From an uncultured virus (IMG/VR IMGVR_UViG_3300029953_000003) (Duplodnaviria > Heunggongvirae > Uroviricota > Caudoviricetes), in IMG/VR virus record IMGVR_UViG_3300029953_000003: a stretch of DNA of 64,000 bases; one strand, 5' to 3'. Shown in pieces: positions 1 through 64,000 of the stretch. The notes under the pieces are model-generated. The model made no database searches and was not told the DNA's origin. It saw only the letters and a program-made list of their open reading frames with translations. How positions within the stretch are numbered: position 1 is the stretch's first letter; every line of letters begins with the position of its first letter. The position numbers and the translations under genes were made by a program.

Positions 1-305
1 TTCTGCTTGCCGAGCAGCCATGAGCGCAAGAAGCGCACCTCCTGCGGGAGGCCGAGCCTCGGCCTCTTCGGCGGGTGCCATAGTCGCGCCAACGGGCGCT
101 GCAATGGCCTGGAGCTTCGCTTTTTCGGCTTCCTTGCACTCGTAACAGCCGCAGCCGATCCCCTTCGCTCTTGCGCGTGCGCCATCCCGGAAAGCCTGCT
201 CGGCCTTGTCTTTTGCGATTCTGTTCTCGACGAACAGTCGCGCCCAGCCGCGGTGGTCGTCGTGGTACCCCGCGAACACCATCGCGCTCAACGCGTCTTT
301 GCGTT

Positions 306-608
306 TCATCGTGCCCTCTTGGAATCGACGGATGCGTTGGCTCCAACGCGCTTCAGATCCTTGAAGGATCGCAGGGCGACGGAGACCGCGTCTTCGCGAC
401 CGGCCGCCTGGGCAAGGACGGCGATCTCCCGGAGCGCCGACATCGCCACGTAGAGCGGATCGTTCGTGAGCGCGATTTTTGGCCTCTGGAGCGTGGCGAG
501 GGTGGAGTACCTCCCGCGCCAGATGGCCGGCGTCTGCGGGGTGAAGTCCGAGGGGTCCTCGGGCGAGCTCTTCCATGTGACGCGGATCGCGCTCTCTCTT
601 GAGACCAT
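306..608 (-). CDS. hypothetical protein
   Basis: ORF downstream of a TTTACA-17-CAAGAT promoter with an operator copy; start chosen at ATG 608. Confidence 0.5.
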   Translation of the reverse strand: MVSRESAIRVTWKSSPEDPSDFTPQTPAIWRGRYSTLATLQRPKIALTNDPLYVAMSALREIAVLAQAAGREDAVSVALRSFKDLKRVGANASVDSKRAR

Positions 609-639
609 CCAGCCATCTTGAGCACAGCCGAAGGTTTTG

Positions 640-657
640 TAAAGATTAACTTCTTGA
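640..657. promoter_or_regulatory. TCAAGA-N6-TCTTGA operator (TAAAGA TTAACT TCTTGA) overlapping a minus-strand -35
   Basis: one mismatch to a palindrome seen 8 times in the window. Confidence 0.55.
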
Positions 658-676
658 CGCAAGGCCAGGTCAACCA

Positions 677-1030
677 TCAGCCAACCGGCGGCAGGTGCGG
701 CCATGACGTATCGAGCGACATGAGGACGCTGTTAGCATCGCCCAGGAGGTCACGCGGCCTCACGTGGCGGGCACCCTCAAGCGCTTCAGCGACGCCTGTA
801 ACCGTGCCGTCAATCGCGGTCTCGTCAGAGCAAACGCGAAGGGGCCGATCCGTCACCAGCATGCCGACGACGGTGTAGCGATGAAGCTCGCCTTCGGGCA
901 CGCTGACGGGGTCGCGTCGCCAGAGGACGCCGCGGAAGTGTTCTCGCGTGGGCGACGCTGTCTTCTTTTCCCGAAGAGCGTCCACTTCGCCATCGAGCAT
1001 GCTGGCCTCCTCGTGCGGCTGCGACGTCAA
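677..1030 (-). CDS. hypothetical protein
   Basis: ORF directly downstream of a TTGACG-17-TACGCT promoter. Confidence 0.5.
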   Translation of the reverse strand: MTSQPHEEASMLDGEVDALREKKTASPTREHFRGVLWRRDPVSVPEGELHRYTVVGMLVTDRPLRVCSDETAIDGTVTGVAEALEGARHVRPRDLLGDANSVLMSLDTSWPHLPPVG

Positions 1031-1057
1031 CCAGCGTAGGGCGACTCTGCCAATTCG

Positions 1058-1075
1058 TCAAGAAAGTTTTCTTGA
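1058..1075. promoter_or_regulatory. operator TCAAGA AAGTTT TCTTGA overlapping the -35 of a minus-strand sigma70-like promoter
   Basis: perfect half-sites; minus strand reads TTGACG-N17-TACGCT. Confidence 0.7.
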
Positions 1076-1365
1076 GCAACCGGGCACAGGTGCCCCTAGC
1101 CCCTAGCGCTCCTTCGGCCAGAGGATGCAGACCGGCGGCGGAGGCGAGCTCTGGGTAGCGCGCTTTGCGGCGCCTTCTTCTCCGGGGCGAGTAGCACGGA
1201 GGGTCGGAGGGGGCGGCGGGATCGTCTCGGTCGTATTCGTCGTCATGGGGTGCCTCACGCGCCCGAGCCCGGCGACCTCGGGGGCCGTCGGGCATGATGC
1301 GCGTCTCGCCAGCAAGGTTACAGTGGGTAGTCGGTGGCCCTTCTCACAGAAGCCTCATGACTGCG

Positions 1366-1719
1366 TCATGCCGCGAGCCCGGCGCTGATGCGGACGAGCT
1401 CCGCCCATTTGTTCGGGTCTGCAAACGCGACCCTGGAGAGCCCGGACAGGACCGCCGCGTAGTCGGGCCGATACGCCTTCATGTGCTCGAGGCACCACGC
1501 GACCATCACCTTCTCGGTCGCGATGTGCACGCCGAAGAGAACCCAGAGGTCTACCTCGGCTTCGATCGCGTCGCGCGCCGACTCGCCGCGCTTGGCGATC
1601 TCGAGGATGACCTTGGCCTTGGCCGCCTCGTGCGCCTTGGTGGCCACGAGGCAGGCGATCTGCGTTGCGTGGGGAGGTGGGAGGGATCGCTTCGTGGTGG
1701 CTCGCTTCATGAGCACCAT
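1366..1719 (-). CDS. hypothetical protein
   Basis: ORF with protein-like composition behind the operator/promoter at 1742. Confidence 0.55.
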   Translation of the reverse strand: MVLMKRATTKRSLPPPHATQIACLVATKAHEAAKAKVILEIAKRGESARDAIEAEVDLWVLFGVHIATEKVMVAWCLEHMKAYRPDYAAVLSGLSRVAFADPNKWAELVRISAGLAA

Positions 1720-1741
1720 CTTGGGCCTGGACGGAGAATTG

Positions 1742-1759
1742 TCAAGAAAGTTTTCTTGC
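1742..1759. promoter_or_regulatory. operator TCAAGA AAGTTT TCTTGC overlapping a TTGACA -35 (minus strand)
   Basis: repeat of the operator motif. Confidence 0.65.
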
Positions 1760-1814
1760 TACCGTCCGACGGCCACTGCGGCATGCGGCAGGCATCTGCC
1801 CGCCGGCTCCTTGG

Positions 1815-2345
1815 CTAGGTGCTGGATTGCCCGACGGCGAGCGACTCGATGAGTCTGACGCACTGCGCGTTCTCCCGCTCCTTCTCCGCGGCCGTTCGGG
1901 CATTCTCCTCCGCCTCCTTCTTCAGCTCGATCGCGACCGCCTCCTCGGCGGCCTTCGTGGTCGACCGCATGGCGTCAGTGAGCGTCCCGCGGTAGCCAGG
2001 CGCCTGGAACCTCGCGAAGCCCTCGACGACGTCGACGGGGCGGCCCGAGTAGATCCGCCCACCGCCCTCGGTCTCGAGATACAGGCACCCGATGGAGTAG
2101 GTGCCGCTCACGCCTGCTTGGTACCGTCGGGTCGGATCGTAGTGGGTGACGACCTCGTGAGCTGCCTTGGAGACGTACCTGGGGCCCGGGGTGAAGTAGT
2201 GCGAGGCGACGATCTCGGCATCGGGGAACCGATCGCGCAGCGTGCGCAGCGTCGAGATCTTCTCCTTGGCGCGCTGGGCGACCTCTTCCCAGTCCTTGAT
2301 CTGTGCGTCGATGCTTGGATTTTTGTTTTCTTCGATGGTGTGCAT
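1815..2345 (-). CDS. hypothetical protein
   Basis: ATG preceded by GAGGAG; natural composition. Confidence 0.65.
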   Translation of the reverse strand: MHTIEENKNPSIDAQIKDWEEVAQRAKEKISTLRTLRDRFPDAEIVASHYFTPGPRYVSKAAHEVVTHYDPTRRYQAGVSGTYSIGCLYLETEGGGRIYSGRPVDVVEGFARFQAPGYRGTLTDAMRSTTKAAEEAVAIELKKEAEENARTAAEKERENAQCVRLIESLAVGQSST

Positions 2346-2434
2346 GGCATCTCCTCGACTCGGAGACTACCACAGCGCGCGCTTTTCGGCGCTGGGCGCT
2401 CGCGTCTTTCTCGCGAACGTTGTAACGTGCACTG

Positions 2435-2791
2435 ATGTTCACACGGCCGAAGGCTGACTTCACGAGTCCCGACGTTCTCACCCTGCTGGAGCGAGATCTT
2501 CTTGACGCTTCGTGGCGATCGCATCCAGACGCGTCGGTGCGAATTCCTCGCGGTGAGCACATGGGGGTTCATGTCCGCCCCTTTGCGCTGATCGAATGGG
2601 GCGGCACGCCGGAAGGCTTCGCGGCGCGCCAGCTTGCTGCCTACGAGCTCGGGACGCTACGCGCTCGCGTCTTCACGATCAACGAGGCCGGGCGGAAGGT
2701 CCGTGCAGAGCTCCTCGCGGAGGGCAAGATCCGCGATACGCCGCGAGACGCAACTCGGCCAGCTCATGATTGTTCTCCGCGAACGCCGTGA
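2435..2791 (+). CDS. hypothetical small winged-helix-like protein
   Basis: FTINEAGRKV-type C-terminal motif; stop codon lies inside repeat copy 1. Confidence 0.5.
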   Translation: MFTRPKADFTSPDVLTLLERDLLDASWRSHPDASVRIPRGEHMGVHVRPFALIEWGGTPEGFAARQLAAYELGTLRARVFTINEAGRKVRAELLAEGKIRDTPRDATRPAHDCSPRTP

Positions 2792-2846
2792 GCCGCGGGG
2801 TCCAGGGCCCTGGCCCTGGCGGAGGTGCCGGGGGCAGAGCCCCTGG
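2779..2846 (+). repeat. palindromic element copy 1
   Basis: GCGAACGCCGTGAGC..CCAGGGCC-N2-GGCCCTGG..GGGGCAGAGCCCC. Confidence 0.9.
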
Positions 2847-2851
2847 CGGGT

Positions 2852-3322
2852 TCACGACTTCGCGGGCTCTTCGCGCATCTCGCGCTGGAGGGCGAAGAAG
2901 GTGAGGTGGAGCGTCTGAGCGTTGAAGGTGAGGCGCGTCACGATGGTGGCGAACCTGGCCATGGTAGCAAGATCGTCTTCCGACAGTGCATCGGACAGAG
3001 AGGTCATGCCCCTGTCGAGGATGCTGAACATAGAGGCGACATGCTCGATGAGTGCGGCGATGCCTGAGCGCGTGAGGACCTCGTCGTCGTCCATGGCGCT
3101 GAAGATCGCCATGCGCTCGGACGCAGCGCTCGCCCATGGCCTGCACGGAGCCGACAGGTGAGTGAGAGCCGCGCGTGCCTCGTCGAGGTCGATGCGCACG
3201 GCGCGGAGGAGCCTCACCTGCCGCTTGGATCGACAGTGCATTTTCCGGTAGGCCGCGTAGGTGACCGCGGCAAGGAAGATGACGCCGGAAAGGAAGTAGA
3301 GAAAGCCGTCGAAGATCTTCAT
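2852..3322 (-). CDS. hypothetical membrane-anchored protein
   Basis: N-terminal hydrophobic helix; ATGA overlap with upstream ORF. Confidence 0.6.
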   Translation of the reverse strand: MKIFDGFLYFLSGVIFLAAVTYAAYRKMHCRSKRQVRLLRAVRIDLDEARAALTHLSAPCRPWASAASERMAIFSAMDDDEVLTRSGIAALIEHVASMFSILDRGMTSLSDALSEDDLATMARFATIVTRLTFNAQTLHLTFFALQREMREEPAKS

Positions 3323-3810
3323 GAAGGCTCCTTCGGGAGCGTGGAGCAGGCCGGCGTGACGGAGAATCCTCTTTCGCGAGAGGCGATGACGGGCGTGCAG
3401 CCGTGCGGCGCAAGGACCATCACGAGTCTGCCGCTGAGTGCCGCGACCGTGATCGCCATTCCTTGCTTTCCGCGCAGCTCGCGGGCGAGAGCCGAGATGT
3501 CCCTTGCAAAAAACGTGAGCTTTTTATTGGAGCCGATCTCGCTCTCGAGCACCACGAGGGCATGCCGTGAGGTGTCGTGGTGCTCGACGAACATGGCTGT
3601 TCCTTGGTCGATGGCCACTCTTCGGTCGTTCATCCACTTGAGAACGGCATTGTTGTCGCCCTGCGGCAGCTCGCCGGTCTCTTCTACCTCGACGCTCCAG
3701 TCTGTCGATGGCGGCCGGCGTACCGCCTGAATCAGCCTCTCCTGGAGGTTCAACTCGGCGCTTGTGCGTCGCCGGCGGGACTCTTCTCGTCTTCTTTGGT
3801 CTCGATTCAT
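3319..3810 (-). CDS. hypothetical protein
   Basis: GAGGA RBS immediately next to the end of repeat copy 2. Confidence 0.6.
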   Translation of the reverse strand: MNRDQRRREESRRRRTSAELNLQERLIQAVRRPPSTDWSVEVEETGELPQGDNNAVLKWMNDRRVAIDQGTAMFVEHHDTSRHALVVLESEIGSNKKLTFFARDISALARELRGKQGMAITVAALSGRLVMVLAPHGCTPVIASRERGFSVTPACSTLPKEPS

Positions 3811-3819
3811 GTCTTCCTC

Positions 3820-3878
3820 GCGAACGGCAGTGAGCTGAAGGGTCGAGGGCTCAGGCCCTGGCGGTGGCAGAGCCCCTG
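3820..3878 (+). repeat. palindromic element copy 2
   Basis: GCGAACGGCAGTGAGC..AGGGCTCAGGCCCT..GGCAGAGCCCC; supplies the stop codon of the BtpA-like ORF. Confidence 0.8.
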
Positions 3879-4603
3879 GCGCGGCTCTCGATCCCGTGGA
3901 TCGCGTCAGCCGTGGCGCGGACGCGAGACGCGTCGAGAATGCCGTGGGCCGTCTCGAGGCTGGACGCGATGATGAAGACGTCCGTGAGGTCGAGGAACAG
4001 GGCCACGTTTTCCGGACCTACGCCCGACGCGATGGCGAGGGGCGCGTCGGGGCCAAGGGCCTCGCGCATGGCGGCGATCTTGGCGCGCGTCGGAGGCGCC
4101 CCGGTGCGCGGTCCACTGGTGGTGACGATGTCGACGCCCGAGTCGCGAGCGAGCCTGGCGGTGGCACCCAGCGCCTCGTGGGGCACCCCGCGGCCGCCCT
4201 TGAACGCGATGCCGCCGAAGTAGAGGCCGTCCCAGGCGAAGTCCTGGCGCAAGCGGCGAAACTCGGAGGCGTGGAGAAGGGTGTGTAGCCTGTCATGGTC
4301 CCTCACGACCGCATCGTCACACCAGAGGCCGTGCACGAGAGAGCTCCCGATGGCGCCAAGAGACTCGAGCGCGGTGAGGCCCAGCAGGTTCACGCCGACG
4401 AAAGATACGCCGGCGCGCACCGCGCCGTCTGCGAGCTGCACGACGTGGTCGCTGGAGAGATCACCATGCGAGATCAGAAAGACCCCGTCCGCTCCGTTCG
4501 TCATGGCGACGTGAACGGCCTCCTGGGCCTGTCGCGCCTCCAGGCAGTGGACAACGACCAGGAAGACTTTCGGCCGGCTGAAGCGCTGAAGAAGTGCGTT
4601 CAT
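3851..4603 (-). CDS. BtpA/SgcQ-family TIM-barrel protein
   Basis: GADGVFL, VGVNLL, DIVTTSGPRTG, LAIASGVGPENV and FIIASSL phosphate-binding barrel motifs. Confidence 0.7.
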   Translation of the reverse strand: MNALLQRFSRPKVFLVVVHCLEARQAQEAVHVAMTNGADGVFLISHGDLSSDHVVQLADGAVRAGVSFVGVNLLGLTALESLGAIGSSLVHGLWCDDAVVRDHDRLHTLLHASEFRRLRQDFAWDGLYFGGIAFKGGRGVPHEALGATARLARDSGVDIVTTSGPRTGAPPTRAKIAAMREALGPDAPLAIASGVGPENVALFLDLTDVFIIASSLETAHGILDASRVRATADAIHGIESRARGSATARA

Positions 4604-4980
4604 TGTTGACCCTTTTTCTGATCCTTGTTTTTGGCGTGTAGCTTGAGCGACGCGATCACATTCGCGTTCTCCTCTGGAGAAAGCGCGGTCACAACGAAGT
4701 AGACGTGCCCGATCCTCGCGCAGTGCTGGGGCCCGAACGCGTGCGCGTCGGCCCGCTCAGCGTAGAACCCGTCGGCCATGCTCGGGCCGCTTGCGTTGCG
4801 TCGCCACGGAGCCCAGTAAGCGCCATCCGACCTCCACTGGACGATGCTAAAGGCGCAACTCTTCCGTGCGTCCTCTTCGCAGTGGACACATGGGCAGATC
4901 TCGATCGTTGGCATGATATCCTTCAGCAGCGCCACGGACCTGGAATCCGTACGCTCGCAGGCGGCTTCCGCTTGTTTCAT
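4600..4980 (-). CDS. hypothetical protein
   Basis: translationally coupled ORF in a minus-strand operon. Confidence 0.55.
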   Translation of the reverse strand: MKQAEAACERTDSRSVALLKDIMPTIEICPCVHCEEDARKSCAFSIVQWRSDGAYWAPWRRNASGPSMADGFYAERADAHAFGPQHCARIGHVYFVVTALSPEENANVIASLKLHAKNKDQKKGQQ

Positions 4981-4981
4981 G

Positions 4982-5215
4982 TCAGCCTCCCATCCGGCTC
5001 GTGTCGAGTCCCGTCAGGCGCCCGATGGTGGCCAGGGCAGCTTTCGTCATGCGCAAAGAGCTGCTTCGTGAAGTGCCCTTCTGCAAGAGGGCTTCGGGGA
5101 CCTGGAGAGCAATCGCGGCGTTCTTTCGCGAGCTGTAGTTCTCCATGACGCGCTCGAGCGCGTCGGCGATCGTATTCGACTCTGACCTGAAGAGCTCGAC
5201 GAGCGTGTTTTTCAT
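4982..5215 (-). CDS. hypothetical protein
   Basis: GAGGA RBS; tightly packed with neighbours. Confidence 0.5.
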   Translation of the reverse strand: MKNTLVELFRSESNTIADALERVMENYSSRKNAAIALQVPEALLQKGTSRSSSLRMTKAALATIGRLTGLDTSRMGG

Positions 5216-5314
5216 GTTACGTCCTCGTCATGCAACGTCCGCGCGCGTTGTCATCGACAAACGAGATCCTTCGGAGCTCGATTCGCAGGACGCTCGTCGC
5301 GTTCACGTCGGCGC

Positions 5315-6130
5315 CTACTCGAACCGAACGACGACGGCCGTGACGTTGTCCGGCCCGCCGGCGGCGTTTGCGGCGTCGACGAGACCTTCTGCGGCCGAGG
5401 TAGCATCCGGCGTGAACATGAGGAGCTCGAGGATCTCGTCGTCCGAAAGGGGACCGTGGAGCCCGTCGGAGCAAAGAAGAACTTGATCGCCAGGCTGGAG
5501 ATCAAAGATCGCTACATCGGCGTAGGCAGACCGTGTGCCGGTGCCTAGCGCCTTGGAGATCACGTGGCTAAACAGAAAGTCCTTCCTGTCTCTCTCTTCC
5601 AGCTTGCCCTGGCTGACCAGCTCGTTGAAGAGGCTGTGGTCCTTCGTGACGAGACGAAGGTTGCCGTCGCGGACATGGTAAACGCGGCTGTCTCCCAGGT
5701 GAGCCACGACAGCGCCGTCCTGGCAAACAAGCAGGCAGACGACCGTCGTGCCCATCTTGTCGATTTTCTTGTCCAGCCTCGCGGCCTTGCAAATCTCGTC
5801 ATTCGCAACGTTGATGGCGTCGCGAACGCGGTAGGCGTCACGCTCCGCGTTCCCGGCCAGGGGCCGCTTGGCGATCTCTCTGGCGATGGTCTCCACCGCG
5901 ATCTCGGCGGCGATCTCGCCTCCCGTGTGTCCTCCCATCCCGTCCGCGACCAGGAAGAGCCGGCGCTCGGAATCGATGCCGAAACGATCCTGGTTTCCTT
6001 GCCGGATGCGTCCCGCGTGGGATGCTCCGTGCCAGGCGAGGGTGCGGTGGGTTGACGCAACGCGTGGTTCCTTTCTCCTCGGAACCGTGGACGGTGCGAG
6101 ATCCGGCTCTTCGTTGGGGTCTAGGCTCAT
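5315..6130 (-). CDS. PP2C/Stp1-family Ser/Thr protein phosphatase
   Basis: R..NQD, VADGMGGH, MGTT, HLGDSR, CSDGL and GGPDNVT motifs. Confidence 0.93.
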   Translation of the reverse strand: MSLDPNEEPDLAPSTVPRRKEPRVASTHRTLAWHGASHAGRIRQGNQDRFGIDSERRLFLVADGMGGHTGGEIAAEIAVETIAREIAKRPLAGNAERDAYRVRDAINVANDEICKAARLDKKIDKMGTTVVCLLVCQDGAVVAHLGDSRVYHVRDGNLRLVTKDHSLFNELVSQGKLEERDRKDFLFSHVISKALGTGTRSAYADVAIFDLQPGDQVLLCSDGLHGPLSDDEILELLMFTPDATSAAEGLVDAANAAGGPDNVTAVVVRFE

Positions 6131-6411
6131 GACAGCTCTCCCTTCTCGGGACGAGGAGTCAGGGTCACGCCTTCTCGTCTCGCGATTTCGAGGAGCCCGA
6201 GACGGAGCGCCTCTACCGCGATGTTCTGCCACGCGGGTCGCATCGCGTCGGTCCTGACTGGAGAAGCCTCCCTGAGCTCGTTGATCATCCGAAGCATGTG
6301 CCTCGGGACGCTCAAGTTTCTCGCCTTCGGCGATTCGCTCGCCGAATCGGACGTTGCCTGGCGCTTGCGCGCGGGCTTCTTCGCGGTTGCTCTCTCCATG
6401 ATGTCTACCAT
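6127..6411 (-). CDS. small ribbon-helix-helix-like DNA-binding protein
   Basis: disordered basic N-terminus followed by RNLSVP-helix-helix; ATGA-coupled to PP2C. Confidence 0.45.
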   Translation of the reverse strand: MVDIMERATAKKPARKRQATSDSASESPKARNLSVPRHMLRMINELREASPVRTDAMRPAWQNIAVEALRLGLLEIARREGVTLTPRPEKGELS

Positions 6412-6438
6412 AGTCGCTTGCCCGCGAACGCGCAAGAT

Positions 6439-6491
6439 GTTACGGGGTAGGTTACGGTGTTCGTAACAGTCGGCGTAACGAAGAGCGTAAC
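6439..6491. promoter_or_regulatory. array of GTTACG/CGTAAC hexamers with ~12-bp spacing between divergent genes
   Basis: GTTACG at 6439 and 6451; CGTAAC at 6462, 6474 and 6486. Confidence 0.65.
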
Positions 6492-6508
6492 AAAGCGAGA
6501 ATGTAGCC

Positions 6509-7246
6509 GTGTTCGATTCTGAGAATCTTCGTTTCGATGAAAGCGATGCGTTGGCGCGGGTCGTGCAGGAGGATCCTGGCATGAACGACTTTCAGACCAC
6601 GGGCCCGATGCTCCTCCAGGTTCCCGCGCTCGACGTTCGCACCCGCAACGCGGTGATCGCTCACACGACGGCCGGGTGCTTCGACCCCACGATGACGGAG
6701 AAGAAGGCTCTCCTGGCGGGGCGTGCGGTCGCGCGCCTGGCCATCGGCGCGAAGCGCCTCGGGCCTCGGCAGGCGGAGGCGTGTGACACGCTGGTCGCCC
6801 AGGTGCTCCGTGCTCGCGGAAACGCGGCTCGCTACATGGCGGCCCCCGGATACGCGCCGTCCCTCCCGGCGCAGCAGGAGTCGCTCAGCTATGCGCCGGC
6901 GCAGGTCATGCCCGGCTACGCGCCGGCGCAGGTCATGTCGCAGGCTGCATCGGGCCTCAGCCCTCGTCAGGAGGGGATCCTCGTCCGGATCGAGCAGATC
7001 CTCACCATGATCCTGGCGCTCCTCATGCGGCGGGCGCCCGGCGTGTCAGTCGACGCGACATCGCTCTCGAGCCAGGCGAGTCACGGAGCGCTGGGGGGTG
7101 TCAGCTCGGCCTACCAGCTCCCGTCGGCTTCGAACGGTCTGGTTTCGTGGTCGCCCTCCGCGGCAACGGCCAACGACTACGCCCCCGCGCCTTCCGCGGC
7201 CCCGCAGCTCGCGAGCGGTTCGCGCTACGCCATGGTGCGCACGTGA
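6509..7246 (+). CDS. hypothetical protein with YAPAQVM tandem repeat
   Basis: long ORF; 27-bp tandem duplication near 6888-6938. Confidence 0.6.
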   Translation: MFDSENLRFDESDALARVVQEDPGMNDFQTTGPMLLQVPALDVRTRNAVIAHTTAGCFDPTMTEKKALLAGRAVARLAIGAKRLGPRQAEACDTLVAQVLRARGNAARYMAAPGYAPSLPAQQESLSYAPAQVMPGYAPAQVMSQAASGLSPRQEGILVRIEQILTMILALLMRRAPGVSVDATSLSSQASHGALGGVSSAYQLPSASNGLVSWSPSAATANDYAPAPSAAPQLASGSRYAMVRT

Positions 7247-7434
7247 TCCCGGCGGCAACCAAGACGGCCGCGGTGGAGCTCGACGAGCGCAGCCTTCGCG
7301 TCCTCGATACGGCCGCGGTCGCGCTCAAGGCGTGGATGCTCTCAGGAAAGCTTCCGGACGTGTCGTGGATGAGCGAGCAGGACTGGGCGTTTGCGGAAAA
7401 GTTCTTCGAAGGATCGAAAGACGATGACAACTGA
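7243..7434 (+). CDS. hypothetical protein
   Basis: GTGA overlap with upstream stop. Confidence 0.45.
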   Translation: MIPAATKTAAVELDERSLRVLDTAAVALKAWMLSGKLPDVSWMSEQDWAFAEKFFEGSKDDDN

Positions 7435-8563
7435 AGATTGTGCGGTCGTCGATGCCGCTGACTACTCGCGCGACAGTGCGCCATCCGAGGTGCAGAGCGT
7501 GTGCGGCGCGTGCGGGGGCCTCGGGAAGCTCCGGGTCATGGACGACGACGGCAAGCGCCGCGCTTCCGACGGCTGGCGGAAGTGCCTCGACTGCAACGGA
7601 ACGGGACAGGTACTCGACGGCGCCGCGACGGATGACGGCGCAGTCGGCGCGGCCGAGGGCGCAAAATCTCTCTCCAGCGAACGCAGTGAGCCCGGGGTCC
7701 AGGGCCCAGGCCCTGGCGCGGGGGTCGGGGGCGCGCAGCCCCCGAGCGGTCTCGAGCTCGTCCGCCTGGCGGTCGAGGACGGCTGCCTCGAGAACCAGGC
7801 AGCGCTGGACATGGTGCCCAGGACGACGTGGATCGCCACGGTGACCCCGGATCGTAGGAGCCCCGGCGGCCTTACCCGCCGCTTCTGGAACAAGGGGATG
7901 CGCGGCTGGTACGAGCGCCCTGGCGTGGTCGTGCCGGGTGACGTTCTCGAGATGGCCGGAGATCTCAGGAACCCGCGGAAAAAATTCGCTGGCCGCGATC
8001 GTGTGTACTGGTTTGTGACGAGTGTCTCCGCGGCATGCCTTGAGGTCGTGTCGCTTGGAACGACCCCGCCTGGGCGCAGGCGGATTGAACGCGTTCGCGA
8101 CGAGGTTGCGCGCGCGTACGCCAAGGATGTCTCGGACGTCGTAGGCGCAGTGGTAGTGCACGAGGGGCGAGTTCTTTTGACGCAGCGCCCCGCCGGCAAG
8201 ACGTTCGCGTTCGCCTGGGAGTTTCCCGGCGGGAAGGTCGAGCCTGAAGAGGAGCCGCGCGAAGCGCTCCGGCGTGAGCTTGGAGAAGAGATCGAGTGCG
8301 CTGACGCCGAGGTTGAGGAGCTCCCGATCTGGTCGGGGCACGTCCACTCGGCCGGCGTGACGGTGTCGTTCTACCTGGCGACGCTTCGTGGCGTGCCCGT
8401 GCCGAAGGAGGGCCAAGGCATCGGTTGGTTCGCGCCCGAGGAGCTCGAGAGGCAGACCCTCACGCCGGGCAACCAAGTCGCCTTGCCCGCCGTGCTCGGG
8501 TACCTGACCGCGCGCTGCTTGCCGGTCGTCCGCAGCAGCTTGATCGATCTCGATATTCCTTAG
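7424..8563 (+). CDS. DnaJ-type Zn finger / unknown domain / MutT-like Nudix hydrolase fusion
   Basis: CGACGGLG..CLDCNGTG; Nudix box WEFPGGKVEPEEEPREALRRELGEE; in-frame repeat insertion. Confidence 0.85.
   Translation: MTTEDCAVVDAADYSRDSAPSEVQSVCGACGGLGKLRVMDDDGKRRASDGWRKCLDCNGTGQVLDGAATDDGAVGAAEGAKSLSSERSEPGVQGPGPGAGVGGAQPPSGLELVRLAVEDGCLENQAALDMVPRTTWIATVTPDRRSPGGLTRRFWNKGMRGWYERPGVVVPGDVLEMAGDLRNPRKKFAGRDRVYWFVTSVSAACLEVVSLGTTPPGRRRIERVRDEVARAYAKDVSDVVGAVVVHEGRVLLTQRPAGKTFAFAWEFPGGKVEPEEEPREALRRELGEEIECADAEVEELPIWSGHVHSAGVTVSFYLATLRGVPVPKEGQGIGWFAPEELERQTLTPGNQVALPAVLGYLTARCLPVVRSSLIDLDIP
7677..7744 (+). repeat. palindromic element copy 3, in frame in the Nudix gene
   Basis: encodes SERSEPGVQGPGPGAGVGGAQPP. 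Confidence 0.9.
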
Positions 8564-8626
8564 GGCCCCCTAAGGAGAATGTTGACATTTTCTAGCAAAG
8601 TGAGAAAGTGACCCGAACGGGCGCAC

Positions 8627-8644
8627 TCAAGAATAGTTTCTTGA
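8627..8644. promoter_or_regulatory. operator TCAAGA ATAGTT TCTTGA overlapping a TTGACA -35 (plus strand)
   Basis: TTGACA-N16-TACGGT upstream of the 8692 gene. Confidence 0.7.
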
Positions 8645-8691
8645 CAGTTCAGCTCCCGTCCTTACGGTAGAGCGAGGAGCAAGAGAAAAAG

Positions 8692-9747
8692 ATGTCGTAC
8701 AGCGATCTCAAGAAAGACGGAATGAGTGCGGGGCCAGGGTCCAACGCGGTGGACCCCCTCCGGCTGTTCGTGATCGGTCTCGACGGCGTGGGGGTCACGG
8801 AGGAGGATCGGATCGACTGGCTGAAGGACATCTTCCCGAAGCTCTCGGCCCGGATCGATGCGCTCCGCGACGTCCGCGCCTGCGAGGAGATCGAGGAGAC
8901 CAAGATTGTCTGCTTCCGTCCCGAGGAGGCGCGCCCGGTCATCTACCTGAACGCTCACTGCTCGTTCCCCGAGGGGGAGGGGTACGGGCAGTGGTCCGGG
9001 CTGAAGTTCCTTCCGGTCGTCACGGGCCGGCAGACGACCAAGGTCTACCGCGCGCTGGGGGCGAGGCGCGAAGCGAAGGGCGCGCCGGCGCTCAAGATGC
9101 TGGCGCGCAGCCGTCTCTTCGAGACCGATCTCGAGCTCGAGGAGGCGGTCGCCATCGAGAACTCCAGGATCCTCGACTGGAAGCCCTCGGCGCGCGCCTG
9201 GACGGCTCATCGTCTGATGGAGAAGGGCTCCCCCGAGGAGCACGTGATGGCCTGGGTCGGCATCAAGAGCCGGGGCGGGCTGAAGAAGCTGATCTCTATC
9301 TTGAAGTGCAGTCCGACCGTGCTGAAGGCGCTCGACGACCGAAGGATCGTCCAGCGGGTCGCGCTCGACGTCGCCAAGAAGGGCGACCACGACAAGCAGG
9401 ACGTGGAGCTGGAGAAGCGCTTCGCCGCCGCCAAGGGGCAGAAGGGGCACACTCGCTCCCGGACGATGAACGGCGTGACTCCCGGCACCCCCTCGCCGGT
9501 GCGGCCCGGTCGCATCCGGGAGATGGTCAAGCTCCTGACGGCTCGCGCCGCCACGCCGAACGCCCCCAAGGATCCGCAGCGCGACGACGCGCTCATTCTC
9601 CTGCGCGCGATCGCAGGCGAGGCCAGCGCGGTCGCCTTGCTCCCGGCCAGCGTTCGCGAGGTTCTCGCGATCGTCCAGGCCCCCAAGAAGCCCGCTCTGC
9701 CGCCCGTCGCGCCGTCTCTCCCGGGACACGTCGCCGACGCCGAGTGA
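8692..9747 (+). CDS. divergent ParB/Spo0J-like protein
   Basis: VVTGRQTTK (ParB box-like), AIENSR, then an HTH-like region ending ILKCSPTVLKALDDRRI; GAGGAG RBS. Confidence 0.5.
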   Translation: MSYSDLKKDGMSAGPGSNAVDPLRLFVIGLDGVGVTEEDRIDWLKDIFPKLSARIDALRDVRACEEIEETKIVCFRPEEARPVIYLNAHCSFPEGEGYGQWSGLKFLPVVTGRQTTKVYRALGARREAKGAPALKMLARSRLFETDLELEEAVAIENSRILDWKPSARAWTAHRLMEKGSPEEHVMAWVGIKSRGGLKKLISILKCSPTVLKALDDRRIVQRVALDVAKKGDHDKQDVELEKRFAAAKGQKGHTRSRTMNGVTPGTPSPVRPGRIREMVKLLTARAATPNAPKDPQRDDALILLRAIAGEASAVALLPASVREVLAIVQAPKKPALPPVAPSLPGHVADAE

Positions 9748-9755
9748 AGATCGCG

Positions 9756-9820
9756 CAGGGGCTCTGCCCCTGCACCCCGCCAGGGCCTGGGCCCTGGACC
9801 CTGTAGCTCACGATGTTCGC
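9756..9820 (-). repeat. palindromic element copy 4
   Basis: reverse complement of the consensus; followed on the plus strand by GGAGGAG and ATG 9838. Confidence 0.9.
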
Positions 9821-9837
9821 ATCGGAGGAGTTCACCA

Positions 9838-10046
9838 TGACGAAGATCGATGTGCACACGAAGGTCAAGACCAAGGTCTATGCGGGGAAGCTCCGCGCGC
9901 GACTCGCGGAGCTGAAGAAGAGGCGCCCGGCGGAGCTCGAGAAGTACAGGAAGGACATCGCGCTGTGGAAGAAGGCGGGTAATGGCTGTCCTAGGACACG
10001 ACCTAGGACAATCCCCCTCGGATCAGCCGGAGGCGCGGCCCCGTGA
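9838..10046 (+). CDS. short basic hypothetical protein, possibly truncated
   Basis: strong RBS; Lys-rich N-terminal part, then runs into a hairpin region. Confidence 0.45.
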
Positions 10047-10164
10047 ATTGTGAGGTTTTCGACAACTCGGGGCCCGCCTCCGGGGCAGCCTGCGGCCGGG
10101 AACCCACGAAGATTCAGTCGCTCTCTCTAGACTTTCTCGGCCTGGCTGAAGTAGCGTAGGTCGC

Positions 10165-10437
10165 ATGTCCAAGCTCAACGCCGATCTGATCGCTCGCGCC
10201 AATCTCGCTCTCGAAGCCTCCGGCTTCGACGGAAGCATCGACGAGAACACGACCGAGACCGATGTCTCGATCCTGATGGCCCTGGCGGCCGACGGGTACG
10301 CCGGCGACAACGAGATCGAGGCGCAGGCCGTCGACATGATGACCGAGGTCTGGCGTGTGATGCGCGGGATCCACCAGGCAAGCGACACTCTCCCCGGCCC
10401 CATCCCGCCGCCGCCGCCGCCCCACACCGAGAGCTGA
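10165..10437 (+). CDS. acidic hypothetical protein
   Basis: natural codon usage; poly-Pro tail. Confidence 0.55.
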   Translation: MSKLNADLIARANLALEASGFDGSIDENTTETDVSILMALAADGYAGDNEIEAQAVDMMTEVWRVMRGIHQASDTLPGPIPPPPPPHTES

Positions 10438-10458
10438 CCGCCACGCACGAGATCGTTC

Positions 10459-10911
10459 GTGGCGCGGTCTTCGACCTGGTGCAGCTTGCGCAGGTTCGGC
10501 CCTGCGCATCGCTGCGCATTCGTGATTCGGAGCCGTGGCTACTGCACGTGGTGTCGGTGCGTGCTCACCAAGGACACGTTCCAGGTCGATCACGTTGTGC
10601 CGCGCCGAGATGGGGGCAAGCACGCCGACGACAACCTGGTCGCGTCATGCCCCGACTGCAACATCGTTCGGCCTGAAGGTGTCCCGTTTCCGGCCGAGCA
10701 GCTCGCCGAACCGCTCGACCTGGGCGCCGGGCAGCAGCTCGCCCTCATCTGGTACAACTGGATGTTCGCTCGCTTGCGCGCCAAGACGGTCAAGAATCGC
10801 GAGCGGCGCCAGTGCCTTGCCAAAGAAAACCGAGATGCTTGCGCCGCTGGCCTTGGTGGAAACGCGTTTCCGTTTCGCGTCGTCGAAGGCTCCTCCTCGT
10901 GTGCAGCCTGA
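10459..10911 (+). CDS. HNH endonuclease
   Basis: CTWC..DHVVPRRDGG..NLVASCPDCN. Confidence 0.85.
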   Translation: MARSSTWCSLRRFGPAHRCAFVIRSRGYCTWCRCVLTKDTFQVDHVVPRRDGGKHADDNLVASCPDCNIVRPEGVPFPAEQLAEPLDLGAGQQLALIWYNWMFARLRAKTVKNRERRQCLAKENRDACAAGLGGNAFPFRVVEGSSSCAA

Positions 10912-10951
10912 GCCATTCACCTCTCACCTCTCACCTCTTTGAGGAAAAGCC

Positions 10952-11530
10952 ATGAGCTCTCGCGCCCATACGTGTCCGCGCTGCAATGAGGCATGGAATT
11001 GCTACGGATGCGAGAGCGCCGAGATCGCGAAGCTGTGCGGCTCGTGCGCTATCGAGTCGACCCGATCGCAGGCTTTACCGCAGATGGACCTGACCGCATG
11101 GGCTCTTGTTCTTATCTGCTGTTTCGTCAATCTCGTCTCGTCAGCGACTCGGCGCGCGCGCCGCAAGAAGAGCGCCGTACTGGAGCCCTATCCGCGCGTC
11201 ATGATCACCTACCGATCTACGAGCTCGTTGCCGCGCATCGCGCCGCGTACGCGATGGCTCCGACTCTTCTGGGGATGGCTTCGTGGCGTACCGCAACGGT
11301 GGCGCGCCCGCACTCCGGTGTGGATTTCCACCGATGGTGGCGCTGGTTGGATGCGGCCCGACGGTCGCCCGATTCCGCGAAGCTTCTACGGTCCACCGTA
11401 TGGCCCGAACCACGATCCGTTCGCCGGAAGCGGAGACAGCGGCGCTGGCCGCTCGCCTCTTTCCGGTGTCACGGTTGGCGGCAGGCGCCGAGAGAAGTCC
11501 ACGATCACCGAGCCGGGCCAGGATCCGTGA
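10952..11530 (+). CDS. hypothetical protein (Zn ribbon plus TM helix)
   Basis: CxxC motifs, hydrophobic segment, GAGGA RBS. Confidence 0.5.
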   Translation: MSSRAHTCPRCNEAWNCYGCESAEIAKLCGSCAIESTRSQALPQMDLTAWALVLICCFVNLVSSATRRARRKKSAVLEPYPRVMITYRSTSSLPRIAPRTRWLRLFWGWLRGVPQRWRARTPVWISTDGGAGWMRPDGRPIPRSFYGPPYGPNHDPFAGSGDSGAGRSPLSGVTVGGRRREKSTITEPGQDP

Positions 11531-12231
11531 ACGCGTCGCACTTCGAGCTCTGCGCGCTCCTGAGCGCTGCCTTCGCGGGCCCGCTTCTCGCCCGGCGCGC
11601 GCCGCTGTGCGAGCCGCATGCGCGCGTGGCGACGGCGTGTCTCGCGCTCTACCTGGTGCGGGCGCTGCGGCCGCATGACGTGTCGCTAGGCGTCTTTCTG
11701 TTCGTCGTGTGGCCGGGGCTCGCCGGCGCGCTCGTGGTGCACGTCCTGCCCATGGATCCGCCAGCTTCGCCGGAGGCTCCCCTCGCGAACGCAGTGAGCT
11801 GCGGGGCCGAGGGCCCAGGCCCTGGCCCAGGGTTTGGGGGCGGGCAGCCCCCGAGCTTCTTGAGCTCTCGGGTTATGTGCGTGCTCGCAAGCTTCATGGT
11901 CGCGGCAACGGCCCTTGCGACGGAGGGGCATCGCCTGTGCGTGGTGTGGCCGTGGCCGCTGTTTACGGCGCAGGCGGCGTCTGTCGTGCTTGCGGTTGAG
12001 GCGTGGGGGAGACGAGCGAGGAGCGGGATCTCGAGATCAGAGCGGTGGGCGCAGGTGGGGGCGGTGGTGTTGCCTGCGGGGACGCTTGCCGACCTGGCGA
12101 CGGTCTGGGCAGGGGCTCCGGATACCGTTCGGGCGGTACTTGGAGGGGTGACGTGGCTCCTGTTTGGTGCGACCATGGCGGCATGTTCGAGGACTGCGCA
12201 GACCCCACCGGCGGCACGGGCGGGTGGATAG
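11527..12231 (+). CDS. multi-pass membrane protein with in-frame repeat in a loop
   Basis: several hydrophobic helices; GTGA overlap with upstream gene. Confidence 0.6.
   Translation: MNASHFELCALLSAAFAGPLLARRAPLCEPHARVATACLALYLVRALRPHDVSLGVFLFVVWPGLAGALVVHVLPMDPPASPEAPLANAVSCGAEGPGPGPGFGGGQPPSFLSSRVMCVLASFMVAATALATEGHRLCVVWPWPLFTAQAASVVLAVEAWGRRARSGISRSERWAQVGAVVLPAGTLADLATVWAGAPDTVRAVLGGVTWLLFGATMAACSRTAQTPPAARAGG
11785..11853 (+). repeat. palindromic element copy 5, in frame
   Basis: encodes ANAVSCGAEGPGPGPGFGGGQPP between predicted TM helices. Confidence 0.85.
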
Positions 12232-12369
12232 GCGTGGGCTTCGTCATTTTGGGGGCCGCGCTGGGGGCTGCCTTCTGCGGAGCCGGGCTCGCAGTCGGAA
12301 TCCGGTGTGCGGTGTCGGGGATCCGCCTCCGGCTCGACGCGATCCGTGACGCGGCGGCGACGCGGCTCT

Positions 12370-12855
12370 CTACTGCTGACTCGCGCGAATCCCAGCCCCC
12401 GTCCGAGACCGGGTAGGTCGAGCCTCCTCGGGGTCGACCTGGCTGGTGGCCGCGACGATGGTCGCCGTCTCTCGCATCGCATCGGTCGCCTCCGAGAGGC
12501 GGCGGTCGGAGATCAAGGTGCGGGTGACCTCGCCGTCTTCGCCCAGCGATTTCACCACGGTGTGGGTGCCGGACTCGACCTGCTGCCTCACCCCGTCGAC
12601 CTTGCTGTGCAGCCCGTCGATTTTCACACTGAACTCGGTCCGAACGGTCTCGATCTTGGCGCGCGTCTCGACGTGCTCGGCGACCTGCTTTTTCGCCTGG
12701 TCGGACCAGTCGATCCGGATCCCCTCGACGGCGATGGCGCCTCGCGTGGCCGCTGCCGTGAGTCGGATCATCCCGACCGCGACGACCGCGACGAGGACGA
12801 AGAAAGCTCCAGCGGCTGTTGGGTTCCTGAAAAACGCGTCGAGGAGAGTGATCAT
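12370..12855 (-). CDS. membrane-anchored coiled-coil hypothetical protein
   Basis: N-terminal TM helix followed by a helical region. Confidence 0.55.
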   Translation of the reverse strand: MITLLDAFFRNPTAAGAFFVLVAVVAVGMIRLTAAATRGAIAVEGIRIDWSDQAKKQVAEHVETRAKIETVRTEFSVKIDGLHSKVDGVRQQVESGTHTVVKSLGEDGEVTRTLISDRRLSEATDAMRETATIVAATSQVDPEEARPTRSRTGAGIRASQQ

Positions 12856-13075
12856 GAGCCTAAAGATACCGCCAAGACCGTCCGCTCCACAAGATCACTC
12901 GGTGCGCAGGCACACCCAGACCTCTCGCGAGAGACGCGCCCCACGATCTTGGTTGACGCGATAGCATTGGGTGAGATATTCGCGCGAGACTAGCAGCAGC
13001 GCGTCGCCACGACGAGCTACCCGATCCTTCGGCGGCGGCAATTGCAATTCCTGCTGCCGTGCCTAAGATTATCTC

Positions 13076-13465
13076 ATGAAGAATTTGATGGTCCTGGTAG
13101 CTCTGTCGATTCTTGGAATCATGGCAGGGTGCAGAGGCGGAGGCACCACGATCCTCTGTGACGCCGGCGCGATTCGCATGGGGGCGGACGTTCCAAGACT
13201 CGAGGTGAGCGACGAAGGCGCATGCTGCTCGCGCTGCCTGGACGTCACGGGGGAGTGCGTCGACTGCAAGGAGGAGGACGCGGGGGCAGGAGTCGGCGCC
13301 AGCACCGACGCTGGCGAAGACGCGGGATCGGCCGCGGACGCGGGCGAGGACGCAGGAGACGAAGAGGACGCTGGAAGTGGCTTCGCGACGTGCGGCGATC
13401 CCGATCCTTGCAATCCGACGCGATGCAGGGTGGTCGGTGAGCCTGCGTGCGACGCCGGCCCCTGA
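13076..13465 (+). CDS. Cys-rich lipoprotein with DAG repeats
   Basis: signal peptide ending IMAG-C; DAG linker repeats typical of myxobacterial surface proteins. Confidence 0.7.
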   Translation: MKNLMVLVALSILGIMAGCRGGGTTILCDAGAIRMGADVPRLEVSDEGACCSRCLDVTGECVDCKEEDAGAGVGASTDAGEDAGSAADAGEDAGDEEDAGSGFATCGDPDPCNPTRCRVVGEPACDAGP

Positions 13466-13996
13466 CTTCACGGCCACCTCGAGCGCGGCCTTTGCGAAAA
13501 TCGAGGCGTAGAGCTCGACGGCGTACTCGAGCGAAGTCCCTTCCTGAATGAGCTCGTGGCGATCTGGGTCACAGCCAGCCTCGCCATGGGTGAGGTAGAG
13601 CCGCTGGGTGGGCCACGCTCCGCCGGGTCCCGGGCCATTCACGCCTTCGCGGAACTCGTCCCGGAGGACGAGGTAGCGCGAGAAGATGGTGCGAGCAACG
13701 ACCTCGTCGGGCGTGGGAGGCAGTGAAGGCTTGGTCGACAAGGCAAGGTGGCACGGGAGAGGAAGCTCGCCGACGAGAGCATCTGCCGTGGCGCGGCTTT
13801 GCCCACAGAATGCCCGCTGCCCACAAAGGGCTCGGTCGTCCACGCCTCGGTTGCCCGAGACACCGGGCCATATCCCGGTGCTTTTGGCGGAAACCCGCCC
13901 GGCGGGGTGGCTTGTTCGTCCAGAGCCCCGAACATCTATAGCGCTTCGCGCTGGGTTTGCTAGCTGCTGCCCACAAGAAAGTTGTTTTCCTGTGTT

Positions 13997-14227
13997 CTAT
14001 GGGCAAGGTCCCGTGGCGCCTTTCTTGAACGGCGGCCACCCGTTCGACCATGCCAGAGTGGTGAAGAACAGGGTGAGCCACGAGGCGGCAACGACGACGC
14101 GGATTCCGATCGAGTCGACAGGCCCCGGCGAGACGTGATGGCCAGCGAGGAGGCCGATCGCCAGGGCGTTGGCGGCGCAGCATGCAATCTGCGTGAAGAG
14201 GGCTCGGTTGAAGGCGGGTCTACGCAT
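13997..14227 (-). CDS. small two-TM membrane protein
   Basis: two hydrophobic segments. Confidence 0.45.
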   Translation of the reverse strand: MRRPAFNRALFTQIACCAANALAIGLLAGHHVSPGPVDSIGIRVVVAASWLTLFFTTLAWSNGWPPFKKGATGPCP

Positions 14228-14362
14228 GGACAGACAGTTACTGCAAGTTCTCGTGAATGTCTATTCGTAGCCCTTGACTCACCTCTCGCATGAGCCTAGG
14301 TTCCACGTGCCCGTCACGAAGCGATTGCGACGCGTCGGGCAGCATGGCTTCGTTTACAGAAC

Positions 14363-14713
14363 GGGGGCGTCACGGCTTCGACGTGGCTCTTTGAGAATCC
14401 TCTGCATGTGGGCGGCGCTCGATCCGACTCAACCAATCGAGCCGTACCAACCGCGAACGACAACGCACTCCTCGATTTCGACCTGACGGGTTGACCGAGT
14501 GTCCGGCCGGAAGATCGTCCTTGTACCGGGGCAGGGCATAATTACCAGGGCTGGACCGATACGCGTGCTACGCGGCGCATCGGTCGAGATGAACAGCGAA
14601 GATAGGTCACAGCCGAATCTGTGAGCTCAGCCGCCGGGGATACGGCGGATAAGCATGTGAACGAAGGGGTTTCAAGAAAGTTGCGGACCCGGGTTCGACT
14701 CCCGGCGCCTCCA
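14363..14713 (+). ncRNA. ssrA: tmRNA
   Basis: 5' GGGGGCGTCACGGCTTCGAC; 3' T-arm CCGGG-TTCGACT-CCCGG; acceptor CGCCTCC-A with G3:U wobble; tag ORF ANDN.. at 14453-14494; CCA not encoded. Confidence 0.95.
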
Positions 14714-14821
14714 CGATTCGTTGGCACAAATAGAACGGCACGGAGTCCCGATAGCTTCGGGGAACGCCATGCAAGACCCTTCGGGTAGCCTCTAGAGACG
14801 GGAGGTCCAAGGGGTACGGCG

Positions 14822-14857
14822 AACGGCCCGGTCGCAGAGATGCGACCGGGCCGTTTT
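14822..14857 (+). terminator. intrinsic terminator after tmRNA
   Basis: AACGGCCCGGTCGCA-gaga-TGCGACCGGGCCGTTTT. Confidence 0.8.
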
Positions 14858-14905
14858 GCTGTCACGGTCGACAGCGCCGCCGCGGGCGACGGAACCGGCT
14901 GAGGT

Positions 14906-15328
14906 TCACCGACCGGAAGCCGCCGCCGGCGCCGGCACTGACCGCACGATCGCGATGACGCCGCCGAAGGAGTCGAGCCGGTACCGGATCCCGCCTTGGG
15001 AAAACGATCCGTCGACGTTGGCGGTCGCCCCCTGCACGGTCTTGAACGCGAGCTCGGTCAGCCGCATCCCCTGCGCGACTCCTGGTGCGCCCAGCTCCCA
15101 GGCGCCGCTTCCACCGATCACCAGCCGGCACGGAGCCTTCTGCGCAGAGTTGGCCGACGTCGCGCCGATCAGCCCGCCGCGCCACCAGACCTTCCCCTTC
15201 ATCGCGTCGAGGAACGTCTGCACGACCGGGATGATCGGCTCCGGCGCCTTCGCCGCAAGGGCTGGCGCAGGGGTGACGATCGTCTTGGGCTTCGGTTTGC
15301 GAGGGCGAGGCATCTGGAGCGGCATCAT
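14906..15328 (-). CDS. hypothetical protein
   Basis: protein-like composition. Confidence 0.55.
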   Translation of the reverse strand: MMPLQMPRPRKPKPKTIVTPAPALAAKAPEPIIPVVQTFLDAMKGKVWWRGGLIGATSANSAQKAPCRLVIGGSGAWELGAPGVAQGMRLTELAFKTVQGATANVDGSFSQGGIRYRLDSFGGVIAIVRSVPAPAAASGR

Positions 15329-15685
15329 GCTCGCGATCCTACGCCCTCTCAGGCGGGCGGGCCAGCGATCCGGCTACGGCAGACCAGCATCGCTTGCGAG
15401 GCCGTCGTCGATGCCCGCAAGAAGGCATGGATGTCGTTCACCCATGCCTTCTGCCCAGGCTTCGGCTTTGTAGCTGACAGTGACTTCTTCGTCGTCATAC
15501 GGTGATCTTGTTGGCGTGATGAGAAAACCAGGCAACGCGCACGGAGATCTTCGGGCCGTACTTGATCTGGAGCTCGGGGTGGTGGTTGTAGTGCTGGGCC
15601 AGTAAGATTCTTCTTTCGTGTCGCACTCGTTAACATCCGTAGAGTCTACCCGATCCTCGCGATTTCGTGATAGGAGCATCTTGTC

Positions 15686-16063
15686 ATGGCAGCAAAATCA
15701 AGCAGGTCTTTCTTGGGCAAGTGCAGGGGCTGCAAGCGAACGGTCCAGGTCTCTTGCAACGCCGCGGACACGGTGGAGGCCAGGCGCACAAGCGTCGGCA
15801 AGCTCATCTCCGCCAAGCGCATCGCGTGGCAGATCGTCGGAGGTGCGCTCGACGGTACCCGGACGCCCCTTGCGGCCGCGTGGAACGGCAAGTGGCAGCT
15901 CAGCCTTGTCTGCCCTCACTGCGCGGTCCCGATGATGGTCCAGGCCGTCGCCGGAACGTACTCCGCGAATCATCCGTGCGGCGCCCGCTGCCTCGCCTCG
16001 AAGGGGCCGACGTGCGAGTGCTCCTGCGGCGGCAAGAACCACGGCGCCTTGCACGCGGTGTGA
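15686..16063 (+). CDS. Cys-rich Zn-binding phage-type protein
   Basis: CGARCLASKGPTCECSCGGKNHG; AGGAG RBS. Confidence 0.65.
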   Translation: MAAKSSRSFLGKCRGCKRTVQVSCNAADTVEARRTSVGKLISAKRIAWQIVGGALDGTRTPLAAAWNGKWQLSLVCPHCAVPMMVQAVAGTYSANHPCGARCLASKGPTCECSCGGKNHGALHAV

Positions 16064-16361
16064 GATGGGAATGCACCTGGGCCCCCTTTCGGTCGACGAC
16101 GCCCACTTCTGCGACTGCTCTTCGTGCCGGGCCTGCGTTGCTGCGAACGAGCTCCGCCCCGCGATGGACTACCGAAACCCGCCCGTGCTCGCAGGGATCC
16201 CGGCGCCGGTCGCCGTTACGGGCAGGCTCGATCGTATCAAGAAAGTCTTTCGGACTATCTTTTTTTAGCATCACGAGCGAAGTTCGGATCGAAGATCGAA
16301 GCGCGAAGAGCTTCATGCGCGTCGCGCGTGGCGCATGCGACTTCAAGGAGCCGAGGGCACG

Positions 16362-16652
16362 ATGGACGAGATGGAAGAGGTCGAGAGAAGGGTTCAGATG
16401 ACGACGGACGAGACCCCCGAGTGGCCCACGGATCTGGCCGTAGCCGTCTGCTTGCGCCAGATCTCCGCCGACCTGGAGAACGGCACCGCAGAGGTCTTCT
16501 GCGCCAACTGCGCCGCGGTGGAGACCCTGTCGGACGACACCAGCCCCTTCTGGTCCGGGAGCGAGACCGGCTTCCGCGCATGGCTCAACCACTTCGGCGG
16601 CCTGTCGTCCGAGGAGATCGACGCGGCCGTTCTCCCGCTCAAAAACACATGA
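16362..16652 (+). CDS. hypothetical protein
   Basis: acidic ORF with GAGGG RBS. Confidence 0.5.
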   Translation: MDEMEEVERRVQMTTDETPEWPTDLAVAVCLRQISADLENGTAEVFCANCAAVETLSDDTSPFWSGSETGFRAWLNHFGGLSSEEIDAAVLPLKNT

Positions 16653-16669
16653 GCCGAAGTCGTGAGCAA

Positions 16670-17131
16670 ATGAAAAATCGCGTGAGAGATCTCGCTGCCG
16701 TTCTTCTGGTGTTTCTTTCCGCGTGCAGCAACCCGCTGGTGGACATCGGGGACCAGGAGTGCGCCGACTCTCCCAGCTCTTGCGTGGCGCCGGCCCCTTC
16801 GTGCGGAGGGATGGTGGTGCCCGCGTGTCCGGCTGGATGCCAGCCAAAGTGCTATTCCCCGACGCACGAGATGGTGCTCAAGGGAGCGCTGGCGGAGTGG
16901 GAGTGCGACCCCACCGACCCCCAGGCGACCGGCTACGGCATCTGCGTGATCGATGCTGGCCCGAGTTCGTGTTTCGCGAACGAAGGCGCGTGCGGCCAGG
17001 ACGCGTACTGCTGCTCGGGCCTGTGCTCCGAGCAGGGTGTATGCGAGGCATGCCGTGCGCCGCTCGAGGGGTGCACGACGGACCTGGAGTGCTGCGCCGG
17101 CGTGTGCAGCCTCAACGCCTGCGGAGGATAA
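16670..17131 (+). CDS. Cys-rich lipoprotein
   Basis: lipobox FLSA-C; C..C..CC.G.C repeats. Confidence 0.7.
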   Translation: MKNRVRDLAAVLLVFLSACSNPLVDIGDQECADSPSSCVAPAPSCGGMVVPACPAGCQPKCYSPTHEMVLKGALAEWECDPTDPQATGYGICVIDAGPSSCFANEGACGQDAYCCSGLCSEQGVCEACRAPLEGCTTDLECCAGVCSLNACGG

Positions 17132-17241
17132 ATGAGCGACAAGAAAGACGAGAAACTGCGCGAATGGTGGGAGCTCGCCAAGCTCTCGCCATCGAAGAAA
17201 GTGCGTCGTCGGGCTCTCTCTCTTTCGCAGAAGATGTAACG

Positions 17242-17441
17242 ATGCCGAGATCGGCCAATACAGAAGCCAAGGTCCGGCTCAACCTGGAACTGCCCGAGCG
17301 AGTCCGCGAAAGGCTAGAGCGAGTCCGGGTAATGAGCGAGGCAGATAGTCTCACCGAAGTTATTCGGCGGGCGATGTCTATCTACGACACGCTCCTAACC
17401 ACATCCAAGGAGGGCGGGGGTGCCGGGGGCGAAGCCCCTGG
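17242..17441 (+). CDS. CopG/RHH DNA-binding protein, 3' end disrupted by a partial repeat
   Basis: VRLNLELPERVRERLERVRVMSEADSLTEVIRRAM; the frame runs on to 17736 across opposite-strand genes. Confidence 0.55.
17415..17441 (+). repeat. partial palindromic element (right hairpin only), copy 6
   Basis: GCGGGGGTGCCGGGGGCGAAGCCCCTG. Confidence 0.7.
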
Positions 17442-17639
17442 TACGATCCCGGTGTCAGATCTCGTGCGGCTCACGCGTCGTAGGTCCATGACCCCTACCG
17501 AACGTGTTCACCTCGCCTTCGCCACCACCCGCCAGATCCTTCCTGGCCACCTCGAGAATCCGCCGATCGATCCGCCCGTCCTTGCCTGGGTACCGATCGC
17601 GAATCACCGCCTGAATCGCCACAGGAATTGCCTTTGTGT

Positions 17640-18464
17640 TCATGACGCGGCCTTCTTGCTGGCGAGCCGAACAGCGGTTTCGATTTCGAGCTTCTGCTTC
17701 TGCTTGATGCTCTCGGCAAAGATCACCGAGACGTGAAACTCGGTGCAGCTTCCGCGTCGGAGGCCGTAGGCATGGGCGAGCTGCAACAACGCCACGTTGA
17801 TCGCCAGACCGCGCGAGCTCTGCCAGGCCAGCCCGGTATGAACGTGAGGGTTGTTCATCTCGATCTCGATGCGTGATGGGTTGAGCAGAATGGCATGATC
17901 AGGGACTGCGACCACCTCGATCTCGAGGGCGAGGTGCCCGATCTTGCGCACTCGACACGAAACGCCGCGGAGTGCGCCAGGAAGCCTTGACGCGACAGAC
18001 AGGTCACGGCGTAGATCGGCCGTGATCTTGGAGATTTCACGACCTCCGACGTACCTTGGCCCCGTCCAGTTCCCACTGGCGATGTCCTCCGGCGCGGCTC
18101 CCGCCGGCGAGGTGCGCGCAGCGAGCTCGACGGCCGCCACCGCCTCAAGAATGTGCCCGTAGACCGCCGCGTGGACAAGCCCACTCGATGCCGCGCGAAG
18201 GGTTTGACCTGCGATCCATGCCTCCTCGGCGAGCGCCACCGCGGCGTCGTCGCTGGATCGGGTACCGATCACCATCGTCGCCTCGTCGAGAATCGCGTCG
18301 GCCGTAGCGGCGGGAGCGATGTCGTAGACGCCGGAAGCCCTGCGCGCGGCGGCATTCACCTTTGCGACGGAGGCCAGGGCATCGAGCGCGTCGGGCACCA
18401 GCCGTCGAGCGACGATGGCAATAACGGCGAGGATGCGCAGGGAAAGAAGGGCGGGCGTGGACAT
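17640..18464 (-). CDS. hypothetical protein
   Basis: Ala-rich ORF starting MSTPALL. Confidence 0.55.
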   Translation of the reverse strand: MSTPALLSLRILAVIAIVARRLVPDALDALASVAKVNAAARRASGVYDIAPAATADAILDEATMVIGTRSSDDAAVALAEEAWIAGQTLRAASSGLVHAAVYGHILEAVAAVELAARTSPAGAAPEDIASGNWTGPRYVGGREISKITADLRRDLSVASRLPGALRGVSCRVRKIGHLALEIEVVAVPDHAILLNPSRIEIEMNNPHVHTGLAWQSSRGLAINVALLQLAHAYGLRRGSCTEFHVSVIFAESIKQKQKLEIETAVRLASKKAAS

Positions 18465-18475
18465 GGTCGGAACCC

Positions 18476-18743
18476 TCAGATGGCGACTGTGGCGTCGGTC
18501 TTGGACTCGGGACGGCAGCGCAAGATCAGGTAGACGTTGCCGGCGTCCACGATCTCGGGATCGATCGCATGAGTCACTGCATCGACTTCCCACCAGCGGG
18601 AAAGGAGACCCGCCCACACTTCAGCGCGCTCCGCGTACTGAGCCTCCGTGAGGTCGGCCGAAAAGGTCACCAGGCCGGTGCCCCACGAGAGCACCTCGAA
18701 CGTCACGCCACCGACCACCCGCGTCTGCTTCGTCGTGCCCATG
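18476..18743 (-). CDS. hypothetical protein
   Basis: MGTTKQ.. directly behind the operator/promoter. Confidence 0.55.
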
Positions 18744-18774
18744 GCTGCCAAGCTAGATCCGCGAGCGCGATTCG

Positions 18775-18792
18775 TCAAGATTGTTTTCTTGA
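18775..18792. promoter_or_regulatory. operator TCAAGA TTGTTT TCTTGA with TTGACG-17-TAGCTT promoter (minus strand)
   Basis: ~35 bp nearly identical to 19353-19388. Confidence 0.75.
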
Positions 18793-18819
18793 AACTGCTA
18801 CGCAGCACATCTGCAAGCG

Positions 18820-19293
18820 TCACGGCTTCGCCGCGAGCGCCTGCGCGATTTGCTCCGCAGTGTGAGGGGTGCCAGCGGCGTTCAGGCGGGCGTAGTAGCG
18901 AACGCGCTCGGCCCAAGGCATGTTGATGTAGCGCACCCGCACGTCGATGCGGCCGAGCCCGCCCGTGACGGCGGAGCGCATGAGGAGCGCACCGCCATCG
19001 AGCCGCGCCCCGATGCGCCCGTCGAGCCACGCGAGGATCGCTTCGCAGCGCTGCTTGCCGTCCACGACCTCAGACACCCCAGAGTCAGGCACGCGCTGGA
19101 CGATGATGGGGAGCACTTCGCCGCCCTGGAGAAGGTGGCCCATGAAGTTCTCGCGCTGCGTCACGGTCCACACCGAACCGCGCTGGTACGATGGCGAGAG
19201 GTCCACGTCGGCAACCGTGTCCGCGAAGTGGCGGAGGAAGACACAGACCTCGGAAACGTGGGCGATCGGCTTGTAGATGTCGGCGAGGTTCAT
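18820..19293 (-). CDS. stand-alone DUF262 (GmrSD N-terminal/ParB-like) protein
   Basis: PSYQRGSVW, VVDGKQR and ARLN motifs. Confidence 0.8.
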   Translation of the reverse strand: MNLADIYKPIAHVSEVCVFLRHFADTVADVDLSPSYQRGSVWTVTQRENFMGHLLQGGEVLPIIVQRVPDSGVSEVVDGKQRCEAILAWLDGRIGARLDGGALLMRSAVTGGLGRIDVRVRYINMPWAERVRYYARLNAAGTPHTAEQIAQALAAKP

Positions 19294-19361
19294 GCTCTGC
19301 TCTTTTTCTGTGCGTTCTCCGTGGCCCACGACCGATAAGCTAAACTCGCGGACGCGATTCG

Positions 19362-19379
19362 TCAAGATTGTTTTCTTGA
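19362..19379. promoter_or_regulatory. operator TCAAGA TTGTTT TCTTGA with TTGACG-17-TAGCTT promoter (minus strand)
   Basis: repeat of the motif. Confidence 0.75.
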
Positions 19380-19662
19380 AAATGCTACAGCGCGCTTTGC
19401 GCCTCAGGATCGTGGGCCGCGTGCTAGCGCGACAATTACAGATAGCGCGACAAGACGAACCTCTCAGGATGCGTCTTGAGAGCGCTCACCTCTGCGCCCA
19501 TCGCGACAAGTCCGACATCCACATCGTCCCACGTCAATCCGGTCGCGACCACCAGCTCGCCCGCCGTCCACGTCCGGTTGCTCGCGAGCGCGTTGCGCAC
19601 CTTCGCCTCAGCATCCGGATCGGGCTGCACCGGCGGGCGCACGAACACACGAGACACGTCCG

Positions 19663-20310
19663 TCATCGCACACCCCGTCGCGCGCGAGCCGAGTCTGCGA
19701 CGGCCGGCGTCAGCGGCGCACCACCGGGCCGATGGCCTCGTAGCCTGGAGCCAGCGATCGACATCGGGTCATCCGAGCCTTGCCACAGGTATGTCGCGGT
19801 GTTCGCACGAAGGGCGCGGATCCAGTCGATCCACCACCCCTCAACCGTGCCTGGTCGAACGCTGTCGAGATCGTCGAAAAAGCTGCGAACGATGATTGAT
19901 GCGGGGTGTGAATCCGCATACACTACCGCGGCTCTGGTCCAGATCGTCGCGTGGCTTGAGTGTTGCTTCAGCGAAGCGACAACGGCGTCGCGTGCGTTGT
20001 CGTAGCGTGGCGCGTGACTGTCGAAGCCGTCGACGTCTCGCGTCGACTGGCCTGGCCAGTACCACTGCCCCGTGTGCGCGCGCGCAGGAAGCCCGCGCAC
20101 GAGCTCGAAGTCGATGCCACCGATGGAGTCGGATTCGCGCTGGCGGTAGAACGTGAGGCTTGGCCACTTGAAGCTCTTGCCGAGAAGGCACGCGAGGAGG
20201 AAGTCCAGCGGGTCACGCACGGGGACGTACGTCGTGCTGTCCAACTGACCCCTGATCACGACGCGCTTTGGGAGGCTATTCAAAATCTTATGTGCCACGA
20301 ACCGCTCCAT
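19663..20310 (-). CDS. hypothetical protein
   Basis: long ORF, coupled to 19436-19666. Confidence 0.55.
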   Translation of the reverse strand: MERFVAHKILNSLPKRVVIRGQLDSTTYVPVRDPLDFLLACLLGKSFKWPSLTFYRQRESDSIGGIDFELVRGLPARAHTGQWYWPGQSTRDVDGFDSHAPRYDNARDAVVASLKQHSSHATIWTRAAVVYADSHPASIIVRSFFDDLDSVRPGTVEGWWIDWIRALRANTATYLWQGSDDPMSIAGSRLRGHRPGGAPLTPAVADSARARRGVR

Positions 20311-21117
20311 TTCATGCCTGCTAGGCCATGATCGCTACCGTAACACAGAACACAGAGCTGTTACTGTCCACACGCCGGACAGATCACAGGCTCACGATCG
20401 CGGCCCTGCGGGTCGCCTCGTTGTTCGTCGGGGCCCACGTGAGCGGGCGCCCGTCCTCGGCGGCGTGGGTCACGAGGGCGACCTCGACGGGGATGTCGCC
20501 GAAGCGCGGACCGGCGCCGGCGCTGACGCGGTAGCGCGCGCCGTTGACATGGGTGAGCCCCGCGGCGTCCCGGAGGGAGGCCACGGGGGCGGCGGCGTCG
20601 ATAGTCTTGGGGCGGCTCACCCGTCCATCCCGTTGACCGCCTCGTCCTCGGCGATGGCGGCGGCGTCCTCGTTGTTCATGGTCTGGGATCTCCTGTCGGC
20701 GAAGCCCCCAGGGCCGGGCGGCCGAGGGGTCGGGATGGGAGCGGCGGGCGGCGTCAGCGAGGTATGAACACCAGATCCCTCGACGGGACGTGGGGCTCCA
20801 CGACGACGCGCTTGCCGGTGCCGTTGCAGTGGATGCACGGCTGCCACCCGTGGCCCCACCCGACGAAGATGTGCCCGACGACGTGGTTGACGGCGCCATT
20901 GCTCTGCTTGCAGTCGGGGCACTCCACGGCGTTGACGGAGCCCCCGGGGATGGGGACGAACAGCGAACAAGAGGGGACGTGCTCGCGCGATGCCCAGCCG
21001 TTGCAGTGGGGATAGCCTACGCACTTGGGGTCGGTCGTGTTCATGTTCATGGTGGGCTGCTTTCTCCCGGGTTCGTCGCCCCGGTGAGAAACATCATGAG
21101 ACCTGAATCGCACGCCG

Positions 21118-21135
21118 TCAAGATTTGTTTCTTGA
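21118..21135. promoter_or_regulatory. operator TCAAGA TTTGTT TCTTGA with TTGACG-17-CATGAT promoter (minus strand)
   Basis: repeat of the motif. Confidence 0.7.
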
Positions 21136-21180
21136 TTTCTTGGAGTGTCCTAGGACAGCCGCACGCCGTACTCGTTCCCC

Positions 21181-21247
21181 GCGAACATCGTGAGCCGCGG
21201 GGTCCAGGGCCCAGGCCCTGGCGGGGGTGTCGGGGGCGGAGCCCCTG
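21181..21247 (+). repeat. palindromic element copy 7 (6 bp from the dnaE stop)
   Basis: GCGAACATCGTGAGCCGCGGGGTCCAGGGCCCAGGCCCTGGCGGGGGTGTCGGGGGCGGAGCCCCTG. Confidence 0.95.
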
Positions 21248-21253
21248 ACGCTT

Positions 21254-24523
<3,270 letters not shown>

Positions 24524-24555
24524 GGCGAAGGCTCCTGTAGAAGTCCAGAGAGCGT

Positions 24556-24624
24556 CAGGGGCTTCGCCCCCGACACCCCCACCAGGGCCAAAGGGCCCTG
24601 GACCCTACGGCTCACGATGTTCGC
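24556..24624 (-). repeat. palindromic element copy 12, upstream of dnaE
   Basis: reverse complement of the consensus. Confidence 0.9.
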
Positions 24625-24746
24625 AAAGGAGAGGGCCGCCGTCTTATGGGTCTTTTGCACTTTTCACGTGCGATGGGGCGCCTTCGAAGTGTCTGTGTCA
24701 TCCATGCGATCGCGATCAGTCTCCACGCTTGCCGCCTTTTTGTGCG

Positions 24747-25658
24747 TTACTGGCCTTCGATGATTGCATCGAGCGAATAGATGGCTGCTCTATTCGCGTA
24801 AGAAATCTCGACAACGCTGCCAGACGTTGTCTTCTGGTCGAAGTCCATATCTTTGTCCATGACCCTTCTCGCCTGTGCGAGCCATTCCTCCCTGTTGCTG
24901 GCCATGCTCCGCCCATAGGCGGAAAAAAAGAGCCGGCGCCCTTCGCACAGTACAGTCTCGAGCTCGTCAATCGTGAGAAAAACAGCGTTGTCGCGCTCTT
25001 CCACATGGTTGTCGACGACGCCGATCGTAACTCCTCCCAAGCTCCCCTGGACAACCAGGTGGTCTACGCTGTCGTAGCGCGGCCAGATCGTGACCTGCTC
25101 GCGGTCGAATCGCTGGAACGTCTCGATGGTTCCGCGCTTCCCTTCGCCGTCGAGAGGTGGATCGCGCACGATTGCGGGCTCCCGCATGCGGGCAACGTTG
25201 GCCTCGAGCGCCAGGACACGTGCCTGGGCCTTTTCCAGGCTAGCTTGATCTCTCGCGATGGCGCCGAACAGCCGGTCGAGCGCCGCCTGCGTCGGACGAC
25301 ACGGGGTGACCGGATAGTCGACTCCCCTAGACTCAGCGACGGCGAGCTCTTCGCAGAGGAGGCAGACGTCATCCAGGCCAGCGCCTTGCGCCCATCGGTG
25401 GCGGATCGCGGTAGTCCCGTTCCGTTTTGCCATCTTGGCATCTTCAATCTCGACCACTCTACGTGCGGCGATCTGACGTCCGTCCGGCGCGATCTCGAAC
25501 GTGATGTGGCGACGGCCCCTGCGCCTCTCGATCCCGTATCCATTCCGAAGGATTGCATTGACCGTAGGAACGGGACCCGTAGCAACTCCGCGCGGATTCT
25601 CGTAAGCCTTTGCCAGGAGATCGGCCTGTGCGCTCGACAGCTTCTCTGATCTCGTCAT
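24747..25658 (-). CDS. hypothetical protein (wHTH-like N-terminus)
   Basis: MTRSEKLSSAQADLL.. start; long ORF. Confidence 0.55.
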   Translation of the reverse strand: MTRSEKLSSAQADLLAKAYENPRGVATGPVPTVNAILRNGYGIERRRGRRHITFEIAPDGRQIAARRVVEIEDAKMAKRNGTTAIRHRWAQGAGLDDVCLLCEELAVAESRGVDYPVTPCRPTQAALDRLFGAIARDQASLEKAQARVLALEANVARMREPAIVRDPPLDGEGKRGTIETFQRFDREQVTIWPRYDSVDHLVVQGSLGGVTIGVVDNHVEERDNAVFLTIDELETVLCEGRRLFFSAYGRSMASNREEWLAQARRVMDKDMDFDQKTTSGSVVEISYANRAAIYSLDAIIEGQ

Positions 25659-26105
25659 TGAACGACTCAAAAATCCTTGAAGGCGCCCATCGCAGCAGAG
25701 AAGCGAGTGGCCATCAGGCGCTCCTCGCGGGTCGCTTCGTCGTGTTCGCTTGCGGCGTGGAGCGCCCAGGCGGCCAGGGACTTCATCAGCCGCTCGGCCC
25801 CGTAGCGTCGCACGGCTTCCCGAAGACCTACCTTGCGCGGCGCGCCGTGCAGCCACGCCTTCGACCATCCCTCTCGGTCCCCCCTGCGCTCGACGTAGTC
25901 GTAGGTACCGTCCTTCTCCTGCGTCCTGTGCTTCGGGAGCTCGCGCGCCTCTGCGGCGAGCATCGGCTGCGCCACCCGAAGCGCCTCACGGAGGAGGTTT
26001 GCGCCGGCGCGCCTGGAGAGGCGAAGCGCGTGTCCGTGGCGAGCACGGGCCGAAGAGAGCGACCTCATTGAGGAGGAGATCATGTCGAGCATGGGAGCCA
26101 ACTTT

Positions 26106-26573
26106 CTACGCCTTGCGGCGCGTTCTGACGCCGCGGAGCAAGCCCTGTTCCACAGCTCCGCCGAACACGTCCACGAACGCCTCCGCCGAGTCGACGAGGA
26201 TGCCGCCTTCGGCCGGCCCGTCGTTGAGGGTGGCCCGCACGGGCGGCCAGTCCCGACGCACGAGGCGCCACGCGGTCGCCATCGTCGCCTTGTTGACCCA
26301 CCGATCGCTGGCGAGGTTGACCCGTTCGCCGTCCACGTCGGCGACCGTGCGCTGGATGGTCGGATCGTCGATGCGCGCCCAGACGTCGCCCTCTTGCACG
26401 TCGACCTCGATCGTCTCCAGCTCGGCGACCCGAACAAGCGCGGCGACGAGCGCGCTATGGTGGCGGTCCGCATAGCCGGCGGGCCAGTCCACCCCGTGTC
26501 GCCTCGCGGCAACCATCTGGCCGTCGTCGATGTCGTACGCGTACTTCCCGTCGGCAAGGCTAACCGTCTTCAT
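26106..26573 (-). CDS. hypothetical protein
   Basis: MKTVSLADGKY start after a purine-rich RBS. Confidence 0.55.
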   Translation of the reverse strand: MKTVSLADGKYAYDIDDGQMVAARRHGVDWPAGYADRHHSALVAALVRVAELETIEVDVQEGDVWARIDDPTIQRTVADVDGERVNLASDRWVNKATMATAWRLVRRDWPPVRATLNDGPAEGGILVDSAEAFVDVFGGAVEQGLLRGVRTRRKA

Positions 26574-26729
26574 CGCTTCTCTGCCTCCTCGCACGCGCCG
26601 AAAGCCGGCGCCGCGGTTGCAGCGTCGGCCATGTAGGCGTCAGCCGGGGAGGGGGTGAGCTCGGGTCCTGTCGCTAGGCCCGAGCCTGGGCCGCGGCCTC
26701 TCTACCCGCCGCGGCTTGGTCTTGGGCCG

Positions 26730-27242
26730 CTACGCGGTCGCGCGCGGCGTCCCGCTGGCGACCGGAGCGCTCGGGGCGCCTTGCTCCCCGGCGGCGCCTT
26801 GCGCTGGGCGCGCGGGCGTGGGCGCCGGGCGCGCCGGACGCGTCGGGGCGCTCGGCTGGACGCAGCGGATCTCACCGTAGTCGTAGCGCTGGCGGCCCCC
26901 GCCGATCTCGACCAGCCCTCCGCGCATGGTCGCGCGCAACTTGCTCCCGAGCTTGCGGCTCCACACCATCGCGCTCGGCGTGTCGAGCTGGTAGGCGAAC
27001 ACGCCCGCGATCGACGTACCCGCCTGGATGACCTCGCTCCTCGCGGCCGATCGTGAGGCCCGCCAGGATCGAACCCATCCTCGTTTGCGAGCGGCGTCTC
27101 TCAGCGTCGCCTCCGCGGAGGCGGCTCGACCGAGCCCGCGCCTGTCCAGCTCCCGGCGGATGTCGGCCGGCCTGACGTCGCGATCGCCCCCACCGTACCG
27201 AACGGCAGCGGTAAGCAGAACAGAGTACAAGATCGCGTCCAT
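26730..27242 (-). CDS. hypothetical basic protein
   Basis: lies behind the operator/promoter at 27318. Confidence 0.55.
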   Translation of the reverse strand: MDAILYSVLLTAAVRYGGGDRDVRPADIRRELDRRGLGRAASAEATLRDAARKRGWVRSWRASRSAARSEVIQAGTSIAGVFAYQLDTPSAMVWSRKLGSKLRATMRGGLVEIGGGRQRYDYGEIRCVQPSAPTRPARPAPTPARPAQGAAGEQGAPSAPVASGTPRATA

Positions 27243-27317
27243 GGCCTTCTTTCGCGAGTGGCCAGCCTTTGGCCGCGCGCAGTTGACGTTGGGAGGGTAC
27301 GTCTTGGATTCGCGCTG

Positions 27318-27335
27318 TCAAGATAGCTTTCTTGT
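27318..27335. promoter_or_regulatory. operator TCAAGA TAGCTT TCTTGT overlapping a TTGACA -35 (minus strand)
   Basis: repeat of the motif. Confidence 0.65.
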
Positions 27336-27798
27336 CAACGCCGCGTCGGCGGTCCGGCGTAGATCCCGGACGTCAACAGGCCCGCGATCAGAAGAGCGTT
27401 GCGCGCGGCGTTCGCTGCGGGGCGCGCTTGCGGAAGATCGGCCTCCGGATCGGCTTCTGGAAGCTTGAAAGGTTGAGGCGCAGGGCGACCGGGGAGCACG
27501 ATCGGCCACTGCTCGGTGACGTAACGAGCGCTGCCGCGCTGCGCCACTCGTTGCAGCACGTTGTGGTCGAAGCAGGCGAGCTCGAACATGGGCACGTGGG
27601 CGATGCCGTCGCCGTCTTGGCGCCGAACGAAGATGAAGGGGAAGCCGCTTCGCCTTCTCGTGCCAGGTTCCTCCGCTCGCCACTGCCCGAGCTCGATCGG
27701 CTCTGGCATCGGATCCCGGTGCGGCTTCCCGCGGACAGAGAATCGACAGCACGCCGGCATGCGCGGCGGAAACGGACAAGCGACTCGATCGGAAGAAC

Positions 27799-29118
27799 TC
27801 ATGTTGGTTGCCTCGACTCCCGAAGTGAAGTGCGACTGACGTGCTCGAAATTTCGATGAACGAACGCATCTGCCCACGCGATCGCACTTTCTCGATTCAT
27901 TGGAAGGGTCGTGAGCACATCATACGGCCCCAAACGATACGAGACAGCTCCTTCTCCGATCGTTCTGTCAAGCCTATCGAGAGCAGAGCTCGACATGGCA
28001 GCCGCGATGCGCTTGGCCATGAAAGCAGAAAGAAAAGACAGGAAACCAGCCCGAGCCAAGCTGACCTCAAAGACGAGGCACTCGACGATTTCGACAGGAG
28101 AAATAGCCATTCCGAATCCAATCTCACGCTCTCGTGGAGACAAGCCGCCAAGGAAGCTCCACGCCCCGTTGCTGCTCGCGCCAAACGACTCTTTTGCTCT
28201 GTAGTCGTCGACACTCCACACTTGCGCTTTTTCTTTTCCGACGCGGATTTCCCCCATGTGCCGCACCCGAACCCCAGCGGCAGCTCCTGCGAATCCATAG
28301 GCCGCCCTCTGACCGCGCCGGAGAGGCGAGTCCTCGTCGCTGTCTTTCTTCTCGAGCTCGCTCTCCATCGTCGCGCTGGGAAGCCACAGCGCCATTCCGG
28401 ATCGGTTCTCCATCTTGAGCTCCGTGGCTCGTCGCCGGTCGACCTCGCCCATCTCGCGTGAAATGGCCACTGCCGATCCGAGGGCGTACTCCTCTCGTGT
28501 CTCCCACGGCTCCTCTCCCGCTTGTGCTGCCACTCGAAAGGAGAGCCCCGCGTAGAGCAAGCGCGCCGCTGCCACGGCGGTGCGGGTTCCAAGAACGCGC
28601 ATCTCGAGATCCGGCATGGGAACCCGGACGATCGTAGGCTGCGCAGCCTCGATGCTCGCATCGTGGCCGCACGCGAAAGAATCAGCAAAGGGGCCCAGCG
28701 AAGAGAGCGAAGGGTCCAGCTCCAGCTTCTCCTCCATCGAGGCCATCGCGTCTTCTACGTTGACATCGATCTCGACCCAAGGACGGTGGCCGGAGAAGCC
28801 GGAGAACGTGACGGCCGTCGTGGCAAGAAGGCCGCGCCACCACGGCATGCCAGCCCGCGTGACGATCCCGTCGTCCGTTGCCGCACGAGCCCCAGGAGGG
28901 GCGTAGGCGCGGATGCGCGTTTCGGCGAGACGCCACTGGCCCATCGTGTCCTCGATCGCCTGCTCGAGCGTGGCGCGCTCCCCTTCGCTCGAGGTCATCG
29001 TCTCCGCGCGCAAGAGCATCCGAGCAACCTTCTCCACCGCATCGAGCGTCGGTTGGCTCGCGAGGCTGGTCTGGAGAACGAAGGGCCGATCGTTTTTCAT
29101 CTCCGCATTGACTATCAC
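27799..29118 (-). CDS. hypothetical protein (439 aa)
   Basis: long ORF with natural composition; no motif recognised. Confidence 0.6.
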   Translation of the reverse strand: MIVNAEMKNDRPFVLQTSLASQPTLDAVEKVARMLLRAETMTSSEGERATLEQAIEDTMGQWRLAETRIRAYAPPGARAATDDGIVTRAGMPWWRGLLATTAVTFSGFSGHRPWVEIDVNVEDAMASMEEKLELDPSLSSLGPFADSFACGHDASIEAAQPTIVRVPMPDLEMRVLGTRTAVAAARLLYAGLSFRVAAQAGEEPWETREEYALGSAVAISREMGEVDRRRATELKMENRSGMALWLPSATMESELEKKDSDEDSPLRRGQRAAYGFAGAAAGVRVRHMGEIRVGKEKAQVWSVDDYRAKESFGASSNGAWSFLGGLSPREREIGFGMAISPVEIVECLVFEVSLARAGFLSFLSAFMAKRIAAAMSSSALDRLDRTIGEGAVSYRLGPYDVLTTLPMNRESAIAWADAFVHRNFEHVSRTSLRESRQPT

Positions 29119-29140
29119 GATAAAGTGTCGCGGACAAAGC

Positions 29141-29308
29141 GAGAAAAGAAAAAGGCCCGACGCTCACGCGCAGGGCCTATCCGGGGGATCTTCGCGGGTC
29201 GCTCACCCCCTTGCGCCGCTCTACTCGAGAGCCTGTCCACCAAACCACGAGGGCGAACCTTCCGTGATTGAAGCAGCGAAGGTATCGGTAAGACGCCTCG
29301 TAGCGCTG
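29141..29308 (-). ncRNA. candidate structured small RNA or attenuator leader
   Basis: TTGACG-18-TAGAAT promoter, several hairpins, AGGCCC..GGGCCT terminator with T-tract. Confidence 0.4.
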
Positions 29309-29732
29309 ACGCTGATTCTATGGCTACAATGGCTCCCACGTCAACACTCGACCAGATACCGCTGCACTTTCTTCCCACGCGGCCCGATGCTCTGCGCACG
29401 AGCACAGCGATAGGCCAGTGGCTACATGCGTCGCCCTGCGCTGGCACCGAAGGGCAGGATTTGGGCTATTGATGCCGAAGTCGCACGGCAGACGACGAAC
29501 GATTCCGAGAAGCTCGGGCAGGTTCGGCGAAACAGCGCTCACCGAAGGACCTTCACGATCTCTCCTGCGGGCGATTCGCCAGAATCAACAAGCGCACCGT
29601 AGAGGCTCTCGCACATTACGATACCTCTTTTCTTCCACTTGGCAGCGTCTCTGCCGCAGTAGTTCATGCGCGGGACGCTGTCCTTCTGGTAGTGCGTCGC
29701 CGGCTTGTCGCAGTCTTCGCAGATAGGGCGAC

Positions 29733-30149
29733 TCACGTCTTTTGCCTTGTGCTTTGCCTGACGCCCATCGCCACCAGCATCGCGTCGAGGTGATCGAGGC
29801 AAACCGCGATATTTTCCGCCACGTCCGTAGACGGATTCCGGATTGGCTCTTCGAGAATGCGACGTCGAAAATCCTCCGTGTCGAACACGGGCTCGAATCG
29901 AATGCGCGATGCCGTGTTCCCGGTTTGCACAGCGGGCTCCAGCAAATCGCTCTCGTCGAGAAACAAGAGGCAGTACCCGTCGATCGTCCCCGCGGTCCTG
30001 CGCTTCCGGATCTCGGTCAGCGCGGCCTCCCAGGCCATGTCTCCCAGAAGCGAGTCCACCGAGCAGTGCAAAAGAGCGCGTCGGGCCCCAGCAAGCCGCG
30101 GACCGTCTTGTCCCCATGGATGACCGGAAACCGGAAGCTGATTCGTCAT
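29733..30149 (-). CDS. hypothetical protein
   Basis: ORF in a minus-strand cluster. Confidence 0.45.
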   Translation of the reverse strand: MTNQLPVSGHPWGQDGPRLAGARRALLHCSVDSLLGDMAWEAALTEIRKRRTAGTIDGYCLLFLDESDLLEPAVQTGNTASRIRFEPVFDTEDFRRRILEEPIRNPSTDVAENIAVCLDHLDAMLVAMGVRQSTRQKT

Positions 30150-30503
30150 GATCGGCTGGCCTCGAGCCCATGGCTCATTTTCGGAAGATGGAAGCGCGTA
30201 CCCTCGCGAGGAAGGTGCCGATGGGACTGCGGACGGAGCTCTCGAAAGCGTCTACGGCGCGCTTCCATCGGCGTCCGTGCCGTCACTCGTAGCGTGACGG
30301 TCACGTTCTCTCTTTTCGCTCGCGCTTGCGGCGATTCCGCAGGCGCCTCGCAGCATCCGCATCGTGCGCCTCGGGAACCGTAAGGGTTGAGGCTAGAGCG
30401 GTACGCGTGCGCGGGACATGCTCATGGCACCGATCTTGAGCGAGAAGCATCAGGCTCAAGCTCACGAGTGGGCTCGAGATGAGCCCGCCGAAGTGACGGT
30501 GGA

Positions 30504-30845
30504 TCATGCGCTTTTTTCGGAGCCCTTCGTCTTCGACTTCGCGTCCTCGATCTCCTTGAGACTCGCTCGGAGCGCGCCCAGGATGACCTGGGCGACCTTC
30601 TCCCCGTGGCTCTCCGGGAAGGTCGAGATGTCGAGCTCGACGGGCCCGCTCGCGAGAGCCTCGTGCGTCAAGCGCTCGAGGTCTGTGCCGATCGCGTGAG
30701 TGAGCCGAGGGAGCAAACGAAGGCCGGCGTTTCGCCGCCCTGCCTCCATGTCGCGGATCATCGTGTCCGAGACGCCCAGCTCCCGAGCGAGCTCGGCGAC
30801 GCTGAGCTTTGCCTTCTTGCGGTCTCTCTTGATGTCGATCGTCAT
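30504..30845 (-). CDS. XRE-family HTH transcriptional regulator
   Basis: RKKAKLSVAELARELGVSDTMIRDMEAGRR. Confidence 0.85.
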   Translation of the reverse strand: MTIDIKRDRKKAKLSVAELARELGVSDTMIRDMEAGRRNAGLRLLPRLTHAIGTDLERLTHEALASGPVELDISTFPESHGEKVAQVILGALRASLKEIEDAKSKTKGSEKSA

Positions 30846-32028
30846 GCCGGCTCAGCGTAGCTCGGTCGAGCCTGGAGCGTCAAGCTCTACGCGCGAAAGG
30901 CGCCCGTCCTGTCCATGCCAGGTAGACCCCCTGAAGGAGCGGCAAGTCTGCCTTGTCGAGGTAGAGAAGGTCGGCCTCCGACGTGCCCAGGCCCGTGTCG
31001 ATCATGACGAACCCGGTGAGCGAAGAGAACGTGGCTCGAGAGACCTTCCGACTTCCGAGCTGAATCTCGTCGAACGCGAGAACCACCCCGTGATCTGACA
31101 AAATGTCCATGTGCGCGATCCATGCGCGAATCTCGCTCCCCTGCATGGGGCCTGAACCATGAAGAATAAACGTCGTCACCTTGTCAACTCCATTCTTCGT
31201 TCGTTAGGCGCACCATGTTGGCCAACAATGCGCGCGCAGCTTCGATGTCGGCCATGGTGAACGCAACAGATGGCGCGGAGCTGTGGGCGAACCACTGCTC
31301 GCACGGAATCACGATGGCAGCGTCGAGCGTTCCGGTTGCCTGCTCCGCGGGAGCTGAAAGGGTGTCTCGGTGGTGGTTCATCGGCGCCCGAGAAAGACCC
31401 GTGCGATAAGTCCGAAAACGAGTACCAGAACGAACGGCCAGATCAGGGCACCTGAGGTCACGACACAGATCGTTCCAAGGATAGACATGTGCCGCCTCTC
31501 TTCGGGCTGAGCGCTTGACCAGATGCGAAAGAAGGCGACCGTCAGCACCAGCGACGAGGCGACGGCGCCAAAGTTGTAGACCGGCACCAGGAGCGAGAAG
31601 ATAGTGCCGGAGCAGACGGTCGCGAGCGTCACGGGTCTACCTCTGCGCGCTTCAGATCCTTCAGGTCGTAGGCATCCACGCCGGCCTTCTTCGCCGTACG
31701 GAGAGTGATGCCAGAGGCCGCAGCAATCCGGCGGACGGTGGTCGCGGCACATCCGGACCGGACCGCTTCGGCCAAGGCGACGGAGAATCCAGCGATCCAT
31801 GCTTCGGCAGGCGACCGTACCTTCTTCGCATTTCGTCGAGGCTTCGCCTTCCGAAGGTTCAGCTTGAAGAGGACGCAGTCCTCAAGCCTGTAGTCGTGTG
31901 TGCACGACGCGTCGTACCCGCCAGCCACGCTTGCGGCGGCGACAGCTCCGCGTACGAAGTCACTCGTGACGCTGGCGGCGTTTGTCTCTTTGCTTTTCTT
32001 CATGCGAACATTTCCTTCTGTGATCTGA

Positions 32029-32618
32029 CTAGTCATCCCACGGGTAGGAAACCAGCTCGAGCAGGTCACTGCGCTCGATTCGATCTCCGACGCGTCTCGC
32101 GATCTCGGACGCGATCACGGCGTCGACGCAGTCGCGCATCGCTTCGGCGCCGGCGTTCTCAACGAGGTAGAATCTGCGATCGGAATGTCCCGCTGGCAGG
32201 TGCACGATGGGGCATTTTGCAAACTCATGGAATTGAGTCGCGGTGACATCAAGCACCGATCCAAGCGCCTCGAGATCGGCGATCCTGTCTGCCTCGGTCT
32301 CGTCCTCACAAGGCGGAGGGGCGCCAACAACGGCCCAGCAGTGGCCCAGGCAGCGCCCGATCTTCTGCCGGAACCGGCCGCAGACGAACTCCACGTCAAG
32401 GCGCAAACTGCGCACGGCCGCGACAAGGACAACCGAAGCTTCTCCGCACCACCTGCCAAGTTTTTCCGCCTGCGATAGCTCTCCCGCAAAACCCGCGTAC
32501 GTTTCCAGCGCATAGCGCTGCGTCTCTTCGCGTACGATACGCGCGACGCCGAGGAGCCTGTCGCCCGTGGCTTGGCTGGCGTACGTTGCTTGCACCATGA
32601 TCAGGCCACTCTTCATCA
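32029..32618 (-). CDS. hypothetical protein (transglutaminase-like C/H/D pattern possible)
   Basis: WCGEAS..GHCWA..LDVT. Confidence 0.4.
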
Positions 32619-33359
32619 TCGCGCGCGGAATGTCAAGCGACACGCGTCGCGCTCGACGTTTGACACGAAGCCGGGTGTGAAAGTCGCCGGCGAGGAGTAA
32701 GATGCTGCGCATGCCAAGCACAGACCAGATCCTCGTCGGGGCAGCCTTGGGCATCTTCGGGCTGCTCGGAGGAGCGGCTTACGCGACGGCGCGACACGCT
32801 CACACGTGCCCGCGCTGCGCAAGGCGCTGGGTCCACAGCAGCCTCCTGATCCTCTCCAAGGCGCAGGAAGACCGGGCCCACGCGTGCCCAGGCTGCGGCA
32901 CGGACTGGCGCTGGAAGGATGGCCATCTAAGCTGCGCTACCTCCGAGGCCGCGCGAGCCGACGACGCCCAGCGCGTCCGGCGTGGCCAGCCCGCACGGTA
33001 CGTCGTCGCCCCTCACGTTCACGCGATCTGATCAGATCTTTTTCGCTGCCGCTTCGCGCGCGATGCGGCGGACGGCTGCCTCGGTCACCTGCTTGGTGCC
33101 GTGGCACTCCATGCACCTGCCTGCGCCGGGCGCTCTCACCAGGCAGAATGGGCAGGCCACGATCGCGCAGTGGAGCGCGCAGTCCTCGCGGGCCTTGCCG
33201 CTCCGGCAGTGGCCGCACTCCTCCGGCGCGCACACGCCATAGTCGAACACCGCGGGCTCCGTGGTTGCCTTTGCGAGATACGCCGTCGCCGGCGCCCCAT
33301 CGTCATCCATCCGCGCATGCTCGAGCTCCACGTCGCTACCTTTCTTCATGTTCGATCCA

Positions 33360-34091
33360 TCACTGCATGCAAGCCTGCGCGCAGTACACGTTCATGCACC
33401 CGACGAACGTCGAGTCACTCGGACCGACGACCACCCCAGAGCACGGCGCGCCCGTCTCGCCGAAGCACGTCAACTGATCGGTCGCGTCCGCCAGGCTCGG
33501 GCTTGCGGTGAAGGCGTCGCAGCACTGCGCGATGAAGCATCCGCCGCATGCGTCGAGGTCGACCGCGCTTCCGGCGTTCGCCGCGAGCTGGGCTTGTGCC
33601 TGCTGGCAGGCCGAAGCTGCGACACCGCCGTCTGCCGCGAGGTTGACGACCGTCGGAGGAAGCTCCGTCCCGCAGTCATTGCGGCCGTACAGGTTCCATC
33701 CCGAGATGATCGGGAAGTCCTGAGGCTGAAACGTCGGGTCGACATCCTCGTCCTGCCGACTGTACCCGCCCGAGAGCGATGGCGGAACGCAGTCGTACAG
33801 CACCGAGCCGTTGTCGAGATCGGGCTGAATTCTGATCACGGACTGGACGAGCGCCTCGGTCTCGTAGATCGCCGTCGAACGCGACCACGAGCAGATCCAT
33901 CGGCTTTGCCGAGCCGTGCAGTCGAGCAAGGTCGGCTCGACACCGGGAGGAAACCACATGACCGTGCAAAAGAACGGAGCCTGATCCTCCGCGCAGATGG
34001 GGATGTCCTGTCCGTTTCTGCTGCAAGCCAGCGGCACAGCCGAGAGCAAAGAAACGGATACGGCCGCCGCAAGGAACGTCACTTTTCTCAT
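33360..34091 (-). CDS. Cys-rich lipoprotein
   Basis: lipobox VPLA-C; C..C....CC and VGCMNVYCAQAC. Confidence 0.7.
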   Translation of the reverse strand: MRKVTFLAAAVSVSLLSAVPLACSRNGQDIPICAEDQAPFFCTVMWFPPGVEPTLLDCTARQSRWICSWSRSTAIYETEALVQSVIRIQPDLDNGSVLYDCVPPSLSGGYSRQDEDVDPTFQPQDFPIISGWNLYGRNDCGTELPPTVVNLAADGGVAASACQQAQAQLAANAGSAVDLDACGGCFIAQCCDAFTASPSLADATDQLTCFGETGAPCSGVVVGPSDSTFVGCMNVYCAQACMQ

Positions 34092-34100
34092 GCTCGCGTC

Positions 34101-34391
34101 CTACCAGAGATTTTCTGAGAAAAGAAGACCCGCTACGATCCTGCTACCTTCTCTGATCTGGTTGTGGAGACGAGCGCTCAAGATCGCTTGCTGTCGGTTC
34201 AGGAAGCGCCCCGTCTCGTCAAGAAACCCTTGCTCGTCGTTGTCGACCGAATCCACGCCCGTGAGGCGCACGATCTCGCGAATGACGTCGTGGTGTCTGT
34301 TCGGCGGCGGAAGCGAATACACCTTGCCTTGAAACCGGATTGCGACGTGCGTGATCTTCGTCCGAGCCATGGATCGGGTGGCACGGCTCAC
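34101..34391 (-). CDS. conserved phage-type hypothetical protein
   Basis: RHHDVI..EQGFLDETGRFLNR..LFSENLW pattern recalled from phage genomes. Confidence 0.65.
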   Translation of the reverse strand: MSRATRSMARTKITHVAIRFQGKVYSLPPPNRHHDVIREIVRLTGVDSVDNDEQGFLDETGRFLNRQQAILSARLHNQIREGSRIVAGLLFSENLW

Positions 34392-34632
34392 GAGGGGTTG
34401 GCCGGCTCAAAGAGCGTCCAGAAATACGCCTCGGGCCCGCAAACGCGGTAGCCTCCACCCACCTCCACCGCTACGTCACCAACGAACATGCAGAGACGCG
34501 CACACGGCAGGTCCAGCGTCGCCACCTCGACGATCTCGCAGAGGGCATCGGTCGCGAGCTCACGCACGATCATGCCTTCCGCCGCTCCAGCGACCCTTGG
34601 GCCGATGTCCACCAGAGGAAGCTGAGCGTAGC

Positions 34633-34995
34633 TCACGACCGGCTCCGCGTGGCGACAGGAGCCGACGCCATCGGCTTGACGAGCCCCTCCAGTGGATCGC
34701 CAAGGCCCGCGTCGACCGCTTTCCGGCGGTACTCTTCAGACGCCATGAGATAGGGAGCCGACGCGCGCGCCGCCGCTTCGTTGTTCGGTCTGAACGCGAC
34801 CTCTCCGATCGCGCGCTGCTGGACGGCGAGGTAGCGGAGGCTCGGGTTCTTGTCGTTCTCCTGGCCTGGTCTGTACTCGTGCCAGATGGCGTTCTGCATG
34901 GGCTTGCGCACCTTGGCCCAGTGAGATCGGCACATGAACATCGACGGAGGCACGCCGGCGTTGCATCCATGCGCATGGCAAGTGTGGTAACCCAT
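34633..34995 (-). CDS. Zn-binding phage-type hypothetical protein
   Basis: HTCHAHGC..MFMCRSHW. Confidence 0.65.
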   Translation of the reverse strand: MGYHTCHAHGCNAGVPPSMFMCRSHWAKVRKPMQNAIWHEYRPGQENDKNPSLRYLAVQQRAIGEVAFRPNNEAAARASAPYLMASEEYRRKAVDAGLGDPLEGLVKPMASAPVATRSRS

Positions 34996-35304
34996 CGTCA
35001 GTCATCCTCTAGGCATTTTGCCATCATCCGACCATCCTGCGCTCTTGCGCGCGCCTGCGCCGTCTACCGCGCCGCGCGCCAACTCCCGCCCGGACGGAGA
35101 CGCCCTTCGTCACCACGACAATAGGCCGTTCGTCCCGCCACGCCCGCTTGAACGCGGCGCGGAACGATGCGTCTCGCAGCTCGTCGCCGAGCCATGCGCC
35201 GGCGGCAGCCTGCCTACGTGCGGTCTTGCTCACTTCGGTCATTCTGCACTTATAGCCCATCCGGCACAGGCCGGTCTTCACCGTGTCGCTTTCGCTCGTC
35301 TCCT

Positions 35305-35374
35305 GCGAACATCGTGAGCTGAAGGGTCCAGGGCCCTTTGGCCCTGGCGGGGGTGCAGGGGGCGGAGCCCCCTG
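35305..35374 (+). repeat. palindromic element copy 13 (just past the DinG stop)
   Basis: consensus match. Confidence 0.9.
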
Positions 35375-35384
35375 CGGGTCTCGC

Positions 35385-38300
35385 TCACTCTCTACCGAGA
35401 AAGTCCCCGATGTCGTTGATGTTCTGCATTGGCTCGCCCATGCCCAGCGCGTCGACGACCCGCGCGCCGTACTTGGACTCATCGGTGAGGCGCCGGTCGA
35501 GAATGACGACGACGCCGCGATCGTCTTTGGCCCGAACGAGCCGGCCTACGCCCTGGCGGAGGGCGATGATGGCCTTGGGGAGCATATAGTCGTAGAAGAT
35601 GTTGATCTTCCGTGCGCGAGGGTCGCGCTTTGGGTTGAGGAGCTCGCGGGCAGCGGCCTCTTCAAGCCAGCTCACGATCGGGTCGTCCTTGGGAGGGAAG
35701 GGAAGCCGGTCGATGACGACGCAGCTCAGGCTCCGGCCTGGCACGTCGACGCCGGCCCAGAAGCTCTTGGTGCCCAAAAGGACGCTGGATTCGTCCTCTT
35801 TGAAGCGGCGGATCAGGTGCTGGCGCGGGGCTTCGCCCTGAACGAGGATCGTGTAGGTCGAGCCCAACTTTTCCCGAACGAGCTCGGCGACGATGTCGAG
35901 GCGCTTTTTTGACGCGAAGAGGCCGAGGGTGCGGCCGCGAGATTGCTCGATCGACTGGACGACGAGCTTGCCGATCCCGTTCTCGAAAGCGCGCAGATCC
36001 TTCGGGTCAGGGGAGTTCCACGGGATCACGAGCCTGGACTGCTTCTTCAGGTCGAAGGGGCTTGAGACGATGAGCCGAGAGGCTCTCCAGGCGCCGACCG
36101 AGCGAACGAAGAAATCGAGTCGCCCGCCGCCGCCGTTGGGGACGACCGTCGACAGCGTTGCGCTGGTCGCGATGACGCTGGCGAAGTTCTCCGAGTCGAA
36201 GAGCAGCCGTTGCAGGTGCGGGCCCACTTCGATCGGGAGCGAGCCCAGGGTGACGGATTTGGTGTCTCCCGCGTGCTCGACGAAGTAGACGCTTTTTGTG
36301 GACTCGGTCAGGTTGATCACCCGCTCGATGTCGTCCGCGAGCTTTCTGGCGCGCCCTGCGGCGTTGACCAGCATGTCGAGCTCGGGCCCCGAGCCACCTT
36401 CGCGTCCTTCTTCCTCGCGCTTCTCGTCGTCCTTGGTGCGAAACTCGTCGGCCGCCCCGTCGTACAGATTCGCCGTACGCCGCAAGAGACCCGTGAGGTT
36501 CGACGGGTCGACCATCTTGGGCCCCTTGATCCGGAGTCTGTTCTCGGATGCGCGCACGACCGCGTCGATGGCGTTCGGCTCGGCGAACGCCGGCCTGTCG
36601 TCCCAGCGCACATCGACGACGCCGTCGCTGTCGACGACAACGTTTTGACTTTGTGGCGAATCTTCCTTCTTCGGCTCCTGAAAGAAGACTTCCTCGACCT
36701 GCATGAAGAAATCCGACCCTGCCTGGTTGAGGCCCATCTGGAGATCCTCGTCGATCACGCCGAGGCGTGTCTTGGCGCGCCGGGCGCCCGAAGGCGCGAG
36801 GAGGCGACCCGCATAGCGGACCGCGCCCTGGGTGAGGCGCAGGCCCAAGAACTCGCGGGCGATGTCGGCCGCCTCGTGGCAGTTGTGGACCACGACGTTC
36901 TCCACCAGGTAGGTGTGCGTTGACTCGATCTCCAGGTTGTAGACGACACCCCCTGGACACGCGCCACCAAAGGTGCCGTCGGGCGTCGGCTCGATGACCT
37001 CCACGTCGAGCACCGATGAGAACCATCGCTTTTCGGCGCCTGGGCTGACATCGCCACGGTCTCGGATCACGCGATCGGCCATCTTCTTGGCCTGGTGGTA
37101 GCCCTTGAAGTGGCGGGGGGAACGAAGCGCGAATGCAGGGACCCAGCCGCGCTCAGTGAGAAAGGGATGCCACGGCGTGCACACCAACACGACGTCATGA
37201 TCGCCGTCTCCGTCGCCCTCGACACGTACTCGAACCAGGCTGCTAGGCCGACTCGATAGCACCTGGCAGACAGTGGCAAGAACAAAGCTCCGCGTCGTCT
37301 CGTTGTACGACCGCACCTTGTCGCCTACGCAAACGCGCTCGATCGGAACGCGGCCGACCATCGTCCCGGCGACGAAGCACTCGTCGAGGATCGCGATGTC
37401 GAACGGGGGCAGCACATTCCCAAGGGTCAAGTGCGCGAAGAGTAGGTGGTAGTTGGTCACCATGATGTTCGCGTCGTGCCACGCCGTCTTGGCCTTCTCG
37501 GAGTAGCAGGAGCCGTGGTTCGGGCAGCTCTTTCCCAAGCAGTCGTCCGCCGAGACGCTCACCCTTGGCTTCAGGGCGCGGCCGAGCTCAAAGGGCAGCT
37601 CCGAAAGGTCGCCCGTCCTGGTCTCCCTCGACCAGCGCCGGATCTCGGTCCAGAGCCGAGTCAGCTCTGCGTCGCGAAACGGCTGGCGCTCGAGCTCCGC
37701 GTTCGTCCCCTCGATTCGGTCAAGGCAGGCGTACTGCTGTCGGCCCTTCGCGATCGCTGCCGTGAACTCCCATGGCAACACCGTCTGGAGCCGCGGGACG
37801 TCGCTCGAGATCAACTGCGACTGTAGTGCGATGTTCGCGGTCACAATCAGCGCCCTGGGTGGTCCATCGTTTTCCGCAGAGGGCGACCGCGCTGCCATGA
37901 GCTCATCGGCCCGCTGCGTCACGTGGTAGATCGCCGGCACCATGTAGGCGACCGACTTGCCCGTGTTGTGCGTCACCGTGAGATCGTCGAGGAGGTAGCG
38001 ACCATCCCCATCGAGCGAGAAGCCGTAGTAGCGTCCAGTCTCTCCGTGTCGCTCGACGCGAAACGAGAAAAAGTGCCGCTGCATGAAGTCCCATCCTGCG
38101 GATGGGTGGTTGTACTGGAACAGCACAAATTGCCGCTTGAGCGCTTCGGGCCACTCGAGCCACGCTCGCACAGTGACATCGACGACGCTGTCACCGCAGC
38201 CGTACGACTGAACCCGCTGAAGCGTCTTCAAAGTATCGACGTACCAGGCCGTCGCGGCATCCCCATTGGCGGTGATGTCCTCCTGCTGGCGCGACGTGCG

Positions 38301-38690
38301 CGCGCGCAGGAGCGTCAGCACATGGTCCAGGTTCACCCGCCACGGGCGAAGCCGCGCCAGGTCCGGCACGATGTCCACCAGCTCGGCCTCGCCTCGCACG
38401 AGCTCGACGACCCGACGAGGCTCGCGGCTGGGTCCTGCAAGCAGGTCGCCGACGACGATGTCCTCGACTCGCTTCGTGTTCTCAAAGAACCTGAGCGACC
38501 CGTCGAACATCAGGATCCCTTGCCCCGCCGCATGGCACCCCGTCGGCGCCTCGATCATCGCCGGCCGGCGATCCAAGATCGCCTGATCCACCGCGCGCGC
38601 CATCTCGACCTGCCCCTCGCGCGGCACGTACCCCGCGTAAGCCTGGCCAAGGTAGCCGTCAGGGCCAAAAACATCGTCGATGTAGGTCAC
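35385..38690 (-). CDS. dinG: DinG/YoaA-family ATP-dependent helicase with two inteins
   Basis: EAPTG/TGKS, Fe-S cysteines, DE/CH, TSATL, FWAGVDVPG, RQGVGRLVR. Confidence 0.93.
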   Translation of the reverse strand: MTYIDDVFGPDGYLGQAYAGYVPREGQVEMARAVDQAILDRRPAMIEAPTGCHAAGQGILMFDGSLRFFENTKRVEDIVVGDLLAGPSREPRRVVELVRGEAELVDIVPDLARLRPWRVNLDHVLTLLRARTSRQQEDITANGDAATAWYVDTLKTLQRVQSYGCGDSVVDVTVRAWLEWPEALKRQFVLFQYNHPSAGWDFMQRHFFSFRVERHGETGRYYGFSLDGDGRYLLDDLTVTHNTGKSVAYMVPAIYHVTQRADELMAARSPSAENDGPPRALIVTANIALQSQLISSDVPRLQTVLPWEFTAAIAKGRQQYACLDRIEGTNAELERQPFRDAELTRLWTEIRRWSRETRTGDLSELPFELGRALKPRVSVSADDCLGKSCPNHGSCYSEKAKTAWHDANIMVTNYHLLFAHLTLGNVLPPFDIAILDECFVAGTMVGRVPIERVCVGDKVRSYNETTRSFVLATVCQVLSSRPSSLVRVRVEGDGDGDHDVVLVCTPWHPFLTERGWVPAFALRSPRHFKGYHQAKKMADRVIRDRGDVSPGAEKRWFSSVLDVEVIEPTPDGTFGGACPGGVVYNLEIESTHTYLVENVVVHNCHEAADIAREFLGLRLTQGAVRYAGRLLAPSGARRAKTRLGVIDEDLQMGLNQAGSDFFMQVEEVFFQEPKKEDSPQSQNVVVDSDGVVDVRWDDRPAFAEPNAIDAVVRASENRLRIKGPKMVDPSNLTGLLRRTANLYDGAADEFRTKDDEKREEEGREGGSGPELDMLVNAAGRARKLADDIERVINLTESTKSVYFVEHAGDTKSVTLGSLPIEVGPHLQRLLFDSENFASVIATSATLSTVVPNGGGGRLDFFVRSVGAWRASRLIVSSPFDLKKQSRLVIPWNSPDPKDLRAFENGIGKLVVQSIEQSRGRTLGLFASKKRLDIVAELVREKLGSTYTILVQGEAPRQHLIRRFKEDESSVLLGTKSFWAGVDVPGRSLSCVVIDRLPFPPKDDPIVSWLEEAAARELLNPKRDPRARKINIFYDYMLPKAIIALRQGVGRLVRAKDDRGVVVILDRRLTDESKYGARVVDALGMGEPMQNINDIGDFLGRE
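36882..37379 (-). mobile_element. mini-intein (166 aa) in DinG Walker B
   Basis: ILDE|CFVAGT..CTPWHPF..VYNLEIESTHTYLVENVVVHN|CHE. Confidence 0.92.
37965..38537 (-). mobile_element. mini-intein (191 aa) in DinG Walker A
   Basis: APTG|CHAAGQGILMFDG..VNLDHVL..YYGFSLDGDGRYLLDDLTVTHN|TGKS. Confidence 0.92.
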
Positions 38691-38741
38691 GTAGATCCTT
38701 CTGTGGAAAGATGCTTGGGGGCTGCCAGCACCCAACTGGGG

Positions 38742-39119
38742 CTAACTTCGTAGCGTGTTGAGATAGCCGAAGAAATGGCGCCAAAGATCCGGCGCCAAAG
38801 CCTGGTGCCTACGAAACTCGTCCATCGCAACATCATCTTCGAGGATCTTGATAAGAAAATCCTTCGGAAGAGTTTCCGGGTGTGTGCGGATTACGTGACC
38901 ACGCATCAAGGTAAGAGCAACGCTATGATGGAAGTGACAATGCCCGTAGCACTTTCCGCATACTTTGCAGCGGATGGCCCCGCAGCTAGGCTCGGCGCAA
39001 CTATTTCCTTCGCAGGGAGGATGCGCCGATGATGCTGCGACAGAAGCGCATGATGTTCCGCAGCAGCGCTTGAATTTCTTGCCAGATCCACACCGGCAAA
39101 GCCCATTGCGTCCGTTCAT
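38742..39119 (-). CDS. SEC-C motif protein
   Basis: GRNGLCRCGSGKKFKRCC. Confidence 0.75.
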   Translation of the reverse strand: MNGRNGLCRCGSGKKFKRCCGTSCASVAASSAHPPCEGNSCAEPSCGAIRCKVCGKCYGHCHFHHSVALTLMRGHVIRTHPETLPKDFLIKILEDDVAMDEFRRHQALAPDLWRHFFGYLNTLRS

Positions 39120-39182
39120 CTGTGTTTCGTATCAGTACCGAGCATCAAGCGTCAAGCTACACGAGAGTGCGTTGCTACCTCG

Positions 39183-39476
39183 CTATCTCGCGCGAATGAT
39201 TCTGGCTCCGCTCCTGTACGCCTTCTTCATGCTCTGGGCGATCGTTCTCCACGACTCGTTGGTCGCGGCTTTTTCGCTCGCGTCTTCGATGATGACAAGG
39301 TCGTCAAGAGCCTTCGCGCACCCCTCTCGCTCGACCAGCGCGGCAGATTTTGCCATCTCCTCGAAGAACGCACCAAGGATCGGAACGAGGAGCTCCCGGA
39401 TCATTTCCTTCTGGTCCGGGTTTGCTTCACAGAGCTTGGACACCAACTCGGGCGGCAACTTTTGGCTATTCGGCAT
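39183..39476 (-). CDS. hypothetical protein
   Basis: AAGGAAA RBS; EREGCAK..IRAR phage-type pattern. Confidence 0.55.
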   Translation of the reverse strand: MPNSQKLPPELVSKLCEANPDQKEMIRELLVPILGAFFEEMAKSAALVEREGCAKALDDLVIIEDASEKAATNESWRTIAQSMKKAYRSGARIIRAR

Positions 39477-39500
39477 TGCCGCTTTTCCTTTCGCGCACGC

Positions 39501-40274
39501 TCAACACATGCAGTTGTACTCGGTCTTGCCACAGATCGTGAGTGGCTTCACCGTCTTGCCGCAGGAGTGGCACATCTCTCCGACGTCAGAAGCCAACCAT
39601 GCCCGCACGCCGCCCTTCGTGGCAGATTGAGCTGCCGCCGTGACCGTTGACGGCGCGGCTTTTGCGCCCGAAACACCACGGGTCGTGAAAGGAAGGAACT
39701 CGACGATCGAAACGCGCTGGAAGCCTTGCCTCGGCGCAAGACTGCACTGTTGCAGGCGGAGAATGTCGGCCTTGGTCTTGACGGGACCGAGCGGCGGCGC
39801 ACATGAAATGTGCACCGTGTCACAGGCATAGAGCGCTGGATCCAGCATGCCAGGGTCGTCAGGCATGGCAAGTCGAGCGCGGAACGCCTGCACGAGGAGG
39901 TCGACGTCCTTGGCGCCACCGTGGTTGCGCGAGCCGTCAACGAGGAACAGGCCGTCTCCGTAGTATGCCACGCTCAGCCAGAAACCAGCCCCTGACGCGT
40001 GGTAACCGCTGAACGCCCAGCGGTAGCCGCGAACCGCACGAATATGAGCCGACAGCTCCTGTGCGAGCGTGTAATGCGTCATCCCCGACGGGAGGATGCT
40101 CCTGAGCGCGCCGACGTAGAAAAGCAGGCAGTCCTGGCACTTGGCATGAAAGACAGCGACGGGCGCGCGAACGGGATCGATGCAGAGAGAAACCGGAGTC
40201 TCGTGGCTATAACAGCCCGAGAAGCACGCGTGCTCTTCGATGGCCAGGAGGAGCGATGCAGGGAGAGCCATCAC
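39501..40274 (-). CDS. hypothetical protein with C-terminal Zn ribbon
   Basis: long ORF with GGAGG RBS. Confidence 0.6.
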   Translation of the reverse strand: MMALPASLLLAIEEHACFSGCYSHETPVSLCIDPVRAPVAVFHAKCQDCLLFYVGALRSILPSGMTHYTLAQELSAHIRAVRGYRWAFSGYHASGAGFWLSVAYYGDGLFLVDGSRNHGGAKDVDLLVQAFRARLAMPDDPGMLDPALYACDTVHISCAPPLGPVKTKADILRLQQCSLAPRQGFQRVSIVEFLPFTTRGVSGAKAAPSTVTAAAQSATKGGVRAWLASDVGEMCHSCGKTVKPLTICGKTEYNCMC

Positions 40275-40627
40275 CAGCCTCCCAGGAGGTGGAGCGCCGC
40301 CACCACCTCGAGCGCGTCGCTCACGGCGAAGAGCGACATGCCACGAACCTGCCAGGTGCAGCCGGGGTGGGCTCCACGCACGAGATCGGTCAAGATCTTT
40401 GGGACGTTCGCCACATCATGGCCCGTCTTGAAGATCTCCCACGCGACGTTGCTCCGCGTGACGATGGTGCCAAGACCGATGCCGCGCGCCGGATCGTAGT
40501 TCGGGGGGAAGTACGACGGGTCCTCGGCCCTCGTGATCAGGGCGCGCCGCTGAATGTGAGCGACGGCGGACCCGATCCTCACGGTCGGCGGACACGTGGC
40601 AAGCCCAGGCACATCTTTGACAATCAT
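40271..40627 (-). CDS. hypothetical protein
   Basis: MIVKDVPG start after AGGAG; coupled to the downstream gene. Confidence 0.55.
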   Translation of the reverse strand: MIVKDVPGLATCPPTVRIGSAVAHIQRRALITRAEDPSYFPPNYDPARGIGLGTIVTRSNVAWEIFKTGHDVANVPKILTDLVRGAHPGCTWQVRGMSLFAVSDALEVVAALHLLGGW

Positions 40628-40631
40628 GGTC

Positions 40632-40690
40632 TGCAAGCTCCTGCGCCAGGATGGCGCGATGATGCAAGCTCCTGCGCCAGGATGGCGCGA
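40632..40690. repeat. 28-bp perfect direct repeat x2 (period 31)
   Basis: TGCAAGCTCCTGCGCCAGGATGGCGCGA twice. Confidence 0.9.
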
Positions 40691-41446
40691 GATCTCATTA
40701 GAAGAAGGCGTTGGCCGCATCCGAGACACCGAAGTAGCTATGGCGCTCGAGGTCGTAGTTGGACATGCGGCGGTGCGCGTCTTCGCGGCTGTCGTACACG
40801 GCATCGTGCGACGAGTAGACGCCGGCGACATGGGGCGGGTAAGCTTACCTCGAGCTCGTTGCTGGGCGCCTGGCGGTAGCTCAGCGCCTCGGCGAAAACG
40901 CGATCCAAAGCAATCTTTTGCTCAGGCTTGAGGGGTGATCTGCTGAACGTCAACATCCGACGCAACGTAGGGCTGCGCCGCACAAGCGTCAAGCGCGAAG
41001 CTCGTGGCGTCAGCGTAGCTCGACGGCTGCCTCCTCGGCTGCGTGCTCGAAGGCTTCCGCGGCGCGGGCGATCCAGGTCACCGGGAGCGCATTCTTGAGC
41101 GCACTCGAGAACGTCGCGCACCCGGCAAGGCGCAGCACCGACCGCAGAAGGCACGCCATCAGCGCCAAGTTTTCTCGATGTGTCCACTGGGCCTCCGCGT
41201 CGACCCTCACCTGCGTACCGGAGACGGTTCTCGCTTCGCCTGCCGCGAGCCCTGCGTCGTCCTGCGCGGTTTCTTTCGCTGTCCTGTTCATCGTCATGCC
41301 TCCCCTTGAAAGCGCGAGAATACGACCGATCGCGAGTCAGTCAAGCGTCACGCTTCACGCTTTGTGTTGTAAAAACTGACACATGGGCACGATCCATGAC
41401 CCTTGCCCCTTGCCTGCGCCTGGCGATCCTATCAGGATTCCGAGAA

Positions 41447-41796
41447 TGCTCACCCAGCGCACGGCTGCCCGGATCGCCGCCCTTCCCTACATTCTCGTGG
41501 GCGTGCTCGCCGCGCCCGTCCCGGTGTGGTGGTGCCTCAACGACGCAAGCTGCTCCGCGTCTGCGCCGGCGCAGCTACCGCCTGCGGTCGACGCCGGCGC
41601 GTCGCCACCCCTCGTGCACTGCCAGAAGCTCGACGGCGACACTTGCCGAGGAGCCGGTGGCTCAGAGACATGGCAAGGACGCTGGCTCTTTCAGCCAGCG
41701 TGCGCTTGCCTGATCGACGGAGTGACGTGCGTGGGCGCCTCCGGGCTTGACGGCGGGGCCGGCTGTTGGGCGCGCGGGACGAGCAGCAGGGAATGA
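41447..41796 (+). CDS. Cys-rich secreted or membrane protein
   Basis: TM segment, DAG motif, several Cys. Confidence 0.5.
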
Positions 41797-41867
41797 CGCA
41801 AAGGGCGGAGCGAGTTCAGGCGGGTTGGGCATGAAGCAGACCGCTACCGAGAGGCTCGTGGCTTCGC

Positions 41868-42782
41868 TCAGAACTTGGTCCAGACGCGCGCGTACTTGAT
41901 CCCGCGACCGAAGACGACGCGCTCGGCAAGTCCCAGCGCGAGAAGAGCGCCGTCAGCATGCAAGTCGGTCTCCCAGTGGTAGGCGATGCACTCGTCCTTG
42001 CTGCTGGCGATGTCGTCGGGAAGATCGGCCGGCACGGTGCCGTAGCGCTTGAGCTTGTCGAGCGACTCCATGGCGAACGATGGCTCGAGGAGCGACTTGT
42101 TCTTTTTCTTGCCGAGGTCCTCGAGCACCTGGAGGACGGCGGCCTTGTCGCCGCGTGCGGCGGCGTCGCGGATCAGGGCGCCGGCGCGATCGAGGATCGC
42201 TTTGCGCTCGAGGAGGGTCTTGCCGCGCTGGATGCGCGTCGCTTCGGCCTTCGCTTCCTTCTCGTTCTTCACGGCCAATCGCCCGTTCGCGCGGCTCTCC
42301 TGCTGGTCCTTTTGCTCTGGAGTGCGGCCCTCTTCGTCGAGGGTGCGAAGTGGCCTGAGCTGCCACGCGTCATAGCGTTTCACGTAATGCTTCTGAGTCT
42401 CTCTTGCCATGTGCGCCTGAGACTCTGCTGCTCTACGAGCGTTCAAGAGCTCCCACGCCCATGTTGCGTCCGATGGCGTGATTTCGACGCTCTTCTCGAG
42501 GCGGCCACGCATCTCTTTGCGATAAAGAACCGTGACCTCGCCGGCGTCGATTTCTCGAATGTACTCACACGCCCTTGCCTCGTCCGCACGATAGCCAGAA
42601 ATGACAAGCGGGATGAGCTCGCGGCTCCGCTCGTACGCGAGCGACCCCTCGCCTGGGCAGCGACCGTGCACCGAACCATTGCCAGGGCGCTTGTAGCCGT
42701 GAAGCGCCAAGATGCCACCCGGCGTTGACTTGAAATCACCCTCGCAGACCTGGCAGTTCCCAACGTGGCGCTGAACAATCAT
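41868..42782 (-). CDS. hypothetical protein with CxxC-HGY.RP domain
   Basis: GNCQVC..LALHGYKRPG..CPG..YERS. Confidence 0.65.
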   Translation of the reverse strand: MIVQRHVGNCQVCEGDFKSTPGGILALHGYKRPGNGSVHGRCPGEGSLAYERSRELIPLVISGYRADEARACEYIREIDAGEVTVLYRKEMRGRLEKSVEITPSDATWAWELLNARRAAESQAHMARETQKHYVKRYDAWQLRPLRTLDEEGRTPEQKDQQESRANGRLAVKNEKEAKAEATRIQRGKTLLERKAILDRAGALIRDAAARGDKAAVLQVLEDLGKKKNKSLLEPSFAMESLDKLKRYGTVPADLPDDIASSKDECIAYHWETDLHADGALLALGLAERVVFGRGIKYARVWTKF

Positions 42783-42822
42783 CGACCGGCCCTCCAATGC
42801 GTAAAATCGCGGCAGTGCGCCG

Positions 42823-43947
42823 TCAGGCGCGATCATCGAGCCTCTTCACCCACCTGTCGAACGCATCCGAGAGCGGCGGCGGCATTTCGCGATTCCCCTC
42901 TCGCGGGAGCGAGCGAACGCGCCAGAGCCGGATCATCTTCTCCAGCCCAAGAATCCCCTGCTTGATCGTCTCGACGTTGATCTTGGACGACTTGATCGCG
43001 TTCTTGACCGCGCCGTCCCACCCCGGATCTCCTGGCCGAAACGGATCACCCGTTCGCCTTGGAATCGAGATAGCCGTGCCAGCCTCCAGCAGACGGACCG
43101 CCTTCTCGACAGAAAGCTTCTCCGCCTGGAGACTTTTGAGGTGGTGATCGCATCCACTTCGCGAAAGCTCATAGGGGCCGAACAGCATCCCGTGACACTT
43201 GCCGACCGCGCCGCTCCCGTCCCTCGGCCGCTGGTAGCCGTGAAGCGCCATCTTCGACGGCGAGTCCAGCTTGATGTTCCGGAAACAGTACGTGCACGTT
43301 CCGGTGTTGTCGCGGGTACGCGCAAGTCCAGGGACATGCTCGTCAGTCCCGAGAGCCTCGTTGACCTGCTTGAGGTAGCCTGTCTCGTTCTTGAGCCATT
43401 TCGAGACCGCATAAACGCCGAGGAAAACGCGGCCAGGCTGCTCTGAGCTCGCGGGAGCACCGTCCTTTGACGCAAACCCGCCGTCGTGAAGCTGCCTCCT
43501 GTCGGGCAGGAGCAAGAACGTCTTCTTCTCTGGCGAGATGAAGACGAGCCCCTTTGCGCCGACCCACTCCTCGTACTCGAAAACGCTGCGCGGGCTGCCG
43601 AAGTATCCCTCCGCCCTGATCGGGGTGACGCCTCGGGTGTACGAGCGTCCGACCTCGGGCTTCGCCGGAAGCTTCGCGACCTGGCGCTGGAGCACGCGCT
43701 GGTGCGCCGCCTCGACCTGGGCCAGTCCACCTTTTTCGTTTCCCGTGTGGTGGACGTACCGAAGCGTCGGGCCCTCTTCGTGGTGGATGGCGACCAGGCC
43801 GACGAACGGCTCGATCGTCCACCCGCCCAGAAATTCGAGAATCTCCTCGAGCTTCCCCAGGGTCAGCGAGCTGTCCGCCCCCTTGCGGATCTTGGACAGC
43901 AGCTCGAGCATCTTGGCTCGGTCGACCGGCTTCTTCGCTTTCGCCAT
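42823..43947 (-). CDS. hypothetical protein with CxxC-HGY.RP domain (paralog of neighbour)
   Basis: GTCTYC..MALHGYQRP..CHG..YELS. Confidence 0.65.
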   Translation of the reverse strand: MAKAKKPVDRAKMLELLSKIRKGADSSLTLGKLEEILEFLGGWTIEPFVGLVAIHHEEGPTLRYVHHTGNEKGGLAQVEAAHQRVLQRQVAKLPAKPEVGRSYTRGVTPIRAEGYFGSPRSVFEYEEWVGAKGLVFISPEKKTFLLLPDRRQLHDGGFASKDGAPASSEQPGRVFLGVYAVSKWLKNETGYLKQVNEALGTDEHVPGLARTRDNTGTCTYCFRNIKLDSPSKMALHGYQRPRDGSGAVGKCHGMLFGPYELSRSGCDHHLKSLQAEKLSVEKAVRLLEAGTAISIPRRTGDPFRPGDPGWDGAVKNAIKSSKINVETIKQGILGLEKMIRLWRVRSLPREGNREMPPPLSDAFDRWVKRLDDRA

Positions 43948-44541
43948 CGGCGCGATCCTACACGATTCAGCGAGCGCAGGAAGGCTTGGGGCTACCCGCC
44001 CCCAGCTTCTGGCGCGACACGCTCGCCGGGCATCTTGGGGCGGTACTCGTAGGCCGCGTCAGGGGCACCGTTTTTCCCTCGCCAGGCTCGCCGCGAGATC
44101 TGGCCGCTTCGAAAGAGGCTGGCCAGCGTCACGGCCTCGGCGCGCGGATGGCGCCCGTCTGCTCCGGCGCGGTACCAGTGCCCACCTAGCGCCCAGGCGC
44201 GCGCCACAGACGCGAGTGACTTTTGCTGGAGGCTCGTCATCAACGCCCTCTCCGCTCGCGGCAATGTTCCTTGTACCTGTCCAGGCTTGCCTGCTGATGT
44301 TCCGTCGACATCATCCTTGTTCCGTTGAGGCGGACGTCGCTAGCCTCGGTTTTTTTTGCCCGGTGTGGAGGCACGGTCGCGACAACGCAGCCAAAATCCG
44401 CGCGCTGTTCGCGAACGTCCAGTGCTCCGAGGTCGCTTCGGTTGCACGTCGGGCAGGTGAGGGTGCGGAAAGTCGCCTCGGCGCCGGTGACGGGCACAGT
44501 GCGGCCAGCGCCCAGGCAAATCTCCGGCGCGAGGCGTGCCA

Positions 44542-44848
44542 TCATACCCCTCCTGACCCCGCACGGTAGCGGGTGATGCCCGCAGGCAAGGCGTGGCACA
44601 TTCCGTCGACGATCTCGGCCAGCTTCTTCTCCACCAGGATCGCCTGGAGCTGCGAGCGGAGCTCGGTGATCGGCGCCTGCGGCCCGCGCATGAGCCGCCC
44701 GAGCTCCAGACGCTGGTTGGGGGTCAGCGCCACCGTGAGCGGGTCGGGAGGCGGAGACTTCACGACGACGGGCGGAGACGCCGGGACTGTGCGGAGCGGG
44801 CCCCCGGTCTGGAGGAGGCTGAGGACATCGGACTGGTGGTTGGTCATG
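44542..44848 (-). CDS. small wHTH-like hypothetical protein
   Basis: LTPNQRLEL..LVEKKLA..LPAG. Confidence 0.45.
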
Positions 44849-45097
44849 CGTCGCTCAAGATTCAATAGGAGATGCCACGAGAGGTTCAGCGTGCAGCCTC
44901 GCCCGAAAACGGGAGAGCAGTCAAGGTCCCGTCATTCATTCCGAAGCGACCAACGCTCGCTGGGCCTTCAGCGTCAAGCCAGTAAACCGTGCGACCCTTC
45001 GCGATCCAGGCGCGAGCCGTCTCGGCTTGGGCGATTCGATCGTACGGACCATGAGCGACGATCATGTGGTCGGACAGAATTTCAACCAAATAGTGAA

Positions 45098-45511
45098 TCA
45101 CTCTCGGCTCCATCCATGTGTGCCGATAAGCATGTTGGCTGCCAAGGTGACGGCATCGATCGTCCCCGCGGCCAGCTCGCGCCCCGATGCGCGAACAAGC
45201 AGCGCCGCTCGCCCATACGGCAGCGCCTTCACCACGTAAATGGACTCTTTCTTGACCTCAACAGAAAGAACGATCGCGTGGTCTTCCTCCTTTTTCTTGT
45301 CCCATCCCCTCTTTCGCATGAGCTTTCCGAGCTCGGGGTCCTCCGCGACTCGGCTCTCGTCAAGCCGCCGGATTGCGCGGAGCAGGCTCCGGTAGCCGCC
45401 ATCGAAGCCCAGCGCAACGGCGGCCGCGCTGGTGTTCCCGCCGGCGGCAAGCAGCGCCGCTTGGATAGCGCAGCGAGCCGCTGCGTCAGTGGCGCAGCTC
45501 AGCGTCGTCAC
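45098..45511 (-). CDS. Fis-type HTH protein
   Basis: IQAALLAAGGNTSAAAVALG..RSLLRAIRRL. Confidence 0.6.
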   Translation of the reverse strand: MTTLSCATDAAARCAIQAALLAAGGNTSAAAVALGFDGGYRSLLRAIRRLDESRVAEDPELGKLMRKRGWDKKKEEDHAIVLSVEVKKESIYVVKALPYGRAALLVRASGRELAAGTIDAVTLAANMLIGTHGWSRE

Positions 45512-46203
45512 TCCGCGCCCTCCGTCGAGAGCGACAGGGAAAGGGGCTCGAGCCTGACCAATGGATCCTCCAGATCCATGCGAAGGGCCTCACGCGCGAT
45601 CTCCTCGTTCGCCAGGCTGGCCTCTTTCGCGTCCGGGAGACGCGGCGTCCTCTCGAACGTGATCTTGTGCACGCCGCCGAGGCGCAGCACGGAGGCCGCA
45701 GCCGACGGGCGATAGTAGACACGCATTCCCCAACGCTCGACCGCGACGCCCACGGTTCTGTCCAGCTCTCGCCGAGGAACACCGGGAAGGCCCACGCGGC
45801 GCCACTGCATCGCAAGCGCCTCGTATCCAGGGCAGACCAGCTCCCACAAGCGCACGGTGGGAACACTGGCCAGCGGAACGAGCGCGGTGCCGCCAGAGGT
45901 ATCGAGGAGCATGATGAATCGACCGCCTGGCATCTTGGTCGTGCGGAAATCCTTGTGGGTCGCCTTCCACGCGGCGCTCTCGAGCGCGCTACGCTGCTTC
46001 GCCTCCATTCGGCGCCCATCCATGAGGGCCATGCGCACTCCCAGAAAGTGGGGCTCGACAGAGAGGAGCTCACCATCGACCGAAGCGATCGAGGCGACCG
46101 CTTCCTCCTCCGTCTCCCACCACGTTGCGCCAGTGCGCCACGCAAGCGTCGGGTCAATCTTCGACAGCGCCATGTCTCTCGTCATCGTAGGCATGCGATG
46201 CAC
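45508..46203 (-). CDS. hypothetical protein
   Basis: long ORF containing AWKATHKDFR. Confidence 0.55.
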   Translation of the reverse strand: MHRMPTMTRDMALSKIDPTLAWRTGATWWETEEEAVASIASVDGELLSVEPHFLGVRMALMDGRRMEAKQRSALESAAWKATHKDFRTTKMPGGRFIMLLDTSGGTALVPLASVPTVRLWELVCPGYEALAMQWRRVGLPGVPRRELDRTVGVAVERWGMRVYYRPSAAASVLRLGGVHKITFERTPRLPDAKEASLANEEIAREALRMDLEDPLVRLEPLSLSLSTEGAE

Positions 46204-46211
46204 CGAACGGG

Positions 46212-46541
46212 CTACGCGGCGACGGCCTGGCGCTGACGCCAGGCTTCGATCGCGTCGTCAGCGTCCCACACCCGCCCCGCCTCTCGGGTCGCCTGCTCAT
46301 CGAGCAGGATCCTGTCCGCTTCTTTCGATGCAAGGCGCCTTTCCTCGGAAGAGGAGCCCAGCGCGGTGAATCCAGCAACGAGCGCTCCGCGTGCCCGGTC
46401 GAAGCGCGGGGCCGTCTTTGCCACATGGTTCGCATGGCCGCCGGCCGCGCGAATCTGGTTCATGTGGGCGCACTGAGCCGCCAAATGCGCGGCGTGGTAC
46501 TCGACGAAAAGCGGCACGAGAGCGAGGATGGTGGCGTTCAT
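46212..46541 (-). CDS. hypothetical protein
   Basis: AGGAGAAAG RBS. Confidence 0.55.
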   Translation of the reverse strand: MNATILALVPLFVEYHAAHLAAQCAHMNQIRAAGGHANHVAKTAPRFDRARGALVAGFTALGSSSEERRLASKEADRILLDEQATREAGRVWDADDAIEAWRQRQAVAA

Positions 46542-46697
46542 GGCGGCTCTTTCTCCTGGGTCTTGTCCCCGGCGAGAATGAGCTTAGGTCCTGCCGGTCC
46601 TACTGTCAAGTTCTCGTTTTGGCTTCCTGCGTCACATCTTTCACGTTCGCCTCTTCTGCCCTGTGGCTCAACGGCTCAACGGCAAAGCTATTTCCTC

Positions 46698-46764
46698 GCG
46701 AACATCGTGAGCCGCGGGGTCCAGGGCCCAGGCCCTGGCGGGGGTGCCGGGGGCGGAGCCCCTG
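46698..46764 (+). repeat. palindromic element copy 14
   Basis: near-identical to copy 7. Confidence 0.95.
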
Positions 46765-47766
46765 GCGCTCTCCCGCTACGGCGAGAGCCCGAAGCGGGCG
46801 GCGTGACGTCGGACGACCCTGGCCTGGTAGGCGCGGGCGGCGGCGACATCGGCGGCGGTGAGGTCGCTGGGGAGGAGCATGAAGTCGCCGGCGGGGCAGC
46901 CGACGATGGCGGCGCCCGCGACGAGCCACCGAAGGGGGAGCTTCCAGAGCGGCTCAGGAAGCTTGTGGTTGGCGTTCATGGTCGACCGTTTACACGTTGC
47001 AACGCGTCAAGAGTAGCACGCGCCCGAGGCCCGAGAACCATCGCGACGCGCGGCGTCGGCGCCGGGGCAGAGCGTTTCGTGGGCAGCGACCGCGAGCGCC
47101 TGGGATGGCCCGGCGGTTCTGTGGGCATCGGGCGTTTTATGGGCACAGCCGCCGCGCCGTCTCCTCCCTCGTCCACTCCCAAGCCGAAGCTGTGCCCGCA
47201 CTGCAAGCCGGCGTGGAGCGAGACGCCGCCGAAAAGCCCTGCACGGCCAGCCGGCACGATGCGCCACCACTCGAAATCGCGGTAGAGTCAAGTCTAATCG
47301 GAAGAAACTTTTTACAGTGTCCTTACATAAGGGACGTAAGAGCCGAGCAACGTCGTGAAACGTACGCGACGTACACGTGGCGCAAAGCGCCATGGCCGCA
47401 GAGCTTGCGGTGGGCAAGTTTTTTTTTGCCAAAAAGCTTGCCCGCCTTGGCGGTAGTGCTTTAGGTGTTAGCTCGGGCTCGGACCTGTCTGAACCCACAA
47501 AGGAGACCGCGCGCGCTCGTTCAAGCACGCGCGGCAACAGAAGTAGCGCTCGCTTGGACGAGCACGCGCCTTGCCTTAGAAAGTACGGCTGCATCAATGC
47601 GGAACAGCCGTGGGGTGTCGGACATCTATGCCCGCCACCGGCAACAATCCACCGTCAAAGATCTGACAGGGGACACGCTGACGGCATGCCAAGCGAGCGC
47701 TAACTTGCTAACGGTATGCTACCACACAACAAACCGATGCCGATACTGGCACGGGAAGACGAAGCC

Positions 47767-48120
47767 ATGACTACTCCTCAAACGTTCTCCGTAAGCGTCC
47801 TGCTTCATAAGGACGGGGACGCTTGGGTTGCGCAATGCATCGAACGCGATGTAGCTGCGCAAGGGCGCACCGCCGACGAAGCCAAGCAGCGTTTTCTCAA
47901 TACGCTCGCGGACCAAATCTTGCTCGACATGGCGACCAACAAGGAGCCTCTCGTGCATCTCAACCCGGCGCCGAGCCGATATGCGATGAGGAACGAGTCT
48001 TCCGGGCCGACGCTGCCGACGTACGTGCCGGTTACGAAGGAACCTCGTATGCTCGTCCTGGTTACACAGCGGGGCGAAACTCGCGGGACCGCTACGTTCC
48101 TCGAAGAAGCAGCGGCATGA
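47767..48120 (+). CDS. HicB-like antitoxin
   Basis: LLHKDGDAWVAQCIERDVAAQGRTADEAKQRF HicB partial RNase H-fold pattern. Confidence 0.75.
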   Translation: MTTPQTFSVSVLLHKDGDAWVAQCIERDVAAQGRTADEAKQRFLNTLADQILLDMATNKEPLVHLNPAPSRYAMRNESSGPTLPTYVPVTKEPRMLVLVTQRGETRGTATFLEEAAA

Positions 48121-48536
48121 ATTCGCAACGTCCAAGCGGGAAAGAAGTCAGGCGGCGCCTGTTCGAACACGGCTGCCAAGAGGGCTCCGTGCCCATCTTT
48201 CCCGGAATGGACAACGAGGACAGCCCCAAGATCCGGCGCATCGTCAACCCTGCGAACGGTATGTCGATCCCGTCCGCGCACCTTCCGGAAGATGACGAAG
48301 AGATCTCTCCGTCGCTGCTGTCCCACATCTGCGATCGCCTCGGATTTTTGCATGATTCGATCAAGCTTGATTGCAACGACGGAAGCTCGGTCAGCGTAAA
48401 AGTCCCCGATGGCGGTGGACACCACCACTCCAGCGCGAGCGCTGAGGTCCATCACCTAACAGATCGTTCTCGGTCCGCCGCCAAGCGGGCGTCAGCAGCC
48501 TCTCCGGGCCATCCTCCGAGAACGGGTCGGAAATAG
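48117..48536 (+). CDS. HicA-like toxin candidate
   Basis: SGKEVRRRLFEHGC..EISPSLLSHICDRLG; ATGA-coupled to hicB; canonical GSH motif not evident. Confidence 0.5.
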   Translation: MNSQRPSGKEVRRRLFEHGCQEGSVPIFPGMDNEDSPKIRRIVNPANGMSIPSAHLPEDDEEISPSLLSHICDRLGFLHDSIKLDCNDGSSVSVKVPDGGGHHHSSASAEVHHLTDRSRSAAKRASAASPGHPPRTGRK

Positions 48537-49128
48537 TTGAGACGCAAACTCGCCCGCCGCGCCTTGCGGCGGGCTTTTGGTAGGCGGCGACGTGCGACGG
48601 GCGCCCGGCACGCCAGATGCTGCTCCCGTGGCTAGCCGTGCCAGGCGAGCGGAAAGGCTGGGCGCAGGGGGCTGCGTAGGTCCGGCGCCTCCGTTGCCCG
48701 CGAGGTCGCCCGGCGTGCGGCCCCGTGCTGGTCCCGGACGCGCCGCCGGGCAACCCTTGCGGGCCGCCATCCGTCGTGGGTAGGGCGGTGCGCGTCGGAG
48801 AGCTGGCTGCGCATGCCCGCGAGACGGGCACCGCCGGAACGCCCCGCAAGGCGAAGCGGTTGGACGTTCCGATCGCGATGGCGGCAGAGTTTAGGGCCGC
48901 CCCGGCGACGCCGCGGCCTCCCACGCGGCTTGACCTAACCGTGTGATGGCACGATGCTTGCCACCTAAGCTTCCGTAAAACCGTTTGACAATCGTCCGGG
49001 CAATGAGCAACATTACGCTGCCGAGCAGGTTGACAACCTGTTTTCGGATGTTAGGGGACGCACGAACGGTGCACGCTCCTTGCATGGACAAACCCGCAGG
49101 TCAAGACAACCCGTGGGTCGAGCAGACG

Positions 49129-49301
49129 TGCCAGGCAGGCGCTCGCCTGCAAGGTATGCTACAATACAACAGACCGCTCTATGACTGGGGCGGGAAGACG
49201 AAGCCATGACTACTCCTCAAACGTTCTCCGTGGGCGTCCTGTCTCACAAGGATGACGCTTGGGTTACACAGCGCCCCGAACGCGACATGAGGAGGGGGTA
49301 G
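49129..49301 (+). pseudogene. duplicated hicB promoter/leader with a 31-codon truncated hicB copy
   Basis: similar to 47688-47850; reads MTTPQTFSVGVLSHKDDAWVTQRPERDMRRG*. Confidence 0.75.
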
Positions 49302-49306
49302 GTTCT

Positions 49307-49858
49307 GTGAAAAACGATCGCCTCGCCAACTCAGTCCTCTACCTGCTCCGTGGGTGCCCTGATGCTGGACTCACGAAGCTCCTGAAGCTCCTGTACCATG
49401 CGGACTACCTCCATTACCGAGAGCATCTGAGCACCATCACTGGGGCAACCTACGTCGCGCTTGAGCGCGGCCCTGTGGTCGACGGTTACAAGGAAGAGTT
49501 CGAGGCGCTGGAGGGACGCGGAATCCTGTCGACGCGAGAGAAGCGGGTGCTCGGGCATGACAAGCTGAAGAAGGAATACCTTCCGCTGGTTGAGCCGAAC
49601 CTGACCGCGTTTGACGAGGATGAACTGGCCACGTTGGACGAAGTGTTGTTGAGGTACGGCAACATGTCCGGCCTGGCTCTCAGCCGAATGACGCACGAAG
49701 AAGCTCTGCCGTGGTCGTTCGTGTGGGATGAGAAACAGCCAGGTGGAGCGATCCCGCCTGCACTCTTCCGCTGGCTCGACAACATGGCCGATGAACGCGA
49801 CCTGGAGATCTCGAAAAGCCGCGTCGCGGCCATGACGAGGGATGCCGGGGCTCACTGA
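49307..49858 (+). CDS. Panacea (DUF4065/SocA/GepA) antitoxin
   Basis: TKLLKLLYHADY..ITGATYVALERGPV..YGNMSGLALSRMTHEE..PW. Confidence 0.88.
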   Translation: MKNDRLANSVLYLLRGCPDAGLTKLLKLLYHADYLHYREHLSTITGATYVALERGPVVDGYKEEFEALEGRGILSTREKRVLGHDKLKKEYLPLVEPNLTAFDEDELATLDEVLLRYGNMSGLALSRMTHEEALPWSFVWDEKQPGGAIPPALFRWLDNMADERDLEISKSRVAAMTRDAGAH

Positions 49859-50166
49859 TGGCGAGAGCGATCGTAAAGCGGGACCGTTCGTTTGACGATC
49901 GCTTGCGCGAGCTTGAGGAACGCTACCCTGGAGTGCGTCAGGCCGCTGAGGACTTCATCGCTGTGCTCAAGATCAGCGGCGAGGACCTTCCAGCACAGCG
50001 TTTCGACAACAAGCGGGTCCACGCAGTGGACGATCTCAGTGCGGGTCGCCAGGGGCGTGGCAGATTCGGCGTCACATTCGAGTTGACCGTATCGGCAAAC
50101 CCGGTGTCGACCTTTACCATGCTCGACATTTGGGTCCGGGATCGCGACCTTCCCGATCCTTCGTGA
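49858..50166 (+). CDS. RelE-like toxin candidate paired with Panacea
   Basis: coupled stop/start; F..RLREL..RYP..GRQGRGRFGVTF. Confidence 0.55.
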   Translation: MARAIVKRDRSFDDRLRELEERYPGVRQAAEDFIAVLKISGEDLPAQRFDNKRVHAVDDLSAGRQGRGRFGVTFELTVSANPVSTFTMLDIWVRDRDLPDPS

Positions 50167-51561
50167 TCGCCACAGCGTTGCCAGCGGACGGGCTCTTGGT
50201 AGGTGGCGCTGGCGGTAAAGGGAGCCGCCGCGCACGGCTGCCGCCCCATCAGTGCTAGAGGCTGCCGCCGTTCCATGCGAGATGGCCCGGCAACGCGCTT
50301 GTAGCGCTTGCGGATTCGCTCCTCCGTGCGCTCGGCGCCCCCGAGCCGAAGGGGGAAGGGGGTACGCTGCCCCGATCGGGTGCGCTTAGCCGGCTTTGGG
50401 GGGCCCATTCGGAGCGAATGCGTACTGAGCGTCCCCCGCTACTTCTCGAATCGACCGATCTCGCGCCTCGTCTGCGGTCACCGGAGGCGGACGGTTCGCG
50501 GGCGGAGAGATCATCTGGGGCGACCTGACAGGTACGCCGAGCTGGGTGGCGACCGTTCGGAGACCCTCTCCAAATAAGTCTCGGCTCTCCAGCGCCTTGA
50601 CGCGCCGCTCCAGTGCTTCGATCCGGGCCAGGGCGCTCTTGAGATCATCGTCGGACGTACTCATCGCCTTGTCATGGTCCGACACGTGACGCTGGTCAAG
50701 CGGTGCCCGCTCGCCTGCTCAGTTCTCACTGCAAGGCGGGCCGCTGGTGTGGTAGCGGGTGCTCCACGTCCGGCACCGTCCAGCTTGCCCGTGAGGCGCG
50801 TCCAGAGCTGTCTCGACGAACACGCGCTTGCGGAGGCGCTCTCTGTTCCTTGATCCCTTCACGGCGCTCACGCGGCCACCCCGACCCCCGCCAGCTTGCC
50901 GGAGAGGAGCGCGTCCACCGGCACCTTGGCGAACGCAGCGAGGCAGACGGCCGCGGCGCACACGAATCTGCCGCACCGGCTCCCTGGACCCCGAAGAGTG
51001 GGCTACGCGGCGTCAAGGGGAACGGCTCCCGAGCGAAGCTAGGCACGGGCGTTGCTTGCGAGTCGCCGCTTTGGGGCACTCCTGCCTTTCTGAGGCAGAC
51101 GCTTCTTCTGAGGCAAAGCCAGAGAAGGTCCGCGCTCGCGGCATGACCATCCGTGGCCGGATCGGTGTAGCGAGACTGCACTCGTGTGGCTCTTTGTCAC
51201 ACATGACGCCATCAGCAGATCGCGAATATCACGAAACAAAAGCGACAGAAAAACCAAATCCCGCCCCATGAAGAGCCGGAGGACGACGATGGGCCCGACC
51301 GGAGAGGTCCCGTCGCCTCGCCGTAGGGCTCCCGTCAGCTCGGGGGAGCAGGCGCGCCGGTGTGTATGCCGAACGGGGCGAGGCGGCGCAGAAGGCGCGG
51401 CTGTGGTGGATGCGCTGCACAGGCGTGAGCGTCGCCTCGTCGGTGAGCACCCAAGCCTCCGCGACCAAGGGGCACAGCTCTCGCGTAGGCCGTGAGCGCG
51501 GCCAGGTCGGTGGTCTCCACGGGGCAGCCCATCCGCTCCCGCTCCGCGCCACGTGAGCGGC

Positions 51562-52377
51562 TCACGCGCCAGGCCGGCGCCAACGGCGAGCTTGCCGGTG
51601 AGCGGCACGTCGACGGGCGCAGCGTGTAGGCGGCGAGCCCGGCGCCTGCCCGTGTCGCCCCACCACTGCTCGCCGTGGCGCCTGAAGCCCGCCGCGGCGG
51701 CTGGTCGGCGGCTGTGCTCTCTTCGTGAAAGCCAAGGGCCCGCCGGCGTCGAACGTCGTCAGGCCGCCGCAAACCAGTGCAAACCCGGCCGCTGACGAGC
51801 TTGCCCGGCGATTGAAGAAGTTGCCCGGCGATTGATGGCGGCAACGGAATCGCCAGGCAAAGCCGCTTAGCGGCAGCGAGCTGACACCAGCGAAATCGAA
51901 TGCGTAGTAAGAGTAGCCGTGATCGAATCCACGAAAGATGGACGATGAATCGTAGTAGCCGTGGTCGAATCCACGAAAGATGGACGAGGAATCGTAGAGC
52001 CATCCGTAGAGAAGCTTACCGGAGAGCCCAATCGCCATGCTCTGCCAGGACGCCGGCGCAGTTGACGGCCAGTGTCTCTGGATTGCGTAGCACTCAGGAG
52101 GCTCGCACCCGAACGTCGCGCGGACGTAGGCGCGGTATGCCGGCCACGGCTCGTCCTGAACAGGGGCAAGTTGCGCGAGCTCGGCACGAACAAAGAACTC
52201 GCGCTCGAGCGCACGATCGAGCCCCTCGAGCGTGGGCGTAATCTGCGCGAAGATCCTGTCTGTGGTCGGCGTCCCGCCATAGTAGGGCCATGCAGGTGCG
52301 CCTTTTCGAAGCTCGTCGGCGTGGTAGAGTCGACGTCCATTCGGCTGTCCATCCGGCTTGATGTCTTCGCAATTCAT
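51562..52377 (-). CDS. hypothetical protein with 14-aa tandem duplication
   Basis: ATGA-coupled to the ParA-like gene. Confidence 0.5.
   Translation of the reverse strand: MNCEDIKPDGQPNGRRLYHADELRKGAPAWPYYGGTPTTDRIFAQITPTLEGLDRALEREFFVRAELAQLAPVQDEPWPAYRAYVRATFGCEPPECYAIQRHWPSTAPASWQSMAIGLSGKLLYGWLYDSSSIFRGFDHGYYDSSSIFRGFDHGYSYYAFDFAGVSSLPLSGFAWRFRCRHQSPGNFFNRRASSSAAGFALVCGGLTTFDAGGPLAFTKRAQPPTSRRGGLQAPRRAVVGRHGQAPGSPPTRCARRRAAHRQARRWRRPGA
51913..51996. repeat. 42-bp tandem duplication (YDSSSIFRGFDHGY x2)
   Basis: two units differing at 2 positions. Confidence 0.9.
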
Positions 52378-53204
52378 GAAGCGCCTTTCCGGTACGAGTC
52401 GACCACCTCGATCGCGTCGTTTTCAGCGAGCTCGGACCATCTGGCGACCGCAGCCCGGTCGGCCGTATCCTCACCAACGACGACCCTGATCTTCCAGTTG
52501 ACGTCCGCGTCGACAAGCGCGAGCGGCGTGCCTCCGTCGTCCGACAGATGTTGCATCGGCTTCTCCGAGAGGCGGAGTCCGATGCTGAGGATGGCGTGCG
52601 AGACACCATGAAAGCCCCTCGGGCAGTCGAAGACGACGCACGTCTCGCGGCCAGGGTGAAGCTCGAGGATCGCTGCGAGAAGGTGCTCCATTCGGCTCTC
52701 AATGAAAGCGGCGTGTCGCTCGTCAGCGACAATAGGCTCCATCCATCGAAGGTCGTTCGGGAGCGCGCTGCTCGGAATCACGCGGAGGTTCGGCGAGCTC
52801 CCGGCAGCGTGCCATGCGATGGCGCTGACGTGCACATCTTTGTCCCAATCCTTGGTCTGGAAAAGGATGTAGTCGTCGAGGAACGGCACGACGATGTCGT
52901 CCTTGAGCCCGCGCCGGGTCTGATGGCGAAGGGTCACCCGGCGCGTCGTCTCCTCCGGGCTGTAGAAGCTGTCCGGAGCCGCGAGCAGCGTCGCCGGCCG
53001 AACCGTGTCTGACGCGCTCCAGCGCGGCGCGCGGAGCGAGCCGCTATCCGCTCGGCTCGTGCCGAAAAAGTCCGTGTCGATCACGTAGACGCTCCGGCCA
53101 GGAACCTCGGCCGCTAGCATCACCGCAGCTCGGTTGGCGAGAGCCGATCGACCCACCCCACCCTTGACCGAGTGATAGGACTGGGCGATGAGCTTTGCCT
53201 TCAT
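52374..53204 (-). CDS. ParA/MinD-family ATPase (divergent)
   Basis: SVKGGVGRS, VIDTD, VFDCP. Confidence 0.75.
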   Translation of the reverse strand: MKAKLIAQSYHSVKGGVGRSALANRAAVMLAAEVPGRSVYVIDTDFFGTSRADSGSLRAPRWSASDTVRPATLLAAPDSFYSPEETTRRVTLRHQTRRGLKDDIVVPFLDDYILFQTKDWDKDVHVSAIAWHAAGSSPNLRVIPSSALPNDLRWMEPIVADERHAAFIESRMEHLLAAILELHPGRETCVVFDCPRGFHGVSHAILSIGLRLSEKPMQHLSDDGGTPLALVDADVNWKIRVVVGEDTADRAAVARWSELAENDAIEVVDSYRKGAS

Positions 53205-53213
53205 GGTTTCCTC

Positions 53214-53283
53214 GTAAACGAAGTGAGCTGTGGGGTCCAGGGCCACTGGCCCTGGCGCGGGGATTTGGGGGCGCGCAGCCCCC
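53214..53283 (+). repeat. palindromic element copy 15
   Basis: GTAAACGAAGTGAGC..CCAGGGCCACTGGCCCTGG..GGGGGCGCGCAGCCCCC; abuts the RBS of the ParA-like gene. Confidence 0.85.
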
Positions 53284-53834
53284 AAGCCTCTCGTCGCCTC
53301 ATGACGTCGCCTCGCCGCGGAGGAGCGCCGCGCGTTGCTTCAACGTGAAGACGGTGCCGAAGTTGGCTCCGCATCCAACGCATGCCTCGACGCCCAGGAT
53401 GACCCCATGCTTGTTCAGCGTCACTTCGGACGTCCAGGTGGGAGCCCATTGCTTCATGATCGCGTAGAACTGCACGCTCTCGAAGGTCGGCGAGAGGCAG
53501 TGGCCACACGGCATGTCGGGCCACTTTCCCGTAGCGTGTGAGCGAATCGTGTTTTCTTTCCGAAGCCTCTCGCAGAGCGCTTCGTCGCGCGTCCTGGAGA
53601 TGACGTTCGAGGAAGCGTCACGCACGACATAGCTGCTCGCCATCGCGCTGGGCGGGACCTGGACGGGGGAACCGTCCGCGAGGCACGGCACCCGACGCAC
53701 ACGGTTGCGGTCGTCGTCGCGCACCTCGGTCTGGCATCCTGGAAAGCGGATCGCAAGAAACATCGCGACCTCGTTGATGATCTCGACAGGAGAAAGCGAG
53801 TCGCCAACGACGGGAACGATATTGATAGCGAGCT

Positions 53835-54578
53835 TCACGGTGCCACCCTCGCGTCTCGCGCCTTGCGCCACGTCTCGAGCGCATCCGCAGCCGCCTCGAT
53901 CTCTTCGGGCTGGCGCATCACAGACGACCCGGCGTCGATCAAATCCGCGAAAAGGGCCGGAGAGAACGGATACGGATGAGCGGGATCGCCAGAGACCCCA
54001 TGGAGCCCGCGGAGCGCCTTCGATGCCGCATCGGCCGCAGCCAGGTAAGACGCCACGCTCTCGTTACGCACGGCGAACGCGAGCGCACGGAGCGCCGCGC
54101 ACGCGATCTTCGCGCCATCGGGCTCCTCTGCGACATCTGGGTCTTGCCCATCGCGAACGCCGCCCAGCGCGTCCACGATGTGGCGAAGCCACACCAGCGC
54201 GACGCCCGGCGAGGGCGAGCCGCCGGGACCGAAGAATGTCCCTCTCTTTGCGGTTTTCGCAGGCAGCGGCCATCCGCCGCGAAGCCACAGAACGTGCTCG
54301 TTCGCGTCGAGATGCCGGCGAGCCTTCTCGAGCTGCGTTCCTGCGAAATAGTCGGGGATCGCACGAGGCTTGAGCCACTCGGCAAAGCCGCCCGAACCGA
54401 TCCCTGTCGCGACCAGCCACTGGATCATCGCCGTTGGAATCCCGAGCACTTGCCTGCCTCGCTTGGGCGGCGTGACGGCCTCGAGCTCGAGAACCAGATC
54501 AGCCAGAGTGATCTCCGGCAAGACAACACGGTTGGACAGCATGGGCAGCAGACTATTCGTGCTACGCACGAACGTCAA
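53835..54578 (-). CDS. hypothetical protein
   Basis: long ORF, coupled to 53299-53838. Confidence 0.55.
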   Translation of the reverse strand: MTFVRSTNSLLPMLSNRVVLPEITLADLVLELEAVTPPKRGRQVLGIPTAMIQWLVATGIGSGGFAEWLKPRAIPDYFAGTQLEKARRHLDANEHVLWLRGGWPLPAKTAKRGTFFGPGGSPSPGVALVWLRHIVDALGGVRDGQDPDVAEEPDGAKIACAALRALAFAVRNESVASYLAAADAASKALRGLHGVSGDPAHPYPFSPALFADLIDAGSSVMRQPEEIEAAADALETWRKARDARVAP

Positions 54579-54858
54579 GCGCGGCGCGTGAAGCGGCCTG
54601 TCGTTTCGGCGGCATCATCCCACGCGCCGATCGGCGGAGCTTTCGGGACCTTCCAGAAGATTCCAAGCGTTACGAGGACGTACAGCACCATGTCTGCAAC
54701 ATCAAAGAACACGCTGACCATGGACACGTTCATGAAAGCGCACCCGACGAGTACGCCGACGACCAGTGCAGCCGCAATCGCTGACACCGTCAGATGCCTC
54801 GCGAGTGCCCTGCGACGAATCTCCAGAAACGGATCGACCGGGATCTTGCGGTACGGGC

Positions 54859-55230
54859 TCATGCCAATCCTTTCAGCCGAGCAAAGCGTCCAGCCTCGGT
54901 GATCTCGCCCGACGCAAGAACCAACTTTCGGCGAAGTAGCACACGAAGAGTGCCGCTCAACCCTCCGTGAGCAGACATACCTTCCAAGCCTGCGTCCGCA
55001 GGACGTCCGACGAAGAGGTTCTCGAGCACAGCCATCTGAGCCTGATTCGGCTTGCTCGCTGGATAGCGAATGAGAAGAGGCGGCGCATCCGCGGCAGCCT
55101 TTCCGGCGTCCGTAAGGACGACCCGGGCATCTTGCTGCGCGCGCCGCTCGAGGAGCCCAAGCCCATCCCGGAGAAGGCGCGCGCTGTGCCCGCGCGGCAG
55201 ACGAAGCTCGTGCCCTGCCTCACCAGCCAC
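54859..55230 (-). CDS. tandem small wHTH-like protein
   Basis: two L..GL..(L/I)T.AG motifs. Confidence 0.5.
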   Translation of the reverse strand: MAGEAGHELRLPRGHSARLLRDGLGLLERRAQQDARVVLTDAGKAAADAPPLLIRYPASKPNQAQMAVLENLFVGRPADAGLEGMSAHGGLSGTLRVLLRRKLVLASGEITEAGRFARLKGLA

Positions 55231-55945
55231 GCGAACAGCCTCGAGAAGGCCCCAAGGCCGACGCCGGCAAGCCGAGGTGCGTCACGCCGTCGAGCTGCCG
55301 GCCGCTCACGGCGGCTCCGTACCGAACCAGATTAAACGCACTCTCGATCGGCTCTCCGTACGACCCCACAGGGAGCTGAGAGCGGTAGCACCAATCTCCC
55401 CAGCCGAGAAAGATGAACGGCACGCCAGCCTCGGCGCACTGGTCGCGAATTGAGCGCACATACGCAAGGTCCATGGGCCACGCGCCATCGCCCTCTGGCC
55501 CACGCACGATCGCGACGCTTGGAACCATCTCATCGCCATAAAAGACAGCGCGCAAGTCAATGGGCTCGCGCGGAGCAAGCACAATAGCCTTGCGAGCCGC
55601 CTTCGTGTCACGCAGCGCCGCAAAGCCAGACTCGAGATCCCGCTGCCTTTCAACGCGCAGGGCAGGCATGTGGAGCGAACCGAACTCCAGCATGTTCACG
55701 GAAGCACTGGCCAGAGATTCGGCCGTCTCGATAAGAATGACCGTGGCATCCAGGCGAAGGATCGACGCCCACATAGCCAGCGCAGAAGCCGAATACGCAG
55801 AAGCCGAATCCTGGATCCCGTTCACCATCCCACCGTCCACAAGAACCAAGCGATCGCGAGAAGCCACATGCCCGATCTCCGACTCACCCGTGGCAGATGC
55901 CTCCTTGCCGGTTTTCCAGTCGTATGTGGTCCAGATTCTGTTCAT
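55220..55945 (-). CDS. DUF5131 (phage Gp37/Gp68)-like protein, divergent
   Basis: PMDLAYVRSIRDQCAEAGVPFIFLGWGDW..GRQLDG. Confidence 0.7.
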   Translation of the reverse strand: MNRIWTTYDWKTGKEASATGESEIGHVASRDRLVLVDGGMVNGIQDSASAYSASALAMWASILRLDATVILIETAESLASASVNMLEFGSLHMPALRVERQRDLESGFAALRDTKAARKAIVLAPREPIDLRAVFYGDEMVPSVAIVRGPEGDGAWPMDLAYVRSIRDQCAEAGVPFIFLGWGDWCYRSQLPVGSYGEPIESAFNLVRYGAAVSGRQLDGVTHLGLPASALGPSRGCSRGW

Positions 55946-56182
55946 GCTAAGAGCCCTGCCTTCGGAATTTGAGGTGGCTATCCTGAGGGCGCTGGTACAC
56001 CTTGACCACCGTCCCTCTCGGAAAGTCGAAGCCACGACAGCCGATGTGGCCCCAGCCACATCTCCAGTTGAGCCGCAGCACGGTCTCGCGCTGGCCCTTG
56101 ACGCCCGGCGCGACCGTGATCGTTTTTGGAGTGACGTGCGTCACCACCGCGTAGTGCTTCTCGTACATTGGAGCTGCCCCCG

Positions 56183-57275
56183 CTAGGAACGATCCAGAAC
56201 TGCGTACGAGAGCCCAGGGGTAAGACATCCGCCGTCGTTGCGGAGGTCCAGGACGCCGCCGGCAAAGGTGAGCGGGATCTCTTCTCCGAAGTAGTCCCAG
56301 ACGAAAGGGACCGTCGCGACATTCGCCGGGACGCTGCCCATGGCGAGACCCTCGCGAGGTCGGCCTTGAGGGACCTTCGGCTTCTCCACGAGTTTTCTGT
56401 CGACCTGGATGTAGTGGACGAAGTTCACCAGCCACCCGTTGAATCTGTCCCCACCGGACTCCGATTTGAAGGTGTAGATCGACTGCCAGAAGCTCTCGTC
56501 GTGGGGAGCTCCGCCGGCCTGCTCCGCGAGTGTCGTGAGCACCGGAAGGAGATGCAGGAAGTAGCCGCCGAGATGCTCCGCGAAGATCCGCATGAGCTCG
56601 ACCGCCGACGTCTCGAGCTTTACCCAGTCCTCTGCCGTGCCAAGGAGCCTGACCTCGGGGATCCCGCACCGAGTCATCACCCGATAGTCGTAGAACGAGC
56701 TGGCCGCGTCCATGAAGCACACCGTCAACGCCGCGTCCGTCTCGGGCGTCGCCGTCGAGAACCCGGGGAGCATCGCGCCCATGACCTTCCCCGAGACCCG
56801 CTCGCGAAGCTGAGCGTTGAAGCCCGGAAAGACTTCGCTCCAGGGAGTCGCCGAAACGCCGCGCCGCAGACCGTCGTGCCTGACCGTCAGCGTTTCCTTG
56901 CCCTCCCCACGGCTGCGGCGCGTGAAGATCTCCCGGTACGTCTCCGGGTGCCTCCGCACCGTCTCGGCGATCACGCTCCCGATCAAGAACAGGAGCACCT
57001 CGGGGCGAAGCCCCAGTCGGTAGTGGCACGCGAACGCCTCGTGAACACCTCGAAAAAAACAGGCTCGACGCGTTCATCCTCGGCAGGGCCACCATCTCGG
57101 CGTGGCCGACGTGCTCGACCCTTACGCCGGTCGAGCTCCCGACCGCGCGCATGCAGGTCGAGCGGTACCTGGAGCTCGTGTTTCCGGGGGCAACCGCCCT
57201 GCCGGTCGGCCTCCCGCCTTGGTCTTTCTCAACGATCGCAATCTTGAACGCTCTGGCGACCTTCGTGCTTTCCAT
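56183..57275 (-). pseudogene. DUF4419-domain protein with a +1 frameshift in a T7 run
   Basis: GVHEAFACHYRLGLRPE..FSTAT..CGIPEVRLLGTAEDW; the N-terminus is in another frame and joins across 57053-57059. Confidence 0.7.
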
Positions 57276-57353
57276 GATCGTTGCAGCCTAAGGTCGCATG
57301 CTACGAACGTCAAGCGCGAAGCGCGAAGCTATGACCCTTGGAGGCGCCCGCGA

Positions 57354-57755
57354 TCACGATCCTCCGTAGCGCATGTCCCCGCCGATGCCGAGCATGAAGG
57401 AGCCGTGCGCCGCGCCGCCGAGGTCCTGCGCCGCGAAGCCAGCCGTGGGGCTGCCGCAGTCGACGCGGAGGAACTTCCGCTCGACCGGACCCGCGATCAC
57501 CACCGCGCTTCCGAGGAACGGCGGAACGTCGCCAACCCAGAAGGGCCCCTTCGGCGGCCAGATCGTCGGCGGAGGCGGCGCGGGCGGCGGCCACGGGAGG
57601 CTGGGGAAGGGGAACGGCAGCGGAGCCATCGCGGGCAAGGTCGCCGGCGGCGCCTCGACCGAAGCCAGGATCTTGCGCAAGCGCACCGCCTCCCCCTCAT
57701 GAAAGGCCAGCGCCTCGCGCGTCTCGTTCAAAATCTCATCGCTCGTCTTGGGCAT
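57354..57755 (-). CDS. Pro-rich hypothetical protein
   Basis: coiled N-terminus, Pro-rich middle. Confidence 0.5.
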   Translation of the reverse strand: MPKTSDEILNETREALAFHEGEAVRLRKILASVEAPPATLPAMAPLPFPFPSLPWPPPAPPPPTIWPPKGPFWVGDVPPFLGSAVVIAGPVERKFLRVDCGSPTAGFAAQDLGGAAHGSFMLGIGGDMRYGGS

Positions 57756-57799
57756 GTCGCGATGGTGCCCCGGTCGCGAGCGCAGATCAAGCCGACCCG

Positions 57800-58789
57800 T
57801 CAGGCCCTGAAACTTGTCTGGCGTGCCGTTCGCGTCTTCGTGCTTTTTCTCGCCTTCGCGAGAGCGCTGAGACCAAATTCGAGAAGCTCACGTTCGAGCG
57901 CTCTTTCGTCTTGCCTTGCCGGCGTAACGCTGACATCGACACCAGGGAGAAGCGTCATGAGCGCGACGTTGCGCCGGACGACCGTCTCGGCCGCGAGCAG
58001 GCGCTTGACCTGAAGCTTGGTGAGCCCCTTCGCGCCGTCGCGGAGGAGCGCGAAGGCCCGGTCAAGCGCCAGGAGATCGCGTCCGCAGCGCTCGCCCCCC
58101 GGATCCCGCTCGCAGAGGACAGGGCCCATGAGCGCCCAGAGCTTGGCCGCGATCTTCGGACCGATGCCGTCCACGCCCTGGAGGTTGTCCGACACGTCAC
58201 CGGCGACAGCGCGCAGGAGCACCATCGTGTCCGACGCCACGCCGTACTCGGACTTGACTCTCGCCACGTCGTAGATCTTGCCGCGACCCAGGACAGACTT
58301 CGGCGGAGGCGCGAGCACGCAAACGCGCTCGGTTACGAGCTGAAGGAAGTCGCGATCTGTCGAAAGAATGAGCGCCCGCTCAGTCTCCGGCGTCTTTCGA
58401 ACGAGCGCGGCGATGACGTCATCCGCTTCCTCGTCGGCGTTGAACGCCTGCTCGACACCGAACATCGGGAGCGTGTACCTGAGCCACTCCACGTCATGGC
58501 TCGGCCCGCTCGCGCCGCCACCACCTGGAGCCTGCCTGTTCGACTTGTAGCCGCTGTAGATCGCCTTGCGACGAAGCGAAGAGCCATCCCAGACAAACGT
58601 GATCCTGGCGCCATAGGCCGACTCTTGAAGCGAAAGAACCGTCCGCAGGACACCGTGAAAAACACCCGTAAGACGTCCCTTCCGATCTTTGAGCCTCGCC
58701 AGCGCAGGGGCGTTCTGTGCCCGAAGCACAAGGTTGTGGCCGTCGACGAAGATCCTATCGGCGACAAGCTCATTCGAGGACATGGACAT
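57800..58789 (-). CDS. 5'-3' exonuclease (PolA N-terminal/flap endonuclease)
   Basis: VDGHNL, EEADDVIA, STDRDFLQL, GDVSDNLQGVDGIGPKIA. Confidence 0.92.
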   Translation of the reverse strand: MSMSSNELVADRIFVDGHNLVLRAQNAPALARLKDRKGRLTGVFHGVLRTVLSLQESAYGARITFVWDGSSLRRKAIYSGYKSNRQAPGGGGASGPSHDVEWLRYTLPMFGVEQAFNADEEADDVIAALVRKTPETERALILSTDRDFLQLVTERVCVLAPPPKSVLGRGKIYDVARVKSEYGVASDTMVLLRAVAGDVSDNLQGVDGIGPKIAAKLWALMGPVLCERDPGGERCGRDLLALDRAFALLRDGAKGLTKLQVKRLLAAETVVRRNVALMTLLPGVDVSVTPARQDERALERELLEFGLSALAKARKSTKTRTARQTSFRA

Positions 58790-58821
58790 AAGCAATACGG
58801 TGCCTTGCGAACGTGCCAGGA

Positions 58822-59550
58822 TCAACCGAGTTTATTAAAACGCGCGACAAGACTCTCGTCCGTATCAAACCCGATGCCTACACGATCCAGGCTTCGCGCA
58901 GCACGAAGCGTGGACCCGCTTCCTGCCGTAGGATCCAGGACCGTGTCACCGCGATCCGTATACGTTAGAATGAACCAAGACGGCAGCCCTTCAGGTTTTT
59001 GGGTCGGATGACATCTTTCTGGATCGTCGTTGTTCACGACGTCAATGTCGATGACCGTCGTCGGGTACCGAAGAGTCGTGCCTTTGTTCGATTGTGTGCG
59101 TCGCTGCCCGCCATAGTTCGTAGAGTAGTTGACTCGATCTGCGAAGTTCATCGGCTTGTGGCCGTCTGTCATCTGTGGGCGATAGACTGGCGCTTTGTCC
59201 CAGAACACGATCACGTCCTCGTGGTTGCGCATGGGCCGCTTCTTTGCATTCAGGTGGCCACTCGCTTTGTTCTTGCGCCACACCATGTCGTAGCGAAACA
59301 TTGCGAGATTGCTACATACTACAAGCGACGCAAAAGGCTGGATCGCGGTGAATACGAATACGCAGTCGGGTCTCCATACACGATTGAGCTCGCTCCAAAG
59401 CGGCCCCATCGGCACGACCTTGTCCCACTCATTCTGAGTTTTGCCGTAAGGAAGATCGAGAAAAACGAGCGCTACTGACCCCTTCCGTACACGCGCCAGA
59501 CCATCGAAACATTTCAGTGCATGGTACCCGCAATCGATCTCTTCGCTCAT
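58822..59550 (-). CDS. N4-C/N6-A DNA methyltransferase (beta class)
   Basis: DLPY..HPTQKP..VLDPTAGSGST. Confidence 0.92.
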   Translation of the reverse strand: MSEEIDCGYHALKCFDGLARVRKGSVALVFLDLPYGKTQNEWDKVVPMGPLWSELNRVWRPDCVFVFTAIQPFASLVVCSNLAMFRYDMVWRKNKASGHLNAKKRPMRNHEDVIVFWDKAPVYRPQMTDGHKPMNFADRVNYSTNYGGQRRTQSNKGTTLRYPTTVIDIDVVNNDDPERCHPTQKPEGLPSWFILTYTDRGDTVLDPTAGSGSTLRAARSLDRVGIGFDTDESLVARFNKLG

Positions 59551-59788
59551 GTTGCTGTCCAGCCGATTGCACTATCCCAAAATCGTCACGGCACTCAAGA
59601 TGTACTCCATCGGCGGCTCCCTCTCCCGGCGACGCAAACCGGGAGAGGGAGAGCGGCTGGCGCACGCCACGCGTAGAGTACCATCCTGCGCATGTAGCGT
59701 CTTGCCGCTTACCCGCGGTTCCAGACGGGTTCCGCCAGAGTCTATAAGCGATCCGTACCCCGGCGATGGTCAAAAATCAAGCCTCGTC

Positions 59789-62700
59789 CTATGCGACAAC
59801 GCGCACGTAGCTTGCGTGAATGCGGCGCTCTCCGTGGGCCTTGAAGCGAGCGACCAGAAAATCCCCATCGAGCTCGGAGACGACGCCGATCCCCCACGAT
59901 CGATGAGCGACCCTCGCTCCTTCCCTCATCTCGCCAGGCGCCGCCGCCTCATCGACGCGCCCTTGCGCTCCTCCCCCGCGAATATCGTGAGCCGCGGGGT
60001 CCAGGGCCAAGGCCCTGGCGGGGGCACCAGGGGCAGAGCCCCCGGTCGGGGGTGCAGGGGGAGGAGCCCCCTGCTTCTGCGCCGGCGCGACGCCGGTGGA
60101 GCGGCCGCGCTTCACCGCGTCCGCCGGCAGATCCGCGAGGAAGCGCGAGGGGACAGAGGCGCGGGTTTGGCCGTAGAGCGTGCGCATGCGGGCCCACGAG
60201 ATCCAGAGCTTTTCGCGCGCGCGGGTCACGGCGACGTACGCCAGGCGGCGCTCCTCGTCTTCGTCGCAGTCCTCCTCGGCCCCCGCATTCTGCTCACGCA
60301 CGTAGGGGAAGACGCCTTCCTCCATCCCGGTGAGCATCACCTCCTTGAACTCGAGCCCCTTGGCCGCGTGCACGGTCATCAGAGTAACGCCGGTCGAGCC
60401 GGCTTCTTTCTCCTCGCCCGAGTCAAGCGCGACGCGCTCCAGGTACCCCGAGAGCGTCGCGACGCGCTTCTCCTGCGCGGTCTCCTCCTCGTACCGCAGC
60501 ATCGTTCCCGAGAGCTCGCGGAGCACGTCCACGCGCGCGTCGCCGTCCTCGCTTTTGCGAAGCATGGCCACGTAGCCGGTCCGCTCGAGCGCGCGCGCCA
60601 AGACCATCGTCGGCCCAGGACCGCCCGGGGGCTGCGCGCCCCCGACCCCTGCGCCAGGCCCTGGGACCTCGACCCCGGAGAGGGCCCCCTGCATGGCGTA
60701 GCGAATCAGATCGTCGACGATGGCGTGGAAGGCCATCACGGCGTCGTAGCCGCGCTTGCCCAAGGCCGCGCGGCCAGTGGTCGCATCATCACGAAGAAAG
60801 GCCGCCGCCTCGAAGAGCGAAGAGCTCAGGTCAGCGGCGACGCGCGCGAGGCGCTCCGCGGTAGTCTCGCCGACACCACGAGCGGGCACGTTGAGCACAC
60901 GCAGGAAGTCGACGTCGCTCTGGGGGTTGGCGGCGAGACGAAGGTAGGACAGGGCATCCTTGATCTCGGTGCGTTCATAGAAACGCTGGCCTCCGAGAAC
61001 GCGGTAGGCGATCTTGGCCGAGCGAAGAGCCTCCTCGATCGCGCGTGACTGGGCGTGGACACGGTAGAGCACCGCGAGCTCCGAAAGCGCGATCCCTCTC
61101 GAGAGCGCGTCGGCGATGCGCCGGGCGACGAACGACCCCTCGTCGTCCTCGTTCGCGCAGGTGATCACGTACACCGGGTCACCCGTCGGTTCGGCCGTCC
61201 ATAGCGTCTTCGCCTGCCGCCCCCGTGCCTTCGCAATCAGCGAGCTGGCCGCCCGCACCACGTTCCCCGTGCTCCGGTAGTTCTGCTCGAGCTTGACGAT
61301 CTTTGCGCCCGGGTGGTCCTTGATGAAGGCATCGAAGATCGCTGGCACGGCCCCGCGCCACGTGTAGATGCTGTTCTTGACGATGACGCCGTTGGCCACG
61401 TAGCAGTGATCTTCTTCCACGTCGAGCGAGTACACATAGCCCGTATACGGACGCACCATGACCGCATTGACAGGAACCCACAGACACGGAGCCCCAAAAC
61501 CCGCAGGGGGCTCTGCCCCCTGCGCCCCCGCCAGGGCCATAGGCCCTGGACCCTTCAGCTCACGACGTTCGCCAGGAGAAACATCGGCGTCTCGTCTTTG
61601 ATCTCCTGCCGAAGATCCTCCACTGGAGCCCCACAGCGGTGTGCTGCTGCAAGACAGCCCTGCGCTCGGCAGCGACTTTTTGTCGTCTCCAGAATACGAG
61701 CTCGTCCAGGCTCCAGGATGCGCAGGTGCCACGCCTCCTTTTTGCCCTTCGCGGCCCACGGAGAGGGGAGCTCGATCAGCTCCACCAGATCTTCCCTGGT
61801 CAGCCTGTCCACGATCCCCGGATTCACGCCTCGCTTCAAAACCGGACCTCTCGCCGATTCGCAGAGGACCCCCAGCGCGATCGCCGTGAGCGGGTGCGTT
61901 TTCTCGCCATTGTTCGGTGTTTTCATCGCGTTCGTCTTTTCGTTGTGCGGAAGGGTCCGTGGCCCTTGGCCTCGGCATGGACGTAGAGAGCGGAACCCCT
62001 TGGGGATCCGGGATCGGCACCAAGAGATCGCCGTGCGCGATGCGGCCGCGGAGGATGGTGTCGAGATCTTCGCCGGAGACCTCGAACGTGCCGATCTTGG
62101 GGTTAGACGCCCACATGCACACGAGTTTGTGGTTGCCGGTGATGGGCACCGAGCAGCCGCCGGCGACGAGCGTGTACACTTTTCCGCTGAACGGGCGCCG
62201 CGCGATCGTGAAGCGCCGGCCCACCGGCGACAGCGTGCGAGTCGCCTCGCTCCAGCCGCGGACGAGATCCGCGTTTGGATCGAGCGCCTCGACGGGGACC
62301 CAGGTTCCATCCTCGACCTCGATTTGGACGCCGGGCGGGTGGCACTGGTCGTCGTCACCAACCACGCACAGATTGTTCGACTCCTCCGAAAGAGCGCGCG
62401 CGAGCCGGTACTGCACCTCGTTGACGTCCTGAAACTCGTCGACCAGGACGTGTCGAAACATGCGGCGAATCGCGCGCCCTGCATCCGAGATGCTCGTCTT
62501 CCCTCCCGCGGCGCCACCCGTCGGAGCCGGAGGCCGCTTCAAATCGCTGCGCTCGCTGGGGGTAGCAGGAGCCTGGAAAAGCCCGCCCGTCTGCCCAGGC
62601 TTGAGAGCTTCGGCGCGCTTTGCAGTGGCGGCTGCGTAGCGTTCCCGTCGAACGTCAGGAGACGGTTGGACCACCTGCGCCACCAAGGACGACGGCTCGC

Positions 62701-63586
62701 ACATCGCGAGCACCTTGAGCAGCAGGTCGTCGAAGTCAACGGCGTTGGCCTCCGCAAGCTTCTCCTGGTAGGCCACGTAGAGATCGCGAAAAGCAACGTC
62801 GCCCCTGGAAAGGCATCCGTCAAAGATCTCGGGGCCTTTCCCTGACTGCTTGAGGCTAGAAATACGGGCGAGAGCGCGGTCCGGAGACACCGCGTCGCCA
62901 AGATCGAGCTGCTTGGCGGCGCGGCGAAGAACGCGCTTTTGATCGGTGGTGTCGTAGATCGAAAAGCCTGGACGAAGACCCGCCGCCTGGTGAAAACGGC
63001 GCAAGAGCCTGGCGCAGATGGCGTGGAACGTACCGACCCAAAGATCCTTGGAGGTGGGCCCAAGAGCTTTGTCGAATCGGGCGCGCATCTCCGCGGCCGC
63101 CTTGTTCGTGAAGGTGACCGCGAGAATCGCGAACGTCGGCACCGCTTCGGCGATCACCAGGTGCGCCACGCGATGAACCAGGACGCGCGTCTTCCCGACA
63201 CCGGCGCCTGCGAGCATGAGGAAGGGCCCGTTGACATGCGCGACGGCTTCCCGCTGCGCATCGTTCAGGTCTGCGTCGCCCAGCGCCTCGGGGAGCTCAT
63301 CGAACTGCCCCGTGTAGTCGGTCTTCGAAAGCGGGAAGCTTGGTGTCTCCTCGGCCCCAACGCCCCCCGCCAGGGCCAGTGAATCTGGACCCTGCGACTC
63401 ACGATGTTCGGTCAAAAAAGAACTCGCGTCTGAATCGACATGCGCGACCGTGCCGCCAACGGCGTTGCTACCGATCGACTGCCCATCGATCGCACCGGCG
63501 ATCTCGGCTTGAAGCTCCGCCTCGATGGATTCCGCAAGAGCCAAACGGTCCTCGTCGGAGGCGTCATCATAGTCCTGGGCGTTCAT
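59789..63586 (-). CDS. uvrD: UvrD/PcrA helicase with intein and repeat insertions
   Basis: AGAGVGKT, VTFTNKAA, VDEFQD, VGDDDQ/SIY.WRGA, QNYRS, TVHAAKGLEF, EERRLAYVAVTRA, C-terminal Tudor-like domain. Confidence 0.95.
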   Translation of the reverse strand: MNAQDYDDASDEDRLALAESIEAELQAEIAGAIDGQSIGSNAVGGTVAHVDSDASSFLTEHRESQGPDSLALAGGVGAEETPSFPLSKTDYTGQFDELPEALGDADLNDAQREAVAHVNGPFLMLAGAGVGKTRVLVHRVAHLVIAEAVPTFAILAVTFTNKAAAEMRARFDKALGPTSKDLWVGTFHAICARLLRRFHQAAGLRPGFSIYDTTDQKRVLRRAAKQLDLGDAVSPDRALARISSLKQSGKGPEIFDGCLSRGDVAFRDLYVAYQEKLAEANAVDFDDLLLKVLAMCEPSSLVAQVVQPSPDVRRERYAAATAKRAEALKPGQTGGLFQAPATPSERSDLKRPPAPTGGAAGGKTSISDAGRAIRRMFRHVLVDEFQDVNEVQYRLARALSEESNNLCVVGDDDQCHPPGVQIEVEDGTWVPVEALDPNADLVRGWSEATRTLSPVGRRFTIARRPFSGKVYTLVAGGCSVPITGNHKLVCMWASNPKIGTFEVSGEDLDTILRGRIAHGDLLVPIPDPQGVPLSTSMPRPRATDPSAQRKDERDENTEQWRENAPAHGDRAGGPLRIGERSGFEARRESGDRGQADQGRSGGADRAPLSVGREGQKGGVAPAHPGAWTSSYSGDDKKSLPSAGLSCSSTPLWGSSGGSSAGDQRRDADVSPGERRELKGPGPMALAGAQGAEPPAGFGAPCLWVPVNAVMVRPYTGYVYSLDVEEDHCYVANGVIVKNSIYTWRGAVPAIFDAFIKDHPGAKIVKLEQNYRSTGNVVRAASSLIAKARGRQAKTLWTAEPTGDPVYVITCANEDDEGSFVARRIADALSRGIALSELAVLYRVHAQSRAIEEALRSAKIAYRVLGGQRFYERTEIKDALSYLRLAANPQSDVDFLRVLNVPARGVGETTAERLARVAADLSSSLFEAAAFLRDDATTGRAALGKRGYDAVMAFHAIVDDLIRYAMQGALSGVEVPGPGAGVGGAQPPGGPGPTMVLARALERTGYVAMLRKSEDGDARVDVLRELSGTMLRYEEETAQEKRVATLSGYLERVALDSGEEKEAGSTGVTLMTVHAAKGLEFKEVMLTGMEEGVFPYVREQNAGAEEDCDEDEERRLAYVAVTRAREKLWISWARMRTLYGQTRASVPSRFLADLPADAVKRGRSTGVAPAQKQGAPPPAPPTGGSAPGAPARALALDPAAHDIRGGGAQGRVDEAAAPGEMREGARVAHRSWGIGVVSELDGDFLVARFKAHGERRIHASYVRVVA
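59978..60073 (+). repeat. palindromic element copy 16 (duplicated right hairpin), in frame in uvrD
   Basis: encodes QGAPPPAPPTGGSAPGAPARALALDPAAHDIR. Confidence 0.9.
60624..60677 (-). repeat. palindromic element copy 17 (partial), in frame in uvrD
   Basis: encodes GVEVPGPGAGVGGAQPPG. Confidence 0.75.
61490..61572 (-). repeat. palindromic element copy 18, inside the intein
   Basis: encodes ERRELKGPGPMALAGAQGAEPPAGFGA in the intein frame; supplies the stop of the nested ORF. Confidence 0.9.
61555..61926 (-). CDS. nested 123-aa wHTH-like protein in an alternate frame within the intein
   Basis: MKTPNNGEKTHPLTAIALGVLCESARGPVLKRGVNPGIVDRLTREDLVELIELPSPW..LRILEPGRARI. Confidence 0.55.
   Translation of the reverse strand: MKTPNNGEKTHPLTAIALGVLCESARGPVLKRGVNPGIVDRLTREDLVELIELPSPWAAKGKKEAWHLRILEPGRARILETTKSRCRAQGCLAAAHRCGAPVEDLRQEIKDETPMFLLANVVS
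63347..63410 (-). repeat. palindromic element (degenerate), in frame in the uvrD N-terminal extension
   Basis: encodes EHRESQGPDSLALAGGVGAEE. Confidence 0.75.
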
Positions 63587-63673
63587 CTCAAGAATGACCT
63601 TCTGCCAGGTACGGTGAAGCGTCAAGCCTCAAGCGGGTGGAACGGCACGAGCTCGGGCCCAAGGCACGAACGC

Positions 63674-63706
63674 AAAAAAAGAGCCCACGGTTTCCCGAGG
63701 GGCTCT
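63674..63706 (-). terminator. intrinsic terminator (minus strand)
   Basis: AGAGCCC stem followed by T7 on the minus strand. Confidence 0.6.
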
Positions 63707-63825
63707 GGAAGAGCGTTACCGCACTCCGCGAGTGGCAGGGCAAAAGCTATCGCATCGCCGGCATCGTGTCAGGCTGAAGAATGCTTCAGCCCCCCCCCTC
63801 CCAGGCTCCGTGGCTGCCGGAATAG

Positions 63826-63858
63826 AAAAAGCCCCCGTATCCTGGAATACGGGGGCTT
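63826..63858 (-). terminator. intrinsic terminator (minus strand)
   Basis: AAGCCCCCGTAT..ATACGGGGGCTT followed by a T-run on the minus strand. Confidence 0.7.
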
Positions 63859-64000
63859 GGGCGACACCATCCGCGCCCGCCGAGCGGTCCCCGCTTTCGC
63901 GGCCTGCCTCGACGGACCACGACCCTCACAGAGCGGAGGATGGCCCTTCCCGCCTGAACAGCGGGACGTCGCGCTGGGCTTGCTGTCCCAACTATGCGCT

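Follow-up and report, generated by a model that had tools for sequence, protein, structure and literature searches.

How does a complete small gene come to lie in the middle of an intein, in a reading frame other than that of the host protein, and does it still function as a gene? The question is raised by a UvrD/PcrA-like helicase gene in the window, by which we mean the whole stretch of viral DNA that was analysed (64,000 nucleotides). A sequence-only reading of this DNA had reported an intein with normal ends and an off-frame-looking centre at the place of the homing endonuclease, together with a second, same-strand frame encoding a protein of its own. It proposed that the intein acts as a safe harbour, with protein splicing removing the off-frame peptide. 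The features relevant to this proposal are the following, the helicase being transcribed from the minus strand.

59789..63586, minus strand: UvrD/PcrA-like helicase gene (P0003), 1265 aa from the ATG at 63586, as delineated by the gene callers.
61373..62344, minus strand: intein of 324 aa in helicase motif III, between GDDDQ and SIYTWRGA.
62012..62344, minus strand: N-terminal splicing lobe (intein residues 1–111), which aligns with the mini-inteins of P0169 and P0168.
61481..62011, minus strand: inserted segment (intein residues 112–288; 177 aa in the helicase frame), absent from P0169 and P0168.
61373..61480, minus strand: C-terminal splicing lobe (intein residues 289–324), which also aligns with P0169 and P0168.
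61555..61926, minus strand: nested ORF (P0002), 123 aa plus TGA, one base off the helicase frame; predicted winged-helix protein of an unnamed family.
61947..62004, plus strand: upstream repeat copy, decayed (nhmmer E 2.8e-4).
61499..61580, minus strand: downstream repeat copy (nhmmer E 7.3e-20), inverted relative to the upstream copy.

The helicase is encoded by one unsplit ORF of 1265–1278 aa, of which the longer form corresponds to the stop-to-start frame extending to 63625. The protein matches the Pfam families UvrD-helicase (E 8e-65) and UvrD_C (E 7.6e-66) and is 41% identical to DNA helicase II of Salmonella, with which all helicase motifs can be aligned. The exteins are colinear with the intein-free Salmonella UvrD and flush at Q251|S252 (VGDDDQ(251)SIYGWRGA). 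On its N-terminal side the intein has Cys1 (CHPPG) and the Thr-x-x-His of block B (TGNH at residues 69–72), blocks that the inteins of P0168, P0169 and P0004 have as well. The C-terminal side reads VYSLDV...VIVKN, with a terminal Asn and Ser at +1 (VIVKN|S), followed by SIYTWRGA. The boundaries (62344–61373) and the strings CHPPG, TGNH and VYSLDV..IVKN|S are as the sequence-only reading had written them. The profile TIGR01443 (intein_Cterm) scored 24.3 bits, its cut-off being 15.6; Pfam PF14890 (Intein_splicing) gave an E-value of 4e-7 at 30.4 bits, which is below the gathering score of 35.8, the match being split by the insert. The penultimate intein residue is Lys323 and not His; it is Gly in P0168 and P0169 and Arg in P0004, and this position is variable among active inteins. 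A search of the PDB sequences with the intein returned PI-PkoII as the best match, at an E-value of 0.39 only, and the AlphaFold2 model of the intein (single sequence; mean pLDDT 38.9) was uninformative for the lobes and the centre alike.

The orthologous helicases P0169 and P0168, which are 64–65% identical to the window protein in the C-extein, carry the same intein as plain mini-inteins of 154 and 150 aa, respectively. The identity of the N-terminal lobe is 49/107 to P0169 and 47/108 to P0168, and that of the C-terminal lobe 24/36 and 21/36. Opposite residues 112–288 of the window intein, P0169 has AGDDGG (6 residues) and P0168 has AEGG (4 residues); these are the two closest orthologs found, and the comparison with relatives that had been called for shows the centre to be lacking and the loop to be empty in both. 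In the helicase frame the inserted segment specifies a Gly/Ala/Arg/Ser/Pro-rich peptide that runs from RENAPAHGDRAGG to SSGGSSAG, low-complexity as had been quoted; in residues 124–288, G+R+S+A+P+D+E+Q make up 79% and hydrophobic residues 12%. No homolog and no Pfam match were found for this peptide. Pfam searches of both strands of the centre gave no LAGLIDADG or HNH signal and hence no antisense endonuclease; the degenerate endonuclease that the sequence-only reading had named as the competing identity of the centre is not seen. Because the orthologs are mini-inteins with 4–6 residues at this place, the alignments identify the centre as a secondary insertion of about 0.5 kb into a mini-intein loop and not as a decayed endonuclease. 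The insert does occupy the place where an endonuclease would be expected, but the site held none, judging by the 150–154 aa mini-inteins of the two orthologs.

The same-strand ORF at 61926–61555 yields the 123-aa protein quoted earlier. Among 1.84 billion representatives, 180 sequences matched it at E<=1e-3, the best non-self match being P0019 (E 4e-29; 59–64% identical). The 150 relatives listed are mostly free-standing proteins of 75–110 aa, several of them in jumbo phages, and the 22 relatives inspected, nine longer forms included, showed no recognisable fusion to an intein. The family consensus is PLNGxKTHPL...NPGV..RL.RE.LVE.V.LPSPY..HKG....HL.IT.AGR. P0002 retains N35 and R41, which are invariant in 60 sequences, as well as all nine columns that are at least 90% conserved, and a family HMM from which it had been left out gives it 113.5 bits (rank 42 of 60; the median of the 59 training sequences is 119.4). 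Its start Met lines up with the Met of four free-standing homologs in the 30 alignment rows shown. Viral contig scans with P0002, P0019 and the helicase C-extein returned no relatives, and a scan of species genomes with the family alignment gave one weak match of 18 residues. Within the window, the family HMM matched the nested frame only out of 906 stop-to-stop ORFs (next best E 0.28); the resemblance to other small ORFs in the window that had been suggested is not borne out by sequence (next best tblastn E 0.015). Overall, the searches divide as had been anticipated for a nested gene, with free-standing homologs for the nested ORF and none for the intein-frame peptide, and this homology identifies the nested frame as a genuine gene of a conserved family.

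The AlphaFold2 model of P0002 has a pLDDT of 93–97 for residues 11–80 (means of 10-residue blocks). Its best structural match is MarR on DNA (5h3r_A; VIA Z 8.3, rmsd 2.4 Å over 67 residues), and all listed matches are winged-helix regulators (best Foldseek E 1.1e-2); the protein is thus confidently predicted to fold as a winged helix. Profiles of the MarR/PadR type gave 0 matches for P0002 and a weak PadR match in 2 of 60 family members (best E 0.0031). Searches of Pfam, PHROGs and NCBIfam matched neither P0002 nor its relatives to a nuclease family, and the nearest clusters in the ESM Atlas consist of unnamed hypothetical proteins (scores 0.90–0.91).

The composition of the DNA was assessed frame by frame. 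Across the nested ORF (∼370 nt) the helicase frame has 0 stops, as had been noted, against 6 in the third frame; the open stretch of the nested frame extends over 320 codons. When P0002 was held fixed and codons were drawn from the usage of the window, the helicase frame was open in 4.5% of 20,000 simulations (mean 2.9 stops), a chance that is compatible with survivorship alone. In ordinary genes of the window the same relative frame was open in 87 of 358 segments of 123 codons. The GC content at third positions (GC3) of the helicase frame is 0.76 overall in the exteins (0.8–0.97 in most intervals) and 0.80–0.93 in the intein lobes, and drops to 0.40–0.50 at 61960–61691, where the third-position GC of the nested frame is 0.73–0.83. 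Likewise, the codon log-odds of the intein frame were +0.57 over 62344–61985 and +0.71 over 61495–61373; in the centre the helicase frame falls to −0.35 and the nested frame has +0.21, a value below those of the host coding sequence. Of the window's three longest genes, only this one shows such a switch of frame in GC3 and codon usage, and only in the centre of the intein. In the centre it is the nested frame that carries the codon bias, so that both marks by which the sequence-only reading had proposed to judge the nested gene, homologs and codon bias, are present.

The edges of the insert coincide with members of a dispersed repeat of about 85 nt, for which nhmmer gave 21 matches in the 64 kb window. 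The two inverted copies, tails inward, are located at the edges of the segment that is missing from the orthologs. The upstream copy (45/72 identical to the consensus, with 7 inserted bases) has its tail toward the nested ATG and continues weakly to about 61923; the downstream copy is 59/72 identical. As reported earlier, the downstream copy (61580..61499) supplies the TGA of the nested ORF (61557–61555). Since the last ∼14 codons (ending ANVVS) derive from the repeat as well, it has probably taken the place of the 3′ end that the nested gene once had. The 372-nt ORF beside the decayed upstream copy has no frame break; the decay of this copy is a soft sign that the ORF was maintained, as the copy may already have arrived degenerate. 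No direct target-site duplication was recognised when the flanks of the cassette were inspected by reading, and a search of Rfam with 59000–64000 gave one sub-threshold match only.

The repeat is also found in coding sequence outside the intein. DnaE contains two inverted pairs of the same tails-inward kind, which have spacers of 30 and 73 nt and are read in frame, and the UvrD gene has single copies at three further places plus another window-specific insert, absent in the orthologs; every repeat insertion in UvrD keeps the frame. Compared by eye, the DnaE spacers and the ends of the nested gene have no similarity beyond the repeat tails, and there is therefore no direct sign that the empty pairs in DnaE derive from a winged-helix-bearing element. 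We consider it unlikely that the insert is a gene-bearing form of the repeat family, whose own winged-helix protein, produced from within the helicase message, would recognise the repeats (for example to mobilise or regulate them) and of which the DnaE pairs would be empty derivatives. On that view the locus would contain three nested selfish layers (a cassette in an intein in a helicase gene), with splicing as a buffer for gene-sized, out-of-frame, non-nuclease cargo in a coding sequence. A repeat family inserting in frame into the coding sequence of DnaE and UvrD merits separate study.

The occurrence of the locus in other data sets was also determined. In a protein cluster of 17 members drawn from several assemblies, 9 full-length members share the same helicase reading frame through this region, and the stretch is present in two independent metagenome contigs (L005 and L006) and in 24 of the 24 peat metagenome runs listed, none of them an RNA data set. 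With the same frame in the cluster, in independent contigs and in 24 runs, assembly error is ruled out. L005 is identical to the window; L006 has 5 substitutions in the helicase gene and one in the intein. The sole nucleotide substitution in the intein among the copies found (at 61524) is outside the nested ORF, and the protein cluster has 2 variable intein positions, none of them in the nested ORF. A candidate for an insert-free allele, a joint that skips 1412 nt (61300 to 62713) in read contigs from 4 runs, was rejected: its sides of 30–32 nt have 85% likeness, the run contigs are low-depth and fragmentary, and the joint probably stems from helicase motifs of other organisms.

Signals for separate expression of the nested gene were searched for ahead of its ATG at 61926. 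No Shine-Dalgarno-like GGAG was found 5–12 nt before this codon (GAAAAGACGAACGCG-ATG), and the promoter scan gave 0 sites, that is, no sigma-70-like match. It also gave two terminator-like sites on the plus strand, no more than shuffled sequence would be expected to yield. We put the odds at about even that low-level, independent translation of the nested gene still starts at ATG 61926.

The reading that we prefer, with a probability of roughly 0.6, is that of a non-canonical intein which arose by secondary invasion, a cassette with a winged-helix gene having entered the mini-intein loop of the helicase. The UvrD-like helicase gene would first have carried a plain mini-intein of the class-1 type in motif III. 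A cassette of ∼0.5 kb, composed of two inverted ∼85-nt repeat copies around a small winged-helix gene that is complete, has an ATG of its own and is one base off the helicase frame, would then have inserted into the short surface loop between the lobes, which is the usual endonuclease site and would have been empty in this lineage. Because the helicase frame has no stop there, a ribosome in that frame would read the cassette as a low-complexity, presumably disordered loop of ∼177 aa. The two lobes may still be able to fold and splice, in which case the loop would be discarded and GDDDQ joined to SIYTWRGA. The nested gene keeps its family-conserved residues and a coding-like codon pattern. The safe-harbour proposal is partly supported. 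It agrees with this reading as regards the genuine nested gene and the homolog-less centre in the intein frame. It has to be qualified as regards the role of the intein: with the repeat also in frame in DnaE and in parts of UvrD outside the intein, the latter is just one of several places where insertions are tolerated, although it is the only one here with a gene-sized insert.

It is possible, if rather doubtful, that the anatomy is the same and the nested gene is silent cargo, a fairly recent copy that is untranslated and has stayed intact for lack of time. Such cargo would fit the missing Shine-Dalgarno and promoter matches, the position of ATG 61926 inside an ORF translated in another frame, the replaced 3′ end, the weakly positive codon score of the nested frame, and the lack, among the copies found, of population variation that would indicate selection. 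However, P0002 has lost none of the residues conserved in its family and has an ordinary profile score, and the upstream repeat copy, with its 45 of 72 identities and 7 inserted bases, has decayed far more than an unselected ORF next to it could be expected to withstand. In addition, the closest relative, P0019, is only 59–64% identical, and there was therefore no recent copying from a known near-identical source.

The helicase copy itself might be dispensable or non-working, with no splicing and with the insertions as tolerated damage in a decaying gene. The further repeat copies and the other insert, which the orthologs do not have, and the non-His penultimate residue agree with this, but we regard it as improbable in view of the intact ORF of 3.8 kb, the strongly coding-like GC3 of the exteins, the alignment of all helicase motifs with Salmonella UvrD, the frame-keeping of all repeat insertions, and the fact that two contigs differ by only 5 substitutions in this gene. 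Even less credence is due to the idea that the winged-helix domain was formerly in frame with the intein and that two compensating frameshifts moved the frame. A +1/−1 pair in a dispensable region would look alike, with the helicase frame open on both sides, but most of the listed relatives are small and free-standing with no intein fusion among those inspected, the nested ORF starts with Met at the usual N-terminus of the family, and the segment, opposite 4–6 residues in the orthologous inteins, has inverted repeat copies at its edges. At 65% GC long spurious ORFs occur frequently, and a nested frame open over 320 codons could by itself be due to chance in GC-rich DNA; given the E-value of 4e-29 with P0019, the 180 matches, the confident fold and the same sequence in independent assemblies and 24 runs, a chance frame or an assembly artefact is hardly credible.

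Inteins are thought to host their own homing endonucleases only, and the few off-frame or antisense ORFs described are nucleases that serve the spread of the intein. New here is a mini-intein loop with an intact gene that has no nuclease signature and lies between inverted copies of a dispersed repeat. Should the nested gene be expressed, inteins would be neutral landing pads in which unrelated genes can overlap genes of conserved enzymes without any cost to the host protein, which would be a route to overlapping genes and to the diversification of inteins that annotation pipelines have missed. The locus offers a concrete test system, in that one construct would serve for splicing, translation of the nested frame and binding to the repeats.

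Short, dispersed GC-rich palindromic repeats of the MITE or REPIN type have some copies in ORFs, where a preferred frame is translated, and some copies form inverted pairs. The cassette in the window resembles such elements in having terminal inverted repeats from a multi-copy family; we know of no inverted pair of these repeats that carries a gene into an intein.

The architecture as such is not new, as off-frame and antisense ORFs in inteins have been described, for homing endonucleases only. In full-text searches of the literature outside subscription journals, off-frame nuclease ORFs in inteins were found and a non-nuclease gene nested in an intein was not. The window intein shares with these cases a second off-frame ORF between the lobes and an open intein frame, but its secondary ORF is not a homing endonuclease. 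A close parallel is the DnaX intein of cyanobacteria, in which a LAGLIDADG homing endonuclease is encoded out of frame (bioRxiv 10.64898/2026.09.14.751524); this preprint credits Gorbalenya 1998 ('non-canonical inteins'). There, too, the second ORF is off-frame between the lobes, the intein frame is open through a low-confidence or disordered stretch, related mini-inteins have no ORF, and the origin put forward is a secondary invasion of a mini-intein (same preprint). The DnaX ORF, in contrast to P0002, is a homing endonuclease able to drive the spread of the intein, is described there with Shine-Dalgarno motifs, and shows frame-specific purifying selection in 123 sequences (bioRxiv 10.64898/2026.09.14.751524), whereas the window intein has one substitution among its copies. 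The window ORF encodes a predicted winged-helix protein and has neither a nuclease signature nor a Shine-Dalgarno motif, and its insert is bounded by inverted copies of a dispersed repeat.

Non-canonical inteins of actinobacteriophages have antisense LAGLIDADG or VSR-like ORFs and frame-3 endonuclease VII-like ORFs (bioRxiv 10.1101/2025.01.02.630785, accessible text). These secondary ORFs, like that in the window, are in the endonuclease region and were missed by annotation, and the in-frame peptide has no recognisable structure; unlike it, all those reported in that text are nucleases and none is described there as repeat-flanked. The ShiLan insertion hides an HNH endonuclease, out of frame, within the DNA methylase gene of a phage (PMC11855218). 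As far as the available sections of that article go, it is likewise an off-frame gene in an open host ORF, with an in-frame reading thought to be a tolerated loop and with no detectable ribosome-binding site, the route of translation being left open in that article. It differs in having no intein and a nuclease as cargo, whereas the read-through peptide of the window could be removed by protein splicing. In the fractured genes reported in 2009, mainly phage genes for enzymes of DNA synthesis and repair, a split intein is combined with a free-standing gene (PMC2677866). That gene, as in the window, has its own start and stop and is found at the endonuclease site of the intein, but the host gene is broken into two ORFs whose products are united by trans-splicing, with a nuclease as cargo, whereas in the window a single host ORF runs through the inserted gene and the intein is in one piece.

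The gene for the UvrD-like helicase is a single long ORF that holds an intein, and within the intein lies a second ORF in another frame:

59789-63625, minus strand: one long ORF, the helicase gene
62344-61373, minus strand: intein, 324 residues between ...VVGDDDQ and SIYTWRGA...
61926-61555, minus strand, the same as the helicase: nested ORF of 123 aa (P0002), one base out of frame

The start chosen by gene callers, ATG 63586, yields a UvrD/PcrA-type helicase of 1265 aa (P0003; Pfam UvrD-helicase, E 8e-65; UvrD_C, E 7.6e-66). Salmonella DNA helicase II is uninterrupted at this site (...VGDDDQ(251)SIYGWRGA...) and aligns flush with the flanks on either side, so the intein boundaries are exact. 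The intein starts with CHPPG, has an internal TGNH and ends in VYSLDVEEDHCYVANGVIVKN, its penultimate residue being Lys, not His. The NCBIfam intein C-terminal model scored 24.3 bits, above the cut-off of 15.6; the Pfam Intein_splicing match (E 4e-7) is split by the centre of the intein and stays under the gathering score. An AlphaFold2 model of the intein from the single sequence was uninformative. The window also encodes DnaE, intein-bearing helicases, a flap endonuclease, a methylase, NUDIX, GmrSD, SocA and many unknowns, with few PHROG matches. Among these, a 1118-aa helicase (35385-38741, minus strand; Helicase_C_2, PHROG DNA helicase) matches Hint domains at two separate places, Hom_end_hint at aa 69-168 and PT-HINT at aa 460-541. 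Two inteins are therefore probable in this protein, whose codon-position profile is in frame throughout.

A search with the C-extein returned two helicases as by far the closest, P0168 (942 aa, 65% identity) and P0169 (1300 aa, 64%); the next matches had at most 49% identity, and the named ones were mostly from Polyangiaceae. In IMG/VR, a scan with the C-extein gave no relative. Both orthologs carry an intein at the identical GDDDQ/C site, with 44–46% identity to the window intein in the N-terminal splicing lobe and 58–67% in the C-terminal lobe. These are plain mini-inteins of 150 aa (P0168) and 154 aa (P0169), in which residues 112–288 of the window intein (177 aa) are faced by AEGG and AGDDGG, respectively. 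The simplest reading is that the loop of the lineage was empty and that the centre of the window intein is a later insertion of ∼0.5 kb. P0004, a helicase related more distantly, also carries an intein at this site, but its centre of ∼150 aa is unrelated. P0169 has a second intein in its Walker A motif (GAGSGK/C...HN/T) with LAGLIDADG-type Pfam domains (PF05204, PF05203); unlike P0169, the window gene has no intein at that motif.

The sequence-only reading had proposed that a cargo gene sits out of frame in this intein as in a safe harbour. Its quoted strings and coordinates all proved correct on re-reading, as did the placement of the nested TGA inside a repeat copy, and the helicase frame is open across the nested ORF (0 stops, versus 6 in the third frame). 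In line with its proposal, free-standing homologs of the nested protein were found: among 1.84 billion representative proteins searched, 180 matched at E≤1e-3 and 13 at E≤1e-10. Leaving aside the protein itself, the top match was P0019 (208 aa), with 64% identity (E 4e-29), and among the 150 matches listed most were proteins of 70–140 aa, covering P0002 residues 3–80. An alignment of P0002 with 59 of the 150 gave the consensus PLNGxKTHPL...NPGV..RL.RE.LVE.V.LPSPY..HKG....HL.IT.AGR, of which P0002 retains the two invariant residues and each of the nine columns with ≥90% conservation; its Met aligned with that of four free-standing members in the 30 alignment rows shown. With a profile made without P0002, the protein scored 113.5 bits (rank 42 of 60), against a median of 119.4 for the 59 sequences used in training. 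The family is without a name: Pfam gave no match for P0002 and weak PadR matches in 2 of the 60 members, PHROGs matched none of the 60, and NCBIfam gave no relevant match in eight members tested.

AlphaFold2 with the alignment predicted a helix-helix-strand-strand-helix layout, with block-mean pLDDT of 93–97 (10-residue blocks) for residues 11–80. All structural matches listed for this model were winged-helix regulators (best Foldseek E 1.1e-2; best VIA-align match MarR on its operator, Z 8.3, rmsd 2.4 Å over 67 residues), at scores that are modest for a common fold. The earlier guess of a winged helix was thus right as judged from the predicted fold and these matches, and DNA binding is probable. 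The further remark on a likeness to small ORFs elsewhere in the window is without sequence support, since no other window ORF belongs to the family (tblastn; family HMM on window ORFs). Free-standing members, annotated as 'hypothetical protein', occur in 16 phage records, all of 300–357 kb phages of Caulobacter/Brevundimonas (for instance CcrBL9 gp309). Three large IMG/VR contigs also have members: one is free, one (L004) lies between ParB-like and integrase-like genes, and one lies within a long protein, the ∼1090-aa P0042 (in the region 3357-7985 of L002, 128.6 kb), the C-terminus of which on inspection looks like a tyrosine recombinase.

The composition of the centre follows the nested frame. 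Over the whole helicase gene, GC by codon position was 0.71/0.51/0.76; third-position GC in the helicase frame was 0.80–0.93 in the intein lobes and 0.40–0.50 at 61960-61691, where the nested frame gave 0.73–0.83. Codon scoring per frame with the window's own usage (log2 odds per codon) gave +0.57 for the N lobe and +0.71 for the C lobe in the helicase frame; in the centre the helicase frame scored −0.35 and the nested frame +0.21. Of the window's three longest genes, none showed such a frame switch at any other place. The helicase-frame peptide of the centre consists for 79% of G/R/S/A/P/D/E/Q and for 12% of hydrophobic residues; it has no Pfam match, and no homolog was found among proteins of 90–289 aa or, except its own cluster, of 702–2237 aa. 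None of the plus-strand ORFs across the intein matches a nuclease family. When the nested protein was fixed in simulations, the helicase frame was open in 4.5% of them, and stops averaged 2.9.

At each edge of the segment absent from P0168 and P0169 lies a copy of a GC-rich repeat of ∼85 nt; the two copies are oppositely oriented, with tails inward. The repeat has a conserved tail (..CGCGAACATCGTGAGC..) followed by two hairpins. There were 21 nhmmer matches to this repeat between 2770 and 63418 (e.g. 21172-21254, 46689-46769 and 35297-35377). Copies relevant here are:

61947..62004, upstream copy, inverted relative to the downstream one: decayed (E 2.8e-4, 45/72 identical to consensus, 7 inserted bases)
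61580..61499, downstream copy, inverted relative to the upstream one: good (E 7e-20, 59/72 identical to consensus)
22326-22518 and 23360-23574, inverted pairs inside the DnaE ORF (21254-24604, minus strand): tails inward, spacers of 30 and 73 nt
63350-63418, 60625-60677 and 59969-60045 (or to 60074), single in-frame copies in the UvrD exteins: all absent from P0168 and P0169

The nested gene occupies the 366 nt between the two intein copies: its ATG adjoins the decayed tail, and its final five codons (ANVVS) and TGA are the tail of the downstream copy. Both DnaE pairs lie between Pfam domains and are translated in frame, like the in-frame palindromic elements of Rickettsia. There is one preferred frame of translation per orientation, giving (G)E[RH]RE..GP....A(L/W)(A/P)G..G.E (ERxELKGPGP..ALAG..GAE in the UvrD copies) for one and.PARA.ALDPAAHD.RE for the other, and the helicase frame reads both intein copies in these frames. 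At least three solo copies have, directly after the tail, GAGGA/GGAGG and the start ATG of an ORF that looks coding (3811, 9829, 53207); the repeat therefore often stands immediately before genes. Ahead of the nested gene, the decayed copy has the same position, but the GGAG is lost.

Elsewhere, the opening codons of the stop-to-stop DnaE ORF are overlapped by a copy at 24552-24631, so that the true start is probably downstream of 24604. An insert of ∼60 aa at 62456-62680 (UvrD aa ∼315–386 of the 1278-aa ORF), missing from P0168 and P0169, has flat codon-position GC and the peptide …QPSPDVRRER…SERSDLKRPPAPTGGAAGG…; it resembles an inverted pair of the repeat that has decayed strongly. Tandem 42-nt units, two in number and 95% identical, are found at 51912-51995, and two-copy direct repeats of 65–69 nt (83–90% identical) at 47745-47813/49184-49252 (1.4 kb apart) and 18737-18801/19324-19388 (0.6 kb), near SocA/Panacea and GmrSD-like genes.

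Overall, the helicase gene has a mini-intein at motif III with a repeat-bounded 0.5 kb insertion in the inter-lobe loop, and this insertion carries an intact, family-typical winged-helix gene in another frame while the helicase frame is open. The cassette may have arrived as a unit, via transposition or recombination between repeat copies, with helicase-frame stops either absent by luck or purged. The precursor would be translated through the insert as a loop, the disorder of which is suggested by composition, and the lobes would still associate and splice, restoring GDDDQSIYTWRGA. Whether the nested gene is translated stands at about even odds. In favour are the intact ORF with its typical profile score, despite strong decay of the adjoining repeat copy, and the codon pattern of the centre; against are the weak codon score, the probable replacement of the 3′ end by the repeat, and the outcome of sequence inspection and a promoter scan upstream of the nested ATG, which gave no Shine-Dalgarno sequence and no promoter match. 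A silent cargo, which differs from this explanation on translation alone, is a possible if somewhat doubtful reading.

The remaining explanations are far less probable. That the helicase copy is decaying and its intein dead is very unlikely, given that the 3.8 kb ORF is intact, the codon bias of the exteins strong and the helicase motifs conserved. Slighter still is the chance that a once in-frame intein domain was displaced by compensated frameshifts: the family is free-standing, the Met of P0002 falls at the family's N-terminus, the loop is empty in the orthologs and the segment is edged by repeats. A chance ORF or artefact, the least credible of all, is excluded by the homology of P0002 and by independent assemblies. 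Nine full-length members of a 17-member protein cluster (ENA, JGI and Logan assemblies) have an identical frame through the centre; contig L005 is identical to the window over 7,443 nt, and contig L006 is 99.4% identical with one intein substitution (61524, in the repeat). In all 24 of the peat metagenome runs listed, two thirds or more of the sampled words were present; eight of these runs are possible sources of this DNA.

A second ORF within an intein, in a different frame or on the opposite strand, has been described before. In a DnaX intein, an out-of-frame LAGLIDADG endonuclease is under frame-specific selection, and the preprint proposes a secondarily invaded mini-intein, crediting Gorbalenya 1998 (bioRxiv 10.64898/2026.09.14.751524). 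Actinobacteriophage inteins have antisense LAGLIDADG or VSR-like ORFs and frame-3 endonuclease VII-like ORFs (bioRxiv 10.1101/2025.01.02.630785); the ShiLan element has an out-of-frame HNH gene within a methylase ORF, without a ribosome-binding site (PMC11855218); and in 'fractured genes' a free-standing endonuclease gene lies between split-intein halves (PMC2677866). Full-text searches of literature outside subscription journals found none that reports a gene other than a nuclease nested within an intein. The architecture is common to the window and all four systems, and the proposed route, secondary invasion of a mini-intein, is shared with the DnaX intein. The window differs from the four in that its cargo is without a nuclease signature, its insert has inverted-repeat boundaries, and the same repeat colonises coding sequences of its genome.
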